Positions 1 to 64,000 of a DNA stretch of 64,000 nucleotides are shown one piece after another. The stretch lies in IMG/VR virus record IMGVR_UViG_3300049783_000824, positions 1-64,000 of that record; one strand, given 5' to 3'. Position numbers and translations under genes: made by a program. This stretch comes from a virus. The stretch's first letter is position 1, and every line of letters begins with the position of its first letter. Below the pieces are notes generated by a model that saw only the letters and a list, made by a program, of their open reading frames with translations, searched no databases and was not told the DNA's origin.

Positions 1-3000
1 TCACTAGTACAGGCACTTGATAGAACAGTATACGACACTCAGATTCGAGTTAACGTATTGACTGGGGTTGCTGGTATAAAATTCCCGATAGGTTCACCAA
101 AAGCACCTGTAAACAATTTAGTAGATGGACTATTAATAGCGGATAAATTAGACATAAGTCAATTTTATATAGAAACCAATATCACGCTGCCTGAAGATGA
201 TTTTTCAGACAAGCAATTCTTTGGAGTATCTGCAGCATATACATCAATAACTGTACCATCTGGGGCAACAGTACACAATACAACATTCACTGATGTTATC
301 TTGGGGGGTGATATTGGGGGTGAAATTGTTGCTGAACGGTGTAATATAATAAATGTGTTATCATTTAGCGGTTGGATGCTAAATGTCGCTATTGCTGGGG
401 GGGCAGTAGTTCAACTCGCAGGTAATGCTACTTCCTACATATTCGATTCATGGTCGGCAGCTACTGGAGAAAACTATCCGATTATAGATTTCGGTGGTTC
501 AGGTAATGGCCTAGCTATGAGAAATTATAGTGGTGGTATACAAATACGAAATAAAACAGGCCCCGAGGAGGTCAGTATATCTCTAGTTGGGGGTGAAATA
601 CATATTGCAAATACTGTTACCTCTGGGCGAATAACGTTGCGTGGGTCTGGGAGATGGGACGGGGCAGAAAATTATACTGGTGGGGCTACAATTATTAACG
701 AACTTGTAGACGGTGTGTTTATTCAGGATTTAAGTAGAACTGCATATAATAACCGTGTTACCATTGATGTTGGCTCCATACACAGCGGCACCGTGTATCC
801 TGTCGGAACTGGTAAAGCACCCGTAAACAATATTCAGGATGCCGTACTTATAGCGATTGATTTGGGATTTGATACCCTAGAGCTACTAAGCGATATAACA
901 TTAGATACGGGTGACATTGTAGTAAACTTTGACATAGTAGGACAGTCTTCTGCTAGAACAACAATAACCATAAATGATGGGGCAGATGTAACGGACTGTA
1001 CATATAGTGACGCTACTGTGACTGGTATACTTGATGGAAGATCAACGCTTGCACGCTGTGAGATTGGCGTGTTGTCAATATTGAACGGTATTGTACGTAG
1101 CTGTTCATTGTCAAGTGCTTTAATTACACTGGGTGGTGGTAATCCTACTGCCTTTATAGATTGTTTTAGCGGTGTCCCCGGATTAGGAACCCCGACAATA
1201 GATATGGGTGGGTCTGGGCAAGCACTATCAATTAGAAATTATAACGGTGGTATAGCTATAGCCAACAAAACGGGAGCCGACTTTATATCAGTGGATATGG
1301 CTAGTGGCCAAATCATATTGGAAGATACTGTTACCACTGGAACTATAGTAATGCGTGGTATTGCAGCGTGGGCAAATAGGGAATCGTATGCTGGTGGTGC
1401 TACCATAGTTAACCAGTTAATCGATGGTAACCTAATTCAGGCACTGGATGCCACTGCTTATGACCATCGCATTGACGTAAATACTATTACTGGCATTGCG
1501 GGTACGGACTTCCCAATTGGTACTTCTAAGCAACCAGTAAGTAATTTATCGGATGCCTTACTTATATCCAACAAATTAGCAATATCTGATATATTTCTGA
1601 GTAATTCCAATACTATACCTGCTATTATAGACTTTGCAAATATTCAGTTTACTGGACTTTCAGCAGCATCGACCGCGTTGTATATACCAGCAGGCTCATT
1701 GGTGGATACAACAACATATAAGGAAATGATATTAGGTGGATATTTTAGTGGGCAGGCAACTGTCGAGCGGTGCCAACTTCTGGATATCTTTGGATTTAAT
1801 GGCGCTATGGTCAATGTTGGACTATTTCCGGGTTACACTACTACATTAGGTGGTGGCCTCCCAACATACATACTAGATTCGTGGTCTGCTAGCACTGAAG
1901 GCTCGTTCCCAGTAATAGATATGGGCGGGGCAGGCCAAGTATTAACCATGCGAAACTTTGCAGGTGGTGTTGAGCTAATAAATAAAACTGGTCCAGAGCC
2001 GGTAGGTATATCATTGACAGGTGGTCAGGTAATAATAGATAATACTGTAGTAAACGGGACTATAACTCTACGTGGCACAGGTACATGGGGCAATGAAGCC
2101 GCCTATACTGGTGCGGCAAATGTCGTGAACGAACTAGTCGATGGTGTGTTCATTCAGGAACTTTCCCAGACTGTATATTTGGGTGAGGTTAGGGTGGATG
2201 TTGTTAATGGGACTGCAGGCACAGAATACCCAATTGGGACAGCCGAAGTAACCTCAAGCAACATATATGATGCGTTGACCATTTGTTCAGAACGTGGGTT
2301 CAATCGCATACATATTCTCGGAGACCTGACTATTCCTGCAGATGTAGATGTTAGTGACATTACGTTTGAATCGGATAACATCCGAAGCGCGGTGGTTACT
2401 GTGATCAATGGTGCAATAACCACAAACACTGTATTCAGACTCCTAACCGTTGAGGGTACTATGAGTGGGACTATTTCCGTCCGTGAAGCGTTGGTTAGGT
2501 ACATCGTTAATTTTGAGGGCGATATGTATGATACTGACCTGCAGGGTTCTATTTCCCTTGGTGCTACACTAGCATACCACCGATTTATTAATTGCTTCGG
2601 AGCAGCCTTAAATCCATCAGTAGCTGGTGTAACGATTGATATGGGTGGGGATAAACATGTAGTATTCCACGGATTTAAAGGTTTACTTGAGGTAAGCAAT
2701 ATGACATCTGCGACAGCAGTACTGCTTCTTGGGTTAGATGGTGGTGCAGTATCCTTTGCATCTGATGTGACTGCTGGTCTTGTATATGTTGTTGGGATTG
2801 GGGGTGTAAATGCTGACTTGTCTGGGCCTAGCGCCACTATCAACACAACTGCATTGATTGGCACCCAAACTATACAGACTGCGGTATGGGATGCTATACT
2901 GGATGACCATTTGGGTATTGGTACTACCGGTGAAGCACTTAATAAGAGTGATACTAAGCTTGATGAAATTCATAAGCTGCACGGTCTCGATCCTACCAAC

Positions 3001-3099
3001 CCATTGGTTGTTTCGTCTACAGAAAGAAGTGCTGGTGTTGATGTTGTACAGGATATTACAGACGATGGTAATGGCACAGTAACCGTAACGAGGCAGTAA
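1..3099 (+). CDS. Large repetitive virion protein (tandem ~238-aa beta-helix-like modules), 5'-truncated
   Basis: Frame 1 is open from base 1 (SLVQALDRTVY...). Four modules each begin Q.L..T.Y...V....G.AG..FPIG...PV.N..DA; Gly/Ile/Thr-rich beta pattern. Confidence 0.7.
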   Translation, partial: SLVQALDRTVYDTQIRVNVLTGVAGIKFPIGSPKAPVNNLVDGLLIADKLDISQFYIETNITLPEDDFSDKQFFGVSAAYTSITVPSGATVHNTTFTDVILGGDIGGEIVAERCNIINVLSFSGWMLNVAIAGGAVVQLAGNATSYIFDSWSAATGENYPIIDFGGSGNGLAMRNYSGGIQIRNKTGPEEVSISLVGGEIHIANTVTSGRITLRGSGRWDGAENYTGGATIINELVDGVFIQDLSRTAYNNRVTIDVGSIHSGTVYPVGTGKAPVNNIQDAVLIAIDLGFDTLELLSDITLDTGDIVVNFDIVGQSSARTTITINDGADVTDCTYSDATVTGILDGRSTLARCEIGVLSILNGIVRSCSLSSALITLGGGNPTAFIDCFSGVPGLGTPTIDMGGSGQALSIRNYNGGIAIANKTGADFISVDMASGQIILEDTVTTGTIVMRGIAAWANRESYAGGATIVNQLIDGNLIQALDATAYDHRIDVNTITGIAGTDFPIGTSKQPVSNLSDALLISNKLAISDIFLSNSNTIPAIIDFANIQFTGLSAASTALYIPAGSLVDTTTYKEMILGGYFSGQATVERCQLLDIFGFNGAMVNVGLFPGYTTTLGGGLPTYILDSWSASTEGSFPVIDMGGAGQVLTMRNFAGGVELINKTGPEPVGISLTGGQVIIDNTVVNGTITLRGTGTWGNEAAYTGAANVVNELVDGVFIQELSQTVYLGEVRVDVVNGTAGTEYPIGTAEVTSSNIYDALTICSERGFNRIHILGDLTIPADVDVSDITFESDNIRSAVVTVINGAITTNTVFRLLTVEGTMSGTISVREALVRYIVNFEGDMYDTDLQGSISLGATLAYHRFINCFGAALNPSVAGVTIDMGGDKHVVFHGFKGLLEVSNMTSATAVLLLGLDGGAVSFASDVTAGLVYVVGIGGVNADLSGPSATINTTALIGTQTIQTAVWDAILDDHLGIGTTGEALNKSDTKLDEIHKLHGLDPTNPLVVSSTERSAGVDVVQDITDDGNGTVTVTRQ

Positions 3100-3102
3100 C
3101 AC

Positions 3103-4191
3103 GTGGCTATCAATAAAGGTACACCCACAGATATTGCTTTACAGGGTTTAAACAACCCCGATGACGTTTTATCGTTAGCCTTACAGGGTTTTCTAGAGAC
3201 AGACTTAGCAATCTTCGGGGACATCACTATCGGTGGTGAAGCCACTATATCAATAACACGAAACCTACAATCTACTGGTATTATCAACCTAGAAGGTGAG
3301 GCTGGATTAGAAGCTACCCTTAACCATAATTCCACAGGTGCACTTAACCTCAATGGCAGCAGCACAACCCGCAGAATATTTGGTTACCAGTCAACAGGTA
3401 TCATTGCTCTAAGTGGCAATGGAACAATAGATACAACCATCACCCCTACAGAACCAGCAACAATAGTTCTTGGTGGTACAACACAGATCAGTGTTACTCG
3501 CAACCTAGCATCTTCTGGTAATGTAATTATATCCGGTGATGCTGCCAACGCAAGAACATTTGCATATGTAAGTAGTGGTCTTGTTATTATTGCCGGTGAT
3601 ACAGCCATAGAGTTCATACCAGAGGACTTCGCGATAGATTCATCTGGTGGTGTGGTAATTGGTGGAGAAGCCATAGTATCAGCTACAGTCACGACCAGCA
3701 ACCAAAGGCCGGGAGGTGCTGGTAGTATTGCTGCACACGCATATGCATTGTCTGTAAGGATGCATGATGAAGAAATATACCGAGACTACATAGAACGCCT
3801 TGAGTTAGCTAGAGAAAGACAGAAGAAGAAGTTTTCTAGAACCTACACTAATAAATCTACAGGAAGTGTCAAGGTAAGTGGTGAAGCTAAGGTAACATCA
3901 TCTACAAATAAGACTGATGATTATTTGGTTGATTATACCGAATGCAAAGAGATAGATGATATAATATTAACAGAAGATGCCATGCTAATTTCTGGTGATC
4001 TGGTTGGTGGTGTGTATGCCGATGGTGTTGTTAGACACACACCAATTGATACTGTTATGAAAGTAACCAAACGACGTGAAGTTATTAATAATATAATACG
4101 GTTAGAGGATATTGATTTAGTTGGTGGTGGTATTTTGTCTCAAGATGATAGAGATGAAAACGAACTATATGAGCTTGATTTGGTATCCTAG
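3103..4191 (+). CDS. Putative virion protein with ~20-aa S.G.I.L.G repeats and acidic C-terminus
   Basis: Repeats STGIINLEG, STGALNLNG, STGIIALSG, SSGNVIISG, SSGLVIIAG, SSGGVVIGG; directly follows the previous gene. Confidence 0.55.
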   Translation: MAINKGTPTDIALQGLNNPDDVLSLALQGFLETDLAIFGDITIGGEATISITRNLQSTGIINLEGEAGLEATLNHNSTGALNLNGSSTTRRIFGYQSTGIIALSGNGTIDTTITPTEPATIVLGGTTQISVTRNLASSGNVIISGDAANARTFAYVSSGLVIIAGDTAIEFIPEDFAIDSSGGVVIGGEAIVSATVTTSNQRPGGAGSIAAHAYALSVRMHDEEIYRDYIERLELARERQKKKFSRTYTNKSTGSVKVSGEAKVTSSTNKTDDYLVDYTECKEIDDIILTEDAMLISGDLVGGVYADGVVRHTPIDTVMKVTKRREVINNIIRLEDIDLVGGGILSQDDRDENELYELDLVS

Positions 4192-4229
4192 CATAAATAT
4201 ACTTACAATCTTAATGGAGTATAATAAAA

Positions 4230-4616
4230 ATGTCATGTTCAGCAAAGCAGATAGCAATAAAGGCGGGTCAAGCAGCACTAGCTGCGGTAAAATCAGAATA
4301 TGATAATGCTTTAGGTGCTCTTAAATCACTAGCTCCGGGTGGATTTCCAACTAGACAAGATTTTGAAGCAGCAAAAGCACTTGCACATGCAGATGCTAAA
4401 GTTAAATTAGCGGCATATAAGGCTCAGGTTGGGACACTCGCTGGCCTATGTGCAGCCATATTACCACTAGACCTTTTAAAAGTTGAGGCTATCACAAACG
4501 CGGAAGAGGTTACTAATACTACATTGGCCGCAGGGTTAACAAGTGGAGCAGCAGCTGCCGCAGCAATAGCAAAAAGCGTACTCGATAAGGCACTAAAGGA
4601 TAACCTACTATGCTAA
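4230..4616 (+). CDS. Ala-rich hypothetical protein
   Basis: GGAG SD; CATAAATA late-promoter-like box at 4192-4199. Confidence 0.6.
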   Translation: MSCSAKQIAIKAGQAALAAVKSEYDNALGALKSLAPGGFPTRQDFEAAKALAHADAKVKLAAYKAQVGTLAGLCAAILPLDLLKVEAITNAEEVTNTTLAAGLTSGAAAAAAIAKSVLDKALKDNLLC

Positions 4617-5446
4617 TAAAAAACATTCTTACAGAACAACCGTTAAAAGACTTTGAGCCTATTGGGGATTTTGATAAAAGTTCATCATTTCGTGACAAAC
4701 GAGATAGGACTATGATTAAGAATCCAAGGTTTAAAGAAATTATGACTAAAAAATTCAAAAATACAAACTACGATATTAACATGTATTTTGTCAACTCACC
4801 AGCAGCCAATAAACATACTGAAGTGGGTGGTGTTAGTTTGGAATGGGTTAGAGAAAACCTTGGAGATGAAGTTGCAGATAAAGTTGAGCCAAACTACCAA
4901 GAGGATTCACAGGTTAATATAATATTTACAAACAATAAAGGTTCTGAGAGACTTAACATGACACCGTGGATAATTGCCCATAGGATGGGGCATGCGTTCG
5001 GAGCTAATAATGGTAGAGGGATGGGAAGTCAGTACAGGAGCTATGATGAAATAGTCGAGGCTATAAGCAGAGAATTTAAGATGATATTTCATGATGTTTA
5101 TGGTATTAAAAGGTTTAGCAGTAATAAAAAAGGACCAACCGATAGGGAAAGTCAGTTACTAATGAAGCACCTAGCCCACAACATATGTACATTCAAATCA
5201 GCACGCGATAAGAATTTGAGAGATTACTTTGAATTATACAATGAACTATTTGCGCAACACATGATAAATGGCCGAATACGCTTCAATGAATTGCCATTGC
5301 GTTTTAAAGCTGGCAGTGATATAATATCAGTTCGTGATAAAGAAGCATATGAGGAATTGAAAGATCTGGACTCCCTAGCTAACACATTAGAATATTATTT
5401 CGATGAAATGTTAGGCGAGGCTGAACAGCACGTTCTGGTTATGTAA
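4610..5446 (+). CDS. Hypothetical protein with zincin-like HRxxH motif; candidate internal head protein
   Basis: WIIAHRMGHAF plus downstream NELFAQH; N-terminus MLIKNILTE. Confidence 0.5.
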   Translation: MLIKNILTEQPLKDFEPIGDFDKSSSFRDKRDRTMIKNPRFKEIMTKKFKNTNYDINMYFVNSPAANKHTEVGGVSLEWVRENLGDEVADKVEPNYQEDSQVNIIFTNNKGSERLNMTPWIIAHRMGHAFGANNGRGMGSQYRSYDEIVEAISREFKMIFHDVYGIKRFSSNKKGPTDRESQLLMKHLAHNICTFKSARDKNLRDYFELYNELFAQHMINGRIRFNELPLRFKAGSDIISVRDKEAYEELKDLDSLANTLEYYFDEMLGEAEQHVLVM

Positions 5447-5463
5447 TAACATAGGATAATATT

Positions 5464-5709
5464 ATGAAACACAAGATTCCAGATTATACCTTCGACCCTG
5501 ATGCGGAATATGGCATGGACGTTGAAGTTGAGATAACTACGGCATACATCAAAGAATATAGTATTAAAATAAAAAATTATAACTTACAAAAACTATTGGT
5601 TGAAATATCTGAACTTGAAATTGATTTTGATAGTAATTCTGTTTTGGGAATACGCGTGTTTAATGTGTTGCATATAGCCCTAGATAACCTACTTAACCGG
5701 AACAGGTAA
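5464..5709 (+). CDS. Hypothetical protein
   Basis: AGGA SD; tightly packed between neighbours. Confidence 0.5.
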   Translation: MKHKIPDYTFDPDAEYGMDVEVEITTAYIKEYSIKIKNYNLQKLLVEISELEIDFDSNSVLGIRVFNVLHIALDNLLNRNR

Positions 5710-6306
5710 ATGATACTCTCAAGAGAGCATAAGTTCGTATTCATATCAACACCCAAGACAGGCTCACATACATTCTTTAAGCTATTGCCCGAACAGTTCA
5801 ATGGCAAGCGTATGGATGGGCCATTTCACAGAACGGAGATGCCTATCAATACTGAGGGGTACACGGTGTTCTCTACGGTAAGAAACCCATATGAACGGCT
5901 GGTGGCACTATGGAACTCATTGTTACACACAAAGCCCGACCCCCATGCATATAGGGACACGTGGCTATCTGTAATACGTAAAGATGACTTTTTAACCTTC
6001 TGTAAGTTTGCAGCTAAAAACAAAGATAAAATTGAGACTATGGCAGATGTAAGGATGCCAACACTCATGATGCCGCAGCATAGATGGTATAGAAGGCTAC
6101 CAGATAATGTAATACCTTTACACCTTGAGAATATAGATGAAGAATTTCATGCGTTGCCATTTGTCACAGACCGTGTTATAATCCCACATGAGCTTAAACG
6201 AAGACATGCTACATGGGATGATCTTAAAACAGATGAGATCATAGAGTGTGCTAACCAATGGGCGGGTGAAGATTTTGAGAAGTTTGGATATAACAAAGAG
6301 GAATAA
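5710..6306 (+). CDS. Sulfotransferase family protein
   Basis: 5'-PSB-like FISTPKTGSHT and 3'-PB-like TVRNPYERLVALW motifs; C-terminal DFEKFGY typical of the family. Confidence 0.75.
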   Translation: MILSREHKFVFISTPKTGSHTFFKLLPEQFNGKRMDGPFHRTEMPINTEGYTVFSTVRNPYERLVALWNSLLHTKPDPHAYRDTWLSVIRKDDFLTFCKFAAKNKDKIETMADVRMPTLMMPQHRWYRRLPDNVIPLHLENIDEEFHALPFVTDRVIIPHELKRRHATWDDLKTDEIIECANQWAGEDFEKFGYNKEE

Positions 6307-6309
6307 TGT

Positions 6310-6600
6310 ATGAATAGTGTAGATTTTTGTTTTTGGTTACAAGGATATTTTGAACTACAAGAGGGTGATGAGCCGTTGACAGCAAAACAGGTGGAAGTAT
6401 TAAAGAACCATTTGTCATTAGTGTTTAAACATGAAATTGATCCAATGCGTTTAAATGAAACACAAGCCACCGAAGCTGAATTAAATGAAGCACACACACC
6501 CTACCATACCGTAATGGGGATGTTCCCACTGCTTGACGGTAATAAACTCACCAATGTTAATGATTTTCCTAGTGGCAATGACCCACTTATTAGGTGCTAA
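6310..6600 (+). CDS. Hypothetical phage protein
   Basis: GAGG SD; FCFWLQGYFEL ... KNHLSLVF pattern seen in small phage proteins. Confidence 0.6.
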   Translation: MNSVDFCFWLQGYFELQEGDEPLTAKQVEVLKNHLSLVFKHEIDPMRLNETQATEAELNEAHTPYHTVMGMFPLLDGNKLTNVNDFPSGNDPLIRC

Positions 6601-6887
6601 GCATGTGTAAAGAACCAGAGAATTTCCCAGAAGAAGATGTTGAAAAAATAGAATCAACTGTTGAAAATTGGGAAAATGGTAAACTGGGTAATGATGAAAG
6701 GTATGTAAAGAGGTCAGATGATATTGCTGTTAAATTATCTCAGCTTATGAGAGATATAGATGCATCTGATTTTTTAAAACGAAAAGTTACAGAAGAGCAA
6801 CAGCAAAGATTTAATGATCTTATCCTTGAACGCGCAAAACATTCAGATAATATCGAAATACGTGAAGGCAAGAAAACATTATATTAA
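6594..6887 (+). CDS. Hypothetical protein
   Basis: ORF fills the gap in a + strand run; ATG at 6603 is an alternative start. Confidence 0.5.
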   Translation: MLSMCKEPENFPEEDVEKIESTVENWENGKLGNDERYVKRSDDIAVKLSQLMRDIDASDFLKRKVTEEQQQRFNDLILERAKHSDNIEIREGKKTLY

Positions 6888-6903
6888 ATACTAAGGATAA
6901 TAT

Positions 6904-7551
6904 ATGAGCGAACTACCACATAACCAAATAATTCATAAAATACAACTTCCCGAAAATGTGGTAGCTGCATATACTGAACCACATAGAGTATACCATAACA
7001 TTGATCACCTTCAATACATGATTCATAATCTAAGGACATTGTATTCAGACCTACCTAAGGATGTTTTTGATGCAACCCTGTGGGCTATCATGTACCATGA
7101 TATTGTTTATAACATACCTTCTAAAAAACAAACAAATGAAGAACTAAGCAGTGATCTTTTTATTGCCGAACACGGGGATCACAGTTTAGTGGTAGAGATT
7201 GCACAGGCTATACGTTGTACCGAAGGACACCAGTTAGATTTTGAATATAGTATCAAAAATGAAATAGCTGAAAAAATGGGGCGTCCAACTCCAGCATGGA
7301 GCATTGTGAGTACTCTTATTGACCTTGACTTATGGGCACTAAGTGATGAAGAACTATACCTTGAAAATAATGATAAGATAAAGCTTGAAAATAATGCATC
7401 AGATGAGCAATGGGTTATAGGTCGTAGTAACTGGCTTGGATCATTCTTACAGCGTGATAATATTTACTACACTACCCTTGGAAAAACACGAGAAGCTGAG
7501 GCAAGGCGTATACTACAAGCTGACTTAGATAATCTAAACAGTCTAAAATAA
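6904..7551 (+). CDS. HD-superfamily metal-dependent phosphohydrolase
   Basis: YTEPHRVYHNIDHL, AIMYHDIVY, NEELS, LIDLDL motifs. Confidence 0.75.
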   Translation: MSELPHNQIIHKIQLPENVVAAYTEPHRVYHNIDHLQYMIHNLRTLYSDLPKDVFDATLWAIMYHDIVYNIPSKKQTNEELSSDLFIAEHGDHSLVVEIAQAIRCTEGHQLDFEYSIKNEIAEKMGRPTPAWSIVSTLIDLDLWALSDEELYLENNDKIKLENNASDEQWVIGRSNWLGSFLQRDNIYYTTLGKTREAEARRILQADLDNLNSLK

Positions 7552-7598
7552 TAAATATTATTGAATGAAATTATACAACTTAAAAAAAGGAGGAAATC

Positions 7599-7616
7599 AT
7601 GTTTAGTAATTTATGA
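7599..7616 (+). other. Mini-ORF MFSNL with perfect SD (candidate leader peptide)
   Basis: AAGGAGG (7587-7593), 5-nt spacer, ATG TTT AGT AAT TTA TGA. Confidence 0.4.
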
Positions 7617-7635
7617 TACTTAAGGAGTAACTAAC

Positions 7636-8262
7636 ATGAAAGCAAAAACTATACCTACAGAACCATTCCTTTTTACTTATAAGGTTTGGGATGCATTTTA
7701 CTGCATTTATGTATTTAAATCTTCTGATTTGGAGGAGGTTTACGAATATCACAACAATCTTCCATATGAGATGATATCCCAATACGTTTATTTAAAAGAC
7801 CGCTACTGTATAAATGGTGGACCGTACACTATCCGGGTAGAAAACACCCGCTACATAATACATGGTCACTTCGGTGATAAAGTTCAGATGCCACGTATCA
7901 AGCGAAGAATAAAAAACTACAGTGATTATTCCACTACCCCCGATATTTGTTACGTAAAAGGTAACCCAAATAAAATAAAGCGTGGCTACCATAAAGATAA
8001 ATGGGGTGGCATGCACTGCATGGACATGACATATAAGCATGATTTTATAACTGGTGGGCATTTTAGAGCCTTCAGCAACACGAATGAGAGACGAGCTAAC
8101 TGTGGGGACGCGTGTGACTATGGCGTGAATGTGGTACGTGGTGCTAGGAGAATGGGGACATTAATTGATCCATGGGACGGCATACCCAATTCTACAGCAA
8201 AAAACATATACAGTTGGAAAGCCCACGGCAAAAGACGAAAGCAATGGAAACCAAAGTATTGA
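7636..8262 (+). CDS. Basic hypothetical protein with PWD...SWK..KRRKQWK C-terminus
   Basis: TAAGGAG SD; Arg/Lys/Trp-rich C-terminal motif. Confidence 0.6.
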   Translation: MKAKTIPTEPFLFTYKVWDAFYCIYVFKSSDLEEVYEYHNNLPYEMISQYVYLKDRYCINGGPYTIRVENTRYIIHGHFGDKVQMPRIKRRIKNYSDYSTTPDICYVKGNPNKIKRGYHKDKWGGMHCMDMTYKHDFITGGHFRAFSNTNERRANCGDACDYGVNVVRGARRMGTLIDPWDGIPNSTAKNIYSWKAHGKRRKQWKPKY

Positions 8263-8304
8263 CAGCCCTGATATAAATACTATTATACTACGCGGTAATG
8301 TATT

Positions 8305-8607
8305 ATGACATTAATGGGTAATTTAAGGACTTCTGTAATGTGCATGGTGTTATCAACTCATGTATATGCTAGTGATTTACTAATCACCTTTAGATCACAA
8401 GAATCGATGAAGCCTAATATTATATTAGAATACAGTGATATGGAAGTTATATATGATGGGCCAAATACTTTGCGCGTAGAGATTGGTGGTATTAAAATTC
8501 AACGTAAGATTAGGTTAGTGAAATCTAAAACTTTCGATTTAGATTTCACTGACAAGCACGCATACCGTGATAGATATTTTAGAAAGACCAGATACAGCCC
8601 ACGTTAG
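8305..8607 (+). CDS. Hypothetical protein, possible signal peptide
   Basis: TATAAATA at 8272-8279; hydrophobic N-terminus ending VYA-S. Confidence 0.45.
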   Translation: MTLMGNLRTSVMCMVLSTHVYASDLLITFRSQESMKPNIILEYSDMEVIYDGPNTLRVEIGGIKIQRKIRLVKSKTFDLDFTDKHAYRDRYFRKTRYSPR

Positions 8608-8612
8608 ATATT

Positions 8613-8834
8613 TTACTGATGACTATTATCAATCACTAATAGTAATTTAGATATTCTAGTCCTTAGCCTAATAAGTTCAGAGCTAGCTGCTTGCTTCTCC
8701 GATAACTTTCTAATGATGGCATCTATCTTGTTTATATCCGACTGCAAGTTTTGCCCCAAGGGTTCTTTACGAACCCCAGACATTGTTAAATTCTTCCTGA
8801 TGTACTTATCTTTTAATTCTATAACTTCAGACAT
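8613..8834 (-). CDS. Small coiled-coil hypothetical protein
   Basis: AGGA SD; TTGACA (8888-8883) and TACAAT (8864-8859) on the minus strand. Confidence 0.5.
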   Translation of the reverse strand: MSEVIELKDKYIRKNLTMSGVRKEPLGQNLQSDINKIDAIIRKLSEKQAASSELIRLRTRISKLLLVIDNSHQ

Positions 8835-9007
8835 AATTCATTTCCTATATATCATCTAATTGTACTACAAATAGTATTTTGTTGTCAATATTTTAATTAG
8901 GTGGATAATTTTTTAAAAATTATTGTAATTTTTGACCAATTCTTTTTCTTTATATTTCAATAACTTACAGAAAAACTTTCTAATAAATTAATAATTGAGT
9001 GGAGAGC

Positions 9008-9015
9008 TATAAATA
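9008..9015 (+). promoter_or_regulatory. T4-type late promoter for scaffold and capsid genes
   Basis: Exact TATAAATA upstream of the gp22/gp23-like genes. Confidence 0.7.
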
Positions 9016-9077
9016 ATTGTGTACGTTTATACCAGAAGCGTATGGTTATAAACTATTTTAAAACTGAGGAGTTTGCT

Positions 9078-10061
9078 ATGGAAGAGTTGCTTCAACAATT
9101 AGTAGAGAATGAACTACTAACAGAAGATACCAAAAAAGAGCTTACTGAAGCTATCACTAAGCAAAACAATGAGCTTTTAGAAGCTCGTATTGTTGAGCAC
9201 AAAGCGGAAGTAGAAGCTCAAGTTCGTGTAGAACTACAGGAACAATATCAGGCTGATAAAGAAGCCTTAATCGAAGCTATTGACACTAAGGTGGAAGAGC
9301 ATTTGAAAGAAGAACTTGATGAATTGCGTGACGACATTGAACGTTTCCGTGATTTGGAAGTTGAGTACGCTGAAAAGCTATCTGAAGCTAAAGAGGAATT
9401 AAGTGAAGTCCTTAAAGGTGACATTGAAGAACTTGTTGAAACTATTGACACTTTCTTGGACATGCGTCTTGCTGAAGAAGTTAAAGAATTGAAAGAAGAT
9501 ATTGACAATGTTAAGCGCCTACAATTCGGTGCTGAAATTTTCGAAGCATTCGAAGGTATGTTTGCTAAGAAGTTTGTTGATGAAAATGGTCTTGAAAAAG
9601 ATCTAACTGAAAAAGAAAATCGTTTGAGCGAGTTGTCTGCAAAATTGGATGAAGCGTCTAACGAGTTGAAAGTTATTAAGCGTGAGAAGAAGCTTGCTGA
9701 GGTTCTAGAACCCCTACATGGCCGTTCACGTGAAGTTATGGAAGCAGTGCTAAAGAATATCGCAACTGAAAAGTTGACGGAAGCTTATGACCACTACATT
9801 CCAAAAGTTCTACACGAAAGCACTAGTGTTGTCGTGGAGTCGGAGAAGGAACCTGCTAAAAAGTCAGAAGTACTAGCCGAGGGTGATGCTGTAGACACCA
9901 AGCCTGTTAAAGGTAAAGTAATTACAGAAGGAACGGTTGTCGCTACTGGCGATACCGAACAATTGATTGAAGAATCAGTTGAACTTGAGAACGAATTACC
10001 AGAAGCCGTTAAGAAGCAACTTGCACGCTTAAAGCATCTTGGTGGTTTTAACTCACAATAG
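9078..10061 (+). CDS. gp22: Prohead core scaffold protein (gp22-like)
   Basis: Acidic coiled coil directly upstream of the MCP; many L/I-x-E sites; GAGGAG SD before ATG 9078. Confidence 0.8.
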   Translation: MEELLQQLVENELLTEDTKKELTEAITKQNNELLEARIVEHKAEVEAQVRVELQEQYQADKEALIEAIDTKVEEHLKEELDELRDDIERFRDLEVEYAEKLSEAKEELSEVLKGDIEELVETIDTFLDMRLAEEVKELKEDIDNVKRLQFGAEIFEAFEGMFAKKFVDENGLEKDLTEKENRLSELSAKLDEASNELKVIKREKKLAEVLEPLHGRSREVMEAVLKNIATEKLTEAYDHYIPKVLHESTSVVVESEKEPAKKSEVLAEGDAVDTKPVKGKVITEGTVVATGDTEQLIEESVELENELPEAVKKQLARLKHLGGFNSQ

Positions 10062-10090
10062 AATTACCCCATAGGTTAGGAGATAATAAC

Positions 10091-11485
10091 ATGGACAATT
10101 CACTTTTCGAACATTGGGACGAAACCAAAGAAGCTTTGCTTGATGGTTTAAAACAGTCTCAGAAAGAAGTAGTAGGGCCGCTTTTGGAAAACCAAAAGAG
10201 GTACTTGATTCAAGAAACAGCAGCGACTGGTTCTATTCAAGCACACGACATTGCTAACTTCCGTAAAACTTTACTACCAATGATCCGTCGTATCATTCCC
10301 GGTACTATCGCTAGTGAGCTAGTGGGCGTACAGCCAATGAGCGGACCAGTTGGTCTAGTATACACTCTTCGTTACCGTTACGAAGAAAACATGACTCACA
10401 ATGCTGCGTCATCACAGTTTGGTGGTTTTGACATCACATCAGGCGACGAAGCTTTCGGTAACGCTTCTCCAGTTCGTCAGTTCTATGCTGGTAACACTGG
10501 TGCTGCACAAGCTGCTGGTGCCTCTGGTATCGACACTGCTGGTGGACCTGCTAATATCGATGCTACTACTGCTGAGGGTGGTGCTTGGGAATCTTCAAGC
10601 GACGTAACTACTTATGCTACTGGTACTTCTGACTTCTCTGGATACTCAGTGAACGTTGGTGGTTCTATGCTAGGTGGTTCTGGTTCATTCGCTGAAGGTA
10701 ATGGTGGTCGTAAGATGTCACTAGAAGTTATCTCTCAGGCAGTTGAAGCTGGTAGCCGTAAACTACAGTCTGGTTGGACAATCGAAGCTATGCAAGACCT
10801 AAACAGTCAGCATGGTCTAGATATCGAGAGCGAGATCACTAAGGCTCTATCTGCAGAAATCGTGCAGGAAATCGACGCAGAAATCATTAACGACCTACTA
10901 GCACTATCTGGTACTGTTCGTACCTTTGATTTCGGCAACACTGGTGGTACTACTTATGCTCCTGCATTCGTAGGTGATCGTTTCGCTAACCTTGGTGTTC
11001 GCATCAACGAAGTAGCAAACGTTATCGCTCGTAAGACCCGTCGTGGTGCTGGTAACTTCATCGTTGTTTCTCCGATGATCGTATCTGTACTTCAGTCTGC
11101 TGCTAAATCGGTTTTCGCTCCTGCAGTTGAAGGTTCTTTTAAAGGTCCAAACAACACTGAGCTTGTTGGTATGCTAAATGGTCGTATCAAAGTATACAGC
11201 TATTTGTGGAACCAAGCTACTCCGGGTGTTTCTTCACCTAATGGTGATGACAAGATCCTAGTTGGTTACAAAGGTGGAAACGGTGAAGTTGACTCAGGTT
11301 ACTTCTACGCACCATATGTACCTCTAATGAGTTCTGGTGTGATCGTTAACCCAGTTACTTTCCAACCTGTTGTTTCTCTAATGACTCGTTATGGTAAAGT
11401 TGCTCTTACTGATCCAACTACATCGTTGGGCAATTCAGCTGACTATTATGGTAGAATCAATGTTACGAATCTAGATTTCATCTAA
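10091..11485 (+). CDS. gp23: Major capsid protein (T4 gp23-like)
   Basis: LLENQ, PMIRR, ELVGVQPMSGPVG, SRKLQSGWTIEAMQDL, EIDAEII, TRRGAGNF, FYAPYVPL, FQPV..MTRYG motifs. Confidence 0.97.
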   Translation: MDNSLFEHWDETKEALLDGLKQSQKEVVGPLLENQKRYLIQETAATGSIQAHDIANFRKTLLPMIRRIIPGTIASELVGVQPMSGPVGLVYTLRYRYEENMTHNAASSQFGGFDITSGDEAFGNASPVRQFYAGNTGAAQAAGASGIDTAGGPANIDATTAEGGAWESSSDVTTYATGTSDFSGYSVNVGGSMLGGSGSFAEGNGGRKMSLEVISQAVEAGSRKLQSGWTIEAMQDLNSQHGLDIESEITKALSAEIVQEIDAEIINDLLALSGTVRTFDFGNTGGTTYAPAFVGDRFANLGVRINEVANVIARKTRRGAGNFIVVSPMIVSVLQSAAKSVFAPAVEGSFKGPNNTELVGMLNGRIKVYSYLWNQATPGVSSPNGDDKILVGYKGGNGEVDSGYFYAPYVPLMSSGVIVNPVTFQPVVSLMTRYGKVALTDPTTSLGNSADYYGRINVTNLDFI

Positions 11486-11527
11486 GATAAGTTTCAGTGA
11501 TACTAGTCTACTAGTAAGTTAGAAAAT

Positions 11528-11558
11528 AAAAAAACCTCACTCCGGTGGGGTTTTTTTT
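11528..11558 (+). terminator. Rho-independent terminator after the MCP gene
   Basis: AAAAAAACCTCAC-TCCG-GTGGGG followed by T8. Confidence 0.85.
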
Positions 11559-11603
11559 GCCCTAAAAAAAGGTAACACCATAAATATGCATACATTAGGA
11601 GAT

Positions 11604-12041
11604 ATGGTTATGTACGAATATAGATGCAAGGTAGTTCATATAGTCGATGGTGACACTGTTGATGTAGATATTGACTTGGGTTTTGGTGTCTGGATACATA
11701 ATGAGCGAATACGATTGTATGGGATGGATGCCCCCGAAAGTAGAACAAGAGATTTAGAAGAGAAGAAGTTTGGTATATTGGCTAAAGAGTTCGTACAGGC
11801 TAAATTGCCATTGGGTAGCACACAAAAACTTGTAACTAAATCATATGATTCAACAGGTAAATATGGAAGAATACTTGGCACGTTTAAAGTGTTTGATTTT
11901 GTTACAGATAGTGAGCAAACTTTAACCGAAATAATGATACGTGACCACTATGCAGTTGCATACTATGGGCAACATAAAGATGAAGTAGAGCAGGCGCATT
12001 TAGAAAATAGGATTAAGTTAATCGAAGCCCAAGGTGTGTAA
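11604..12041 (+). CDS. Thermonuclease (SNase-like) family protein
   Basis: VDGDTVD, RIRLYGMDAPE, GKYGRILG motifs; start 11604 or 11610 after AGGAG. Confidence 0.85.
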   Translation: MVMYEYRCKVVHIVDGDTVDVDIDLGFGVWIHNERIRLYGMDAPESRTRDLEEKKFGILAKEFVQAKLPLGSTQKLVTKSYDSTGKYGRILGTFKVFDFVTDSEQTLTEIMIRDHYAVAYYGQHKDEVEQAHLENRIKLIEAQGV

Positions 12042-12082
12042 CAAAGCTGGTACACATATTGTAACCAATGCGTCACAGTTGT

Positions 12083-12090
12083 TATAAATA
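12083..12090 (+). promoter_or_regulatory. Late promoter inside a hairpin upstream of the endolysin
   Basis: TATAAATA within TGTTAT/ATAACA and CCAATG/CATTGG stems. Confidence 0.65.
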
Positions 12091-12111
12091 ATAACACATT
12101 GGAGATTAACT

Positions 12112-12513
12112 ATGTCATATAAATTTGGTAAAACATCACAAGATAGATTAGATACGTGCCACCCTATATTACAAGAACTGGCTAACGAAGTGATTAAACA
12201 TATTGACTTTACCGTTGTGTGTGGTCACAGGGGCGAGGAAGATCAAAAGGCAGCAGTTGCCAGTAAAGCAAGTAAGGTTAATTTCCCAAACAGTAAGCAC
12301 AATTCACTACCATCCATTGCCATTGATGTTGCCCCGTATCCAATAGATTGGGATGACATTAAGCGATTTGCCTTCCTTGTTGGTATATTTAAAGGGGTAG
12401 CAATAGCAAAAGGTTACAAGATACGTTTAGGCTCGGATTGGGATTCAGATGGGGACATTACTGATCACAAGTTCATGGACTGGCCACACATAGAATTAGT
12501 ACTAGAGGAGTAG
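12112..12513 (+). CDS. Endolysin, M15-family L-Ala-D-Glu peptidase
   Basis: GHRGEEDQ, SKHN...AIDVAP, DWPHIEL zinc motifs. Confidence 0.85.
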   Translation: MSYKFGKTSQDRLDTCHPILQELANEVIKHIDFTVVCGHRGEEDQKAAVASKASKVNFPNSKHNSLPSIAIDVAPYPIDWDDIKRFAFLVGIFKGVAIAKGYKIRLGSDWDSDGDITDHKFMDWPHIELVLEE

Positions 12514-12516
12514 AGT

Positions 12517-12846
12517 ATGCCCACTCTAAGCTTTAAGGAATATTATGATTCCAAGCAAAAGTTACTTTCCGCATGTGAAAGTATCCCTAGGATACGAAGT
12601 GAATACCGTATTACAAAATACTGCAAATTTCCATTTTTTGAATCATTAAGTTCTGAGAATAGGGAATATATTGCGTTCAAGCCAAAGGATAGAATTGAAG
12701 TCCTTTGGGAAAAGGTGGATGAGTATGATGCTTATCCGGTAGCGAAGAGGATAACCCTTATAACTGAAGGTCGTAAAGAAGTTTTTCCAATCTGGAATAA
12801 TAAGAAGATGCATAGTTGGATTGATACCAACACCAACGAAATGTAA
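12517..12846 (+). CDS. Hypothetical protein, candidate internal head protein
   Basis: GAGGAG SD; N-terminus MPTLSFKEY. Confidence 0.55.
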   Translation: MPTLSFKEYYDSKQKLLSACESIPRIRSEYRITKYCKFPFFESLSSENREYIAFKPKDRIEVLWEKVDEYDAYPVAKRITLITEGRKEVFPIWNNKKMHSWIDTNTNEM

Positions 12847-12902
12847 AAATAAGAGCGTACTCGCATTTATTACAATAATAACTTACTAGTTAGGAATTTG
12901 AG

Positions 12903-13604
12903 ATGATCACAGAATGGGCAAGCATATTAGAATCATATGGGTGGGGAGCACTGATATTCACCCTCACTGCGTATGTACTTATTGCATACTTAAAGAAAAT
13001 GTCAAAAGTGTGGAACTCTAGGGACATCGCTAATGTAAGCGAAGATAATCATTTTATAAGATCCCAATTAAAGGCGCATCAAGTATTTTCTACTATACAA
13101 TATAAGGTAAATAATGAAATCCCTACTTTAAAATTTAAAGGGAACACATTTCCAGTTAGGCAAAAACTTTTTAGGAAGATGCTTGAAGTAAAACTGATAA
13201 CTGTCAAAGGCATGTTACATAGTATAATAGAAATGAACGTTTTTGGGAAGACACACCCGACTGAATGGTCCATTGCTGTGCAGAGTGCAATAGACGAAAG
13301 TGATTATACATTATCAAATTTAGCATTGCGTGAAGGAATACCAGCTATAGTTGTAAGCGAATATATGGTTTGGCATTCCGTAAGTACTAAAACCCTAATG
13401 GCCTATGTAAATGACTTGGCCATATCCACATTACATGAGACAAATGAATCAAGGACCAGCACACTATACTCAATTATTGATTTACAAATGTCAGTCATGG
13501 TTGGTGATGCAGAGAGGACTCTAATATCACTAAATGGTTCCCTGAGTGGTCTTGTATTCAACGGTGAAACCATTGAATCTATGGCAGACGAACACGAACT
13601 ATAG
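12903..13604 (+). CDS. Single N-terminal TM protein, holin or lysis-regulator candidate
   Basis: TM segment WGALIFTLTAYVLIAYL followed by KK; near the endolysin; size and topology like T4 T holin. Confidence 0.4.
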   Translation: MITEWASILESYGWGALIFTLTAYVLIAYLKKMSKVWNSRDIANVSEDNHFIRSQLKAHQVFSTIQYKVNNEIPTLKFKGNTFPVRQKLFRKMLEVKLITVKGMLHSIIEMNVFGKTHPTEWSIAVQSAIDESDYTLSNLALREGIPAIVVSEYMVWHSVSTKTLMAYVNDLAISTLHETNESRTSTLYSIIDLQMSVMVGDAERTLISLNGSLSGLVFNGETIESMADEHEL

Positions 13605-13620
13605 CTTTTTGCTCGTTACT

Positions 13621-13628
13621 TATAAATA
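13621..13628 (+). promoter_or_regulatory. Late promoter for neck genes
   Basis: Exact TATAAATA. Confidence 0.7.
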
Positions 13629-13656
13629 TCATTAGATAAATAAAAGGTTAAGTTTA

Positions 13657-16600
13657 ATGGCTATATATGACAAATTCGCAGATGCACCGAACAGACTAAA
13701 ACTTGAAGGTCAAGAGATTACGGTCAAATTAGTCAGAAATGGTGACGGTACTGCAACAATCAAATGGAACATCCCCGTTATTAGCGGCTGTGATGTAGAA
13801 AACTTAGTATATGATGGTATTGTAATTACCGTAAGTAATAGACCAGCTAATCATATAACAACGTCCCCCCAGTCTGGAACATACTATGATGCTGACGCAA
13901 CATTCGACAGGGACTTACATACTGGTGATAGTATTAATGTTGCATCCGTCGTTGGTGCATTTTACCACGATAAGTCAACAGTATCACTAACTGTCAATGA
14001 CGTTCTAGAAAAAACTCCGTATTATGTTTCTGCATATGCTGTTGACCAAAACGGCAACTATCATAGGGAAGGTGTGCACGCGTATAGCCTACCAACATCA
14101 CAGGCTGAAACCCAACAGGCTGGAGATGAGACCCCAGCATATCACGACGTTTTAGTAGACACACCAGAGGGCATATCAACGAAGGCCCGTACTGGATTAG
14201 TGATAGGTACAACCTATAACATTAAACTGCTTATAAATGGTAAGTGTTATGAGTATGATGATTTACTTGGAAGTGATGTACAAACATTTGAAGACTTGGC
14301 ATCAACTATCAATAATAGGTTAATCATGTCAACTAACCCAATATTGGGACCATTATTCCCTAATGAAGGGAAGTATATGGTAGATGTTGACAATGAAACT
14401 GTGTACATGTGGGACGGCTCAGCTAATATTGAGCAAGTTTCTACCTTCTTTGGCACTGACCCATCAATCCCAATATTGGATACCTACTGGTATAAGCCAT
14501 CAACCGATGCACTTAAGGTCCGTGAGGTTGGTGGGTGGGCATCAGTAACTAGCATTATAAAGTATTCAAGTGATCCATCAATGCCAGTAGACGGGACTGT
14601 GTGGCTTGACAAGGCGTTTAACAGTAATAATGAGTTAGACACCCTTAATACCTCTGGGTGGGTTTGGGATGGTGTTACGTGGTGTAAGAAGCCAACTATT
14701 ATCCAGACACGTAGCCCACTACTCCCACCTGTACTCACATCTAGTGATTATTGGTATAACGAAGAGGATGGCTCTGTATCTAAACGGAACATAGAATTAC
14801 GAACATGGGAAGAAGTGAACCCTGTAGTATGGGACACTGACCCCAACACTATAGCTGATGCCAACCATTGGTACAACCAAGAAACGGAATTAGCTTTAAT
14901 TAGAGTTAGTGGTGTATGGGAAGAAATTAACAACATACGATACGCAGAGCGTAATAGTGTTGGTGAATTAGACTCACCTGTTGCCAATCATTACTGGTTA
15001 ATACCTTCTGAGCAAGTTTTACTTAAGCGTGATGCCACAAATACTGTATGGGTTGACGTAAATGTTGTGATAAGCTATAATGATCCCGCTGATCGTGCAA
15101 GCTGTGATGCTTGGTGGGATGTTAGCGTTGGTGTTGATAACCTATTCATTTGGGATGCAGTAAACATTACATGGGTTGCTGTCACTAACTTTACACAATC
15201 TGCTGTAGATCCAGCCACCACAGTAACTTTAGAAGCTGGGACATTGTGGTATAACCAAGAAACTGAGGTTATGCAGAAGATTACCGGATTAAACTGTTCT
15301 GATATCCAATACATATGTTCATCATATGACCCAACTAACTTACCAGTAGGTATCGTGTGGTTGAAAACAACCGATAACACATGGTATATATGGGACGGCT
15401 CTGCGTTCGTATTGATAACCGTTATCGTTGATGAGGATGACCCATACGTTGTTGTTGATGGGATGTTCTGGTACAATACTGCATCAGATGAGCTATATTT
15501 GAGAGTGGTTGGGGTATGGGTATTGCAGGTGTACACCACCGACACACTATCTCCAGCTATCGGTACTTTATTTTATGATACACTTGAGGACGCATTACTT
15601 GAATGGGATGGTGAAGCTTGGATAGCTGCGTGTGGTTTAGCTGAAGTTGTATTAGACTTTAACAGAAGTGTATGTTTCGATAACATGACCAACTCCATTA
15701 GCAGCAGTTTATTCTCACCATATAACGACATTGATAAGTTTGGCCGTGACCTTATTCGGTTCAAGACATGCAATACGGGGTGTGACGAGACCATTATAGT
15801 AGACGAAATGTCATCGGTAATGTCTAGCTTATCCAAACCAGTAATGTATCAAAACCCAGCCACTGGTCGTAGCATAAATGAGGCAGGGTCAACCTATAGA
15901 GAATTGGGTGTTGGTGACGATGGGACACCCGATGAAAGGCGCAAGCTTCAGGATCAGATTAGAGTAGCTCTGGGGTCTGTAGGTGTCCAAGTTGAATTGA
16001 CTAAACAACAACTAGACGAATGTATTGATAATGCACTGTTGATGGTTAGGAAGTATTCTAGCTATTCATATCAACATGTAATGTTCTTCATGGATGTTGT
16101 TCCTAACCAACAAAGATATTTACTTACTAATAAGTGTGTTGGTTTTAATAAGATCAGCAATATTAATGCGGCTTACCGTATGAAGGGTGGTGGCCTTGGT
16201 CTTGGTCGTGGTGGTGGTATGGGAGGAGGTGATTTGCATGGATATGCAGCAATGCAGCAACTATATCATGCTGGAAAGTTTGATATGTTGTCTTTTCACC
16301 TAGTGTCACAGTACATAGAGGAATTGAATATGATATTTGCTAATAATATTGTATTTGATTTTTACGAAGATACCAGAATATTAAATTTCCATCAAGTGTT
16401 TTATCATAAAGAGAGGATATTACTAGATGCATTTATTGACCTTCCAGAGCAAAAATTGATGACCAATAGGTATCTTGAACTGTGGATTAAGAAGTGGGCA
16501 TTAGCTGAAGCTAAGATGATACTGTCTCAGGTTCGTGGTAAGTTCCAGTCTCTACCGGGGCCAAATGGTTCTACGGTATTGAACTCTCAGGAATTAATCA

Positions 16601-16701
16601 CACAGGCTGAAAATGAAAAGGTAGAATTGAGGGAAGAGCTACATGATCGTTCTATGCAAGATCATAACAGCGATGTCCAATCTCAGTTCTTTATGGGGTA
16701 A
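13657..16701 (+). CDS. gp13: Neck/head-tail adaptor (gp13-like C-terminal domain) with ~750-aa N-terminal extension
   Basis: C-terminal RVALG...VELTKQQLDECIDNAL and WIKKWALAEAKMILSQVRGKF..LPGPNG..VLN; N-part has Trp/Tyr-rich repeats. Confidence 0.8.
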   Translation: MAIYDKFADAPNRLKLEGQEITVKLVRNGDGTATIKWNIPVISGCDVENLVYDGIVITVSNRPANHITTSPQSGTYYDADATFDRDLHTGDSINVASVVGAFYHDKSTVSLTVNDVLEKTPYYVSAYAVDQNGNYHREGVHAYSLPTSQAETQQAGDETPAYHDVLVDTPEGISTKARTGLVIGTTYNIKLLINGKCYEYDDLLGSDVQTFEDLASTINNRLIMSTNPILGPLFPNEGKYMVDVDNETVYMWDGSANIEQVSTFFGTDPSIPILDTYWYKPSTDALKVREVGGWASVTSIIKYSSDPSMPVDGTVWLDKAFNSNNELDTLNTSGWVWDGVTWCKKPTIIQTRSPLLPPVLTSSDYWYNEEDGSVSKRNIELRTWEEVNPVVWDTDPNTIADANHWYNQETELALIRVSGVWEEINNIRYAERNSVGELDSPVANHYWLIPSEQVLLKRDATNTVWVDVNVVISYNDPADRASCDAWWDVSVGVDNLFIWDAVNITWVAVTNFTQSAVDPATTVTLEAGTLWYNQETEVMQKITGLNCSDIQYICSSYDPTNLPVGIVWLKTTDNTWYIWDGSAFVLITVIVDEDDPYVVVDGMFWYNTASDELYLRVVGVWVLQVYTTDTLSPAIGTLFYDTLEDALLEWDGEAWIAACGLAEVVLDFNRSVCFDNMTNSISSSLFSPYNDIDKFGRDLIRFKTCNTGCDETIIVDEMSSVMSSLSKPVMYQNPATGRSINEAGSTYRELGVGDDGTPDERRKLQDQIRVALGSVGVQVELTKQQLDECIDNALLMVRKYSSYSYQHVMFFMDVVPNQQRYLLTNKCVGFNKISNINAAYRMKGGGLGLGRGGGMGGGDLHGYAAMQQLYHAGKFDMLSFHLVSQYIEELNMIFANNIVFDFYEDTRILNFHQVFYHKERILLDAFIDLPEQKLMTNRYLELWIKKWALAEAKMILSQVRGKFQSLPGPNGSTVLNSQELITQAENEKVELREELHDRSMQDHNSDVQSQFFMG

Positions 16702-16703
16702 CT

Positions 16704-18398
16704 ATGAGTATAACTAGCCAACTAGAGGCACTATTAAGCAACGGCAATTGTCCAGTTGATGGGGATGGTAATTTCATCCCTCCACCTACAGATGATGCTG
16801 TTGCGAAGATATGCAGTAATTTTAACCCGGCATTAGATTGTACTAATGACGTACCAAATCCCGCATGGGAATTAACTGAGTCCGATGACTCATGTTTGAT
16901 TGATTCATACATTAATGAAAGCATTCAAATTGGTGGGGCAGTAGTGAACGTACACCGTCTGCTTGGTGTTCATGAACAAGGCTCATTGCAGGATTTAACT
17001 GGGAGTGGTAGTGCCATCTCTAATGGTGATAACCCAAATTTTCCAGCACGCAACGCGTTTGATTTATTTCAGACACAATGGCGATCAACCCAGTATGGAC
17101 CTGATGTAATGTCATCGTATATTGGATATGACTTTGGTGAAATACTGTTGGATAATAATAGAAAACGTTACAGCATTGAAACCTTTGTAAAGTTTGACGT
17201 GTCATCAATAAAAATACACCAAGGGTGTAGAAAAGAAAACCGTGTTACCAAAGCTAGGGTTGAGCGATCAAACGATGGTGTTAAGTGGTATGGTGTTCAA
17301 GTGGTTGACTTGCCAGACTGTGAAGGTGCAGCTAAGGTAAACTTTAAGCGGTCAGTACCTTCTAGGTTTTGGCGATTGCGCCCAGTTGCATTTAACGGTG
17401 GGGCTAATGATGCATGGGAAGTTCAAGCAATACAACTATTAGACTATGAAGCTACCGATGTAAATAACATTCAGGATAGAATACTGTTGGAAAATAGGGA
17501 TAGAGATTACGATGAGAATCCTATCCGTATGAAGGGGTCATACACTCCCGTGGATGTACAGGCATTCCAAAGTAAACATGGATTTGGTAGCATGTACAGT
17601 GGAAATGAATGGGTTTTGGAAATAAGCTTCTCATCTACCATATCAGTATTGGGTAGACCATTTGTGATTGGTGACATTATACAGTTACCAGCCGAGACTC
17701 AATTTACTGCTAGTCTTAAACCTATAAAACGATACCTTGAAATAACTGATGTTGCGTGGAGCACTAACAGCTATACACCAAATTGGATTCCCACTATGCA
17801 GCGTTTGATAGCAAAGCCGGTAATGGCATCGCAGGAGACACAAGACGTGATGGGTAAGCTTACAGAAGACCAAGATGAATTGGGTCTCGTTGATATCAAT
17901 GATGGCAGCAATGACAAACAATATCAAGATTTTTCTGAGATAGCACAAACAATTGAGGCTGATGGTAATACTTTAGTTCCTCAGAATGGTATAGATTATG
18001 CTGACATTGCAGATGTATCTGCTGAATTCTATGAATGGACTAGGGAAAATTCTGGAACTGGCAGTGATCTCGTTGCTAGACGGATTGATGCGGTACGTTC
18101 ACAGTATGGGTACGATGCAATGCCCCCAAACGGAGAGGCATATACACAGGCTGATGAATTTCCACCTAACCCGAAAGATGGTGCCTACCATCGCCTAACG
18201 TATACTAGTATAAGGTCAGGAATACCAGCACGGCTACATAGATTTTCAGTAGCAAAAAACAATTGGATATTTTTAGAAAAGGATCGAAGGGCATTGTTAT
18301 CACATGTTGGCAATAATGTTAGACGCACTTTACGTGAAGAAACTTCAACGGTCACCCCACCAGATGATAAGGATGCATACTTGGATGATGAAACGTAA
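16704..18398 (+). CDS. gp14: Head closure/neck protein (gp14-like) with inserted discoidin (F5/8 type C)-like domain
   Basis: Follows gp13; ESIQIGG, ILLENRDRDYD, LGRPFVIGDIIQLP; insert NAFD...QWRS...IGYDFG...ERSNDGVKW...SRFWRL. Confidence 0.7.
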   Translation: MSITSQLEALLSNGNCPVDGDGNFIPPPTDDAVAKICSNFNPALDCTNDVPNPAWELTESDDSCLIDSYINESIQIGGAVVNVHRLLGVHEQGSLQDLTGSGSAISNGDNPNFPARNAFDLFQTQWRSTQYGPDVMSSYIGYDFGEILLDNNRKRYSIETFVKFDVSSIKIHQGCRKENRVTKARVERSNDGVKWYGVQVVDLPDCEGAAKVNFKRSVPSRFWRLRPVAFNGGANDAWEVQAIQLLDYEATDVNNIQDRILLENRDRDYDENPIRMKGSYTPVDVQAFQSKHGFGSMYSGNEWVLEISFSSTISVLGRPFVIGDIIQLPAETQFTASLKPIKRYLEITDVAWSTNSYTPNWIPTMQRLIAKPVMASQETQDVMGKLTEDQDELGLVDINDGSNDKQYQDFSEIAQTIEADGNTLVPQNGIDYADIADVSAEFYEWTRENSGTGSDLVARRIDAVRSQYGYDAMPPNGEAYTQADEFPPNPKDGAYHRLTYTSIRSGIPARLHRFSVAKNNWIFLEKDRRALLSHVGNNVRRTLREETSTVTPPDDKDAYLDDET

Positions 18399-18711
18399 AC
18401 CAACTACAGTAGAAACGTTTAGAGCATTTTATGAACTCATGAGTGACGGTTGCACTTTTGCGCCTGATATGGTATTCTATGACTGTTGTGTAGAACATGA
18501 TATTGATTATTCTACGGGAACTGTAAACAGGGCAGAAGCTGATAGGAAGTTGAGAGTGTGTATAAGGGCAAAGGGGTATCCAATACTATGTTGGGTATAC
18601 TGGTTGGGTGTTAGACTGTTTGGGTGGGTATCATATTACTTTGGTGACAGTGTACAATCCAGAAAAGAATATAAATTATTAGTAGAAGACAATAAATCTG
18701 ACACAATGTAA
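18385..18711 (+). CDS. Prokaryotic phospholipase A2-like protein
   Basis: SDGCT...CCVEHDIDY..G...RAEADRKLRVC...YWLGVRLFG motif order. Confidence 0.55.
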   Translation: MMKRKPTTVETFRAFYELMSDGCTFAPDMVFYDCCVEHDIDYSTGTVNRAEADRKLRVCIRAKGYPILCWVYWLGVRLFGWVSYYFGDSVQSRKEYKLLVEDNKSDTM

Positions 18712-18737
18712 TCCCAGAGCTAAATACAACTCCACTA

Positions 18738-18766
18738 TTGCAAACTTACCCCAAGTTTGTTAAAAT
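18738..18766 (+). promoter_or_regulatory. Sigma70-like promoter with a palindrome in the spacer
   Basis: TTGCAA-17 nt-TAAAAT; CAAACTT/AAGTTTG inverted repeat. Confidence 0.45.
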
Positions 18767-18784
18767 ATATGAACAGGAGTTTTA

Positions 18785-20275
18785 ATGGCTAATAATAAAC
18801 AACAAAAATTAATGATTCAGGATATGCTATCTTCATTAGATGTGTATGTCCGAACCGCTGGCATTCTACAACCAGCATATTTCGATGCAGGTTACGAACC
18901 AATTGTAAAATATATCCACGACTACTACGGTAAGTATAAGGCAACTCCCAGCATAGACCAATTGGATGCAAAATTCGATATAGAATTGGAAGAAACAAAG
19001 AAGATAACACGTGATCGGATAGAATATACCTGCGATGAGATAGAAAAGTTCTGCAGAGAAACAGCGGTTAAAGATGCATTTTATGAATCTCTTCAAGATA
19101 TTGAAGATGATAATATGTCTATAGTTTTAGAAAGGGTGTCAACAGCTGTAAAAATATCCCTACAAAAAGATACGGGTCTTGATGTATATGAAAATCCAGA
19201 GGAAACTCTTAACTCACTCATAGAACTATTTACTCCAATCCCAACCGGAATAGAAGGAATAGATGGGCCACTTGGTGGTGGGCTAGTTCGTAAGCAATTT
19301 ACCCTATTCTCTGCCAACTCAGGTGGTGGTAAATCACTTATGTTGGCAAATATAGGCCGCAACTACTCAGCTAGAGGTCTAAATGTATTATACATAACAT
19401 TAGAATTGGCTGAAGAGATGGTATATTTAAGAAACGCATCTATCATTTCTGGAATAGATGCTGCCATATGGAAGAATCACATACCTGAAATTGCAGCAAA
19501 GATAATAGAGAGTGATCCGAGGACAGGTGGTGGTTCGTACATCCTTAAACGGTTACCACAACAATCAAATGCATCTGACATGAGGGCGTATCTGGCACAC
19601 TATGAGGCCGAGTACGGGTGTGTGCCAGATGTAATGCTTGTGGACTATATCGACCTAATGGCACCCAACCGTGGAATCAGCAGTGTTGGTATATTTGAAC
19701 AGGATAAACAAAAGGCAGAAGAACTAAACGAAATATTCTTTGAGTTTGATATGATTGGAATATCCGCATCCCAGCAAAATAGAGATGCAATTAGCATAGG
19801 AACACCAAACCAATCTATTATTGCAGGTGGTATATCTAAGGTAAATACAGTCGATAATTATATTTCAATATTCATGGATGACATTATGCGCCTTGAGGGT
19901 ATAATGAATATATATTTCCTAAAAACTAGATCTAGCCGTGGGGTTGGTCATTGTTCACTATTAGACTTTAACCCATTAAACTTAAGAATTGGTGACCCAA
20001 AGGGTAATGTCAATAGGGGTGTTATGCCTGCTGGCCGCAAGGCAACCATATCCAATATACTTGATGATATTAATGGAGAAGCAAAGCCTAAGCAACCAAC
20101 CGACGTAAACATTGACCTTAAGGGGTTACCGGGGCTAGAAGATGATGACACTGCTGGAACGGTTTCTAATGCACCAGAAGAGCTATTTGACTCTGTGCCA
20201 CCAACGTTGCCTAAATCTAAGGTTACTGAAGAAAAGTCTAAGAATTTAATGGAATTGATGACAAGTTTACAATAA
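18785..20275 (+). CDS. gp41: Replicative DnaB-like helicase (gp41-like)
   Basis: Walker A ANSGGGKS, LYITLELAE, VDYIDLM, SASQQNR, KTRSSRG. Confidence 0.9.
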   Translation: MANNKQQKLMIQDMLSSLDVYVRTAGILQPAYFDAGYEPIVKYIHDYYGKYKATPSIDQLDAKFDIELEETKKITRDRIEYTCDEIEKFCRETAVKDAFYESLQDIEDDNMSIVLERVSTAVKISLQKDTGLDVYENPEETLNSLIELFTPIPTGIEGIDGPLGGGLVRKQFTLFSANSGGGKSLMLANIGRNYSARGLNVLYITLELAEEMVYLRNASIISGIDAAIWKNHIPEIAAKIIESDPRTGGGSYILKRLPQQSNASDMRAYLAHYEAEYGCVPDVMLVDYIDLMAPNRGISSVGIFEQDKQKAEELNEIFFEFDMIGISASQQNRDAISIGTPNQSIIAGGISKVNTVDNYISIFMDDIMRLEGIMNIYFLKTRSSRGVGHCSLLDFNPLNLRIGDPKGNVNRGVMPAGRKATISNILDDINGEAKPKQPTDVNIDLKGLPGLEDDDTAGTVSNAPEELFDSVPPTLPKSKVTEEKSKNLMELMTSLQ

Positions 20276-20568
20276 TGGAGAAAGTTATGATAGAATCGGA
20301 TAAAGTAAAAACAGTTACTGTTAACGGTGAGGGTGGGAAAGAAGTTACCCTATATCTCCCTGAGATGGAGACTGACCCCGTGCTGAAAGATGCAATTGCA
20401 CAATATGATGAAATTGTATCAGAGGCCACAAATATTGAATTCCAAAGAAATAAGATTAATATTGCACTATCAGCAATGAGGTCTAGGGTGTACGAGTGTG
20501 CTCTAGACTTTTATAAAAGAACGAGAACCAACACTACTGAGGAGTCAGAAAATGCCGACAATAGTTAA
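20275..20568 (+). CDS. Hypothetical protein
   Basis: Stop/start overlap with the helicase gene. Confidence 0.55.
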   Translation: MEKVMIESDKVKTVTVNGEGGKEVTLYLPEMETDPVLKDAIAQYDEIVSEATNIEFQRNKINIALSAMRSRVYECALDFYKRTRTNTTEESENADNS

Positions 20569-20794
20569 CTGTGTAAATAGGGCCGATAATGTTGAAATGT
20601 GCCCATGCCAACTTAAAATATATAAAGATAATGATTATGATCTTGAATCATGCGGAGATATAGAAAATATTCAATGCCTAATTCTAAACTTACCTAGGCT
20701 TGTGGATTTTGGTGAAGAGTATGAAAAATATGTAGACTGTAAGAAAGCTGAGATACTTTCATATCATTCTTGGTATGAACATACCTACGGGTGA
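20552..20794 (+). CDS. Small Cys-rich hypothetical protein
   Basis: GAGGAG SD; six Cys. Confidence 0.5.
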   Translation: MPTIVNCVNRADNVEMCPCQLKIYKDNDYDLESCGDIENIQCLILNLPRLVDFGEEYEKYVDCKKAEILSYHSWYEHTYG

Positions 20795-20812
20795 CATAAA
20801 GGATTGCTATAG

Positions 20813-20820
20813 TATAAATA
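20813..20820 (+). promoter_or_regulatory. Late promoter for small terminase
   Basis: Exact TATAAATA. Confidence 0.65.
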
Positions 20821-20848
20821 CCAATACAAACACAGTTAAGGTATTTAA

Positions 20849-21304
20849 ATGAGCAATAATGATAATAAGGTTACCAAAGTAATTGATCACCCATTGGAAG
20901 AGTTCTTTGGTATTGAACGGGGTTCAACTGAAGTCCAAGTATTCGAACGTAAGAATGAAGCTGTTAAATCAGAATATTACGATGATAAGGACAAAGAGAT
21001 AGATGATCAGTTTCAGGAAATTTATGATAGTGCTATGGATGGCTACGATGAGCTTGCAGAGGAGCTTCATAAGGTTGAGGGCAGATACAAGGCTCGTGTA
21101 GGTGAAGTGTCTGTACAGCATCTGAACGCAGCATTAAACGCAGCATCACATAAAGCAAGACTAAAGGAACATAAAGATAAATTGGAATCTAAATTAAAAT
21201 CTGGACCATCAAGTGTAACAACTAATAACACCTTAGTGGTGGACGATAGAAGTGCGCTATTAGAACAGTTGCGAAAAAGCATGGCTGGTGGTTCAGATGA
21301 GTAG
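20849..21304 (+). CDS. Terminase small subunit (gp16-like)
   Basis: Helical core plus C-terminal TTNNTLVV.DR..LL as in gp16; late promoter; upstream of terL. Confidence 0.65.
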   Translation: MSNNDNKVTKVIDHPLEEFFGIERGSTEVQVFERKNEAVKSEYYDDKDKEIDDQFQEIYDSAMDGYDELAEELHKVEGRYKARVGEVSVQHLNAALNAASHKARLKEHKDKLESKLKSGPSSVTTNNTLVVDDRSALLEQLRKSMAGGSDE

Positions 21305-22382
21305 TTTCCTAACAGAGGGGCGTAAACCAGAAACACAAGGTGTTCGTAATGAAGTTGCAAACTTTGTTTTGGCTTATTGCATAACAGCAATGTTTTTAAT
21401 AAAGAACCAAAACAATGAATTAAAGCCCATACACTTTTTTACTTTAGCACATGACTATTTTGGTAAGGGTAAAAAAAGTGTAAACTTTAATAGTATGGAA
21501 AGTGCATCATCAACCTACGACCAAATAACCTTGCGTGCTCCAGTTTCAGAAGAAGCAAGGAAGTTTATAAACGAAAAGATATTATCAAATGAAGAACAAG
21601 AATACCACATGGTTAGGTCAATAATCAAATATTTAAATGAAGACCCTAACTTTAATAACTTGGTAGCAACTACAACTAACAATGGAATAATAAATCATAT
21701 TGTAATCGACATAGATAATCTGTCAACATCAGGAGCATCTAGTAGTATACTAATTGATAATGCTAATGTTAATGTTACAAGTACATTAATACCAGTATAT
21801 GACTTCTCAAATAAGATAGGTGGTATTGGTCAGAAAGAACTGGCAAAGGATTATGGCTATGAATGCCAACGAACATTCCTAGAATCAATGTTTGGTATTG
21901 ACTTAGGGCATGATTCTGGTGTATACTATCAAGCAGCGCACAATAACGGGAAACCTAGTGTAGCTTCTATGGAAGCAGCAACTAGGCAAATGTATGATGA
22001 GTTTTGTAAGAAACTTAATAGCGGTTTGAGTGGAGCATATGACTCGGCACTTACTGATTTTAAACAAAACTTATTATCGTGTATGGTTGATAAGTGTTAT
22101 GGTACGGGTGACATGAGCGATGCATCCTGTTTATTGTTAAGTAATGATAAGGTTGGGTATGAAAGCTTTGTACCGTCACAGCTAATTAAATCATTATATA
22201 GCGGTACATTGCAAGCGAAATGTCCAAGTCATATCAACCCATCCATACGAATATGCGATGGTGATAAGAACGAACTATTTCAATTGCGTTTTAAGAAAGA
22301 GAAATATAAGGACAATATAACAGGGTATCGTTATAAGATGTACTTTACACCGTCGAAGGTGGGGAAATATTTTACTAACTAA
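21297..22382 (+). CDS. Hypothetical protein, candidate internal head protein
   Basis: N-terminus MSSFLTEG; no family confidently recognised. Confidence 0.55.
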   Translation: MSSFLTEGRKPETQGVRNEVANFVLAYCITAMFLIKNQNNELKPIHFFTLAHDYFGKGKKSVNFNSMESASSTYDQITLRAPVSEEARKFINEKILSNEEQEYHMVRSIIKYLNEDPNFNNLVATTTNNGIINHIVIDIDNLSTSGASSSILIDNANVNVTSTLIPVYDFSNKIGGIGQKELAKDYGYECQRTFLESMFGIDLGHDSGVYYQAAHNNGKPSVASMEAATRQMYDEFCKKLNSGLSGAYDSALTDFKQNLLSCMVDKCYGTGDMSDASCLLLSNDKVGYESFVPSQLIKSLYSGTLQAKCPSHINPSIRICDGDKNELFQLRFKKEKYKDNITGYRYKMYFTPSKVGKYFTN

Positions 22383-22393
22383 AGGGAATATAG

Positions 22394-24094
22394 ATGAGCA
22401 ATAGTGACGACAACAGTAACACGGCTTTTATAGCCAAGTACAAAGCAGCAATAAAGGCAAAATTAAATAGGCAGGAATTCGCAGCGTATCTTGGGATTAA
22501 ACCAGATAGTGTTATACGTCGAAGACTAAGCATATATACCGCAACTGGCCTAGACTTGCCACTACTTGAAAACTGTGTAGATTTTGATGATACTGTTGCT
22601 ATTGGCGTAGTTAAGGTTGAAAAATTCGAAGAGTTTTATAAGGATATCCTTTATAAGGATTCTGGCCCAGAAACTATTGATTTAACTTCATCATCAGATA
22701 AAAAAATATACATTATAACTGCTGCTCAAAATGCAACACCAATACACGAACCATTCTTTGCTGCATTGTTAAAGTATTGTGAATTGCGCGATGCCGAGTT
22801 GATGGTTATCCCCTATCGTTATAAAAACCCAACGTCTTTATGGTCAGATACTAATAAGGGCGGTGAGTGGTGGTTTTCATCATTGGAACCTTACCTTGTA
22901 GACACTAAAGTTAAGATCACTAAATCTCTACAAATGTTGGGTCAGATTAAAACACAACCAACAGCGGTAACCCCACTTTCAGGGTTCGACGCATTCACTG
23001 GTTCTGACTCTGCAATTTTAGGTCACCCTAAGGTTCAGTTAAAAACTATTGCTACCCCAAGCAAACAAATGCCAAAAATTCTAACTACAACTGGTGCATG
23101 TACTGTTGAAAACTATACGGACAGTAAAGCTGGCCATAAAGGTAGGTTCCACCATAACATAAGTGCATTGGTTGTGGAAGTGGATGGTGATAAGTTCCAC
23201 CTGCGCCACGTACATGGCGAAGACGACGGTTCTTTCTATGATCTCCAGTATCACTATACCCCAAGGGGAAGAAGCCTCTACGGGCGTGTAGCAGCGTTTG
23301 TACCGGGAGACATCCATGCCGAATTTGTGGATAAGTCTGTAGAGAGGGCAATGTTTGGTGAGGGTTCTATCTGTGATGTGTTAAACCCTGAAACTATAGC
23401 ATACCATGACATTGAAGATTTCTATAGAAGAAACCACCACCATAATGGTAATGATGTAATTGCATTTGGAAAACACCATTACGGTAGAAATAATGTAGAA
23501 GAAGGTTTACAGATGTCTGCCGACTTTATCGATAGGAATGCACGACCAGATACCATGAACCTTATTGTTAGGGCAAACCACGATGAGGCATTTGATCGGT
23601 GGTTGGCTGATGCAGACCCAAAATATGATCCAGAAAACGCAAGGTTTTATTATTATATGAAATTCCACCAGTTGGATAGTGTAGCTATGACCGATACAGG
23701 CTTCTCATACATAGATGCGTTTGAATTCTGGTGTAACAATCCACTAGACCAACTTGGAATACAAAAGAACGATAACGTTGTATTTTTAAAGCGAGATGAA
23801 AGCTTTGTAGTCGCTGGCATTGAGATTGGGTTTCACGGTGATAAGGGTATAAATGGTAGTCGTGGTAGTGCACAAGCATTTTCCAAAATTGGACCTAAGA
23901 CTATTATTGGACATAGCCACTCACCATCCATCACTGAGGGGTGCTATCAGGTTGGGTTAAGTGCACAGATTAATTTGGAATATGCAAGTGGCCCATCAAG
24001 TTGGTTGCATTCACATTGTGTGGTGTATCCCAATGGCTCACGAGTATTATTAAACGTCATAGATGGTGATTGGCGTGGAATTTATGATGAGTAG
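22394..24094 (+). CDS. T5 A1-like calcineurin-type metallophosphoesterase/nuclease with N-terminal HTH
   Basis: ITAAQN, GHPKVQL, TTGACT..NY...KAG, GDIH, ANHDE, FHGDKGINGSRGS, IGHSHSP; HTH RQEFAAYLGIKPDSV. Confidence 0.7.
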   Translation: MSNSDDNSNTAFIAKYKAAIKAKLNRQEFAAYLGIKPDSVIRRRLSIYTATGLDLPLLENCVDFDDTVAIGVVKVEKFEEFYKDILYKDSGPETIDLTSSSDKKIYIITAAQNATPIHEPFFAALLKYCELRDAELMVIPYRYKNPTSLWSDTNKGGEWWFSSLEPYLVDTKVKITKSLQMLGQIKTQPTAVTPLSGFDAFTGSDSAILGHPKVQLKTIATPSKQMPKILTTTGACTVENYTDSKAGHKGRFHHNISALVVEVDGDKFHLRHVHGEDDGSFYDLQYHYTPRGRSLYGRVAAFVPGDIHAEFVDKSVERAMFGEGSICDVLNPETIAYHDIEDFYRRNHHHNGNDVIAFGKHHYGRNNVEEGLQMSADFIDRNARPDTMNLIVRANHDEAFDRWLADADPKYDPENARFYYYMKFHQLDSVAMTDTGFSYIDAFEFWCNNPLDQLGIQKNDNVVFLKRDESFVVAGIEIGFHGDKGINGSRGSAQAFSKIGPKTIIGHSHSPSITEGCYQVGLSAQINLEYASGPSSWLHSHCVVYPNGSRVLLNVIDGDWRGIYDE

Positions 24095-24113
24095 TTCGCA
24101 CTAATATACATCA

Positions 24114-24121
24114 TATAAATA
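24114..24121 (+). promoter_or_regulatory. Late promoter for large terminase
   Basis: Exact TATAAATA. Confidence 0.65.
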
Positions 24122-24143
24122 CTATGTATCGAGGATATGTAGT

Positions 24144-25685
24144 ATGCGCAGAGGTAACCCCAATCTTAAAAAAGCCCACCAGACAATGGAGGTTACCTAT
24201 GAGCAGATAGAAGAGTTAAAGAAGTGTATGCGAGATCCTAAGTACTTCATTAGGAGGTACATATACATAAGCCACCCGGTACAAGGTCGTATAAAGTTTA
24301 ATTTATATGATTACCAAGAAGATTTAATAGATTCTTACCATAACAATCGATTTAATGTTGTGTTATCAGCACGCCAAACGGGAAAGACTGAAACTTCATG
24401 TGCTTACATTCTATGGTACACTATATTTAACTCAGATAAAACCGTACTTGTAGTATCTAAGGATGCGGATGCTGCAAAGGAAATCATTAAAAAGATACAG
24501 GGTATGTATGAAGAGCTTCCACTATGGCTTAAGCCCGGAATACAAGATGATGACTGGAATAAGCACAATGCTGCATTTGATAACAATTCAAGAATAGTAG
24601 CTAGAACAACCACACCTACTTCTGGTCGTGGTCTAGCTATTTCCCTATTATACTGTGATGAGCTTGCGTTTGTTAAGCCTTATATTCAAAATGAATTCTG
24701 GGATTCAGTATTCCCAACACTGTCTACTGGTGGTTCTTGTATTGTTACATCAACACCAAACGGTGATACAAACTTGTATGCTACAATATGGCGTGGTGGT
24801 GAGGCAGAGACTAATGGCTTTAAAGCATCTAGGATATACTGGGATCAACCGCCGGGACGAGATGAAGAATTTAAAGAGGATATGATATCTAAACTTGGGG
24901 AAAGGAAGTGGCTTCAGGAATTTGAATGTGAATTCATATCATCTGACAACTCACTGTTCGATACTAGGATAATTCAGATAGAACAGAAGCGATTTGAAAA
25001 TATGAAACCAGCATTTTCAATGAACGGTGAGCAAGATTTCTTTAAACCATTGTCACAAGATATGATATACTTAGTTGGTGTTGACCCATCTACCGGCAAC
25101 GGAAATGATTTCTCAACAATTGAGGTATTTGAATTTCCATCTATGCAACAGGTTATGGAATTCAGGTCAAATACCGTAAGTGAGGTTGTATTATACTCAC
25201 ATCTAAAGAAAGTGATAGGGTTCTTGGAAAAGTATTCTAATGATGTTTACTTCAGTGTAGAGTCAAATGGTGTAGGTAGGGCACTGATAGCATTATACAT
25301 GCAGGATGAGGCACCACCAATGTACGCACACTTTATGAGTGAAGCTGGTAAGAATAAGATGGGTTACACTACCACCAATACGTCTAAAAAAGATTGTGCT
25401 ATAAGATTTAAGAATATGTTTGAGCGTAGGGAGATGACTATATACTCACAAATCCTGTATAATGAAATGAAGGCGTATATCCGCAAGGGGGAAGGGTTTG
25501 AGGCCCAAACGGGAGCAACTGATGACTGTATATCAGCAGTGTACGTTGTAATGCGTATGCTGGATGAGATTGCACTGTATGACCCCAGAGCATATGACAA
25601 ATTATATAGGTTTTCAGAGCAGGCAGCGGGTGATGAATGGTATACCGAAGACAATAATGCACCAATACCCGGTGGAATGTTTTAA
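24144..25685 (+). CDS. gp17: Terminase large subunit (T4 gp17-like)
   Basis: DPKYF, LYDYQ, ARQTGKT, LLYCDELAFV, TSTPNG, QEFECEF, GVDPSTG, DDCISA. Confidence 0.95.
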   Translation: MRRGNPNLKKAHQTMEVTYEQIEELKKCMRDPKYFIRRYIYISHPVQGRIKFNLYDYQEDLIDSYHNNRFNVVLSARQTGKTETSCAYILWYTIFNSDKTVLVVSKDADAAKEIIKKIQGMYEELPLWLKPGIQDDDWNKHNAAFDNNSRIVARTTTPTSGRGLAISLLYCDELAFVKPYIQNEFWDSVFPTLSTGGSCIVTSTPNGDTNLYATIWRGGEAETNGFKASRIYWDQPPGRDEEFKEDMISKLGERKWLQEFECEFISSDNSLFDTRIIQIEQKRFENMKPAFSMNGEQDFFKPLSQDMIYLVGVDPSTGNGNDFSTIEVFEFPSMQQVMEFRSNTVSEVVLYSHLKKVIGFLEKYSNDVYFSVESNGVGRALIALYMQDEAPPMYAHFMSEAGKNKMGYTTTNTSKKDCAIRFKNMFERREMTIYSQILYNEMKAYIRKGEGFEAQTGATDDCISAVYVVMRMLDEIALYDPRAYDKLYRFSEQAAGDEWYTEDNNAPIPGGMF

Positions 25686-25702
25686 GTTTGATAAATACAG
25701 TA

Positions 25703-26230
25703 ATGTGTGATATAATAATACAAGATAGTACATTGATTGAAGCAACTTTAAGTGATTTGCATAACAACACTGTTAGCAATTTTGATACTCCACGACAGAC
25801 AACTGCCGGTAGAGTACAAGTAACTCAAAAGATTTTCAATGCAATGCCAAGAAATTCTATAGTAGGGGTGACCGCTAAGACTCGCTCCAGTGCTAAAGAA
25901 TACGTAACTCGTATGTTGTTTTCTAACATTGAGTACGTAGAAGAGGAAGGTGTAGACACATCTACATTTACTTCTGCTGATGGTACTGACTATGTAGTTG
26001 GTGCTATGGGTTATCGAGATAACGATGTTAAGGTTGGATGTAACTGTCTTGACTTTTATTATCGTTTTGCTGTATGGAATAGCAAAGAGGGTAGTCTGCT
26101 GGGAAGCGTACCACCACCCTATGTTAAGAAAACAGATAGCGAACCAGCCAACCCCAATCAAGTGTCGGGGATGTGCAAACATCTTATCGCACTGACGGAT
26201 GAGCTAAAAAGAGAAAGATTCTTAAAGTAA
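25703..26230 (+). CDS. SWIM-type zinc-finger protein
   Basis: VGCNCLDF...GMCKHL (CxC...CxH); GATAAATA at 25690. Confidence 0.65.
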   Translation: MCDIIIQDSTLIEATLSDLHNNTVSNFDTPRQTTAGRVQVTQKIFNAMPRNSIVGVTAKTRSSAKEYVTRMLFSNIEYVEEEGVDTSTFTSADGTDYVVGAMGYRDNDVKVGCNCLDFYYRFAVWNSKEGSLLGSVPPPYVKKTDSEPANPNQVSGMCKHLIALTDELKRERFLK

Positions 26231-26242
26231 TCATTTAAAGTG

Positions 26243-26270
26243 TTGATAATTATAAGGAGCATCGTATAAT
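26243..26270 (+). promoter_or_regulatory. Sigma70-like promoter for the SSB/recombination cluster
   Basis: TTGATA-16 nt-TATAAT. Confidence 0.55.
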
Positions 26271-26297
26271 GACCCCATTACCGATATCCTTCAAGAT

Positions 26298-26338
26298 ATA
26301 TAAAGTAATATAAAGTAATATAAAGTAATATAAAGTAA
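26298..26338 (+). repeat. 10-bp tandem repeat (ATATAAAGTA)x4 in the SSB leader
   Basis: Directly visible; ends about 13 nt before the TAAGGAG SD. Confidence 0.9.
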
Positions 26339-26365
26339 ACTAAGAAACCTATAAGGAGAAGTAAG

Positions 26366-27400
26366 ATGGCAAGACGTTCATTAAAAGATCTACGTGAGCA
26401 CATTAGTAAATCTGCAAATAATGGCAACAACACAGGTGGGCAATTCTATCCACACTGGAAACTACCAAAGGATGGCGAAACCAGAATTCGGATCACAGAA
26501 GATCCTGATGAAGAGAACCCGTTCATTGCGTACATTGAATACATGGAACACAAACTTGAAGTTGACACTGATCGTGCAAACGCTGAAAGTGATTGGATTA
26601 GAGTACCATGTATTAAAAACTTGGGTAAAAACCACAACTGTCCACTATGTGAACATTCAAGCAAGCTGTATAAGGCAAAAGATGAGGATGCTGGTAAGTA
26701 CTTTTACCGCGAATTATTTGCTCTTCTTCGTGGTGTTGTTGTAGAAGATGGCCTTGAGTATGCAGAAGGTGAAGAAACTCAAACGGGTAAAGAGCTAGTA
26801 TTCAAATTCAGCTACCAGTTGAGCAATGCACTTAAAAGCGAGATGGGAAAGCTAGATGATGACGATATGTTTTGGGATTTGGAAGAAGGCATAGACTTTA
26901 TTATCCAAAAGAAAATGGTTAAGGGTAAAGGCGATAAGGAATATGGGAAGTATGACGTTGGTAGCAGCTTTGCTAGACGACCAAGTGACGTTTCTCAATA
27001 TAAGAATGCTGTTACTGATCAACCATTGTCGGCTCTTATCCCAGAAATCCCATCATATGATGAGGCAGCTGCTGCACTAGCTAGACACTTTAAGTTTAAG
27101 TCTGGTGGTGCTGGCCAATCATCTGGCGATGACGATGACGATAACTCAACCAGCGAAGACGAATTGATGGCACAAATCAACCGTAAGCGCCGGGATAAGA
27201 AGAAAGTTGTAGAAGAGGAAGCACCCGTGAAGGCTGCTAAATCTAAAGTGGTCGAAGACGAGAAAGATGAAGAGGATTTTGATGACATCCCTTTTGATAA
27301 AGAAGATGCTGATGATTCCGATGACAGCATTTTAGATTCTCTTCGTGACGATGACGATGATGATGACGATGATGATATCCTTTCTCAACTGAAAGGGTAA
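26366..27400 (+). CDS. gp32: Single-stranded DNA-binding protein (gp32-like)
   Basis: Basic N-terminus, FYPHWKL...RIR, VPC...NCPLCE zinc site, EGIDF, YDVGSSF, very acidic tail ending DILSQLKG. Confidence 0.85.
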   Translation: MARRSLKDLREHISKSANNGNNTGGQFYPHWKLPKDGETRIRITEDPDEENPFIAYIEYMEHKLEVDTDRANAESDWIRVPCIKNLGKNHNCPLCEHSSKLYKAKDEDAGKYFYRELFALLRGVVVEDGLEYAEGEETQTGKELVFKFSYQLSNALKSEMGKLDDDDMFWDLEEGIDFIIQKKMVKGKGDKEYGKYDVGSSFARRPSDVSQYKNAVTDQPLSALIPEIPSYDEAAAALARHFKFKSGGAGQSSGDDDDDNSTSEDELMAQINRKRRDKKKVVEEEAPVKAAKSKVVEDEKDEEDFDDIPFDKEDADDSDDSILDSLRDDDDDDDDDDILSQLKG

Positions 27401-27420
27401 AATCTAGTCGGAAACCATAT

Positions 27421-27444
27421 GGGTGTGGTGTAAAAGCCACACTC
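27421..27444 (+). terminator. Stem-loop after SSB (terminator or mRNA stabiliser)
   Basis: GGGTGTGG...CCACACTC; weak U-tract. Confidence 0.45.
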
Positions 27445-27481
27445 ATTCTATATCATAAATCTTATAAGGAGAATAATACTA

Positions 27482-28588
27482 ATGTCATCATTTATGGAAA
27501 AATATAAAAAGAACTTGGCCAAGCAAGATGGCCTTAATTTAGAACTACTACCCCCAACATATTTCTTAAACACTGGCAACTATGCCTTGAATAAGCTTAT
27601 GACTGGCGACTTTGAAGGTGGAATTCCACAGGGAAGACTGGCATGCTTCTCAGGACATTCTAGCTCTGGTAAGAGTTTGGTAGCTGCCAGCACCATTGCC
27701 CAAATCATCAAGGATGGTGGATATGGTTTTGTTATAGATTCGGAAACCTCTCTGGACTCTGCGTTTATGACAAACTGTGGTGTTGATGTTGACAGCCCCA
27801 ACTATCAGTATATTGGTGTTGATGGAATTCCACAAGCAACTGCACAAGTTAATAACATACTTAAAATGTATCGAGAAACAGGTGAAACCACACGTGGTCT
27901 TATCGTAGTCGATTCGCTTGATATGTTATTAACTGATACTGAACAGAAGCGATTGGATTCTAAGGGAGATATCGGTGGTGACCAAGGACAACAGGCCAAG
28001 CAACTGAAGGCCACACTTAAGACTTGGGTACACTCACTCAACAATCTACCTGTAAGCATCATATGCACTAAACAGCCATACGTTGAGCAAGACCCAATTA
28101 AGGCACTTGAGAACCCATGGAAAATTACGGAATCTTTGAAGTTTGCATTCAGCCAAATCATTATGTTTGAAAAACTGCAATTCAAAAAAGAAGAGAATGG
28201 TAAAAAATCTCATAGGGGATTTACCCTTAAGAGCGTATCATACAAAAACCGTATTGGTCGTGAAAAGCAAGTTGTTAAGATTGAAATTCCTTTTGATCAT
28301 GGTGTTGAGCCATTCTCAGGGTTAATTGAGATTGCAACTGAGTTTGGTATCATCAGTAAAAATGGTGGGTGGTATACACCAGTAGCATTTGAAGGTCCAA
28401 AGTTCCAGCAGGGTAAAGCCGAAGGGGATATCGACTTCATGAACGTGTTATTAGAGCAGATTAAATCTGTCAATAATAAGGACATGGAAGTAAATGCAGC
28501 ACTTGATGACTACGTAAGTGAATCTGAAAAAGGTGAACCAACACGTAAAGCACGCGCAGCACGCAATGTTCCACCGGGTGATGAGTAA
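27482..28588 (+). CDS. uvsX: RecA-like recombinase
   Basis: TGNYALN, GHSSSGKS, IDSE, IVVDSL, GDQGQQAK, KNGGWY. Confidence 0.9.
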   Translation: MSSFMEKYKKNLAKQDGLNLELLPPTYFLNTGNYALNKLMTGDFEGGIPQGRLACFSGHSSSGKSLVAASTIAQIIKDGGYGFVIDSETSLDSAFMTNCGVDVDSPNYQYIGVDGIPQATAQVNNILKMYRETGETTRGLIVVDSLDMLLTDTEQKRLDSKGDIGGDQGQQAKQLKATLKTWVHSLNNLPVSIICTKQPYVEQDPIKALENPWKITESLKFAFSQIIMFEKLQFKKEENGKKSHRGFTLKSVSYKNRIGREKQVVKIEIPFDHGVEPFSGLIEIATEFGIISKNGGWYTPVAFEGPKFQQGKAEGDIDFMNVLLEQIKSVNNKDMEVNAALDDYVSESEKGEPTRKARAARNVPPGDE

Positions 28589-29155
28589 ATGTCTGTTAAG
28601 AAAATGCTGGACGCCAAGGATGAGTTTGAATTACAAATCCTTAGTAACTATAAAAATATCCTAGACGATGTTTTTAAGTTCACTTATAAAGTTGATGGGC
28701 GAGTTAACTGGGAGAGAATCACTAGATTCTCCCCCAGTAGTAACTTTGTATCCGTTAGCGGAATAGCTGAGTTACCAGATGATTATGTTATAGTAGACGA
28801 GAATGATAAGGAAACACAAATGCCCGTGAACTTTATTATCCCTATAGTAGCATTGGATGATGGTTCAACTGCAAGTGATATATCAAAGCACGCTCAGCGT
28901 ATAGGTACATTCCGGGCAATATTGGGTAATGATGTGGATGCCTACTTTGATATACTTACTGATGCCGAATCAACTATGGATGATGTTAATAGAATTGTAA
29001 ATAAATATGACGCTTCTGAGGATGTACCATTATCTGCAAAAATTGTACCTATTTTTACCAAAGATACACCAATTCTAGTGGGCTTTGACATGGATGAACT
29101 TACGGATGAGCAATTAACATCATTAGCCCTACATACTGAAATATCAAAACAATGA
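28589..29155 (+). CDS. Hypothetical protein
   Basis: Directly abuts uvsX. Confidence 0.6.
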   Translation: MSVKKMLDAKDEFELQILSNYKNILDDVFKFTYKVDGRVNWERITRFSPSSNFVSVSGIAELPDDYVIVDENDKETQMPVNFIIPIVALDDGSTASDISKHAQRIGTFRAILGNDVDAYFDILTDAESTMDDVNRIVNKYDASEDVPLSAKIVPIFTKDTPILVGFDMDELTDEQLTSLALHTEISKQ

Positions 29156-29667
29156 AAGTTATTGATGTTAAAAAACTTAGGGAAGACATCCGTAAGATAA
29201 AACTAAAGACATTCAATGACCTTAATGAAAGTCTAGATAACTTAGATGATATACTAGATGAATATAAATTATTACATAAGGTTTCAAAGGATTTAGTTAA
29301 TCTTAAGGGTGCTGACCTTATTGAAGCTTTAGTCTCACAACCAAATGATTATCTATTTTATAGAACATGTACCAATTACTTGAAAAAGATACTGGACTAC
29401 ATGGAAAGCTTGCTGCGATATGAAAGGGCTAAAGAAGCTGCAAAGATTCGTGAAACCAAATCAAGAGCATCTGATTTGAATGACAGGGCTATTAGTCAAT
29501 TGATAGACGGTAAAGAGTACATCCAAGATATAACTATAAATGTAATTAAAGTTCGTGAGGTCTATGACCTACACTTAACTATAATTGAAGCCTATAACCA
29601 GAGAGGGTATGCCCTCAACAACATAACTAAGGCTAGGGTAGCTGAAATACAAAACATTATACTATGA
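29152..29667 (+). CDS. uvsY: Recombination mediator (UvsY-like)
   Basis: Helical; C-terminal AYNQRGYALNNITKARVAE; lies between uvsX and uvsW. Confidence 0.65.
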   Translation: MKVIDVKKLREDIRKIKLKTFNDLNESLDNLDDILDEYKLLHKVSKDLVNLKGADLIEALVSQPNDYLFYRTCTNYLKKILDYMESLLRYERAKEAAKIRETKSRASDLNDRAISQLIDGKEYIQDITINVIKVREVYDLHLTIIEAYNQRGYALNNITKARVAEIQNIIL

Positions 29668-31139
29668 AAGCAAAAATAAAAATAATAGATGAAGTTAACA
29701 TTGTAGTATCCAATCTACTTGATAGGGACATAAGTAACCTTGCGGATATGTTTGCAGTATACACTAAGGGCTTTAGGCATAATGCCAGTTATAAGCTTGG
29801 TAGGTGGGATGGTAAGATAAAGTTCTTCCATGCAAATGGTAAGTCCTATGTAAAGCTTCTTCCAGAGATAGTCAAGTACCTCAGTAACAATGATTATACC
29901 ATTGATATAATTGACAATCGAGTTAATGTTGATTTAACTATTGATGAAATAGACGAGAACTACCTTAAGGATAAGGGATATGATGTTGTCCTTGGCCCAC
30001 ATCAGGTACGTGGAGTAAACGCACTAACTGAAGAGGGTGGTGGTATATTTGAAGGTGGGACTGGGGCAGGAAAAACTCTTATGACAGCGGTTCTATGCCA
30101 TTTGTATGAAGAGAATCTTAAGTTTAAATGTATTATAATAGTGCCATCATCTGACCTTATTGATCAGACCAAGGATGAGCTTGTAAAATATGGTGTTGAT
30201 GTTGGTGAATACAGTGGAACTATGAAAGATATTAACCATACACACGTTGTGAGCACATGGCAAGCTCTACAGAATAACAAAGGTATCATTGGACAGTTTA
30301 AGGCAGTGATTGTAGATGAGTGCCATGGCGTAGCTGGGGCCACACTACAGGAGATTCTAAATGAACATGGTGCTGGGTGCTTAGTGAGGTTAGGTCTTAC
30401 GGGAACCCTTCCAGAAGCCGATATAGACATGATGGCAGTTACTGTAACACTTGGGCATGTAGTTGAAAAGGTCGAGGCATCTGAGCTTATAGCTAGAGGA
30501 TGGCTTGCAGAATTGAACTTATACACCTATGAGTTGGTCGAAGATGTGCGTAAAGATTATCATGAATTCTGTGAAGAGTATCCACAGGAATCTGCTGACA
30601 TTACTTACAAAGAATACAAAGCAAACTTCTTTGCTGATTTCCAATCGGAAAAGAAATATTTACAAAAGAATCCAAATAGACTTGAGTTTCTTGCTAGGCT
30701 AATTAATAAGCCAAAAAAGAATACGCTGATACTGGTGCCTAATGTTGAGTTTGGTAGAACCTTAGCTAAAATGATACCAAACGCGGTGTTCATTTATGGT
30801 AAAGATGTAAAGGCTGTTCGTAAAATATTGTATAGTTCATTTGATGATAAGGATGACATTGTTGCAATAACGACATTCCAATTAGCATCAACTGGATTGA
30901 ATATAAGACGTATTTTTAATTTGTTTTTAGTTGATCCGGGAAAGAGCTATGTTCAAATTATCCAGAGCATTGGTCGTGGGTTACGGAAGGCACACGATAA
31001 AGATAAGGTAAATGTGTATGACATATACAGTGACTTTAAATTTTCCAAGAGGCATGCAGCTGCAAGGAAGAAGCATTATAAATTGAAGAATTACCCGTTC
31101 AAAAAGAACAAGATAGACTATCTGCCATTAGTGGCATAA
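29664..31139 (+). CDS. uvsW: SF2 DNA helicase UvsW
   Basis: GRWDGKI, GTGAGKT, STWQAL, VDECH, GLTGT, STGLNI, QSIGRGLR. Confidence 0.92.
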   Translation: MKAKIKIIDEVNIVVSNLLDRDISNLADMFAVYTKGFRHNASYKLGRWDGKIKFFHANGKSYVKLLPEIVKYLSNNDYTIDIIDNRVNVDLTIDEIDENYLKDKGYDVVLGPHQVRGVNALTEEGGGIFEGGTGAGKTLMTAVLCHLYEENLKFKCIIIVPSSDLIDQTKDELVKYGVDVGEYSGTMKDINHTHVVSTWQALQNNKGIIGQFKAVIVDECHGVAGATLQEILNEHGAGCLVRLGLTGTLPEADIDMMAVTVTLGHVVEKVEASELIARGWLAELNLYTYELVEDVRKDYHEFCEEYPQESADITYKEYKANFFADFQSEKKYLQKNPNRLEFLARLINKPKKNTLILVPNVEFGRTLAKMIPNAVFIYGKDVKAVRKILYSSFDDKDDIVAITTFQLASTGLNIRRIFNLFLVDPGKSYVQIIQSIGRGLRKAHDKDKVNVYDIYSDFKFSKRHAAARKKHYKLKNYPFKKNKIDYLPLVA

Positions 31140-31157
31140 CCATAACAGGATAATAAC

Positions 31158-31655
31158 ATGGTAATATCAGATGAAAATTCATACCCAATACTTATTGATG
31201 GTATAGATACGGCAACACTAACAGATTATTTTTGGGTGTTACAACTACAACTTGATAACGAAATGGACTTCATGCTTCAGAAGCTGGAAATGTTTGAAGA
31301 ACAAACAACACCAACTTTAGAGTTTTTAATTGGTGACTACTTAATAGAGGCACCCACTAACTGGAACATACTAGTTTATTCGGAAGAGACTGCCCAGTTG
31401 GATATTGTAGAAGTATCAGATTTAGCTAGATCAAAGTTCACAGCTGTGGTATACTTGCACAATAAAGGCAAAGTTGTACCCGGTCCAATAACTGTTGTTG
31501 ATTATCACCGTGAAGCTCACGTTAGAAATCCTTCACTAAATAAACATACAATGTTATGTCATCACGTTGGCCCAGATGCATGGGTATGCCTAGCACCAAC
31601 AGACAACTATAATAAGTATTTGAAGAATTCTCTAGTTGGTGATCTGCTAGAATAA
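31158..31655 (+). CDS. Hypothetical protein
   Basis: AGGA SD; beta-rich 165 aa. Confidence 0.6.
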   Translation: MVISDENSYPILIDGIDTATLTDYFWVLQLQLDNEMDFMLQKLEMFEEQTTPTLEFLIGDYLIEAPTNWNILVYSEETAQLDIVEVSDLARSKFTAVVYLHNKGKVVPGPITVVDYHREAHVRNPSLNKHTMLCHHVGPDAWVCLAPTDNYNKYLKNSLVGDLLE

Positions 31656-31670
31656 CAAGGAGTTATAATA

Positions 31671-32144
31671 ATGGCCGCAAAAAAGAAAAAAAGTACAGTA
31701 GCTAAACAAGTATCGATAAGTGAATTACAATCCTTCATTGAAGGTGCAACCGCATTTAATTCAGATGATTGGCACCCCAATAAGGAACAATGGACTAGAA
31801 TTGTTGAAATGATTATGACAATTAAACCAGAAGAGACTGTTGTTGTGAACAATGTACCACATGTTGTGAATGTACCACAACAAACTCCACAAAGACAGTT
31901 TCTACCATCAACGTTTGGTAGTGGTGATGTGGATGGTGATGGTTATGCCCATAATTCTTCAGTAGCGGATGGTGGATTTGAAGATTTAAGATCAAAAGCA
32001 CCTAGGACTGATATGCGAAAAATTAAGGCTGAGAAAACCGGGATTGGTGGTGTAGATGATAATGGTATCACAGTATCTGGTATAAAAGTTAAGACACCTA
32101 ATGTAGATTCATCAAAAGGTGACTATGACACACCATTTGCGTGA
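31671..32144 (+). CDS. Hypothetical protein
   Basis: AAGGAG SD; SFIEG...WHPNKEQW motif. Confidence 0.6.
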   Translation: MAAKKKKSTVAKQVSISELQSFIEGATAFNSDDWHPNKEQWTRIVEMIMTIKPEETVVVNNVPHVVNVPQQTPQRQFLPSTFGSGDVDGDGYAHNSSVADGGFEDLRSKAPRTDMRKIKAEKTGIGGVDDNGITVSGIKVKTPNVDSSKGDYDTPFA

Positions 32145-32700
32145 TATAACGCAATTCAGTACCCAACTGAATGGTAGGCTAATGTGTGGGGACGGTGATT
32201 CGATTGTAGAGTTACCATTCTTATACGACCATCTACTTAACGGTGGTTTGGGTTCTGATGTTTTCATATCAAAAAAAGACTGCAATTCACCAGAGGTTGA
32301 ATTTTATAACAAAAGCTTTAGTGAAGAGAAGGTTAATTATAAAAAAGAAATGAAGGATACCTCATTAGATTGGAATATTCCTAAAAGGTATAAAGAGTTG
32401 GATGTTTATGCCTATTTGCTCAATAAACTTAAGGCTGAAGTAAAGAGTTGTGAGTTTAGTGATGATGAGCTTAGGGTTAGATTTTACCGTGTTAAGATGG
32501 AGTTGCGTATTTGGGAAAAAAGAAATTTACTAGATATGTTGCGCTCATTAATTTTTATAGTAAATACACTAGAAGAACAAAAAATTATATGGGGTACTGG
32601 GCGTGGAAGTTCATGTGCATCGTATGCCCTATACCTTATAGGGTTGCATCAAGTAGATAGTGTTGAGTATGAATTAGACATTGGTGAGTTTTTTCGCTGA
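32119..32700 (+). CDS. dnaE: DNA polymerase III alpha-like N-terminal fragment (split mini-DnaE, part 1)
   Basis: WGTGRGSSCASYALYLIGLHQVDSVEYELDIGEFFR matches DnaE VGPGRGSGAGSLVAYAL.IT.LDP..FDLLFERF. Confidence 0.8.
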   Translation: MTMTHHLRDITQFSTQLNGRLMCGDGDSIVELPFLYDHLLNGGLGSDVFISKKDCNSPEVEFYNKSFSEEKVNYKKEMKDTSLDWNIPKRYKELDVYAYLLNKLKAEVKSCEFSDDELRVRFYRVKMELRIWEKRNLLDMLRSLIFIVNTLEEQKIIWGTGRGSSCASYALYLIGLHQVDSVEYELDIGEFFR

Positions 32701-32740
32701 AGGTATATTATAAATAGTAACATAATGATGGGGTTTAAAA

Positions 32741-33160
32741 ATGGCAAAGAAAAGAAAAGTTAGTAGTGCACTTGGTGAAACTGTAGACTTTGATCTAATG
32801 AGAGTTAAGCAGAATATCGAAAATCGTGATAAGCCAGACGGTGTTGAAATGCGAGAAAAGTATATCGACATCCGTCGTCGTCGTAATCCACGAAGAAATG
32901 TGGCAGATTTGGTTACTGAACAGCGAAGTAATGAAACTGACGCACGTGATAAAATACAGCAAAGCAAGAAGAATAAGCAAGAAGCATTGGCTAAACTGGA
33001 AAGTGAAGCTAAACTAGAAGCACCAACGGATATCACGGTAGAGGATGTTGTTGATACCACGGTATCTACTGAAAAGCCAGACGATACTGAGATACTACAA
33101 GCTTCACCTAAGAAGAAAATTGTAAAGCGTACCCAACCTGAGGAGAACTCAGACAAATAA
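32741..33160 (+). CDS. Hypothetical late protein
   Basis: TATAAATA at 32709-32716; basic IRRRRNPRR segment. Confidence 0.6.
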   Translation: MAKKRKVSSALGETVDFDLMRVKQNIENRDKPDGVEMREKYIDIRRRRNPRRNVADLVTEQRSNETDARDKIQQSKKNKQEALAKLESEAKLEAPTDITVEDVVDTTVSTEKPDDTEILQASPKKKIVKRTQPEENSDK

Positions 33161-33489
33161 TGGAAGCTAATATGCGTAAAGAAATTGACCCAGTACATAA
33201 CCAGATTTTGTTCCAATTTGTAGAAGACACAACTAGGGGCAAGTTTAATGAGAAATCCAACGGGGGCATTCTACTTGTTGAAGATAGTAGCAAGCAAGTG
33301 GAACATTGTAGATGGGGCACGGTAGTATCAACTGGACCGAATGTTAAGGACGTTGTAGAGGGTGAAGTTATTCTCATAAACGCCCTAATGTGGACTAATG
33401 GTTTTAGGATGACAGACACCGATTACTGGATAACTTCTGAACCCGAAATAATTGCTAAATGGGTCGATGACAATAGTCTTCCTAGTTAA
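33160..33489 (+). CDS. groES: GroES-like co-chaperonin (gp31 analogue)
   Basis: DPVHNQIL, SNGGILL, WGTVVSTGP, V..GEVIL, EIIA. Confidence 0.8.
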   Translation: MEANMRKEIDPVHNQILFQFVEDTTRGKFNEKSNGGILLVEDSSKQVEHCRWGTVVSTGPNVKDVVEGEVILINALMWTNGFRMTDTDYWITSEPEIIAKWVDDNSLPS

Positions 33490-33501
33490 ATAAATATACC
33501 C

Positions 33502-34386
33502 ATGAGATCTTATATTTTCCCCACAATAGTAATGTTGGCAGCATTGGCACTCGCAGCTGGTGCAGCCTTATTTACTATACTTGGATTTCGAGAATTATTT
33601 GAACCGTCATTAAAGATAACCTTAATGGCAGCTTCAATTGAACTCGGTAAGATTGTTGCCGTATCTGCACTATATCAGTTCAAGGATGTTCTGGGGTGGA
33701 TATCAAAACTATTCCTACTATTCCTAATTATTGTTGCTATGGCAGTTACTTCTATGGGTGTTTATGGATACCTATCAAGTGCATACCAACGGGATTCGTT
33801 GGCAATAACCCAGAACAGTGCTAAGCTTGAGCTTTTAAGTAGCAGGAAAGCAGCCTTAGAGCAACGCCTAGGCGGTATGGATCAACAGATAGCAAACGTA
33901 CCAGAGGCATACGTGTCGAAGCGTATGGAGCTTATATCAACGTTTAAACCCGAACGTACATCAGTATTGAATGAACTGGACGTGCTAGAACAACAAAACC
34001 TAGATTTAACACTAGATAAGCTTAGCAAAGAGACCGAATTTGGTGCAATATTGTTATTAGCTAACTCAGTAGATTGGCTAGATGCAGATAATGCAATGTT
34101 GTATTTTATACTGGCAGTCATATTCATCTTTGACCCGATGGCAATAGCCTTGACGTTTGCGTCTAACGTAGGGTATGCTAAGGCTGCTTCAGACACAGCT
34201 AAGAAAAATGATACTGTTGAACCTGTAGTTGTTGACCAACCCACATCTAGTTTAAATGATGATGAAGTTAAAAGCATAGCTACAGCCCTTAGTGACTTGG
34301 CAAATGAAGTTAAAGAAATGAAGAATTCCACCCCAAAGAACAATCGTTCTGAAATATTAGATAACATGAGAAAACAAAAAGCTTGA
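33502..34386 (+). CDS. Membrane protein, three N-terminal TMs, coiled coil, C-terminal TM
   Basis: IELGKIV, TSMGVYGYLSSAY, IFIFDPMAI motifs. Confidence 0.65.
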   Translation: MRSYIFPTIVMLAALALAAGAALFTILGFRELFEPSLKITLMAASIELGKIVAVSALYQFKDVLGWISKLFLLFLIIVAMAVTSMGVYGYLSSAYQRDSLAITQNSAKLELLSSRKAALEQRLGGMDQQIANVPEAYVSKRMELISTFKPERTSVLNELDVLEQQNLDLTLDKLSKETEFGAILLLANSVDWLDADNAMLYFILAVIFIFDPMAIALTFASNVGYAKAASDTAKKNDTVEPVVVDQPTSSLNDDEVKSIATALSDLANEVKEMKNSTPKNNRSEILDNMRKQKA

Positions 34387-34411
34387 TAACCCAACCATAA
34401 TCTTGTATAAT
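34383..34411 (+). promoter_or_regulatory. Sigma70-like promoter for the clamp-loader cluster
   Basis: TTGATA-17 nt-TATAAT with TG upstream of -10. Confidence 0.6.
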
Positions 34412-34436
34412 CGTCCCCTTATAAGGGAATTGATAT

Positions 34437-35369
34437 ATGTTAAAAAAACTATGGGTACGATCATACATGCCCACCAAACTTGAAGATTATGTTTTTCAAA
34501 ATGAACACAACAGGGTTCAATTTACCAAATTCGTAAAAGATAAATCCTTCCCCCATTTGCTGTTGAAAGGACATAAGGGTTCGGGCAAGACTACCATGGC
34601 CCTTATCCTTAAGAATGAACTCGGCATACTCGACGGTGATTTTAAATTTCTAAACTCAGCGGATGATAACTCTATTAATGTGGTTCGTAATGTTATTAAA
34701 CCTTTTAGTGAATCAATGCCTCTTGGTGAATTTAAGGTAGTCCTATTAGACGAAGCTGAGTTTTTAAGTACAGAAGCACAGAAAGCATTATGTGGTATGC
34801 TGGAGCGATACTCAGATACTGTCAGGTTTATATTAACATGTAATAGACCACACAAGATAATACCTGAACTCAAATCACGGTGTACAGAATTCTCCTTTAA
34901 TGAATTTGATAAGAAGTCAATGGCAACACATGTATATAAAATCCTGAAGAACGAGGGTGTTACGGTGTCCAGTGTTGAACTGCTTATGGGCTATGTTAAT
35001 GAAAGCTACCCAGACATGCGTAAGATACTGCAAAACCTAGAGACTAACGTTATTGATGGGGTATTAGAGCCAGCAAATGGCAGTGATGAGAAAAGCCAAC
35101 TCCTTTTGGACATTGTTGACCAGCTAAGTGCAGGTAAATGGTTAGAGGTTAGGGCCGGTATTGTACAGAACATTGAGGAGCATGAATGGGATGAGATTTA
35201 TAGATTTCTATACGATAACTTAGATCAAATTGAAGGCTTTGATAACACAGACAATTGGAAGTGTGGTATCATTATACTTGCAGATCATATCAGGTTTCAT
35301 TATCAGGTTGCTGACCCTGAAATAAATTTCAGCGCATGTATGATAAGACTATCAGGAGTTATTAAATAA
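34437..35369 (+). CDS. gp44: Clamp loader ATPase subunit (gp44/RFC-like)
   Basis: LWV..Y.P, PHLLL.G..GSGKTT, LLDEAE, RFILTCN, LKSRC, PDMRK. Confidence 0.9.
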   Translation: MLKKLWVRSYMPTKLEDYVFQNEHNRVQFTKFVKDKSFPHLLLKGHKGSGKTTMALILKNELGILDGDFKFLNSADDNSINVVRNVIKPFSESMPLGEFKVVLLDEAEFLSTEAQKALCGMLERYSDTVRFILTCNRPHKIIPELKSRCTEFSFNEFDKKSMATHVYKILKNEGVTVSSVELLMGYVNESYPDMRKILQNLETNVIDGVLEPANGSDEKSQLLLDIVDQLSAGKWLEVRAGIVQNIEEHEWDEIYRFLYDNLDQIEGFDNTDNWKCGIIILADHIRFHYQVADPEINFSACMIRLSGVIK

Positions 35370-35689
35370 TGACAAGAGAATTACAATTAGATGAAGACCA
35401 AGCAAGACTAGACTTAGATAACGTATCTAAGTTTTCTGACAAAAATCAACGTCTGGCATGGAGACGTAAGCGAACAAAAATGGATGAGTTGTTAGCAAAA
35501 ATTCTGCCATACGAAGAACAAATCTTGGAGATAATCTACGAGAAGCAATCAATTATGGATGATATTGAAGTCGTGCGGAAGGCAATGGTAAAAGAATGTG
35601 TTCACCCTGCTGACTATCTTGTGCATAAGGGAAACTTTATACTGTGCAAATTTTGCAAAAACAAAATTGTAATTAACAATGGCAAATAA
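35369..35689 (+). CDS. Hypothetical protein with C-terminal CxH...CxxC
   Basis: ECVHP...LCKFCK. Confidence 0.55.
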   Translation: MTRELQLDEDQARLDLDNVSKFSDKNQRLAWRRKRTKMDELLAKILPYEEQILEIIYEKQSIMDDIEVVRKAMVKECVHPADYLVHKGNFILCKFCKNKIVINNGK

Positions 35690-36137
35690 GCTTGATATCT
35701 TCAAGGTATTGGAAAAGGTAGACGATTTTGACATCGACTACTTTAATGGGCTAACTGATGATGAGAAGAAGTCGTTAGCACCCTACGTACTTATGTTGTG
35801 GATGTCAGGTACTAAGTCTCAAACCCAGCTGATACAACTAAATGTGTTTATGAATTCATTAGTATTTAAGATTCCACCTGAACATAGTGGTTTGTTATAT
35901 AAGTTAGCATGCGTTGCTAGTGATGGCAAAAGAAAGAAGTACAATTGGGTAGGTAAGAAAACCAAAAGCAAGAAATATGCAACGGCAACCGATGTGCTAA
36001 GTAGATATTATAGATGCAGTACGACAGAAGCTCTTGGGTATATTGGTATTCTTAACTATGATGATGTTGCTGAAATTGCCATGGAACTTGGTGAACAGGA
36101 CGATACACTGAAGAAAATCAAAAAAGAGATGAAATGA
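35679..36137 (+). CDS. Clamp loader small subunit (gp62-like)
   Basis: LDIFKVL, APYVLMLWMS, KKYNWV, YYRCS..EA pattern; close to gp44. Confidence 0.55.
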   Translation: MANKLDIFKVLEKVDDFDIDYFNGLTDDEKKSLAPYVLMLWMSGTKSQTQLIQLNVFMNSLVFKIPPEHSGLLYKLACVASDGKRKKYNWVGKKTKSKKYATATDVLSRYYRCSTTEALGYIGILNYDDVAEIAMELGEQDDTLKKIKKEMK

Positions 36138-36820
36138 GTAGTAGTGGTACATATTTTGAATGCAAGCACTGTTTAAAAAAGTTCATAAGTGAACGTTATT
36201 ATAACAAACATGAATGTGAACAAATGAAACGGTTTAAACTCCTTGGGACAAATAGGGGCAGTATTGCATATTCATGTTATTGCTCTTGGGCAACGCATAA
36301 AGGATATCGTAAGCCAACAGTAGACCATTTTATAGACTCAAGAAAATTCAAAGCATTTTTTAGGTTCATTGAATTCTCAAATAAAATGGCATTACCTGCA
36401 AGGGATAGATACATTGAGTACATGACTAGCTTAGGTATTAATCCTGTTGACTGGACAAAGAAAATTGTATACGAACATTACATAACTGAATTTGATAATA
36501 TCTTTTCCCCAGAGGATCAAGCTGCGATAACTGTTGATACCGTATTTGAACTCGCTAGAATATACGAATGTGAGACCGATGACATATTCACATACATGGA
36601 GGCTAACACGCTACTGCAATTAGTTCAAGCGAAAAAACTTTCACCTTGGGTGTTGCTATTTTCAAATAAGTTTATAAGTTTTATTCAAAATGATATGACC
36701 CGAGAACAGAGAATCATGTTAAAGACTAACATGGACATAACTTCATGGGAGGTGATATTCAAAAAATCAGTAAAGACGGCAAAGAAAATGCAGACCTATG
36801 TAAATGCGTTGGGTATTTAA
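36134..36820 (+). CDS. Zinc-finger hypothetical protein
   Basis: FECKHCLKKF...KHEC; LSPWVL. Confidence 0.65.
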   Translation: MSSSGTYFECKHCLKKFISERYYNKHECEQMKRFKLLGTNRGSIAYSCYCSWATHKGYRKPTVDHFIDSRKFKAFFRFIEFSNKMALPARDRYIEYMTSLGINPVDWTKKIVYEHYITEFDNIFSPEDQAAITVDTVFELARIYECETDDIFTYMEANTLLQLVQAKKLSPWVLLFSNKFISFIQNDMTREQRIMLKTNMDITSWEVIFKKSVKTAKKMQTYVNALGI

Positions 36821-37056
36821 CCGCAACCCCAGTTACTGATTGGGTAGATTCTACTTGTTGAATGGGGTGGTATTTGGAACTGTGAATAACCAGCCCAACA
36901 ATTAACCCATTGGGGTGTGTGGTTAATAATACGCATATATGGCATCTGCATACCATATTTGTCGAACACGGGGACTTGTTGACAACAACTATAACTATTT
37001 GACAGTGGTGAAAAGCATAGTAGGGTTATAAGTATGAGTAGTGATATTTTATACAT
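36817..37056 (-). CDS. Small exported Cys-containing protein
   Basis: Signal peptide MYKISLLILITLLCFSPLSNSYS. Confidence 0.5.
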   Translation of the reverse strand: MYKISLLILITLLCFSPLSNSYSCCQQVPVFDKYGMQMPYMRIINHTPQWVNCWAGYSQFQIPPHSTSRIYPISNWGCG

Positions 37057-37448
37057 TATTCGAGTTCTCCAGTTGAAGGAAGTCCCTTTGAAAGGATTCC
37101 CGATGATATGATTGCTGACCGGCGTACCGATAAGGCTTCGGAATTTTGCTTTATTTGGTCGTATATTCGTTGTGAATTTAATGACATGGGTTCAACTGGC
37201 ACACCAGTTTGGACAGATGTTGCAGTTGTTGCAGCTACATCAGACTCTATCTCACTCAGCCTATAGTCATTGAGTGACAAGTGGAGTTCTATGCTTCTGA
37301 ATTCACTCAACACGTTAGCACTGAGTATATCATTTTTACTAGCAAGATTATTGTTAGCCCAAAAAATTGCACCAGATATTGAACTAACGATTGTTATAAC
37401 ACCTATTATCATAGATATGTTGTCGTTGATTGATTTTAGTATGGCCAT
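37056..37448 (-). CDS. Single-TM membrane protein
   Basis: TM ISMIIGVITIVSSISGAIFWA. Confidence 0.55.
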   Translation of the reverse strand: MAILKSINDNISMIIGVITIVSSISGAIFWANNNLASKNDILSANVLSEFRSIELHLSLNDYRLSEIESDVAATTATSVQTGVPVEPMSLNSQRIYDQIKQNSEALSVRRSAIISSGILSKGLPSTGELE

Positions 37449-37509
37449 AGGTTATGATTATCCATTATTATATAAATATATATATGTTATTTACACTGAA
37501 GGTTAACAA

Positions 37510-38169
37510 ATGAGAGATATAGAAAACTGGATAGATATAGACACAAAACGGGTTGGATTGCTATCCAAATCTGATTGGACACAATTACCAGATAGTGGGC
37601 TTAGTAAAAGCTGTGTTATTGAATGGAAGGTCTGGCGTGGTGCTATGCGTAAAGTCAATAAGCATATCTACGATCAACCGTTGGTGGCAGTTGTTGTTAT
37701 TAAAGAGTTGCAGGACAGTTTACCCAAAAATGTATACGCTGATAACACTGTGCAGGTAGCATCTGACGGCCCAATTATACCACAACCTAAAGAGAAAACA
37801 ATAGACGACATCCGGGACTTACCTGAAGGTAAAATTTACGGCAAGACTAAACTTGAGGTTGAATATAGAAGTAAAATACTTAAGGCATCACCCCCATTGG
37901 AATTATCATTCCTATACTCAGAACGTCTTAGTCAGGCTATTGACTACTTATCAGACAACGGTACTGCGTTCCCGTTGCTTGACGTTCTTTCTGAAAGTTT
38001 GGGCAAGTCCACGGAAGAAGTAGCAGTTAGTATACTCAAAAAGCAAACAAATACTATCAATAGTTTTGCAACCATTGAACGTGGCTATATCGAATGCTTG
38101 AAAGACGTAAATAAATCTGCTACAATGTCTGATATAAAAGAGGCTCTAGTTAAATTCGATGGATATTGA
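37510..38169 (+). CDS. Tail-fibre assembly chaperone-like protein
   Basis: R..LLSKSDWTQLPD...EWKVWR..MR motif; TATAAATA at 37471-37478. Confidence 0.55.
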   Translation: MRDIENWIDIDTKRVGLLSKSDWTQLPDSGLSKSCVIEWKVWRGAMRKVNKHIYDQPLVAVVVIKELQDSLPKNVYADNTVQVASDGPIIPQPKEKTIDDIRDLPEGKIYGKTKLEVEYRSKILKASPPLELSFLYSERLSQAIDYLSDNGTAFPLLDVLSESLGKSTEEVAVSILKKQTNTINSFATIERGYIECLKDVNKSATMSDIKEALVKFDGY

Positions 38170-38728
38170 TATAGACCTGATACCGGGCGTAGACCCACGT
38201 GAGTTGTTTAGAAATGCTATACCAGCATCGATGGTAAATGATGGTGTGTTGAAGAAGCACCCCGTAGGATATTACTTCCAAGATATACCTGTAGATAAAG
38301 TAACTGGGCTATCAGCAATACCATACAAAGAGTCTGAAGACTTCGGGTATTATAAAATAGACCTACTCACCGTTAATATACTCAAATCATTTGACTCAAA
38401 AGAAGAAATGGTTAGGCTGCAGAAGATAGAACCTAATTGGAATTTATTAAAAGATGCGAAAGTTGTTGAAAAGCTATTCCATCTTGGTAAGCACTACAGT
38501 GTAATCAATAAGGTAAAACCAAAAAGTATTCTAGCATTAGCTGATGTGTTTGCATTAATCCGACCAAACAAAAGACCACTGCTTGATAAATACATTGAGA
38601 ACCCAGAGAAATACCGAACTGAGTTGTACACTAAGCGTGCACCGGAAGATATGCGCAAAGCACACGCTATACCATATGCAATCTTGATTGTATTACAATT
38701 ACATTTAGTTGAGCAAGGAAGACTATGA
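38159..38728 (+). CDS. dnaE: DNA polymerase III alpha-like catalytic fragment (split mini-DnaE, part 2)
   Basis: MDIDIDL, KHPVGYY, GYYKIDLL, KPKSI..LA...ALIRP, RKAHAIPYA match DnaE PDFDVDF, KHAGGVV, GLVKFDFL, QPDCF...ALFRP, NKSHSAAYA. Confidence 0.8.
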   Translation: MDIDIDLIPGVDPRELFRNAIPASMVNDGVLKKHPVGYYFQDIPVDKVTGLSAIPYKESEDFGYYKIDLLTVNILKSFDSKEEMVRLQKIEPNWNLLKDAKVVEKLFHLGKHYSVINKVKPKSILALADVFALIRPNKRPLLDKYIENPEKYRTELYTKRAPEDMRKAHAIPYAILIVLQLHLVEQGRL

Positions 38729-39078
38729 GAAAATTAACTGAAATACTAGCGGAAAAACAATTTAACTTGAGCAATACCGAGAAGGCTATCATTGCGTCTA
38801 TGTCAATATCACCTACCCCCGAAATGTCATATGGTGTGGTTACTGGTGCACGAAACTCAGTCACTGCACGTAAGCAATTAGAAGCAGTAGGTTTGATAAA
38901 TGTTGATGATGAAACCAAAACAGCTGAGCTTACATCTGCGGGTACTCAAGTATTAACTTATGAGAACCTCACAGATGAAGCTGGTGAGCTAACCGATAGG
39001 GGTAAGGAACTTGTAGACCGGTATAAGTCAGATATCGGTGAATGGAAAAAGTTCGAATCATTTAAGCGTTTTACTTAA
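38725..39078 (+). CDS. Hypothetical protein with winged-helix-like repeats, candidate internal head protein
   Basis: MRKLTEILAE; twice L...GL/NL......ELT..G. Confidence 0.55.
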   Translation: MRKLTEILAEKQFNLSNTEKAIIASMSISPTPEMSYGVVTGARNSVTARKQLEAVGLINVDDETKTAELTSAGTQVLTYENLTDEAGELTDRGKELVDRYKSDIGEWKKFESFKRFT

Positions 39079-39499
39079 GTCGTTTCCTTACTATTTCTAT
39101 ACCCTGAGAAACTTCCTTCTTCTTTCTCTTTCTAATCTTAGATGGGCCATCCATATTAAAATGTGGTAATGGTCCAATAACCCTAGTTACGTAATCTAGG
39201 GGGAAAGCTCGTAGTATATTTTCAGTAGACTCACTAAGACCTCTCCTAGAGAATTCAATGGAAATAGGATACCTATCACCATTGGTATGATACCACTCAT
39301 CTGCAATCTCAATCAAGGTTTCTTCATCAAACCGTTCAGGACCACATAGATCAATAACATACCCGTATATGTATTTCTTTGATACGTTATCAACTATATT
39401 AAGAAAACTTTTGTCGTTATAACGTATAAGCGTTATGAACTGATATCCTTCATAGTCATCTGGATGTGGTTCTACTACCAATGGAAATTTCTTACTCAT
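39071..39499 (-). CDS. Hypothetical protein
   Basis: AAGGA SD; EWY......PI motif; basic C-terminus. Confidence 0.6.
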   Translation of the reverse strand: MSKKFPLVVEPHPDDYEGYQFITLIRYNDKSFLNIVDNVSKKYIYGYVIDLCGPERFDEETLIEIADEWYHTNGDRYPISIEFSRRGLSESTENILRAFPLDYVTRVIGPLPHFNMDGPSKIRKRKKKEVSQGIEIVRKRLK

Positions 39500-39615
39500 G
39501 ATTAAGATCCTTTATTATTTCATACACTTAATATCTATAGCCATTATATCCCGAAGTCACAATAACTAACATGTATATTAAAACACAACCGTTTATGCTG
39601 GGAATCCAGTATGGG

Positions 39616-41277
39616 CTATAGTGCTGGTAATTGGTATATGTATGCCTTACCTGACCCATCAGTAACACCATCTTCAGTTTCACCCTGTGCACCAACTATT
39701 GCATAGTTTCCATCTATTGCCACAGACGATCCGAATTGGTCAGCACCACTAGTACCATGTGCATTTGGATTATCTAATGTAAATAATAATGCCCCAGTAG
39801 TGACATTAAATATGTATGCCTTACCTGAACTAAAACCATCAACATCATCTTCGTTAGATGCACCAGCTATAGCATAATTACCACCTATGGCTACAGTCTG
39901 AGCGAAACGGTCACCAGTACTAGTACTGTATGCATTTGGGTTATCTAATGTAAATAATAATGCCCCAGTTGTAACGTTAAATATGTATGCTTTACCTGAA
40001 AGACCACCGGCATCAGCCTCGTTGTATGCACCAACTATTGCATAGTCTCCACTTATTGCAACAACGGATGCAAAGTAGTCAGTAGCACTAGTACTGTATG
40101 CATTTGGATTATCTAATGTAAATAATAATGCCCCAGTCGTGGCATTAAATATGTATGCCTTACCTGAACCGTTACCACCAGCATCATCTTCGAAAGGTGC
40201 ACCAGCTATAGCATAATTACCACCTATGGCTACAGTCTGACCGAAACGGTCATCATTACTAGTACTATATGCATTTGGATTATCTAATGTAACTAATAAT
40301 GCCCCAGTTGTGACATTGAATATGTATGCCTTACCACTACTGGTGCCACCAGCATCATCTTCCTTCCATGCGCTAACAATTGCGGAGTTTCCATCTATTG
40401 CTACAGAATATCCGAAACGGTCATCTAAACTTGTACCGAATGGGTTTGGGTTATCTAATGTAAATAATAAAGCCCCAGTTGCAACATTAAATATGTATGC
40501 CTTACCGGAATCATTACCATTAGCATCATTTTCACCCCACGCACCAACTATTGCATAGTTTTCACTTACCGCAACAGATATCCCGAAGTAATCAGAAGCA
40601 GTAGTGCCGAATGAATTTGGGTTGTCAAGTGTATGTAATAGTGCACCGGTTGTAACGTTAAATATGTATGCCTTACCACTACTGGTGCCACCTGCATCAT
40701 CTTCTGAATATGCCCCAACTATTGCGTAGTTACCACTTAGAGATGCACTGTTTCCGAAAACGTCTTGAAAACCAGTACCGTATGCATTTGGGTTATCTAA
40801 TGTATGTAATAATAATGGTGCACTGATTGGTGGTGTAATAGATGGTGTAATAGATGGTGTAATAGATGGTGTAATAGATGGTGTAATAGATGGTGTAATA
40901 GATGGTGTTACTGCTGGTGTTACTGCTGGTGTTACTGCTGGTGTTACCGTTACAGAGGGTAAAGATAGATAATCCCATACCATAAGATGTGCAATACCGA
41001 CAGTTGGTGCATCAAAATCTACAGTTATGGTTGATTCATCGGTAAGTGTAATTGACACAAAATCTTTTTTAGTAATATCTTCACCGTTCTCATCATATAT
41101 TCGGAGTATTAATGATTTTGATTGCCTACCATGTATTATAACCCAAGAGGCTCTTGGGTATTCTATCTTGAATCTATATGACCAAAAACCAGCACCAACC
41201 AACTCACTCGCGTTGATTGCATGCTTTCCTGTCACCAAGTCGATGTATACTGGAACAATTCTACTGTTATTAGTCAT
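39616..41277 (-). CDS. FG-GAP (integrin-alpha-type) 7-bladed beta-propeller with Pro/Thr stalk
   Basis: Seven ~57-aa repeats LDNPN...D.FG.SVAI.GNYAIVGA..EDD.....SGKAYIF; minus-strand TATAAATA at 41314-41307. Confidence 0.85.
   Translation of the reverse strand: MTNNSRIVPVYIDLVTGKHAINASELVGAGFWSYRFKIEYPRASWVIIHGRQSKSLILRIYDENGEDITKKDFVSITLTDESTITVDFDAPTVGIAHLMVWDYLSLPSVTVTPAVTPAVTPAVTPSITPSITPSITPSITPSITPSITPPISAPLLLHTLDNPNAYGTGFQDVFGNSASLSGNYAIVGAYSEDDAGGTSSGKAYIFNVTTGALLHTLDNPNSFGTTASDYFGISVAVSENYAIVGAWGENDANGNDSGKAYIFNVATGALLFTLDNPNPFGTSLDDRFGYSVAIDGNSAIVSAWKEDDAGGTSSGKAYIFNVTTGALLVTLDNPNAYSTSNDDRFGQTVAIGGNYAIAGAPFEDDAGGNGSGKAYIFNATTGALLFTLDNPNAYSTSATDYFASVVAISGDYAIVGAYNEADAGGLSGKAYIFNVTTGALLFTLDNPNAYSTSTGDRFAQTVAIGGNYAIAGASNEDDVDGFSSGKAYIFNVTTGALLFTLDNPNAHGTSGADQFGSSVAIDGNYAIVGAQGETEDGVTDGSGKAYIYQLPAL
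40831..40947. repeat. 12-bp tandem repeats encoding the (TPAV)/(TPSI) stalk
   Basis: (TGGTGTAATAGA)x6 then (TGGTGTTACTGC)x3 plus a partial copy. Confidence 0.9.
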
Positions 41278-41360
41278 TTATAAAAAACCTTTTATATGAT
41301 TATATGTATTTATAAATGCTCCAGACATAAATAGTACCATAGACGATTGGAATATATTTT

Positions 41361-42146
41361 ATGAAAAAGACAAGACTTTTTGAGTTTATGAAAAATAAGC
41401 GATTTGAACTAACTGATTCAGAATTTGAAGTATCGGCTGAACCCAACCCATTCACCAACCCTAAGAAAAGTGTTATGATGGCAGATGATGATATTACAGG
41501 GAAAGTGCGGCTTCGTGGCAAAGAAAGATATCATGACTTGGTAAACCGCATTGATGCATTAGATAAAATGCTTGACGCTGAGATGGGTTTAGATTATGAT
41601 GAGAAGTATAAGACTAGTAAAGACGAAGATGATTACTATTTAAATACAAAAGATAGATCATATCGTAAAAATGAATTCAACGATGAGGAAGATGTTGATG
41701 ATATTGATGCTGATGCTGGGTGGGCCTTTATGCGTAATCTTGCAGATGAAGATGATATGGGAGATGACTTCAACATGGACTTGGAATCTGATGAGCAAGA
41801 CATGGATGTTGACACCGGCATGGATGCCGACCCTGATTCTGATATGGAAGATGATATGGAAGATGATATGGAAGGTCCAGAAGAACTCCCGTATGAAGGT
41901 ATAGTTAGGGCAGTCAAGGGTGCTTATTTAGTATCCAAGAAAGAACAAGCGGACGAAACCTTCACTGAGGTATGGATGTACAATGTTGGAAAGAAGTATG
42001 ACGATGAAGCCAACATCCGTAAAGCTATACTTTCTGGTACTGACATTGACCCAACTAAGAACTTCTCTGAGGATGGCACACAGGAGGCCGTTATAACATC
42101 AGTAGGTAATGTTCAATTTCTAACACTGGTGGGAATACCTGATTAA
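41361..42146 (+). CDS. Acidic late protein, candidate prohead core/internal protein
   Basis: CATAAATA at 41326; MKKTRLFEF; Asp/Met-rich linker. Confidence 0.6.
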   Translation: MKKTRLFEFMKNKRFELTDSEFEVSAEPNPFTNPKKSVMMADDDITGKVRLRGKERYHDLVNRIDALDKMLDAEMGLDYDEKYKTSKDEDDYYLNTKDRSYRKNEFNDEEDVDDIDADAGWAFMRNLADEDDMGDDFNMDLESDEQDMDVDTGMDADPDSDMEDDMEDDMEGPEELPYEGIVRAVKGAYLVSKKEQADETFTEVWMYNVGKKYDDEANIRKAILSGTDIDPTKNFSEDGTQEAVITSVGNVQFLTLVGIPD

Positions 42147-42200
42147 CTTGTGTTATCTTTAACATTATGATATAATATTCCTTTAAGGAGAAATTATCTA

Positions 42201-42644
42201 ATGGATACAAAAACAGTAAATTTAGAAGATATTGGAAAAGAACATGTTTCTGGAGAAAACCCAGATGGTGCTGACCTCACATCTGAGGTTCTATCTGCCC
42301 TTGGAATTTTGCAAGATCAGGTACAGCAGAATGAACCAGAGTATGTTGAGCCAGATAATCTCCCAGAAGAAGATATAGCAAACTTCCGTAAACTATATCA
42401 ACTATCAAATGAGACAATTGGTAGTTATATGCACACAGCCGCGAAACTTCAGGACAACATTAAAACAGCAAAGACTTCTTATAAGGTTGACCTGTATACC
42501 AAAAAGTTTAAAAAGATTAAAGAAAAGTTTCAGGATGAATTAGCTAGAAATATTCAACTTGAAACATTCTTTAAGGATAATGGTATTGAACCTACAGTGG
42601 AAGTTGTTACTGAAGATGCTACTCCTGAGAGTGAAGTTAAATGA
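42201..42644 (+). CDS. Hypothetical protein
   Basis: TAAGGAG SD; TATAAT upstream. Confidence 0.6.
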   Translation: MDTKTVNLEDIGKEHVSGENPDGADLTSEVLSALGILQDQVQQNEPEYVEPDNLPEEDIANFRKLYQLSNETIGSYMHTAAKLQDNIKTAKTSYKVDLYTKKFKKIKEKFQDELARNIQLETFFKDNGIEPTVEVVTEDATPESEVK

Positions 42645-43249
42645 TTATAGGGGTATCTGGTGCACAGGGTCAAGGCAAATCAACACTTATAAGTGATTGT
42701 GATGCTAGTAACTCTGGTGGGCGTAAGTTATGGCTACAGACCTCTAGAAAACTACTCATCGATTGGGGATATACATTGGGCGACGTTAATAAGTATGCCC
42801 CATTAAAAGTTAAATTTCAAGATGAAATTATTAAACGACATGAGAAATCACTAATCTGGGCACTTGAACAAGCATCAGAAGCTAAGCATGTGTTTTTATC
42901 TGAAAGAACATTTGCAGACATATTTACTTATGCCCTTGCATCAATAGGCCCACACAATGAATATTCCAATTGGCTAGATGAGTATGCAGAAAAGTGCTCA
43001 GAAGCTCAAAAGAAGTATTTCCATACAGTGTTATTTCTGCAGGGCAGGGAATATGTCCCGGAGGATGACGGTGTTAGGTCTGTAAATATTCATTTTGCAC
43101 ATCTTGCAAATTCAATGATATTACATTATGCTGAAACATTCTCGAATAATGACTCGTTACTTGTTGTTAATGTGTCTGATAGGAAATCAAGAGTTCAACA
43201 CTTAAATGCTAGAATAGCTAAAATAAAGGAAGAAAATAAATGGGCATAA
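42641..43249 (+). CDS. P-loop NTPase / nucleotide kinase (NadR/AAA_28-like)
   Basis: IGVSGAQGQGKST, SERTFAD, EDDGVR. Confidence 0.7.
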   Translation: MIIGVSGAQGQGKSTLISDCDASNSGGRKLWLQTSRKLLIDWGYTLGDVNKYAPLKVKFQDEIIKRHEKSLIWALEQASEAKHVFLSERTFADIFTYALASIGPHNEYSNWLDEYAEKCSEAQKKYFHTVLFLQGREYVPEDDGVRSVNIHFAHLANSMILHYAETFSNNDSLLVVNVSDRKSRVQHLNARIAKIKEENKWA

Positions 43250-43848
43250 AGATACACGACATAATTGCAATAGACTGTGAAACTAGTGGCATGAACCTAA
43301 ATGCAAACAGATGCCTTAATCAGAATTCTGTAGCACATGGATACCAAGCAGTATCATGGGGCATTGTTATTACCGACACTGAAACCTTTAAGGTTAAGGA
43401 TGAACTATACGTCATGATCAAATGGAATGGTAAATCCAAATGGAATGCAAAAGCTGAGAGTATACATGGCCTTAGTAAGGAATACCTTGAAGAACATGGT
43501 ATGGATGAGGAAGACGCAGTTGTTGAAATCATGGAGTTCCTGATGAAGCATCTGGATATTACAGCACCACTGTATTGCCTTGGGCATAATGTCGTATCGT
43601 TTGATATTCCTTTCCTGAAAGATTTGTTCACTCGATATGAGTTATCAGACATTAAGTTTGGGCATAGACACCTAGACACGTTTGCACTTTCTATGGGTAC
43701 GGTACAGGAGTTTGATTCTGACACACTATTCAAACGTGTTGGGCTTAAGGATAGGGGTGAGCATAACGCATTAGAAGATGCAAAAAACGCACTTGAAGTG
43801 TATCGGAGACTAAATAAAGCATGGACACAGATGTTAGCGAAAAGTTAG
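43240..43848 (+). CDS. DEDDh 3'-5' exonuclease (DnaQ/epsilon-like)
   Basis: IDCETSG, IHGL, GHNVVSFD, LDT, HNALEDA. Confidence 0.88.
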   Translation: MGIKIHDIIAIDCETSGMNLNANRCLNQNSVAHGYQAVSWGIVITDTETFKVKDELYVMIKWNGKSKWNAKAESIHGLSKEYLEEHGMDEEDAVVEIMEFLMKHLDITAPLYCLGHNVVSFDIPFLKDLFTRYELSDIKFGHRHLDTFALSMGTVQEFDSDTLFKRVGLKDRGEHNALEDAKNALEVYRRLNKAWTQMLAKS

Positions 43849-44039
43849 AACAGTTAAGAAAAACCATTATTGATATGGATAAGGCTTATAAAAAAGATTT
43901 CAATGCACATAAAAATGCAATAAACTTAACGGCTAAGAAATTATCAATATTAAGGCTAGAACTTAAGGCAGCTAAAGATCAGATTAGGACACTGAAATCT
44001 GATGTTAGTAGCCTTAAGTCTTCAATACGGAGAACGTGA
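43821..44039 (+). CDS. Small coiled-coil protein
   Basis: Heptad pattern; overlaps both neighbours. Confidence 0.5.
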   Translation: MDTDVSEKLEQLRKTIIDMDKAYKKDFNAHKNAINLTAKKLSILRLELKAAKDQIRTLKSDVSSLKSSIRRT

Positions 44040-44464
44040 TGTTTAGTTATATCAAAATTGCTTTATTTGTAGCTACTATAGGTGCCCTAGGATCAGCATA
44101 TGCATACCATACAATCACCGTTGCTGAGTTCAAGGCCGATGTTGCCCAGTTAGAGGCAAACAATCATACACTCAAGGAGAACAACGCATCTCTTATGGTG
44201 GCAGCTGAAAATAATGCAGCTAAAGTTCTTGAACTAGAGACGCAGAGAGATGAAGAACACTTAGCTGTTGTTAACCTAACTATCAAAACCCAAGAATTGG
44301 AAGAGGATAGGAAAAAGTTCATGCGAATATTTAAGGATCATAACCTTACCAGACTTGCACGTGCTAAACCGGGGCTAATAGAGACTCGTATTAATAATGC
44401 CACGGATGCCGTATTTAAGCAAGTGGAAGATCACAGCAAGGAGATTCAAGATGCGGATATGTAG
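44036..44464 (+). CDS. Inner-membrane spanin (Rz-like)
   Basis: N-terminal TM, coiled coil, LARAKPGLIE.RIN motif. Confidence 0.75.
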   Translation: MMFSYIKIALFVATIGALGSAYAYHTITVAEFKADVAQLEANNHTLKENNASLMVAAENNAAKVLELETQRDEEHLAVVNLTIKTQELEEDRKKFMRIFKDHNLTRLARAKPGLIETRINNATDAVFKQVEDHSKEIQDADM

Positions 44465-44858
44465 CCTATTGATTGCACTATCACTGTTAGGTGGTTGTTC
44501 ATGGTTTGGTGGTTCAGAAATCTTACCAGAACCTATTGTTGTTACAAAGATTGAAACAGTACCTCTTCGGATATACCAACCACCATTACCAGCCCAGATA
44601 GATATGGTTGGTATTACTTGGTTTGTCATTACTGAAGAGAATGCTGAAGAGAAATTCAAGGAAATCGAAAAGATTCTTGATGGCCAAGTAGTCATATTTG
44701 CATTAACCCCCGATGGTTATGAAAAAATGGCTGGAAACCTCCAAGAAATGCAAAGATATATCCTACAACAAAAAGAACTAATCCTATATTATCGCCATGC
44801 CACTAGTGATAGTGAAGGCACAACTGCTGCAGATTGGTTGAAAAATAATCCTGAATAA
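44451..44858 (+). CDS. Outer-membrane spanin lipoprotein (Rz1-like)
   Basis: AAGGAG SD; MRICSLLIALSLLGG-C lipobox; Pro-rich; overlaps the i-spanin end. Confidence 0.75.
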   Translation: MRICSLLIALSLLGGCSWFGGSEILPEPIVVTKIETVPLRIYQPPLPAQIDMVGITWFVITEENAEEKFKEIEKILDGQVVIFALTPDGYEKMAGNLQEMQRYILQQKELILYYRHATSDSEGTTAADWLKNNPE

Positions 44859-44937
44859 TCAAGATATTATCAGTTATGAACTAAGATCGTAACCGATTGA
44901 TAAATATATCTGAATGCCAAAAGGATTATAGTATAAC

Positions 44938-45330
44938 ATGACACTTAAAAAGTACAATGACTCCAGTGATCTGGTTATTTTAGCTGAATATAAAGACCCA
45001 TTAGACAATGAATACTTCTTTTTATTGGATGAGTCATTGAATCAAATTTCATTTGCTACTAAGAGTGTGGGTGCAGCCAAGGGGTTTAAAGACTTTCTTA
45101 TGAAGCACCCGTATATGACTGGTATGGCTGTAGCTGTTGGTATGAATGCATTAGACACTTATAAGTCGAACAAGAGGCTCACTACCCGTTTTTTCGCCAC
45201 CACACAAATAGAGCGTGAAATGTATAAGAACATGTCTGAAGAATTAGCTAAGGGTGGCAACTATACTATATTGAAGCGTGGCAAACGCGTCAAGGGTGGA
45301 TGGCTTTGGGAATTAAAAAAGAAGGGTTAA
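44938..45330 (+). CDS. Hypothetical late protein
   Basis: GATAAATA at 44899; ILAE and LDE sites. Confidence 0.55.
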   Translation: MTLKKYNDSSDLVILAEYKDPLDNEYFFLLDESLNQISFATKSVGAAKGFKDFLMKHPYMTGMAVAVGMNALDTYKSNKRLTTRFFATTQIEREMYKNMSEELAKGGNYTILKRGKRVKGGWLWELKKKG

Positions 45331-45334
45331 ACAC

Positions 45335-45676
45335 ATGAGAAGCCTATTTGATATAATGGGATTGACCGAAAATAAGAAAGAAGATGAAAGAAGGGCAGTT
45401 TTCAAGGAAACAGACCCCATGTCTCCGTTCCCCAATGATACAATAACTGCCCTCCAGCGAGAAATAAATAAAGGTGCAAAGGATTTAGAAAAGGATTGGG
45501 ATAATGCTTTAGAGCTTGTGGATAATAGCTTTTCTGAACTAGAAGTCCCTAAACCAAAACCCCAACAAACAAAACGATGGGAACAGTATAATGTTCTTAT
45601 CGCAACTGCCGTCAACGACCTATATGAAGCACGTGGGTTAGAAGGTAGTTGGAGAACTACCAAAACTAATAAATAG
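45335..45676 (+). CDS. Hypothetical protein, candidate internal head protein
   Basis: MRSLFDIMGLTE N-terminus. Confidence 0.55.
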   Translation: MRSLFDIMGLTENKKEDERRAVFKETDPMSPFPNDTITALQREINKGAKDLEKDWDNALELVDNSFSELEVPKPKPQQTKRWEQYNVLIATAVNDLYEARGLEGSWRTTKTNK

Positions 45677-45696
45677 AATATAACGAGGTTACTACT

Positions 45697-47763
45697 ATGA
45701 ACAAAGACATTTTACGGTTGCTTGAACTATCTGGACAGAAAGAGAAAAGCATCACTGTTAGTAAATTATACGAAGGCTATAAGGTTAACCCTGCTGCCGA
45801 CGAAGATGGTATGGATGCCATTAAAGGTCTTGAAGGACCATTCCGAATGAAGAATGGTCGTGTTGTATACTATGACCCGAAAGAGGGCAAGTACTATGAT
45901 AGACGTACTGATATGTATTTGTCAAGGGAAGAAGCAGCTGCTCTACATGAAGCTGGCACACAATTCAATGAAGGGGTTATCCTCCATGCTACTGGCGAAG
46001 ATAAATCAATATCTCTACGTTTAGAAGCCATGTTGGGTATGCTGCAAGTGGCATCTGTATTACATAACAATGGTTATGATAATTTTGAAGTAACTGATGC
46101 TGATGGTAAGCGTGCACCAATTAAAGTTGATGACCTTTATAAAGTTGTTGAAGAATCTGATTCACCTGACGTAGAAAATGTATATGAAATGTCTAAGAAT
46201 GAAAGAAAACCAAACGAAAAAGAAAGTAGGGAAATGATTAAGGATTGTATTACTCAGCACCTGAAAAGAATGCCATACACCACGGCAGTGTCTCAATCAT
46301 ACGAGTTGTCCATGACTTATTTTGTTGACAGTGGCTTTTATGACCTAGATACGTTCCAAGGTATGTTCGATGAGGTAGTTGATGACATTGGTGATGTGGA
46401 TGGTGAACATCCACTAGATTATCAACATCGCCTTAAGTCTGAAGGTGTTGCAAAGGGTCGCCCAAGTGATCTTAAGCATACTGGTGGTCTATCACAAGCT
46501 ACTAACCAAAGTGAAAAGAAAGCCCTTAAAGCTAAAGAACGTCAACAGGGTAAGGAAGCTGCAAAGGTTACAGAAGGTGATAAATCTGACTATTCTTCAT
46601 GGAAAGAAAGTGTTAGTAAAAAGCATGGTTCTGAAAAGATATCATTTTTTGGTGATGAAAAAGACCTTGCCGGTGCAACTGTAACTGTTGATGGTAAGAA
46701 GAAATCTGTAGGTACATGGGACGGTACTAAGGGTGTAGTTCATGAATCAGCCCAAGACATCGTTGAAGCTACAAAACCAAGTGCAGAATTGATATCTAAT
46801 GCTGCTGATAAATTAAAAAGTAAATTGGTTGGTGATAAAGTAGACCCTAAGGCTGGTATTCGTAGAGAACCAACTAAGCCTAATGCTACCACAAAGGTTG
46901 TAGACTCGTCACGTGATGTAGTTGAAGGTGAAGATGAAACAGCACCAGCATTTGCAAAGGGTGATAGTGTTATGTACAAAGACTCTAAAAAGGTAGTGGT
47001 TGTGGCAGACGGCCCAGCTAATATGGTAGGCATCTCAGATAAAGCTGATGGTAAGGTCGATATGGTTAAATCTTGCGATTTGACCAAAGCTACCACATCA
47101 GTTGAAGAAGCTGCAGCAAGAATAATGGAGCTAAGCAAGGGTACACTACGTAACTATATTGACAAAGCTACTACTTCACAAATGTATAAGGATGAGGACA
47201 ATGCAGACCGGGATCATAGGCGAGGTAGGGGTAGTGTAGCTAAAACAAAACAACCACAACATTACCGTGACTCTAAGCAAACACGTGAGAAGGGTATCGG
47301 TGCTGCAAGTGTTAAGGTAGCTCGTAAAGACAGAGAAGATATGCGTGCAAGGGCTAATGAGGGTAACGTGAGTGAGGCAATGATGGCATCACCTGCTAAC
47401 CTATTCATTAACAGTGATCTACCAGCCAACGCTGTAGATGATGCTGATCTAAAGGGTGAGCGTACTGGCCAGAAGGACCGAACAACTGTTAAAAATAAAG
47501 TCCCTAAGGAAGTTATTGGTGCTATCAAAAAGAGAGTAGCCGAAATTAAAAAATCTATTGAAAGATATGATGATAAGGGATATAATGATCTAAGTGTTAA
47601 AGAGAATGCAGTTGATGCTCTTGAGCAAATTAGTGACAATCTGGCCCGTGGAGATCATGAAGGTTTCATGGAAGCGCAAATGTTCTTCCTAACCCTAATG
47701 AGTCCAATATGGGATCTGTTTCCTGCGCAGGTAGTAAATTATCTAGCAAAGGGATCTGAATAA
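45697..47763 (+). CDS. Large charged mosaic protein, candidate prohead core/internal protein
   Basis: AATAAATA at 45668; ILRLLELSG; many L/V-x-E-G/A/S sites; modules GLEGPF...YYDPKEGKYYD and ELSKGTLRNYIDKA. Confidence 0.65.
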   Translation: MNKDILRLLELSGQKEKSITVSKLYEGYKVNPAADEDGMDAIKGLEGPFRMKNGRVVYYDPKEGKYYDRRTDMYLSREEAAALHEAGTQFNEGVILHATGEDKSISLRLEAMLGMLQVASVLHNNGYDNFEVTDADGKRAPIKVDDLYKVVEESDSPDVENVYEMSKNERKPNEKESREMIKDCITQHLKRMPYTTAVSQSYELSMTYFVDSGFYDLDTFQGMFDEVVDDIGDVDGEHPLDYQHRLKSEGVAKGRPSDLKHTGGLSQATNQSEKKALKAKERQQGKEAAKVTEGDKSDYSSWKESVSKKHGSEKISFFGDEKDLAGATVTVDGKKKSVGTWDGTKGVVHESAQDIVEATKPSAELISNAADKLKSKLVGDKVDPKAGIRREPTKPNATTKVVDSSRDVVEGEDETAPAFAKGDSVMYKDSKKVVVVADGPANMVGISDKADGKVDMVKSCDLTKATTSVEEAAARIMELSKGTLRNYIDKATTSQMYKDEDNADRDHRRGRGSVAKTKQPQHYRDSKQTREKGIGAASVKVARKDREDMRARANEGNVSEAMMASPANLFINSDLPANAVDDADLKGERTGQKDRTTVKNKVPKEVIGAIKKRVAEIKKSIERYDDKGYNDLSVKENAVDALEQISDNLARGDHEGFMEAQMFFLTLMSPIWDLFPAQVVNYLAKGSE

Positions 47764-47789
47764 TTAATAGTTAATAATTGTTCATACCA

Positions 47790-47813
47790 AAGGGGACTAC
47801 ATGTCCCCTTTTT
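47790..47813 (+). terminator. Rho-independent terminator
   Basis: AAGGGGAC-TACAT-GTCCCCTT plus T-run. Confidence 0.8.
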
Positions 47814-47825
47814 ATTGAGGTAAAT

Positions 47826-47993
47826 ATGTACGTTTGTTTTTGTGGTGATAAGACGGAAGAAGAAATCATAGAGTCCATACACTCTGGAAACAACACTATG
47901 GAAGCACTCATGTGTGAATTAGATGTTGGGACTGGTTGTGGGTCTTGCAGGTATTTAGTAGAACGAATACTACAAACAGCAGTTACTTCTTAG
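47826..47993 (+). CDS. bfd: Bacterioferritin-associated ferredoxin-like [2Fe-2S] protein
   Basis: MYVCFC...VGTGCGSC; GAGGT SD. Confidence 0.8.
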   Translation: MYVCFCGDKTEEEIIESIHSGNNTMEALMCELDVGTGCGSCRYLVERILQTAVTS

Positions 47994-48546
47994 TATTAGA
48001 TATTAAACTGCTAATTAGCCTATTCTTCTTCCTTGATTCATTAAGTTCTTTAAGCTGGCGAGTTTCTTCAAATAGCTTAAGAAACTTTACCTTTTCATTA
48101 GCATAATATTCTTCTTGTAGTTCTTTCTTAGACTTAGAAGATAGTGGTTCTTTCTCTTTCTCTTTTGTTTTGGATAGAAGTGCTTTTATTTTATCATTGA
48201 TATCCTTCTTGCGAGTAGCCTCGAATATAATACTATTTGAAGACTCTTTAAACAACCCTGCATTTTTAGAATTACTTTCAAATATAGGGTCAGTGTTTTT
48301 AAACACTTTATACTGTTCGGATATGGCTAGGTCAGAACCACCAAAGGCTTTAAACAAATATACCTTAGATTTGTCATAGTTATCAAATTCAAATTCATAT
48401 ATACCGTCTTTAACTTCTTCCATGCCAAGCTTATCCACTACCAGAACACTTGAATCGTCCAGTGTTTCCCATACTTGGATAGTTGGTGCAAGACCAGTAG
48501 CCGGTGCATCGCCAATTGTAAATGAAGCTGATATGATTTTCTTCAT
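47983..48546 (-). CDS. Hypothetical late protein (beta-rich N-domain, Lys/Glu tail)
   Basis: GAGG SD; GATAAATA on the minus strand near 48580-48587. Confidence 0.55.
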   Translation of the reverse strand: MKKIISASFTIGDAPATGLAPTIQVWETLDDSSVLVVDKLGMEEVKDGIYEFEFDNYDKSKVYLFKAFGGSDLAISEQYKVFKNTDPIFESNSKNAGLFKESSNSIIFEATRKKDINDKIKALLSKTKEKEKEPLSSKSKKELQEEYYANEKVKFLKLFEETRQLKELNESRKKNRLISSLISNTKK

Positions 48547-48666
48547 AGTTCCCTCTGTTAATACTATTTATACTATTGTTATTTATCAAAGTATCTGTTA
48601 TACTTGCATATAATAAATTGTAACTAAAGAGCGGGTTCTTATCTCTTTTTATTTTAAAGGATACCA

Positions 48667-49212
48667 ATGGAAGTATTTAACAGTAATAAATGGAAATTAA
48701 GATTTTTGCGAATGGCATATCAGTCAGCAGCATGGTCTAAGGACACATCAACACAGGTTGGTGCATGTATCGTAACCCCAGACGGCAAGCCAAGGTCATT
48801 TGGATTTAATGGGATACCAGTGGGCATAGACGATGATGTGCCAGAACGTTATGAAAGACCAGAGAAATATAACTGGTTTGAGCATGCTGAACGTAATGCA
48901 ATATACTTGGCAGAAAGATCATTGAGTGGTTGTATATTATTTGTTACCCACTTACCCTGCCCAGATTGTATGCGAGGTATAATTCAGTCTGGTATAACAT
49001 CAGTGGTTGTTGACAAGTTTAATGGTGGCGGGCTTAGAACTAGTGACTTTTGGGATGATAAGGCTAAGATAACATTCACTATGATGGATGAGGCTAAAAT
49101 AAATGTTGACTTCATATACTCTGATGTTAAACTTGAACGAATCGGAACTGAGCTATTTGTAGTACCTCGAATGGAGGGAGAATGGATGGAGATGGCAATA
49201 AATGAAACTTGA
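48667..49212 (+). CDS. cd: dCMP deaminase
   Basis: SKD.STQVGACIV, GFNG, HAERNA, PCPDC. Confidence 0.92.
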   Translation: MEVFNSNKWKLRFLRMAYQSAAWSKDTSTQVGACIVTPDGKPRSFGFNGIPVGIDDDVPERYERPEKYNWFEHAERNAIYLAERSLSGCILFVTHLPCPDCMRGIIQSGITSVVVDKFNGGGLRTSDFWDDKAKITFTMMDEAKINVDFIYSDVKLERIGTELFVVPRMEGEWMEMAINET

Positions 49213-49696
49213 TAATGTAAAAACGAATCCAGAAATAATTGTGATGGTTGGTCTTCCCGGCAGTGGAAAAAGTACATGGCGGGATAATTTTCTTTCTGAC
49301 AAATCATACGTTATTGTTTCCAGTGATGATGAGATAGAAGCGATGGCAGCTGCTGATGGGACTGACTATAACAGAGGCTTTCAGAACTATATTGGTAAAG
49401 CCACAGCAATTAGTCAGCAAAAGTTTAAAGAAGCAGTAAATACCCATAAGAACATCATTTGGGATCAAACTAACCTGAACCCAAAGAAAAGGAAAGGGAT
49501 ATTACAACAAGTGCCAAAGCATTATAAAAAGATTGCAGTTGTATTTGAAGTTGATCCTGATGAGCTACAATCTAGGTTAGATAAACGTGAAAAGAGTACG
49601 GGTAAGAGAATACCTTCCAATGTAATGCAAAGCATGGCCAAAAGCTATGTTAAGCCATCACGGGCAGAGGGGTTCGATGAAGTAATAATTGCATAG
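49202..49696 (+). CDS. P-loop kinase (polynucleotide-kinase-like, AAA_33)
   Basis: VGLPGSGKST, SSDD, WDQTNL...R, EGFD. Confidence 0.8.
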   Translation: MKLDNVKTNPEIIVMVGLPGSGKSTWRDNFLSDKSYVIVSSDDEIEAMAAADGTDYNRGFQNYIGKATAISQQKFKEAVNTHKNIIWDQTNLNPKKRKGILQQVPKHYKKIAVVFEVDPDELQSRLDKREKSTGKRIPSNVMQSMAKSYVKPSRAEGFDEVIIA

Positions 49697-49707
49697 GAGC
49701 ATAGGAC

Positions 49708-50322
49708 ATGTTAATCAGGAAGGAAGACAACTATAATGTAACCGGAGAATCTGTAAATCAACTACCGTTGATTTTAGCATTGAATTCTGGTGGGGAACCA
49801 CTTAATTGGATTACATATCAGGATAGTGCTTTCTATTCAGCTAAGGGGAAAATCCTATGGCAGACTGGTAAGTATGAAGTGCTTCTACGTGGTGGTACTA
49901 ATGCTGCAACAGGTAAGCAGTCTACTCTAATGGTAGACACTATTGTTGCGTTAGACAATAACACTAGTCCATCAAAGTATCGTAGGGACACACCTGCACT
50001 AATCAACCGTGAGTTGTTTGCACGTGACAGGCACCTGTGTGCTTACTGTGGGAACAAGTATAACTTAGCTAAGCTAACACGTGACCACGTTTTGCCACGC
50101 TCTAAGAACGGCCCAGACGTGTGGGAGAACGTTGTTACTGCATGCCGTACCTGTAATCAGAGAAAGGATGATAGGACGCCTGAACAGGCTAAGATGGCGC
50201 TGTTGTACATACCATATGTACCATCATACAATGAGACATTGATTCTTAAAAATAGAAATATTTTAGATGATCAAATGACATATTTGATGAAGGGTGTTTC
50301 AAAGCACAGTAGGTTGCATTAA
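49708..50322 (+). CDS. HNH endonuclease (McrA-like)
   Basis: RDRHLCAYCG, TRDHVLPRS..G...WENVVTACRTCN.RK. Confidence 0.88.
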   Translation: MLIRKEDNYNVTGESVNQLPLILALNSGGEPLNWITYQDSAFYSAKGKILWQTGKYEVLLRGGTNAATGKQSTLMVDTIVALDNNTSPSKYRRDTPALINRELFARDRHLCAYCGNKYNLAKLTRDHVLPRSKNGPDVWENVVTACRTCNQRKDDRTPEQAKMALLYIPYVPSYNETLILKNRNILDDQMTYLMKGVSKHSRLH

Positions 50323-50327
50323 ATAAC

Positions 50328-50351
50328 GGGGGGGCTTTTAGGCCCCTTTTT
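50328..50351 (+). terminator. Rho-independent terminator
   Basis: GGGGCT-TTTA-GGCCCC followed by a T-run. Confidence 0.8.
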
Positions 50352-50434
50352 ATTGCTTTATTTTTATTTAGGCCCATATTCGTTGCCTTATTGTTACCAT
50401 TATGTTATACTTGTCGGAGAAAAAAGGAAACTAT

Positions 50435-51238
50435 ATGAGCTTTAAAGTATACGGTGGGTTGAAACTAGAAGGAATAACTACATTAGAAGATTCCTTTAAG
50501 TTTATTGAGACAGTAAGAGGATTAACTGAAGTCTGGGTAGAGAAGAGAGTAGCCCACGACATTAAAGTATTAGCATGTTTAATACACGATATGTACCATT
50601 GTGTTGGGATTAATATTTTAGAAGGTGATGAAAGCGTAAGCAATGATGAAAGTCCATTGCTAGCTGCAACAACAAAAATATTTGAAGGTAATCGTTCTGC
50701 ACCATCCCATGAAACTGAGTATGTTTTATCCTTAGGATTTCATAAGGATGCGGTTGTTGCCATTCCATTCTTTCCAGAAGACAGTGCTATACCCGAATTA
50801 TTAGAACTACCAAACGTTAATGAGTTTGGATATTGGGACAACGTTGATCCACTAGAGGGTGTCCCTTATGATGAGTGGGAATTGCGTGGTAAAATTTGGA
50901 ATGAGGTTTTACACGGTTCTGGTATCCCAGCAGAAACTATGCTTACTGTTAGACTAGCAGATTCAAAATATCTAGTTCCAAGAGATGAGTTTATGGCAGA
51001 CATAACATCTGTTGAAAACAGAACCAAGTCATTGGTAATGAATATAGCATATGATAGAGCATATAAACTATTAGAAAAAGTAGATAACATACCTGCCGAT
51101 CAGTTCTCGCGATATCTACAGAAAACTGCAGCAAATGCAATCGAAGATATTAAAAAAGAAATTGATGGAAAATTAAATGAAAAACTCACAATGAAAGATT
51201 TAGAGAAACCACTTACAGGAGAAGCAAATGACGCATAA
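50435..51238 (+). CDS. Hypothetical protein
   Basis: AAGGA SD; EFGYWDNVD....EWE.R..IW motif. Confidence 0.6.
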   Translation: MSFKVYGGLKLEGITTLEDSFKFIETVRGLTEVWVEKRVAHDIKVLACLIHDMYHCVGINILEGDESVSNDESPLLAATTKIFEGNRSAPSHETEYVLSLGFHKDAVVAIPFFPEDSAIPELLELPNVNEFGYWDNVDPLEGVPYDEWELRGKIWNEVLHGSGIPAETMLTVRLADSKYLVPRDEFMADITSVENRTKSLVMNIAYDRAYKLLEKVDNIPADQFSRYLQKTAANAIEDIKKEIDGKLNEKLTMKDLEKPLTGEANDA

Positions 51239-51851
51239 AGATTTTCAAACATTAGCAATTAGAACGGAATCAATCGTAGATAGTATCGAGTCAACTGAGC
51301 TTGACTTGCAAGTGTTCGAGGATGCATTATCCGCAGCAGTGAACATCATTGATGTGCTAGATGTTTATAAAAAGAGTTTATTTTACGGCAAAGATTTAGA
51401 CAAAGAAAAGATTCTTACGAAGTTAGCAGTTGCTCAAGGGGATATAGAAGATGCACTGGCTGGTATTATTGAGTCAAGGCGCATACGAGATGATATACAA
51501 GTAGGGGTTGAGCTAAGCATTGATCCTAGGGTATTCCATGCAATCTTGGGAACTATCACTGAGCATGGTGAGATTGCCCATGCATTACTGACTGGCATGA
51601 ACAGTGAGGATGGAATTGACCTTGTTAACATGTGTGAAGAGTTAGGTGATTCTGATTGGTATAAGGCATTGTTCTATGAAGCCACTGGAATTGGTTGGGG
51701 CGATGTACAAGCAATGATTATTAAGAAGTTAGAATTACGGTACAGTGATAAGATCTTTACTAAAGAAGAAGCCGAAAGTCGGGATTTAGTTGCTGAGCGC
51801 CAATTACTACATGATGCTATTAATGAAGCAATAGCTGAGTATACAGCATAA
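51228..51851 (+). CDS. MazG-like NTP pyrophosphohydrolase
   Basis: HAILG..TEHGEI, EELGD..WY, KLELRY. Confidence 0.75.
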   Translation: MTHKDFQTLAIRTESIVDSIESTELDLQVFEDALSAAVNIIDVLDVYKKSLFYGKDLDKEKILTKLAVAQGDIEDALAGIIESRRIRDDIQVGVELSIDPRVFHAILGTITEHGEIAHALLTGMNSEDGIDLVNMCEELGDSDWYKALFYEATGIGWGDVQAMIIKKLELRYSDKIFTKEEAESRDLVAERQLLHDAINEAIAEYTA

Positions 51852-51852
51852 T

Positions 51853-52443
51853 ATGCCACCTAAAATGGACAAACCTGTCATAGTGTTTGATTTAGATGAT
51901 ACTCTAATTGACTTGAAGACTGAACTATATACGGCACTACATACTGACTTTGGTAAGGATAGAGTGCCACATTGGTCATTGTGGGACACCCACAATGTTG
52001 AAAATATTGTGGGGATAGGCGTAAAAGAATTTATTAAGTGCTCTGTTAAGCATGAAATATATTTAACAGCTAAGCCTAATATTTTCGCTAAGCCTATGTT
52101 AAAGGATTTATCTGCGAGGGGATATCATGTTGTTATTCTAACAGCACGTGGTGGGTTTGTCCCTAAGGCATTTGAGAAGACGGAAAAATACTTAGCAGAC
52201 CATGATCTTGTATGTGACGAACTGATTATTAGTAACATTGGTGAAAACAAAATGGACAGTCTAACAAAGTTTGATAATATAAAATGCACAGTTGATGATA
52301 GTGCCAAGAACTGTAAAGATATGTTGGCGTCAGGTAAGGTTGAGCATGTATTTCTACATGCTCTCCCCAATAACGTTAATAGCTTAGAGTATATACGGAT
52401 ACATAATTTGTATCAAATATATCCTTACCTTGGGTTATCTTGA
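51853..52443 (+). CDS. HAD-family 5'(3')-nucleotidase-like
   Basis: FDLDDTL, LTARG, K, VDDS. Confidence 0.75.
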   Translation: MPPKMDKPVIVFDLDDTLIDLKTELYTALHTDFGKDRVPHWSLWDTHNVENIVGIGVKEFIKCSVKHEIYLTAKPNIFAKPMLKDLSARGYHVVILTARGGFVPKAFEKTEKYLADHDLVCDELIISNIGENKMDSLTKFDNIKCTVDDSAKNCKDMLASGKVEHVFLHALPNNVNSLEYIRIHNLYQIYPYLGLS

Positions 52444-53216
52444 TCGAAATCTTCCATGGCACATATCCAAGCTTTAACAAATTCACTACGAACAATATCT
52501 TCTTTCTTGAACACAATTTCATCAAAGTTGGGTATTGTTCTAGCGATTTGTAAAAACCGCTCCATACCGGATTTATCATTTCCAGATTTATACAAATCTG
52601 TTTGTATCTGGTCACCGACTATAAGTAGGTTAGAGTCGTCACCCACTCTAGTAATTACCGAATTCAATTCCCAAAAATTAAGGTTTTGTACTTCATCGAC
52701 AATAATTACGGCATCGTCCCAGTTAAGGCCACGAACAAAAGATGTTGGCATGAATTCAATAATACCAGCTTCTTTAAGGTTATCATAACTGTTGTTGTTT
52801 CCCATTAGGAATCCTACAATATCCCTATATGGTGCTTCGTATGGTTCAAGTTTCTCGGAAACTGTACCCGGAAGGTGTCCTAATTCTCTTGTGGAGACTG
52901 CACTGCGTACAATGATTATGCGTTGCTGTGGTTGTTCTTTTGATAAAACATCAGTTAGTGCTAGGTACATTGCTGCTAATGTTTTTCCTGTACCGGCTGA
53001 ACCATTTGCAATAATGTGGTTGCCGTTATAATATGATTCAAACATTTCTTTTTGTGGGGGGTTGAGCGGGTTTATTACTTTTAGATCGTGGAGTGACCAT
53101 GACTTTTTTCTTCGTTGTTCGGTCATAGCCATACCGTTATTTACAAGGCCACTTTTTAGGAGTTTAAGTTCGTATTCTTTATGGCCAACAGCCTTTGCTT
53201 GTTTTTTTCGTGACAT
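52425..53216 (-). CDS. phoH: PhoH family ATPase
   Basis: GSAGTGKT, RSAV...LGHLPG, FVRG, DEVQN, TRVG, GD..QTD, DIVRS. Confidence 0.93.
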   Translation of the reverse strand: MSRKKQAKAVGHKEYELKLLKSGLVNNGMAMTEQRRKKSWSLHDLKVINPLNPPQKEMFESYYNGNHIIANGSAGTGKTLAAMYLALTDVLSKEQPQQRIIIVRSAVSTRELGHLPGTVSEKLEPYEAPYRDIVGFLMGNNNSYDNLKEAGIIEFMPTSFVRGLNWDDAVIIVDEVQNLNFWELNSVITRVGDDSNLLIVGDQIQTDLYKSGNDKSGMERFLQIARTIPNFDEIVFKKEDIVRSEFVKAWICAMEDFDQDNPR

Positions 53217-53268
53217 ATTAATGTCTCCATGTTGTAGGTTAGTTTTTGTTCGTTACTGCTACGGTATA

Positions 53269-53283
53269 TTACGAATCAGGCAT
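53269..53283 (-). other. Mini-ORF MPDS with perfect SD upstream of phoH
   Basis: AGGAGGT (53297-53291), 7-nt spacer, ATG CCT GAT TCG TAA. Confidence 0.4.
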
Positions 53284-53344
53284 ATGCGTCACCTCCTATA
53301 AAATGAATTACATAGTCAAGATTGAGAACTATACTAATCTAACA

Positions 53345-53373
53345 TTGACAAAGGTTGTAGTCTGAGATAGAAT
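53345..53373 (+). promoter_or_regulatory. Sigma70-like promoter
   Basis: TTGACA-17 nt-TAGAAT. Confidence 0.55.
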
Positions 53374-53460
53374 TGCAACAATGTCTCAAGCGTTCTTGAC
53401 AGTTATCGAATACTAAATATACGATAACTATAATTATTTATAACAGACTGGAGATAATAA

Positions 53461-53763
53461 ATGGAAGAAGAATTTATCCTTGATATGTCAAAGACTTACA
53501 TATACGAAGGTGATGAGTATATTGCCACGGGTAAGTACGCTGAGAAAGTAAACTTGGAGGAAGATGAAGAACCTAGACGTAGAAGGTCAAATCGCCACCC
53601 AGTAAAAAAGAGCACAGCACATAATGTGCAAATACAAATAACCCCAGCCCCCCAACGGGGCAAGTCACAGGCTAGTATGGTAGGGGTATCAAAAGTAGAA
53701 AAATGGGTATATGCAAACGAACTGTATATGGTTCACGACATGTTAGATGAGGAAGATGATTAA
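53461..53763 (+). CDS. Hypothetical protein
   Basis: GGAG SD. Confidence 0.6.
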   Translation: MEEEFILDMSKTYIYEGDEYIATGKYAEKVNLEEDEEPRRRRSNRHPVKKSTAHNVQIQITPAPQRGKSQASMVGVSKVEKWVYANELYMVHDMLDEEDD

Positions 53764-54261
53764 ATGAAAGCGATTATTGTAGCAGTTGACCGAATGGGTG
53801 GCATTGGTAAAGACAATGGCATTCCATGGAAATATAGCGAAGATATGAAATACTTTGCAGCAACAACAAAAAATAGCACATGTATTATGGGCCGTAAGAC
53901 ATATGAGAGTATATTGCCATACATTGGCAATAGGACTAGCCTATTACCCCACCGTCAGTGCCTCGTAGTGACCAGTAACGATGAATATGAGGTAACAGGT
54001 GCCAGTAGAGTAAGAAGCCTCACAGAGGGCTTAAAAGAAGCCTCATATGATAATGTGTTCTTCATTGGTGGTGCGTCGATATACATGGAAGCGTTGGGGC
54101 ATATAGACACGGCATACATCACCACCATCCCAGATGACTATGATTGTGATGTAAACATAAATAATGTTATTGGTTATGTTGCATCAAGCTTTGATTATGT
54201 GAGTGGGGAAGTGTCAGCTGCTGGGTTGAGTTATAGGGTATGGAGTAAAAATACTAGGTGA
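53764..54261 (+). CDS. frd: Dihydrofolate reductase
   Basis: IVAVD..GGIGKDNGIPW, EDMKYF, IMGRKTYES, LPHR, IGGASIY. Confidence 0.93.
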   Translation: MKAIIVAVDRMGGIGKDNGIPWKYSEDMKYFAATTKNSTCIMGRKTYESILPYIGNRTSLLPHRQCLVVTSNDEYEVTGASRVRSLTEGLKEASYDNVFFIGGASIYMEALGHIDTAYITTIPDDYDCDVNINNVIGYVASSFDYVSGEVSAAGLSYRVWSKNTR

Positions 54262-54292
54262 TAATACTAAATATAATTATACTGGAGAAAAT

Positions 54293-54787
54293 ATGAAATT
54301 ATTTACAATAACCGAGAAGAAGTCAGCCTCCGATGGGACGTATGTTGCACTTAAGGTATCCCCCGAAAGTAAAAAACTGCTAAAAGAAGTTATCCGTAAG
54401 CTGGGAGTCCCATCACCATTAGATACAAAAGATGCACATTCCACTTTAATATATTCCAGAAAGCCCTTACCAGACTTTAAGGCTAATGGTAAGTTAAAAT
54501 CCCCTATTGTTGCTAAATGTAAAAAGTTAACCATATTCCCCACAGATGATGGGAAAGCCTTAGTTATAGAGCTTGATAATAAGGAAATGCAGGATAGATT
54601 TGAAGAAATAATGTCAAAGCATGAAGCCACATCGGATTACGATGAATATAAACCACATGTAACCCTATCATATGATTGCGGTGACTTCGACATAAGTAGG
54701 ATTAATATTTCAGATATGATAGATTCTATTGAATTTTCAGAGGAATATTCAAATAAATTAATACTAGGGTGGGCATCAAAGAAATGA
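54293..54787 (+). CDS. acb1: Anti-CBASS 2H phosphodiesterase Acb1 (T4 gp57B-like)
   Basis: GTYVA, GVPSP, HSTLIYSR, ATSDYDEYKPHVTLSY, EY...L.LGWA align in order with T4 57B GLYVA, HSTICYSR, ATHDFDDYTPHITLSY, EY..L.LDWA. Confidence 0.85.
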   Translation: MKLFTITEKKSASDGTYVALKVSPESKKLLKEVIRKLGVPSPLDTKDAHSTLIYSRKPLPDFKANGKLKSPIVAKCKKLTIFPTDDGKALVIELDNKEMQDRFEEIMSKHEATSDYDEYKPHVTLSYDCGDFDISRINISDMIDSIEFSEEYSNKLILGWASKK

Positions 54788-55053
54788 AAAATAGAACAAG
54801 ATTTGTAGGAAATGTACAAACAACATATAGTGATTGGTCACAGTCATTAGTCAACGCATATCCAGATGGTTTAAAGTTTGAACTGTTAGCAGGTAAAAAA
54901 ACTGTGGTGGCATACAGTGGTGGTGTTGATATTGGCCTGTTTAACTTTCAAATAGCACAAGGTGAGCTATTTTGGGATAGCGAGCACAACGAGCACATAC
55001 CCGAGAAAGACCCACAATATCAGAAATTTGATATCAACAAATTTATAAAATAA
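54784..55053 (+). CDS. Hypothetical protein
   Basis: ATGA overlap with the acb1 stop. Confidence 0.5.
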   Translation: MKNRTRFVGNVQTTYSDWSQSLVNAYPDGLKFELLAGKKTVVAYSGGVDIGLFNFQIAQGELFWDSEHNEHIPEKDPQYQKFDINKFIK

Positions 55054-55128
55054 ACTATATTATTGAGACAATAAATATAATATGTAATACCAGTGCATAA
55101 CACTATAAACAATAACGGAGTACGTTTG

Positions 55129-55830
55129 ATGAATAGTAATAAAAAAGATGTTGGCGAATTATTCATGCTAGAAAAGCAAGTAAAGTACTATGCACAAACT
55201 GTTAATATAACATTACATCACTTCTATATTAACGGGGAAATAGAACACGAAATAGATAAGTACGTTGACATGCTTAATGTTATGAAAACATGTGAAGCCC
55301 AAGATAAGATTTACATTTACTTGAATACACCGGGTGGGAGCCTAGGAACCACCATTCAAATAATAGCTGCAATGAACCAATCACAGGCAGAAATAACAAC
55401 TTTCTTAGAAGGTGATGTTTGTTCGGCAGGAACGATGATATTCTTATCAGGGGATAACTATGTAGTTAACGACCATTGTGCATTTATGATCCATAACTGT
55501 AGCCATGGTGGGTATGATAAGGGTGCAGCTATTGTATCACAAGTGGATTTCATGAAGACTTATTTCAAAAAAATGGCTACTAACATATATTCAGGATTCT
55601 TAACCGATGATGAAATTACAGATATGCTTGCAGATAAGGATTTCTGGATGGATTCTGATGAAGTAGTAGAACGCCTTAACGTGCGTGGTATCGGGGTCGT
55701 ATTTGATGGCAGGATTGATGACGAGATTGATGAAACGGCATATGAACCTAAACCAAAACCTAAGCCAAAGCCTAAACCAAAAGCTAAGGCTAAAGTTAAG
55801 GCTAAAGTTAAGGTAAAAACTAAAGCATGA
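55129..55830 (+). CDS. clpP: ClpP-like serine protease with basic KP/KA/KV tail
   Basis: LNTPGGS, CSAGT (Ser), FMIH (His), DFWM (Asp). Confidence 0.82.
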   Translation: MNSNKKDVGELFMLEKQVKYYAQTVNITLHHFYINGEIEHEIDKYVDMLNVMKTCEAQDKIYIYLNTPGGSLGTTIQIIAAMNQSQAEITTFLEGDVCSAGTMIFLSGDNYVVNDHCAFMIHNCSHGGYDKGAAIVSQVDFMKTYFKKMATNIYSGFLTDDEITDMLADKDFWMDSDEVVERLNVRGIGVVFDGRIDDEIDETAYEPKPKPKPKPKPKAKAKVKAKVKVKTKA

Positions 55831-55874
55831 CTCTTCTTTCAAATAGTTTAATGTTGTGATATAATACCACACAT

Positions 55875-56924
55875 ATGGAAACTATTGAAGACTTAGTACG
55901 AGATCACTTACCATTAATGCACGGAGAATCATCCAAAGGGTGGAACTCCGTGTATTGTGCTGTATGTGGTGATGGTACACACTCAAAAGGCCCCCGTGGT
56001 GGCTGGCTCTTTCAGGATGAAATGTGTTTCTACAATTGCTTTAATTGTAGTACAGATGGTAGTTTTGATCCAGATAGAGAAGCCCCACATTCAAAGAACA
56101 TGTGGGATATATTCAGAGCATTTGGTATACCAGTAAAGGAAGTAAATGGTCTCCTCGCATCTAAAATAAAAGATGATAAGAAGCGTGTTACAAAAGCAGA
56201 AAAGATAATATTACCATCAATTAAGCAACCTGATTTTTTTAAACCCATAACGGCCTATGCAGAGGATGACCCATTGGCATGTGAGGCTAGGGACTTCTTG
56301 TGGAATAAGTATAAAATGACACAAGATGACTACCCATTCTTCCTGTCTAAAGGTAAAACATCATCCGTAAACCCGGATGACATATTCCTTGCAAAGAATC
56401 TACTACCACGGATAATTATACCAACATACAAGAACAATGGCGATCTTATGTACTGGCAGGCACGCATTTTCTTTGGGGAATCAAATAAAAAATATTTAAG
56501 TGCCAGTGTTGAGAATAGCGGGGCAGTTATATATGGTACGGAGAATATCAACAATGAAAAATATAAGGATAGGCCACTATACATAACCGAAGGATTCTTT
56601 GATTCTTGGCATGTTAATGGCGTGGCAATTATAACTAATAATATGAAAACATCTAAAATAAAGCTACTAGAGAGAAACAAGAGAGATAAAGTAGTAATAC
56701 CAGACTATAATAGAGATGGCATGAATCTTGCAGACCAAGCTATTAATGAAGGGTGGGGAATATCCTTACCCGCCTACCTACCACACAGGGACATATGCAG
56801 TGCTATAAACCATTTCGGAAAACTATACGTACTTAAAACAATTATAAAAAACACATACTACAGTTTTGAAGCAAAAATGCGCCTTAAAGAGTTTAAGTTG
56901 AAAAATTATAAGTTTTTAGACTAG
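55875..56924 (+). CDS. gp61: DNA primase (gp61-like)
   Basis: Zn ribbon CAVC...YNCFNC, RIIIP, WQAR, KYL, TOPRIM ITEGFFD and PD...DG. Confidence 0.82.
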   Translation: METIEDLVRDHLPLMHGESSKGWNSVYCAVCGDGTHSKGPRGGWLFQDEMCFYNCFNCSTDGSFDPDREAPHSKNMWDIFRAFGIPVKEVNGLLASKIKDDKKRVTKAEKIILPSIKQPDFFKPITAYAEDDPLACEARDFLWNKYKMTQDDYPFFLSKGKTSSVNPDDIFLAKNLLPRIIIPTYKNNGDLMYWQARIFFGESNKKYLSASVENSGAVIYGTENINNEKYKDRPLYITEGFFDSWHVNGVAIITNNMKTSKIKLLERNKRDKVVIPDYNRDGMNLADQAINEGWGISLPAYLPHRDICSAINHFGKLYVLKTIIKNTYYSFEAKMRLKEFKLKNYKFLD

Positions 56925-56963
56925 GAACTATAAATATACTTAACCTACTAATGAGGTAAGATT

Positions 56964-57146
56964 ATGTTCAGCAACGAAAATACTAAAGATAAACCTGAAT
57001 TGAAGTTTGATTCTGTAGAACGCATTAACTCCGAATTATCCATGATTCAACGTAGAGTGGAAATATTTCGAGTCCTTAATAAAAATGAAAATGTAGAAGA
57101 TATGTCATTATCTAAAGAATTCTTTGAAGGTTTAAAACTTGTCTAA
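56964..57146 (+). CDS. Small hypothetical late protein
   Basis: TATAAATA at 56929-56936; GAGGT SD. Confidence 0.55.
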   Translation: MFSNENTKDKPELKFDSVERINSELSMIQRRVEIFRVLNKNENVEDMSLSKEFFEGLKLV

Positions 57147-57298
57147 AAAGCAATTAACTGTATCTAAAATAAGAAGAATAAAAGACTTATCCCAAATCAT
57201 GTATATAGCTGGAATCGTAATAAACTCAGATGGTTCCGTTTTTGATAAAACTACCAAAAAAACATATAATACAGTTGTTGATTGGTCACGGAGGCCCG

Positions 57299-57520
57299 AT
57301 GAAGTATGAAGATAATGACCTTAAAGAATTGTATGAAAATGAATCACTTGAAACTTTTATTGAAAAAGTAAACCCAGCAAATATAGTAAACCCACGAACA
57401 AGAGCAATAGTAGCAGCATTAAGCCGATCAGTCCGAGTACTGGAGCTTGAATTTAACCCAATCGTCTCTCCAGAGCATGTGGAAAAAAGAGAAGATACTA
57501 ATCATTATCAAGAACCATAA
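57299..57520 (+). CDS. Hypothetical protein
   Basis: GGAGG SD before ATG 57299. Confidence 0.5.
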   Translation: MKYEDNDLKELYENESLETFIEKVNPANIVNPRTRAIVAALSRSVRVLELEFNPIVSPEHVEKREDTNHYQEP

Positions 57521-57545
57521 ATAGTTACATTAAAGGATAACTTAT

Positions 57546-58496
57546 ATGGCAATTACTGGTGGTGATGATAATGGGGTTTCTAGCCCAATAGAATCATATA
57601 TTAAATATTTTAACGATATAAAACCTTATCATACTAAAATACTTGAAGTGTTGGAACAATATAATTTTTCCGATAGAATAAGCCCGTCGTTTGTAGAAAG
57701 CCTTGATATGGTTGTGCAGTTGGCATCACCAACACCAACACAAACTGTAACGCCGACATATACACCAACTGTCACACCTACTATGACAGTGACACCAACT
57801 ATGACGGTTACACCAACTATGACGGTTACGCCTACCATGACGGTTACACCAACTATGACGGCAGCGCCAACCGTAACACCAACACCAACGGTATCTTCTA
57901 CGCCAGCAGGTACACCAGCAATAACACCAACATCAACACCAGTAGGTACACCAGCAGGTACACCAGCTTCCACACCAGTAGGTACACCAGCAGGTACACC
58001 AGCAGGTACACCAGCATCTACACCAGCATCTACACCAGCTGGGACACCGGCAGGAACACTTTCTGAAGTTTCTTTGGCTGCTATGCCGGGTAGTATAAAC
58101 AACTCCTACGTTCAAGCTACTTCACCAGATGGTGGTAGGGTAACATCGGGTTTATCATTCGATCCTGACAGAACAATACGTAGAATAGACAATGACTCAG
58201 CTGGTAACGAGCTTCCGACTACAATACTTGGGGATTGGTTATCTTCTGGGTTTAACTCATCACTTTATGAAATATTTGCATCCTCTGTAACAGTATCAGG
58301 TGTACCAACTTATCTTAACAGTGCTACACTAAATACATGGCTGCAACTAAACACATTCAGGAGGTGGACATTGACATCTGCTTCATCTGGTTTTGATTCC
58401 TCTCAGACCACACTTACAATACAAATAAGGCTTGCAGGTACAACAACACCCGTGGTAACTGATTCAGTTAATTTATTTATAGACCGTGAAGTTTAA
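57546..58496 (+). CDS. Putative virion appendage protein with Pro/Thr mucin-like stalk
   Basis: CATAAATA upstream; N-domain YFNDIKPYHTKILE; (VTPTMT)n and (TPAG)n; beta-rich C-domain. Confidence 0.65.
   Translation: MAITGGDDNGVSSPIESYIKYFNDIKPYHTKILEVLEQYNFSDRISPSFVESLDMVVQLASPTPTQTVTPTYTPTVTPTMTVTPTMTVTPTMTVTPTMTVTPTMTAAPTVTPTPTVSSTPAGTPAITPTSTPVGTPAGTPASTPVGTPAGTPAGTPASTPASTPAGTPAGTLSEVSLAAMPGSINNSYVQATSPDGGRVTSGLSFDPDRTIRRIDNDSAGNELPTTILGDWLSSGFNSSLYEIFASSVTVSGVPTYLNSATLNTWLQLNTFRRWTLTSASSGFDSSQTTLTIQIRLAGTTTPVVTDSVNLFIDREV
57725..58060. repeat. Degenerate 18-bp and 12-bp tandem repeats encoding the stalk
   Basis: ACTATGACGGTTACACCA-like and ACACCAGCAGGT-like units. Confidence 0.8.
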
Positions 58497-58512
58497 TGTA
58501 AAACAATTGCAA

Positions 58513-59004
58513 CTAATCAAACATAGATTTGATAGTTGCAATTGTTGAAGCTGCACTAGTATGAAGTATACCAATGCCACCAGCAGCAATGAACGGATCA
58601 ATTGACTGGCTTCGATCATCAATAAGCAATGAATTTTCATTAGCAAACGCAGCCTTTTCATGTGAAGCCCCTACCACATTAACTTTAATGCTACCAAAGT
58701 AGTCACGAACCCACTTGCGCTTTTGTGCAGGTGCATCAGTAGGAGTACTCCCAGATGCTGTCAGAATCCTAACATCATTTAAGTTATCCTGTAAGAATGA
58801 CATTAACTGCTTAGCATCATGTAACATAGGTAGGCTATAGAACCAAGGCTCAACATTATCGTTGTGGTGCTTAATAGACCCCCACACCTTTGATTTCTTA
58901 TCAGCCATAGTAAGGCCAAGCTTGTCTTTCAAAGCTCCCTCAAAGTCAGCTAAGACCCCATCCATGTCAACGTATATAATTGTATCTTTAGTTATTTCTT
59001 TCAT
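58513..59004 (-). CDS. HAD 5'(3')-deoxyribonucleotidase-like
   Basis: YVDMDGVLADF, ILTA, KRKW, LIDDR, GGIGILH. Confidence 0.85.
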   Translation of the reverse strand: MKEITKDTIIYVDMDGVLADFEGALKDKLGLTMADKKSKVWGSIKHHNDNVEPWFYSLPMLHDAKQLMSFLQDNLNDVRILTASGSTPTDAPAQKRKWVRDYFGSIKVNVVGASHEKAAFANENSLLIDDRSQSIDPFIAAGGIGILHTSAASTIATIKSMFD

Positions 59005-59216
59005 GTTTTAATCCATAATATTATTGCAGCAAATAAAATATTTAATGCTAGTGATGCCGTACCAACACATTTCCAAAGTTTAGTTTCGTCTCGATATGGA
59101 TTGTATGTCATATACTGACTTAATAGAGTGTAATACTTCTTTTGGTAATATGCAAGCTCTTCTTCATGTTCACCATCAAAATCTTGTCCCATTTTCATTA
59201 TATCTCCTGCCCACAT
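59001..59216 (-). CDS. Small protein with C-terminal TM
   Basis: C-terminal VGTASLALNILFAAIILWI; start may be the internal ATG near 59198. Confidence 0.45.
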   Translation of the reverse strand: MWAGDIMKMGQDFDGEHEEELAYYQKKYYTLLSQYMTYNPYRDETKLWKCVGTASLALNILFAAIILWIKT

Positions 59217-59356
59217 TCATGTTTGCAACTATTACAACAGTTACACAGTTCATAATTTAAGTTGATTTCGCTTTTGTAAGGACATTGGTGGTATGTTTCC
59301 CCACCCCTCCCACATCGATCACAATCATTTACTCTATCATTAGTATCTTGTTCCAT
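59198..59356 (-). CDS. Small Cys-rich zinc-binding-like protein
   Basis: CDRC...HQCPY..EIN...CNCCNSCKHEC; ATG 59356 after GGGG. Confidence 0.5.
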   Translation of the reverse strand: MEQDTNDRVNDCDRCGRGGETYHQCPYKSEINLNYELCNCCNSCKHECGQEI

Positions 59357-59377
59357 TTTATACCCCGTATGTTTTAT

Positions 59378-59433
59378 AAAAAAAGCAGAAGGGGTGTGTA
59401 GGAGCAGGCTATGAAGACCTATATACACACCCC
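59378..59433 (-). terminator. Long stem-loop plus U-tract after the MoxR gene
   Basis: GGGGTGTGTA/TACACACCCC 10-bp stem with 23-nt interior; T-run follows on the minus strand. Confidence 0.55.
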
Positions 59434-59443
59434 CCCACCTTAC

Positions 59444-60841
59444 CTAACCTTTCGCTAACATTTTTAAGTATTTGTCAACGCGGACCTCATCCATACCATC
59501 AACATCAATAAAGGACGCTGCACTCAACGAACCCCACATTTTACCCACACCATCAACATCATTAACTGCCTTATTGATTTGCTTAACAATATGGCTACCA
59601 ATTTGAAGATACGGTTTGGCCTTATCTTCAATAGCTGCATCAGATGTGTAGTGTATCATCAACGCTAAGAACTTAACACATTGAACATACACCTCAGTTT
59701 TTCCATTTGAATTGAAGTTATGGTTAACTGAATGTAGTGCAGAGTATCTCTCTGGGCGACCAGTAGAAACAATCTTCAATGCTTCCTTAACAGCATCTTC
59801 AAATGCTGACTCAGAAGAAAGGTCAAGTCCACGTTCCTTTGCCAGTTGGTCAAGAATCTGCAAAATAGGTCGCTTGGCCCCATTAGTTGCAATAATTGAA
59901 CCGATAATTGGTGCAATACATTCAACACTAGCATTTCCGATAATGACTGGGGCATTCTTAGCGTCATCTTCGGTAACTAAGTTACTGATAATATCCTTTG
60001 GAACAAAGTCAAAGAACCGTCTAATATAGTTTTCATTTTTGAGAATATGAGGGATTGCATCGGTTGTAAAATTAATATTTTTAAACTCACCCAAGCACGC
60101 ATCATCAGTGTCATCATACAGCTTTTTAAGTTTAGCTGTGATAGACCCAGTTCCCAACCGCTGGCGCAATTGTGTTAAGTTCAGTTCCTTGTTAGGTAGC
60201 ACATCTTTGAGATCACCACCAGCTTGGAACATTTCAACTGCATATTCAAGTCTTCTGGGTGATACCAGCTTGTTCTCATCACTGCTAAGATCTTTCCACC
60301 ACTCAACTGCACCTTCACCAGCTTCACCAAACTTTTCCGTGAAGTAAAGCTTAGATGGCTTATATGGTATGTCAACAATTATCTGAAATCGGTCCTTTTG
60401 TGCTGGGTCAAGCGTCTCAACATCATATGACATATCTTCATCTTCATCATCTTCAGGGTTAATAGCTGCCCAAACCATGCGCAGGTTCTTAAATGGTACA
60501 CCATTAATAGACTTGAACTGGATAAGCTCCATAACCGCGTTACGCACCTTATCCTTGGAACGATTAAGCTCATCCATGAAGATAAACTCGACCTCATCAT
60601 TCTGGAAGTTCTTAGGTCGAACAAGTTCAATGAAACTTTGACCATTTTCGGTTTTCTCTTTAGGAACACCAACAAAGTCTACCCATGGGTCCATAGTAGC
60701 TGCTGAAAAATACTTCCACTTCAAACCATGACGCTCTGCAGCTGCCTTGATCATTGCAGTTTTACCAACACCGTGGCGACCACGCATTAGTACGTTAAGG
60801 TTGTTCTCAATATAAAAGTCTAGCTTCTTATCATCAATCAT
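59444..60841 (-). CDS. MoxR-family AAA+ ATPase
   Basis: GRHGVGKT, DFVGVP, FMDELNR, AAINP, LDPAQKDRF, SPRR. Confidence 0.85.
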   Translation of the reverse strand: MIDDKKLDFYIENNLNVLMRGRHGVGKTAMIKAAAERHGLKWKYFSAATMDPWVDFVGVPKEKTENGQSFIELVRPKNFQNDEVEFIFMDELNRSKDKVRNAVMELIQFKSINGVPFKNLRMVWAAINPEDDEDEDMSYDVETLDPAQKDRFQIIVDIPYKPSKLYFTEKFGEAGEGAVEWWKDLSSDENKLVSPRRLEYAVEMFQAGGDLKDVLPNKELNLTQLRQRLGTGSITAKLKKLYDDTDDACLGEFKNINFTTDAIPHILKNENYIRRFFDFVPKDIISNLVTEDDAKNAPVIIGNASVECIAPIIGSIIATNGAKRPILQILDQLAKERGLDLSSESAFEDAVKEALKIVSTGRPERYSALHSVNHNFNSNGKTEVYVQCVKFLALMIHYTSDAAIEDKAKPYLQIGSHIVKQINKAVNDVDGVGKMWGSLSAASFIDVDGMDEVRVDKYLKMLAKG

Positions 60842-60872
60842 AGTTTTCTCCGTTTAGTTTCGATGTGGGGCC

Positions 60873-60936
60873 ATATTAACCCTATTGACTAAGTGTGTCA
60901 ACACCTATTGCTATTTTAATTTCAGTATGCCATAAT
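60873..60936. promoter_or_regulatory. Back-to-back sigma70-like promoters
   Basis: Minus: TTGACA (60901-60896)-17-TAATAT; plus: TTGCTA (60908-60913)-17-CATAAT. Confidence 0.55.
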
Positions 60937-60965
60937 GCGTTCCATACACATATAAGGAGAAATAC

Positions 60966-62414
60966 ATGAAAACAATTTCAAACCACGACCATATGAGGTT
61001 AGCTAGAGAATTAGAGAGACACCACGCCGTATTCGAGAGTATATGGTCAATTAGTCGCATTAGATTCTCAAAGAAAGTACCAACAGCAGGAGTATACTTT
61101 AATAAGAAGGGAGAGTGTGTAGATTTTGTTGTAAATTTTGATTTCTGGGAATCACTGTCCTTTCACCAGAAGTGTTTCGTGATTTCCCATGAGTGCATGC
61201 ATGTAACCTTAAACCATGGCATGCGTTCGATTAATTTTGGAAGAAGTAAACTGCTACATATAATGGCTAACTATGCACAAGACATTGTAATTAACCACGC
61301 ACTTGTTAACCGCTATGGATTTGATCGTTCAGAAATAGACCCACCAACAGAGGAAAGTCCTAACGGCAGTTACTGCTGGGTTGAAACCGTATTTCCAGAT
61401 GAAGAGGTTCCAGACGATCAGAACTTTGAATTTTATTACAATAAGTTAATGGAAATGGTCAAAGAAAAATTTGAAGAAATGTCAAAAAACGTCAAACTTG
61501 TCGATGAACACGGTAAGCCCAGTGAAGGTGAAGGTGAAGGTGAAGGTGAAGGTGAAGGTGAAGGTGAAGGTGAAGGTGAAGGTGAAGGCGAAGGCCAAGG
61601 CCAAGGTGAAGGTGAAGGTGAGGAGCTTGACAAGGATGATTATAATTTCTTTGATGCAAGTGAGGACTTCACTGATGTACTGGATAAACTTAATGGTGAC
61701 ATGAACGATAATGATAAGGATACCCTTAAAAAGTTTGTTGAAGACAACGAAGATAGTAATGGCCAAACTAAAGGTGGTAAGGGTGAAGTTGGGGCCAGAG
61801 GCACTGAAGGTGGAACCAGTTGGACCTTCGCAAACAAATTAGAAAAAAAGAAAAAGAAAAATAAGTTTGAATCCATTGTTACAAGCTGGGCTAAAAAGAA
61901 ACTAGTCCCAGAATATAAAGTAGTAGACCAATGGGTACATACTGATCGCAGGTTTGCGTGTGTTGATAGCAACCTTATTTTACCAACAGAATATGAAACA
62001 TATGACAAAATTAAGTCTGACATTATAGATGTATGGTTCTACCAAGACACATCAGGTTCTTGCACTGGGTATACCGATAGGTTCTTTTCTATTGCAGAAC
62101 AGATGCCATTAGAGCGTTTTAACATGAGAATGTTTTGCTTTGACACCTCGGTATATGAAACTACATTAGAATCTAGAAAGTTGTATGGCTTTGGTGGTAC
62201 TGACTTCGATATTCTTGAGGAACATATTCAAGAAGAAATGAAGAAAGATCCAAAGCTTAAGTACCCCGAAGCAGTGTTTGTTGTGACTGATGGTTATGGT
62301 AATAACATCCAACCACAGTTCCCAAAAAACTGGCACTGGATGCTTACACCTGATGCTACAAAAAACTGTATCCCAGATACATGTAACTTCTATAACCTTA
62401 CTGACTACGAGTAG
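60966..62414 (+). CDS. DUF2201-like metallopeptidase plus VWA domain protein
   Basis: PTAGV, HECMH, NYAQD..IN; MIDAS DTSGS, FDT, GGTDF, VTDGY. Confidence 0.85.
   Translation: MKTISNHDHMRLARELERHHAVFESIWSISRIRFSKKVPTAGVYFNKKGECVDFVVNFDFWESLSFHQKCFVISHECMHVTLNHGMRSINFGRSKLLHIMANYAQDIVINHALVNRYGFDRSEIDPPTEESPNGSYCWVETVFPDEEVPDDQNFEFYYNKLMEMVKEKFEEMSKNVKLVDEHGKPSEGEGEGEGEGEGEGEGEGEGEGEGQGQGEGEGEELDKDDYNFFDASEDFTDVLDKLNGDMNDNDKDTLKKFVEDNEDSNGQTKGGKGEVGARGTEGGTSWTFANKLEKKKKKNKFESIVTSWAKKKLVPEYKVVDQWVHTDRRFACVDSNLILPTEYETYDKIKSDIIDVWFYQDTSGSCTGYTDRFFSIAEQMPLERFNMRMFCFDTSVYETTLESRKLYGFGGTDFDILEEHIQEEMKKDPKLKYPEAVFVVTDGYGNNIQPQFPKNWHWMLTPDATKNCIPDTCNFYNLTDYE
61524..61622 (+). repeat. (GAAGGT)n hexamer repeat encoding a Gly-Glu linker
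   Basis: Directly visible. Confidence 0.9.
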
Positions 62415-62424
62415 TAAATAAAAG

Positions 62425-62467
62425 TTATCCTTGGTTACTAGTTATAAATACAGATAACCAAGGATAA
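62425..62467 (+). promoter_or_regulatory. 13-bp perfect inverted repeat enclosing a TATAAATA late promoter
   Basis: TTATCCTTGGTTA / TAACCAAGGATAA; TATAAATA at 62443-62450. Confidence 0.75.
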
Positions 62468-62482
62468 TTAGGAGTCTATCAA

Positions 62483-63124
62483 ATGGCAAGAAGTATATTA
62501 GAAGGTGTAGTTAACGATCTAGTTAACAAAGAAACAATGAAACAGTTTATAGATAAAGTACATGCTAGCAGTGGTGTACCTAAAGATAAGCTTACTGAAG
62601 TTTATAACCAAGGTGTTAAGTTTGCTCTGAAATCTGGCAAACATGCGCTAACAACAGCAAAGGCCAATGTATTTTCCTACGTTAATTCTAACTCAAAAAC
62701 TATAACTGAGGTTAAAGAGTTGAGTGAAATTAATGAAGGGGATAGGTATGAGCGAACTTCCGATAGACTTAACCGTGGTGCGAAGGCAATGTTTGATAAA
62801 GCTATCCAGCGTGGACTATCATCTGAGGACTTATACCGCCAAGCAAGATTAGCTGATAAAATGGGCGAACCGCAAACCGATGCGCTGTTTAAGGCTGGTG
62901 ATATGCTTGCTAAACATGAAAAGCGTATGTTTGGTGAAGGTGATGCATACCAAACTGATGACGAACACTATAAAGATAAACTATATGGTCTTTGGGATAG
63001 CAAAGATAAGAAATGGGTAAGTAAGCATGTACCCAGAAGCAGCATGAAGCGATTGCGTAATAGGGCCGATAAACTTGACAACGAGTACGGTGCATATAGA
63101 TACCAAGTAAAGGAAGTAAAGTGA
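62483..63124 (+). CDS. Late protein, candidate internal head protein
   Basis: MARSILEG; ITE, INEG sites; C-terminal RNRADKLDNEYGAYRY module. Confidence 0.6.
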   Translation: MARSILEGVVNDLVNKETMKQFIDKVHASSGVPKDKLTEVYNQGVKFALKSGKHALTTAKANVFSYVNSNSKTITEVKELSEINEGDRYERTSDRLNRGAKAMFDKAIQRGLSSEDLYRQARLADKMGEPQTDALFKAGDMLAKHEKRMFGEGDAYQTDDEHYKDKLYGLWDSKDKKWVSKHVPRSSMKRLRNRADKLDNEYGAYRYQVKEVK

Positions 63125-63333
63125 AAAAACATTTAGAACACGTAGATATGACGTATACTGGGCATCTTACTGGTGCGTGGAAGGAAATATACTTTGCAAT
63201 AGTTATGATATTAAAACTAGTAACGCATAGTATATTCCCACAAGTATTTGTATCATGCTATAGTGATTATATTATAGGTTGCATTGAACGCAGAAGCATA
63301 CAATACCATAAGAGCACTAAGCAAAGTACTTAG
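63121..63333 (+). CDS. Small hypothetical protein
   Basis: HL..VDMTY.GHL...HSIFP.VF pattern; GTG start overlapping the previous stop. Confidence 0.5.
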   Translation: MKKHLEHVDMTYTGHLTGAWKEIYFAIVMILKLVTHSIFPQVFVSCYSDYIIGCIERRSIQYHKSTKQST

Positions 63334-63682
63334 CATCTACATCAATCTCTATAGGTCTTTTTAATGGCACAGCCTTATCAACATACATATTAGTATGGTA
63401 AGGCTTAGCACCACTCGCACGATCAATTGACCACGTTATATGGTACTTACCACCTTCAGGTCTATCACTAGTCCCATCTATTTCCACTAGGAACCCTTCT
63501 ACATCTTCACCGTTATCGATGTACCCTACAACCATAACTTTATTAGGTTGTTCGGGTACTTCTTTATCTTTTATACCAAACTTTTCAGTAATATGATGAC
63601 CAATAAGTGTAGAATACTTCGGTGGGAATAAGTCTAATAACTTTTGTCTGGAGCCAGATTCTAACTCGTAACCGTTATACAT
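63317..63682 (-). CDS. 2H phosphoesterase-like protein
   Basis: Two HxT motifs: GHHITEKFG and KYHITWS. Confidence 0.55.
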   Translation of the reverse strand: MYNGYELESGSRQKLLDLFPPKYSTLIGHHITEKFGIKDKEVPEQPNKVMVVGYIDNGEDVEGFLVEIDGTSDRPEGGKYHITWSIDRASGAKPYHTNMYVDKAVPLKRPIEIDVDAKYFA

Positions 63683-63683
63683 A

Positions 63684-63848
63684 TTATTCCCGCCCAACTA
63701 TACCGTACAGTTGCCCGACAAGATCATTGATTTCGGATAGCTCCTCATCATCCTCTACGCCAGTATTTCCCTCTTCTAATATGTCAGAAACACCCGAGAG
63801 GTGTTCACTAATATTTTTGTAAATTGCATCTCTTTCAAAATCAGTCAT
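63684..63848 (-). CDS. Small acidic protein (54 aa, absent from the ORF track)
   Basis: MTDFERDAIYKNISEHLSGVSDILEEG...GIVGRE; GGA SD. Confidence 0.5.
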   Translation of the reverse strand: MTDFERDAIYKNISEHLSGVSDILEEGNTGVEDDEELSEINDLVGQLYGIVGRE

Positions 63849-64000
63849 GGTATATCCGTTTGTTAAGTGTTCGAGTATGAACTAGGTAAAAAGTAACTGC
63901 TTACCACCTTCAGTTATAGGAACAATTTGTACATTCTTTTGCTGTTCGGCAGTTAACGTAGATACAAAGTTCTCGGCTAAATTCCTAGACTGTGCTTCAG

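Follow-up and report, generated by a model that had tools for sequence, protein, structure and literature searches.

In cyanobacteria, DnaE provides the textbook case of a natural split intein: its two halves carry intein pieces, are ligated to a full-length chain and are separated by a break in the fingers region. In Bacillus, PolC plus DnaE form a two-polymerase replisome consisting of a main replicase and a second DnaE-type enzyme. The closest described system is a "minimal split DNA polymerase III alpha" of group 2.2 jumbo phages (i.e., RaK2/121Q/PA5oct/XacN1/Atu_ph07-like phages), described from sequence by Iyer, Anantharaman, Krishnan, Burroughs and Aravind (2021, Viruses 13:63, PMC7824862). 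According to the part of that paper available to us, it consists of a stand-alone N-terminal NTP-binding half and a stand-alone C-terminal Mg2+/template-binding half, lacks PHP or other Pol III domains, and occurs beside a family B polymerase and a T4-like replisome. The split enzyme is filed in databases as PHROGs 11127 and 11778, and we found no report in the literature of a member having been examined biochemically or genetically.

The window studied here (i.e., the whole stretch of 64,000 nucleotides that was analysed, from IMG/VR record IMGVR_UViG_3300049783_000824) carries a member of this family as far as it is described there, so that its split Pol III alpha is real but already known. 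An earlier sequence-only reading had proposed that two small genes rebuild the Pol III alpha catalytic core and that similar fragments might already be annotated in jumbo phages; translation bore out both plus-strand ORFs with every motif that it quoted, and the split enzyme is indeed explicit in the available text of Iyer et al. As in the group 2.2 enzyme, both halves (referred to as N-half and C-half) stand alone without PHP or other Pol III domains. The window also contains a UvsW-like helicase and clamp-loader genes (Table 1). However, whereas the available text speaks of "distantly located genes", the halves are 3.6–9.7 kb apart, in N-then-C order and on one strand, here (5.5 kb) as well as in 48 of the 80 environmental relatives. 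Moreover, that text makes no mention of fused or permuted forms, or of an 84-residue N-terminal subdomain.

Table 1. Features of the split polymerase locus, in window coordinates.
Feature	Position	Strand	Basis or remark
UvsW-like helicase, upstream of N-half	29664–31139	+	PHROG 16, E 8.5e-73
N-half of split minimal Pol III alpha	32119–32700	+	193 codons counted from GTG 32119
N-half N-terminal subdomain, residues 1–84	32119–32370	+	AF2 and conserved columns
N-half palm part, residues 85–193 (E. coli Pol III alpha 278–393)	32371–32697	+	VIA-align
GRGS loop G161–S164, putative triphosphate-binding motif (E. coli G361–S364)	32599–32610	+	Alignment, motif position
Conserved block between the halves, chaperonin to 228-aa gene	33160–36820	+	
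GroES-like co-chaperonin	33160–33489	+	PHROG match
294-aa gene between the halves	33502–34386	+	
Clamp-loader large subunit	34437–35369	+	PHROG match
Clamp-loader small subunit	35679–36137	+	PHROG match
228-aa gene between the halves	36134–36820	+	
C-half, 189 aa (E. coli alpha 401–783)	38159–38728	+	Thumb and much of fingers deleted
D-I-D-I-D, D2, D4, D6 (E. coli D401, D403, D405)	38162–38176	+	Motif position
K66-I-D68 (E. coli K553-F-D555), putative third catalytic Asp	38354–38362	+	hhalign
R135-P136 of ALIRP (E. coli R639-P640), fingers	38561–38566	+	hhalign, motif position
KAHAIPY, K167, H169, Y173 (E. coli KSHSAAY 758–764)	38657–38677	+	Motif order

The N-half gene shares 20 nt at its 5′ end with the preceding ORF, and its true start is probably ATG 32125 (191 aa) rather than GTG 32119, with an AAGGTG box located 5 nt upstream of this ATG and a database protein (P0005, 191 aa) that is 100% identical to the N-half from this codon onwards. 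The translation ends in WGTGRGSS..SY.LYLIG...VD...Y.L...EFFR, directly followed by the stop codon. Pfam PF07733 matches the protein above its gathering score (E 5e-6), PHROG 11127 ("DNA polymerase") matches residues 15–193 (E 2e-42), and the N-half profile matches residues 289–392 of 2hnh. In the AF2 model (pLDDT 92.7), residues 85–193 superpose on E. coli alpha 278–393 (VIA-align Z 13.2, rmsd 2.3 Å, 106 residues aligned), and in a Foldseek-independent search only C-family polymerases reached a Z of at least 8, the next best match having a Z of 4.5. The preceding residues 1–84 have no counterpart in the DnaE alignment and are covered by no structural match. This extra subdomain, which had not been noticed in the sequence-only reading, is modelled with a pLDDT of 89–97 over residues 11–84 and contains five invariant columns (R20, D25, G26, N64 and K75).

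The C-half, whose start shares 11 nt with the end of the preceding ORF (37510–38169), begins with MDIDIDL and subsequently displays KHPVG, YKIDLL, ALIRP and KAHAIPY. PHROG 11778 ("DNA polymerase") matches residues 1–186 (E 2e-59), and the AF2 model (pLDDT 94.2) superposes over residues 1–189 on alpha 401–783 (VIA-align Z 10.9, rmsd 3.3 Å, 182 residues aligned). Since the C-half profile found no significant sequence match in the PDB, and hhalign against the single E. coli sequence gave a sensible alignment of low probability, this assignment is based mainly on fold and motif order. In E. coli alpha, the catalytic residues are D401, D403 and D555, and H760 is the steric gate (PMC8485763). By equivalence to D401 and D403, D2 and D4 of the C-half would be catalytic metal ligands, and the order of motifs suggests that H169 in the KAHAIPY block is the counterpart of the steric-gate His760.

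Translation of MG1655 dnaE places GRGS at 361, FERF at 388, DFDVDF at 401, KHAGG at 510, KFD at 553, FRPGP at 638 and KSHS at 758, which agrees with the order that the sequence-only reading had quoted and is identical to that of the N-half motifs followed by the C-half motifs. Because of these positions, the break can be located between FERF and DxD, as had been proposed. Specifically, the last N-half residue corresponds to alpha 393 and the first C-half residue to alpha 401, so that the break lies inside the palm and separates its NTP-binding part from its Mg2+-binding DxD part. The only strong structural matches of both AF2 models were Pol III alpha, DnaE1 and PolC, and both halves were placed consistently on the NCBIfam DnaE models, with the full-length models matched far below their cut-offs.

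The pair therefore has the same fold and motif order as bacterial DnaE and PolC (2hnh and 5fkv; 3f2b for G. kaustophilus PolC), sharing the GRGS loop, three Asp residues (the DxD pair and one further), a KxD strand, the RP motif of the fingers and a KxHxxxY helix that bears the presumed steric-gate His; the core features of the C family are present as a Pol-beta-like palm with D2, D4 and D68, the GRGS loop and a fingers helix with H169. In contrast to these single chains of about 1160 aa, it amounts to about 380 aa in two chains and carries the additional N-terminal subdomain. Neither a PHP domain (the structural match begins at alpha 278 and Pfam returned no PHP family) nor a thumb (alpha 433–510) is present, D4 and H34 being separated by 30 residues vs. 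108 between E. coli D403 and H511. The 182 aligned C-half residues stretch across alpha 401–783, with about one third of the fingers kept, and the beta-clamp-binding motif, (HhH)2, OB fold and tau-binding C-terminus are absent as the C-half stops at alpha ~783. These losses largely correspond to those listed in the sequence-only reading.

Co-folding of the halves yielded an ipSAE of 0.93 (0.92–0.93 in three runs), vs. 0.00 for the best of three controls; in a calibration of the ipSAE mark used, 58 of 80 solved complexes reached it, as did 2 of 110 mismatched pairs. In this predicted heterodimer (partner pLDDT 93, at least 98% of contacts shared between runs), the GRGS loop is positioned with least error against the DIDID strand (C-half residues 5–8), while the interface would involve N-half residues 7–28 and 79–87, with the N-terminal subdomain packing onto the C-half. 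The prediction indicates that the halves fit as in DnaE, which is distinct from binding in a cell, and it may partly mirror memory of, or likeness to, solved single-chain DnaE structures.

The halves co-occur in every relative having enough sequence. They were found in hundreds of metagenome clusters and in phage records with identical host genera (93 for the N-half and 96 for the C-half), and tblastn matched annotated genes of XacN1, 121Q, PA5oct and Atu_ph07. They are split in all 80 IMG/VR relatives and in about 95 phage records; the N-half was found elsewhere in all five long contigs that had none near the C-half, and in cultured phages the halves are 30–180 kb apart. Rare fusions exist in N-then-C order (P0324 and P0374, the latter missing the 84-residue subdomain) and in circularly permuted C-then-N order (P0390), all with every catalytic residue kept, and they occupy three separate places in the C-half tree. 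Among 65 N-halves, G159, G161–S164 and F191 are invariant, as are D2, D4, D6, H34, K66, D68, R135, P136, H169 and Y173 among 50 C-halves, in which K167 is at least 90% conserved. This invariance of catalytic residues holds down to 35% identity, with lengths remaining at 180–200 aa, a pattern which indicates that both halves are under purifying selection. A family B polymerase was found in all seven complete or near-complete relatives; the contig itself, a 21%-complete fragment, gave no PF00136 match. The DEDDh protein at 43240, considered earlier as a possible partner, showed no co-conservation with the pair at the search sensitivity applied (11 phage records vs. about 95; 16 of 80 loci).

With regard to genetic context, in all 49 relatives whose halves are within 10 kb of each other, the intervening stretch includes the chaperonin and both clamp-loader genes; it also includes the 228-aa gene in 46 of these relatives and the 294-aa gene in 44. 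The order N-half, chaperonin, clamp loader recurs in 121Q, and XacN1 has the N-half and clamp loader in this order with a UvsW-like helicase in the same position as here. The helicase near the N-half places the locus in the context of a replication/recombination module.

Taken together, we consider it probable that the two ~190-aa proteins constitute a non-covalent heterodimer that rebuilds a C-family palm with reduced fingers beside a T4-type family B replicase. In such an enzyme, the N-half would contribute the GRGS triphosphate-binding loop and the subdomain wrapping its partner, and all three catalytic aspartates would come from the C-half, together with the KxD strand and the fingers helix that bears the steric-gate histidine. 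The active site would thus be divided between chains that associate by folding, neither being active alone. From the invariance of the steric-gate His and of the fingers motifs on the template side, we infer a template-directed, dNTP-using enzyme, and the lack of thumb, clamp-binding and OB domains suggests short-patch distributive or partner-dependent synthesis. To our knowledge, no C-family polymerase functions without thumb and duplex-binding domains, so that the pair may either depend on a further partner for templated synthesis or actually have another activity. Many Pol-beta-fold enzymes are non-polymerase transferases, and a heterodimer that has kept only such a core, has lost the domains holding the primer-template and resides in phages already owning a complete family B replicase might accordingly be a nucleotidyltransferase with a non-replicative job (e.g., tailing without a template, making a small nucleotide signal or a decoy directed at host defence, or priming from rNTPs), in line with the non-standard job favoured in the sequence-only reading, which is speculative. 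We nevertheless regard this as rather unlikely, as R135-P136, K167, H169 and Y173, which correspond to dNTP or template contacts in DnaE, are invariant but would be needless for signalling or tailing, and the genes sit in a replication/recombination block, bracketing the clamp-loader operon in every close locus.

The sequence-only reading had further suggested that enzyme supply is timed, with the N-half being made together with the early/middle uvsW genes and the C-half from a late promoter of the T4 type, so that the enzyme would form only late. A TATAAATA motif is indeed present at 37471–37478, 32 nt upstream of the ORF whose end overlaps the C-half start, and the halves are located at different places in all relatives, separated in cultured phages by tens to hundreds of kb. 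However, this motif precedes the upstream ORF rather than the C-half itself, and a second copy directly follows the N-half (at 32709). In addition, the count of TATAAATA in the window does not clearly exceed expectation (14 observed vs. 9.2 ± 3.0 expected, with 5 of 100 shuffles reaching 14), and the motif is not conserved in relatives, being found within 100 nt upstream of the C-half in none of the 80 and within 800 nt in only four, while the PA5oct transcriptome paper reports little separation of middle and late regions. Such timing is therefore improbable. The extreme reduction from about 1160 to about 380 aa might indicate that the halves are in decay, or that they have lost catalysis and persist as remnants with a structural or regulatory role, but this is contradicted by their conservation pattern: rather than relaxed selection, they show fixed lengths and invariant catalytic and nucleotide-binding residues across 50–65 homologues, leaving this reading very little probability. 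Still less credible is the joining of the ORFs into one chain by a split intein, trans-splicing or an intron-like insertion, for which the cyanobacterial DnaE is the precedent. Although a C-family polymerase is likewise obtained from two distant genes in that system, the break here is in the palm, the enzyme is minimal and there are no intein pieces, as the sequence-only reading had noted. Indeed, the aligned ranges leave no unaligned residues at the break (alpha 393 to 401) and no spare ~100-aa or ~35-aa piece, both ORFs possess a start codon, a ribosome-binding site and a stop codon of their own, and the gap consists of conserved same-strand genes or extends to the far greater distances seen in cultured phages.

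As a functional analogy for the probable heterodimer, the Bacillus PolC plus DnaE pair likewise includes a second polymerase of the DnaE type whose gene lies among replication genes, and offers a plausible model of how the split enzyme could extend primers or gaps, although the main replicase is of family B in these phages and the second enzyme lacks all accessory domains. The setting of the split enzyme would then be the phage replication/recombination machinery, with extension of primers or recombination intermediates and gap filling as possible jobs. To the published description, the present analysis adds that the chaperonin and clamp-loader genes are flanked by the two halves in 49 of 49 close loci.

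Every motif that the sequence-only reading had quoted from the two halves of the putative split Pol III alpha (DnaE-type) enzyme, i.e., the GRGS-bearing N-half and the 189-aa C-half with its acidic catalytic motif, was present in the translations of both ORFs. Checked against the MG1655 dnaE translation (GRGS at 361, FERF at 388, DFDVDF at 401, KHAGG at 510, KFD at 553, FRPGP at 638, and KSHS at 758), these motifs follow the same order as in E. coli DnaE, with the break located between FERF and DxD, as had been proposed. From the sequence, the true start of the N-half is probably the ATG at 32125, since an AAGGTG box lies 5 nt upstream of it and since this start agrees with a 191-aa database protein. 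The gene of each half overlaps the end of the preceding gene, so that both are embedded in operons. No DNA near-identical to the locus was found in the phage collection. Among sequencing runs, 32119–38728 was present at full length in two ice-metagenome runs (possibly its source) and partially in another ice and a marine run, and no RNA run carrying it was listed.

Features of the split polymerase locus and its surroundings
Feature	Position	Strand	Remarks
UvsW-like helicase			upstream of N-half
165-aa gene	31158-31655	+	
N-half ORF	32119-32700	+	ends WGTGRGSS..SY.LYLIG...EFFR, then stop
N-terminal subdomain of N-half, residues 1-84	32119-32370	+	confident model, conserved (R20, D25, G26, N64, K75)
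Genes between halves			GroES-like co-chaperonin, 294-aa gene, clamp-loader large and small subunits, 228-aa gene
139-aa gene	32741-33160	+	directly after N-half
294-aa gene	33502-34386	+	between halves in 44/49 loci
228-aa gene, PHROG 11058	36134-36820	+	between halves in 46/49 loci
219-aa gene	37510-38169	+	end overlaps C-half start
C-half ORF	38159-38728	+	begins MDIDIDL, then KHPVG, YKIDLL, ALIRP, KAHAIPY
DEDDh (DnaQ/epsilon-like) exonuclease, stand-alone	43240-43848	+	Pfam RNase_T, E 6e-13; PHROG 192

In Pfam, PF07733 (Pol III alpha) matched N-half residues 122–191 above its gathering score, and the C-half gave a weak fingers match only. Two PHROGs carrying the label DNA polymerase, 11127 (E 2e-42) and 11778 (E 2e-59), spanned the whole proteins, and the full-length DnaE PHROG 405 aligned N-half residues 87–186 with its positions 326–429 and C-half residues 49–148 with 578–691. 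When profiles were compared with the PDB, that of the N-half (65 sequences) matched Pol III alpha from E. coli (hereafter alpha) at residues 289–392, while single-sequence PDB searches with the halves returned nothing meaningful. AlphaFold models built from alignments reached a pLDDT of 92.7 (N-half) and 94.2 (C-half), and the best 11–13 Foldseek matches of both were Pol III alpha, DnaE1 or PolC. VIA-align superposed N-half residues 85–193 on alpha 278–393 (Z 13.2, rmsd 2.3 Å, 106 residues aligned) and C-half residues 1–189 on alpha 401–783 (Z 10.9, rmsd 3.3 Å, 182 residues aligned); in a Foldseek-independent search of 48,161 chains, a Z of at least 8 was reached by C-family polymerases only (next Z 4.5). 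The DnaE palm put forward by the sequence-only reading was matched by fold in both halves; the C-half sequence profile had no match among PDB sequences.

The catalytic residues of E. coli alpha are D401, D403, and D555, and its steric gate is presumed to be H760, a residue that does not vary among Pol III alpha proteins (PMC8485763). Via hhalign, C-half residues H34, K66/D68, and R135-P136 paired with E. coli H511, K553/D555, and R639-P640, respectively, and H169 is the retained counterpart of H760. D4 and H34 are 30 residues apart in the C-half vs. 108 in E. coli, so that the thumb is gone, and R135 and K167 are 32 residues apart vs. 119. Moreover, since the structural match runs from alpha 278 onward and the chain ends near alpha 783, the PHP domain is gone as well, as are the regions for clamp binding, HhH, OB, and tau binding. 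These alignment ranges and motif spacings bear out the earlier claim that PHP, thumb, HhH, and OB are absent, and the lack of intein ends noted from the sequence also holds, since zero unaligned residues at the break leave no room for split-intein pieces. Full-length Pol III alpha has about 1160 aa, compared with ~380 residues in two chains here.

Clustering of the candidates scored at 90% identity gave 751 clusters for the N-half family and over 300 for the C-half family, and 373 representatives of the C-half were retrieved by an exhaustive profile search with E not above 1e-3. Lengths were 180–200 aa in nearly all members of both families, and the invariant columns included G159, G161-R-G-S164, and F191 of the N-half and D2, D4, D6, H34, K66, D68, R135, P136, H169, and Y173 of the C-half. 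With the nearest relatives at 67–86% protein identity and silent sites likely saturated, selection was read from the invariance of functional residues. This invariance, together with the fixed lengths in both families, rules out that the halves are decayed fragments; the feature is real and under selection.

The co-fold of the pair that the sequence-only reading had suggested yielded an ipSAE of 0.93 (0.92–0.93 across runs) vs. 0.00 for the best of three controls, a score that may stem from the predictor's familiarity with solved single-chain DnaE structures. Of 80 solved complexes, 58 reached a mark of that level, as did 2 of 110 mismatched pairs. In the predicted complex (partner pLDDT 93, with at least 98% of contacts agreeing between runs), the GRGS loop (residues 157–159) contacts C-half residues 5–8, and the C-terminus of the N-half sits at the N-terminus of the C-half, like in a single-chain palm. 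The model supports binding of the halves to each other, in the sense that they are predicted to fit as in DnaE; it says nothing on binding inside the cell. N-half residues 1–84 have no DnaE counterpart, and whole-model searches returned no structural match to them, atlas leads being sub-threshold only. This subdomain is predicted to pack on the palm sheet of the C-half, and may be a latch stabilising the split enzyme.

The halves were also found to be co-conserved, as had been proposed for examination across phage genomes. By tblastn, the N-half occurred in 93 and the C-half in 96 phage records, with the same host genera. Among 80 IMG/VR loci chosen by the C-half, 48 had the N-half within 10 kb, always upstream and on the same strand, 3.6–9.7 kb off and adjacent in none, and all five long contigs without a nearby N-half carried it 10–33 kb upstream. 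The chaperonin and both clamp-loader genes lay between the halves in each of the 49 loci having both. The order N-half, chaperonin, clamp loader is retained in phage 121Q, its C-half being located 31 kb away and adjoining primase, gp41-like helicase, and UvsW, and XacN1 has kept the clamp loader downstream of the N-half. The presence of a family B polymerase, raised by the same reading, was established as an 866–1010-aa ORF in seven of seven complete or near-complete relatives; the window's own 73.7-kb contig, a fragment only 21% complete, gave no match.

Neither the 228-aa nor the 294-aa protein had a Pfam, NCBIfam or PDB sequence match. The sliding-clamp families PF09116 and PF02916 (Pfam) had no match in this 21%-complete contig, and the 228-aa protein, which has the length of T4 gp45, could be a candidate diverged clamp. 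The DEDDh exonuclease is located 4.5 kb downstream of the halves in the window; its distance to the C-half is ~2.3 kb in Xoo-sp13 and CM1. At the sensitivity used, no more than 11 phage records and 16 of the 80 loci had it, so that it was rejected as an obligate partner; within this sub-clade alone, it may serve the mini polymerase as a proofreader.

As to the other neighbours, PHROG 11279, of unknown function, is matched by the 165-aa gene (E 1e-34), which has no Pfam match at E up to 0.1 and whose sequence lends no support to a Hint (intein-like) fold. The 139-aa gene, adjoining both the Pol III alpha fragment and the clamp loader, has a sub-threshold match to PF12362 (Pol III gamma/tau C-terminal domain; E 0.085) that is probably noise. 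The 219-aa gene, conserved in only ~15 of 80 relatives, matches a tail assembly chaperone family at its N-terminus (PF16778, E 7e-5, below cut-off; PHROG 4697), an odd match for a gene amid replication functions.

The proposal that a late promoter times the supply of the C-half fared poorly, as it is the upstream ORF, and not the C-half, that the motif TATAAATA at 37471 stands in front of. At 32709, a further copy comes directly after the N-half, the count of 14 vs. 9.2 ± 3.0 expected is not clearly enriched, and relatives show no conservation of the motif upstream of their C-half, leaving subunit-supply timing a weak idea.

A word-based search revealed no longer (fused) relatives of the C-half, and the later exhaustive profile search revealed three rare ones in which both halves are fused and all catalytic residues retained. 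P0324 (375 aa) and P0374 (336 aa) have the N-then-C order with a DnaE-like linker, one of them being devoid of the 84-residue N-terminal subdomain, and P0390 (398 aa) has the C-then-N order, i.e., a circular permutation. In a FastTree phylogeny of 107 C-half sequences, rooted at the midpoint, the three fusions fell at different places among stand-alone proteins (local supports 0.94 and 0.97 for two), which suggests independent re-fusions. Their source contigs are short (2.4–8 kb) and were seen once or twice, so that the fused forms might conceivably be an assembly or gene-calling artefact; scans found no locus for P0324 in viral contigs or for P0374 in metagenome contigs.

The two halves most likely form a heterodimer that is not covalently joined and whose active site is built from both chains. 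Since the steric-gate His and fingers motifs are kept, its synthesis would most likely be template-directed and dNTP-selective; the lack of a thumb and of clamp-binding parts makes it most likely that this synthesis is distributive or depends on a partner. The enzyme is assigned here to the replication/recombination module, and its specific job might be primer or D-loop extension, or gap filling. A further, rather improbable scenario is that a chaperonin/clamp-loader cassette landed in the FERF–DxD linker of an unsplit mini-DnaE and caused fission, the heterodimer being a clamp-loader-linked second replisome polymerase in which the latch of residues 1–84 replaces the covalent link. The family B replicase would then have received a Pol III-style partnership of alpha and clamp loader, and the fork would be asymmetric with two polymerases, as is the case in PolC/DnaE bacteria. 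This scenario would be consistent with the clamp-loader genes being bracketed by the halves in a constant N-then-C arrangement on the same strand (49/49 loci), with the independent re-fusions, and with the predicted wrap-around interface.

The suspicion that similar fragments may already be annotated in related jumbo phages was correct. Iyer et al. 2021 (PMC7824862) describe exactly this split enzyme from sequence, with the halves as an NTP-binding subdomain and a Mg2+- and template-binding subdomain, in group 2.2 jumbo phages beside a family B polymerase, and suggest synthesis of one strand, or repair, as its role. No bench test of the split enzyme was found in the literature, nor any experimental work after that study. 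The locus is therefore one more member of an enzyme known from sequence since 2021; the original observation is confirmed and its interpretation partly supported. The additions made here are modest: the conserved clamp-loader bracket, proteins in which the halves are fused or permuted, the 84-residue N-terminal subdomain and its conservation, and a residue-level mapping of confident models onto E. coli alpha.

The points of minimal size, two chains, and a second polymerase were likewise already made from sequence in 2021. If active, this would be a much smaller enzyme than full-length Pol III alpha, would show the minimum needs of a C-family active site, and would provide a natural two-chain active site without an intein. 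It would also raise the question for what reason T4-like giant phages retain a second polymerase, of bacterial type, beside their family B replicase.
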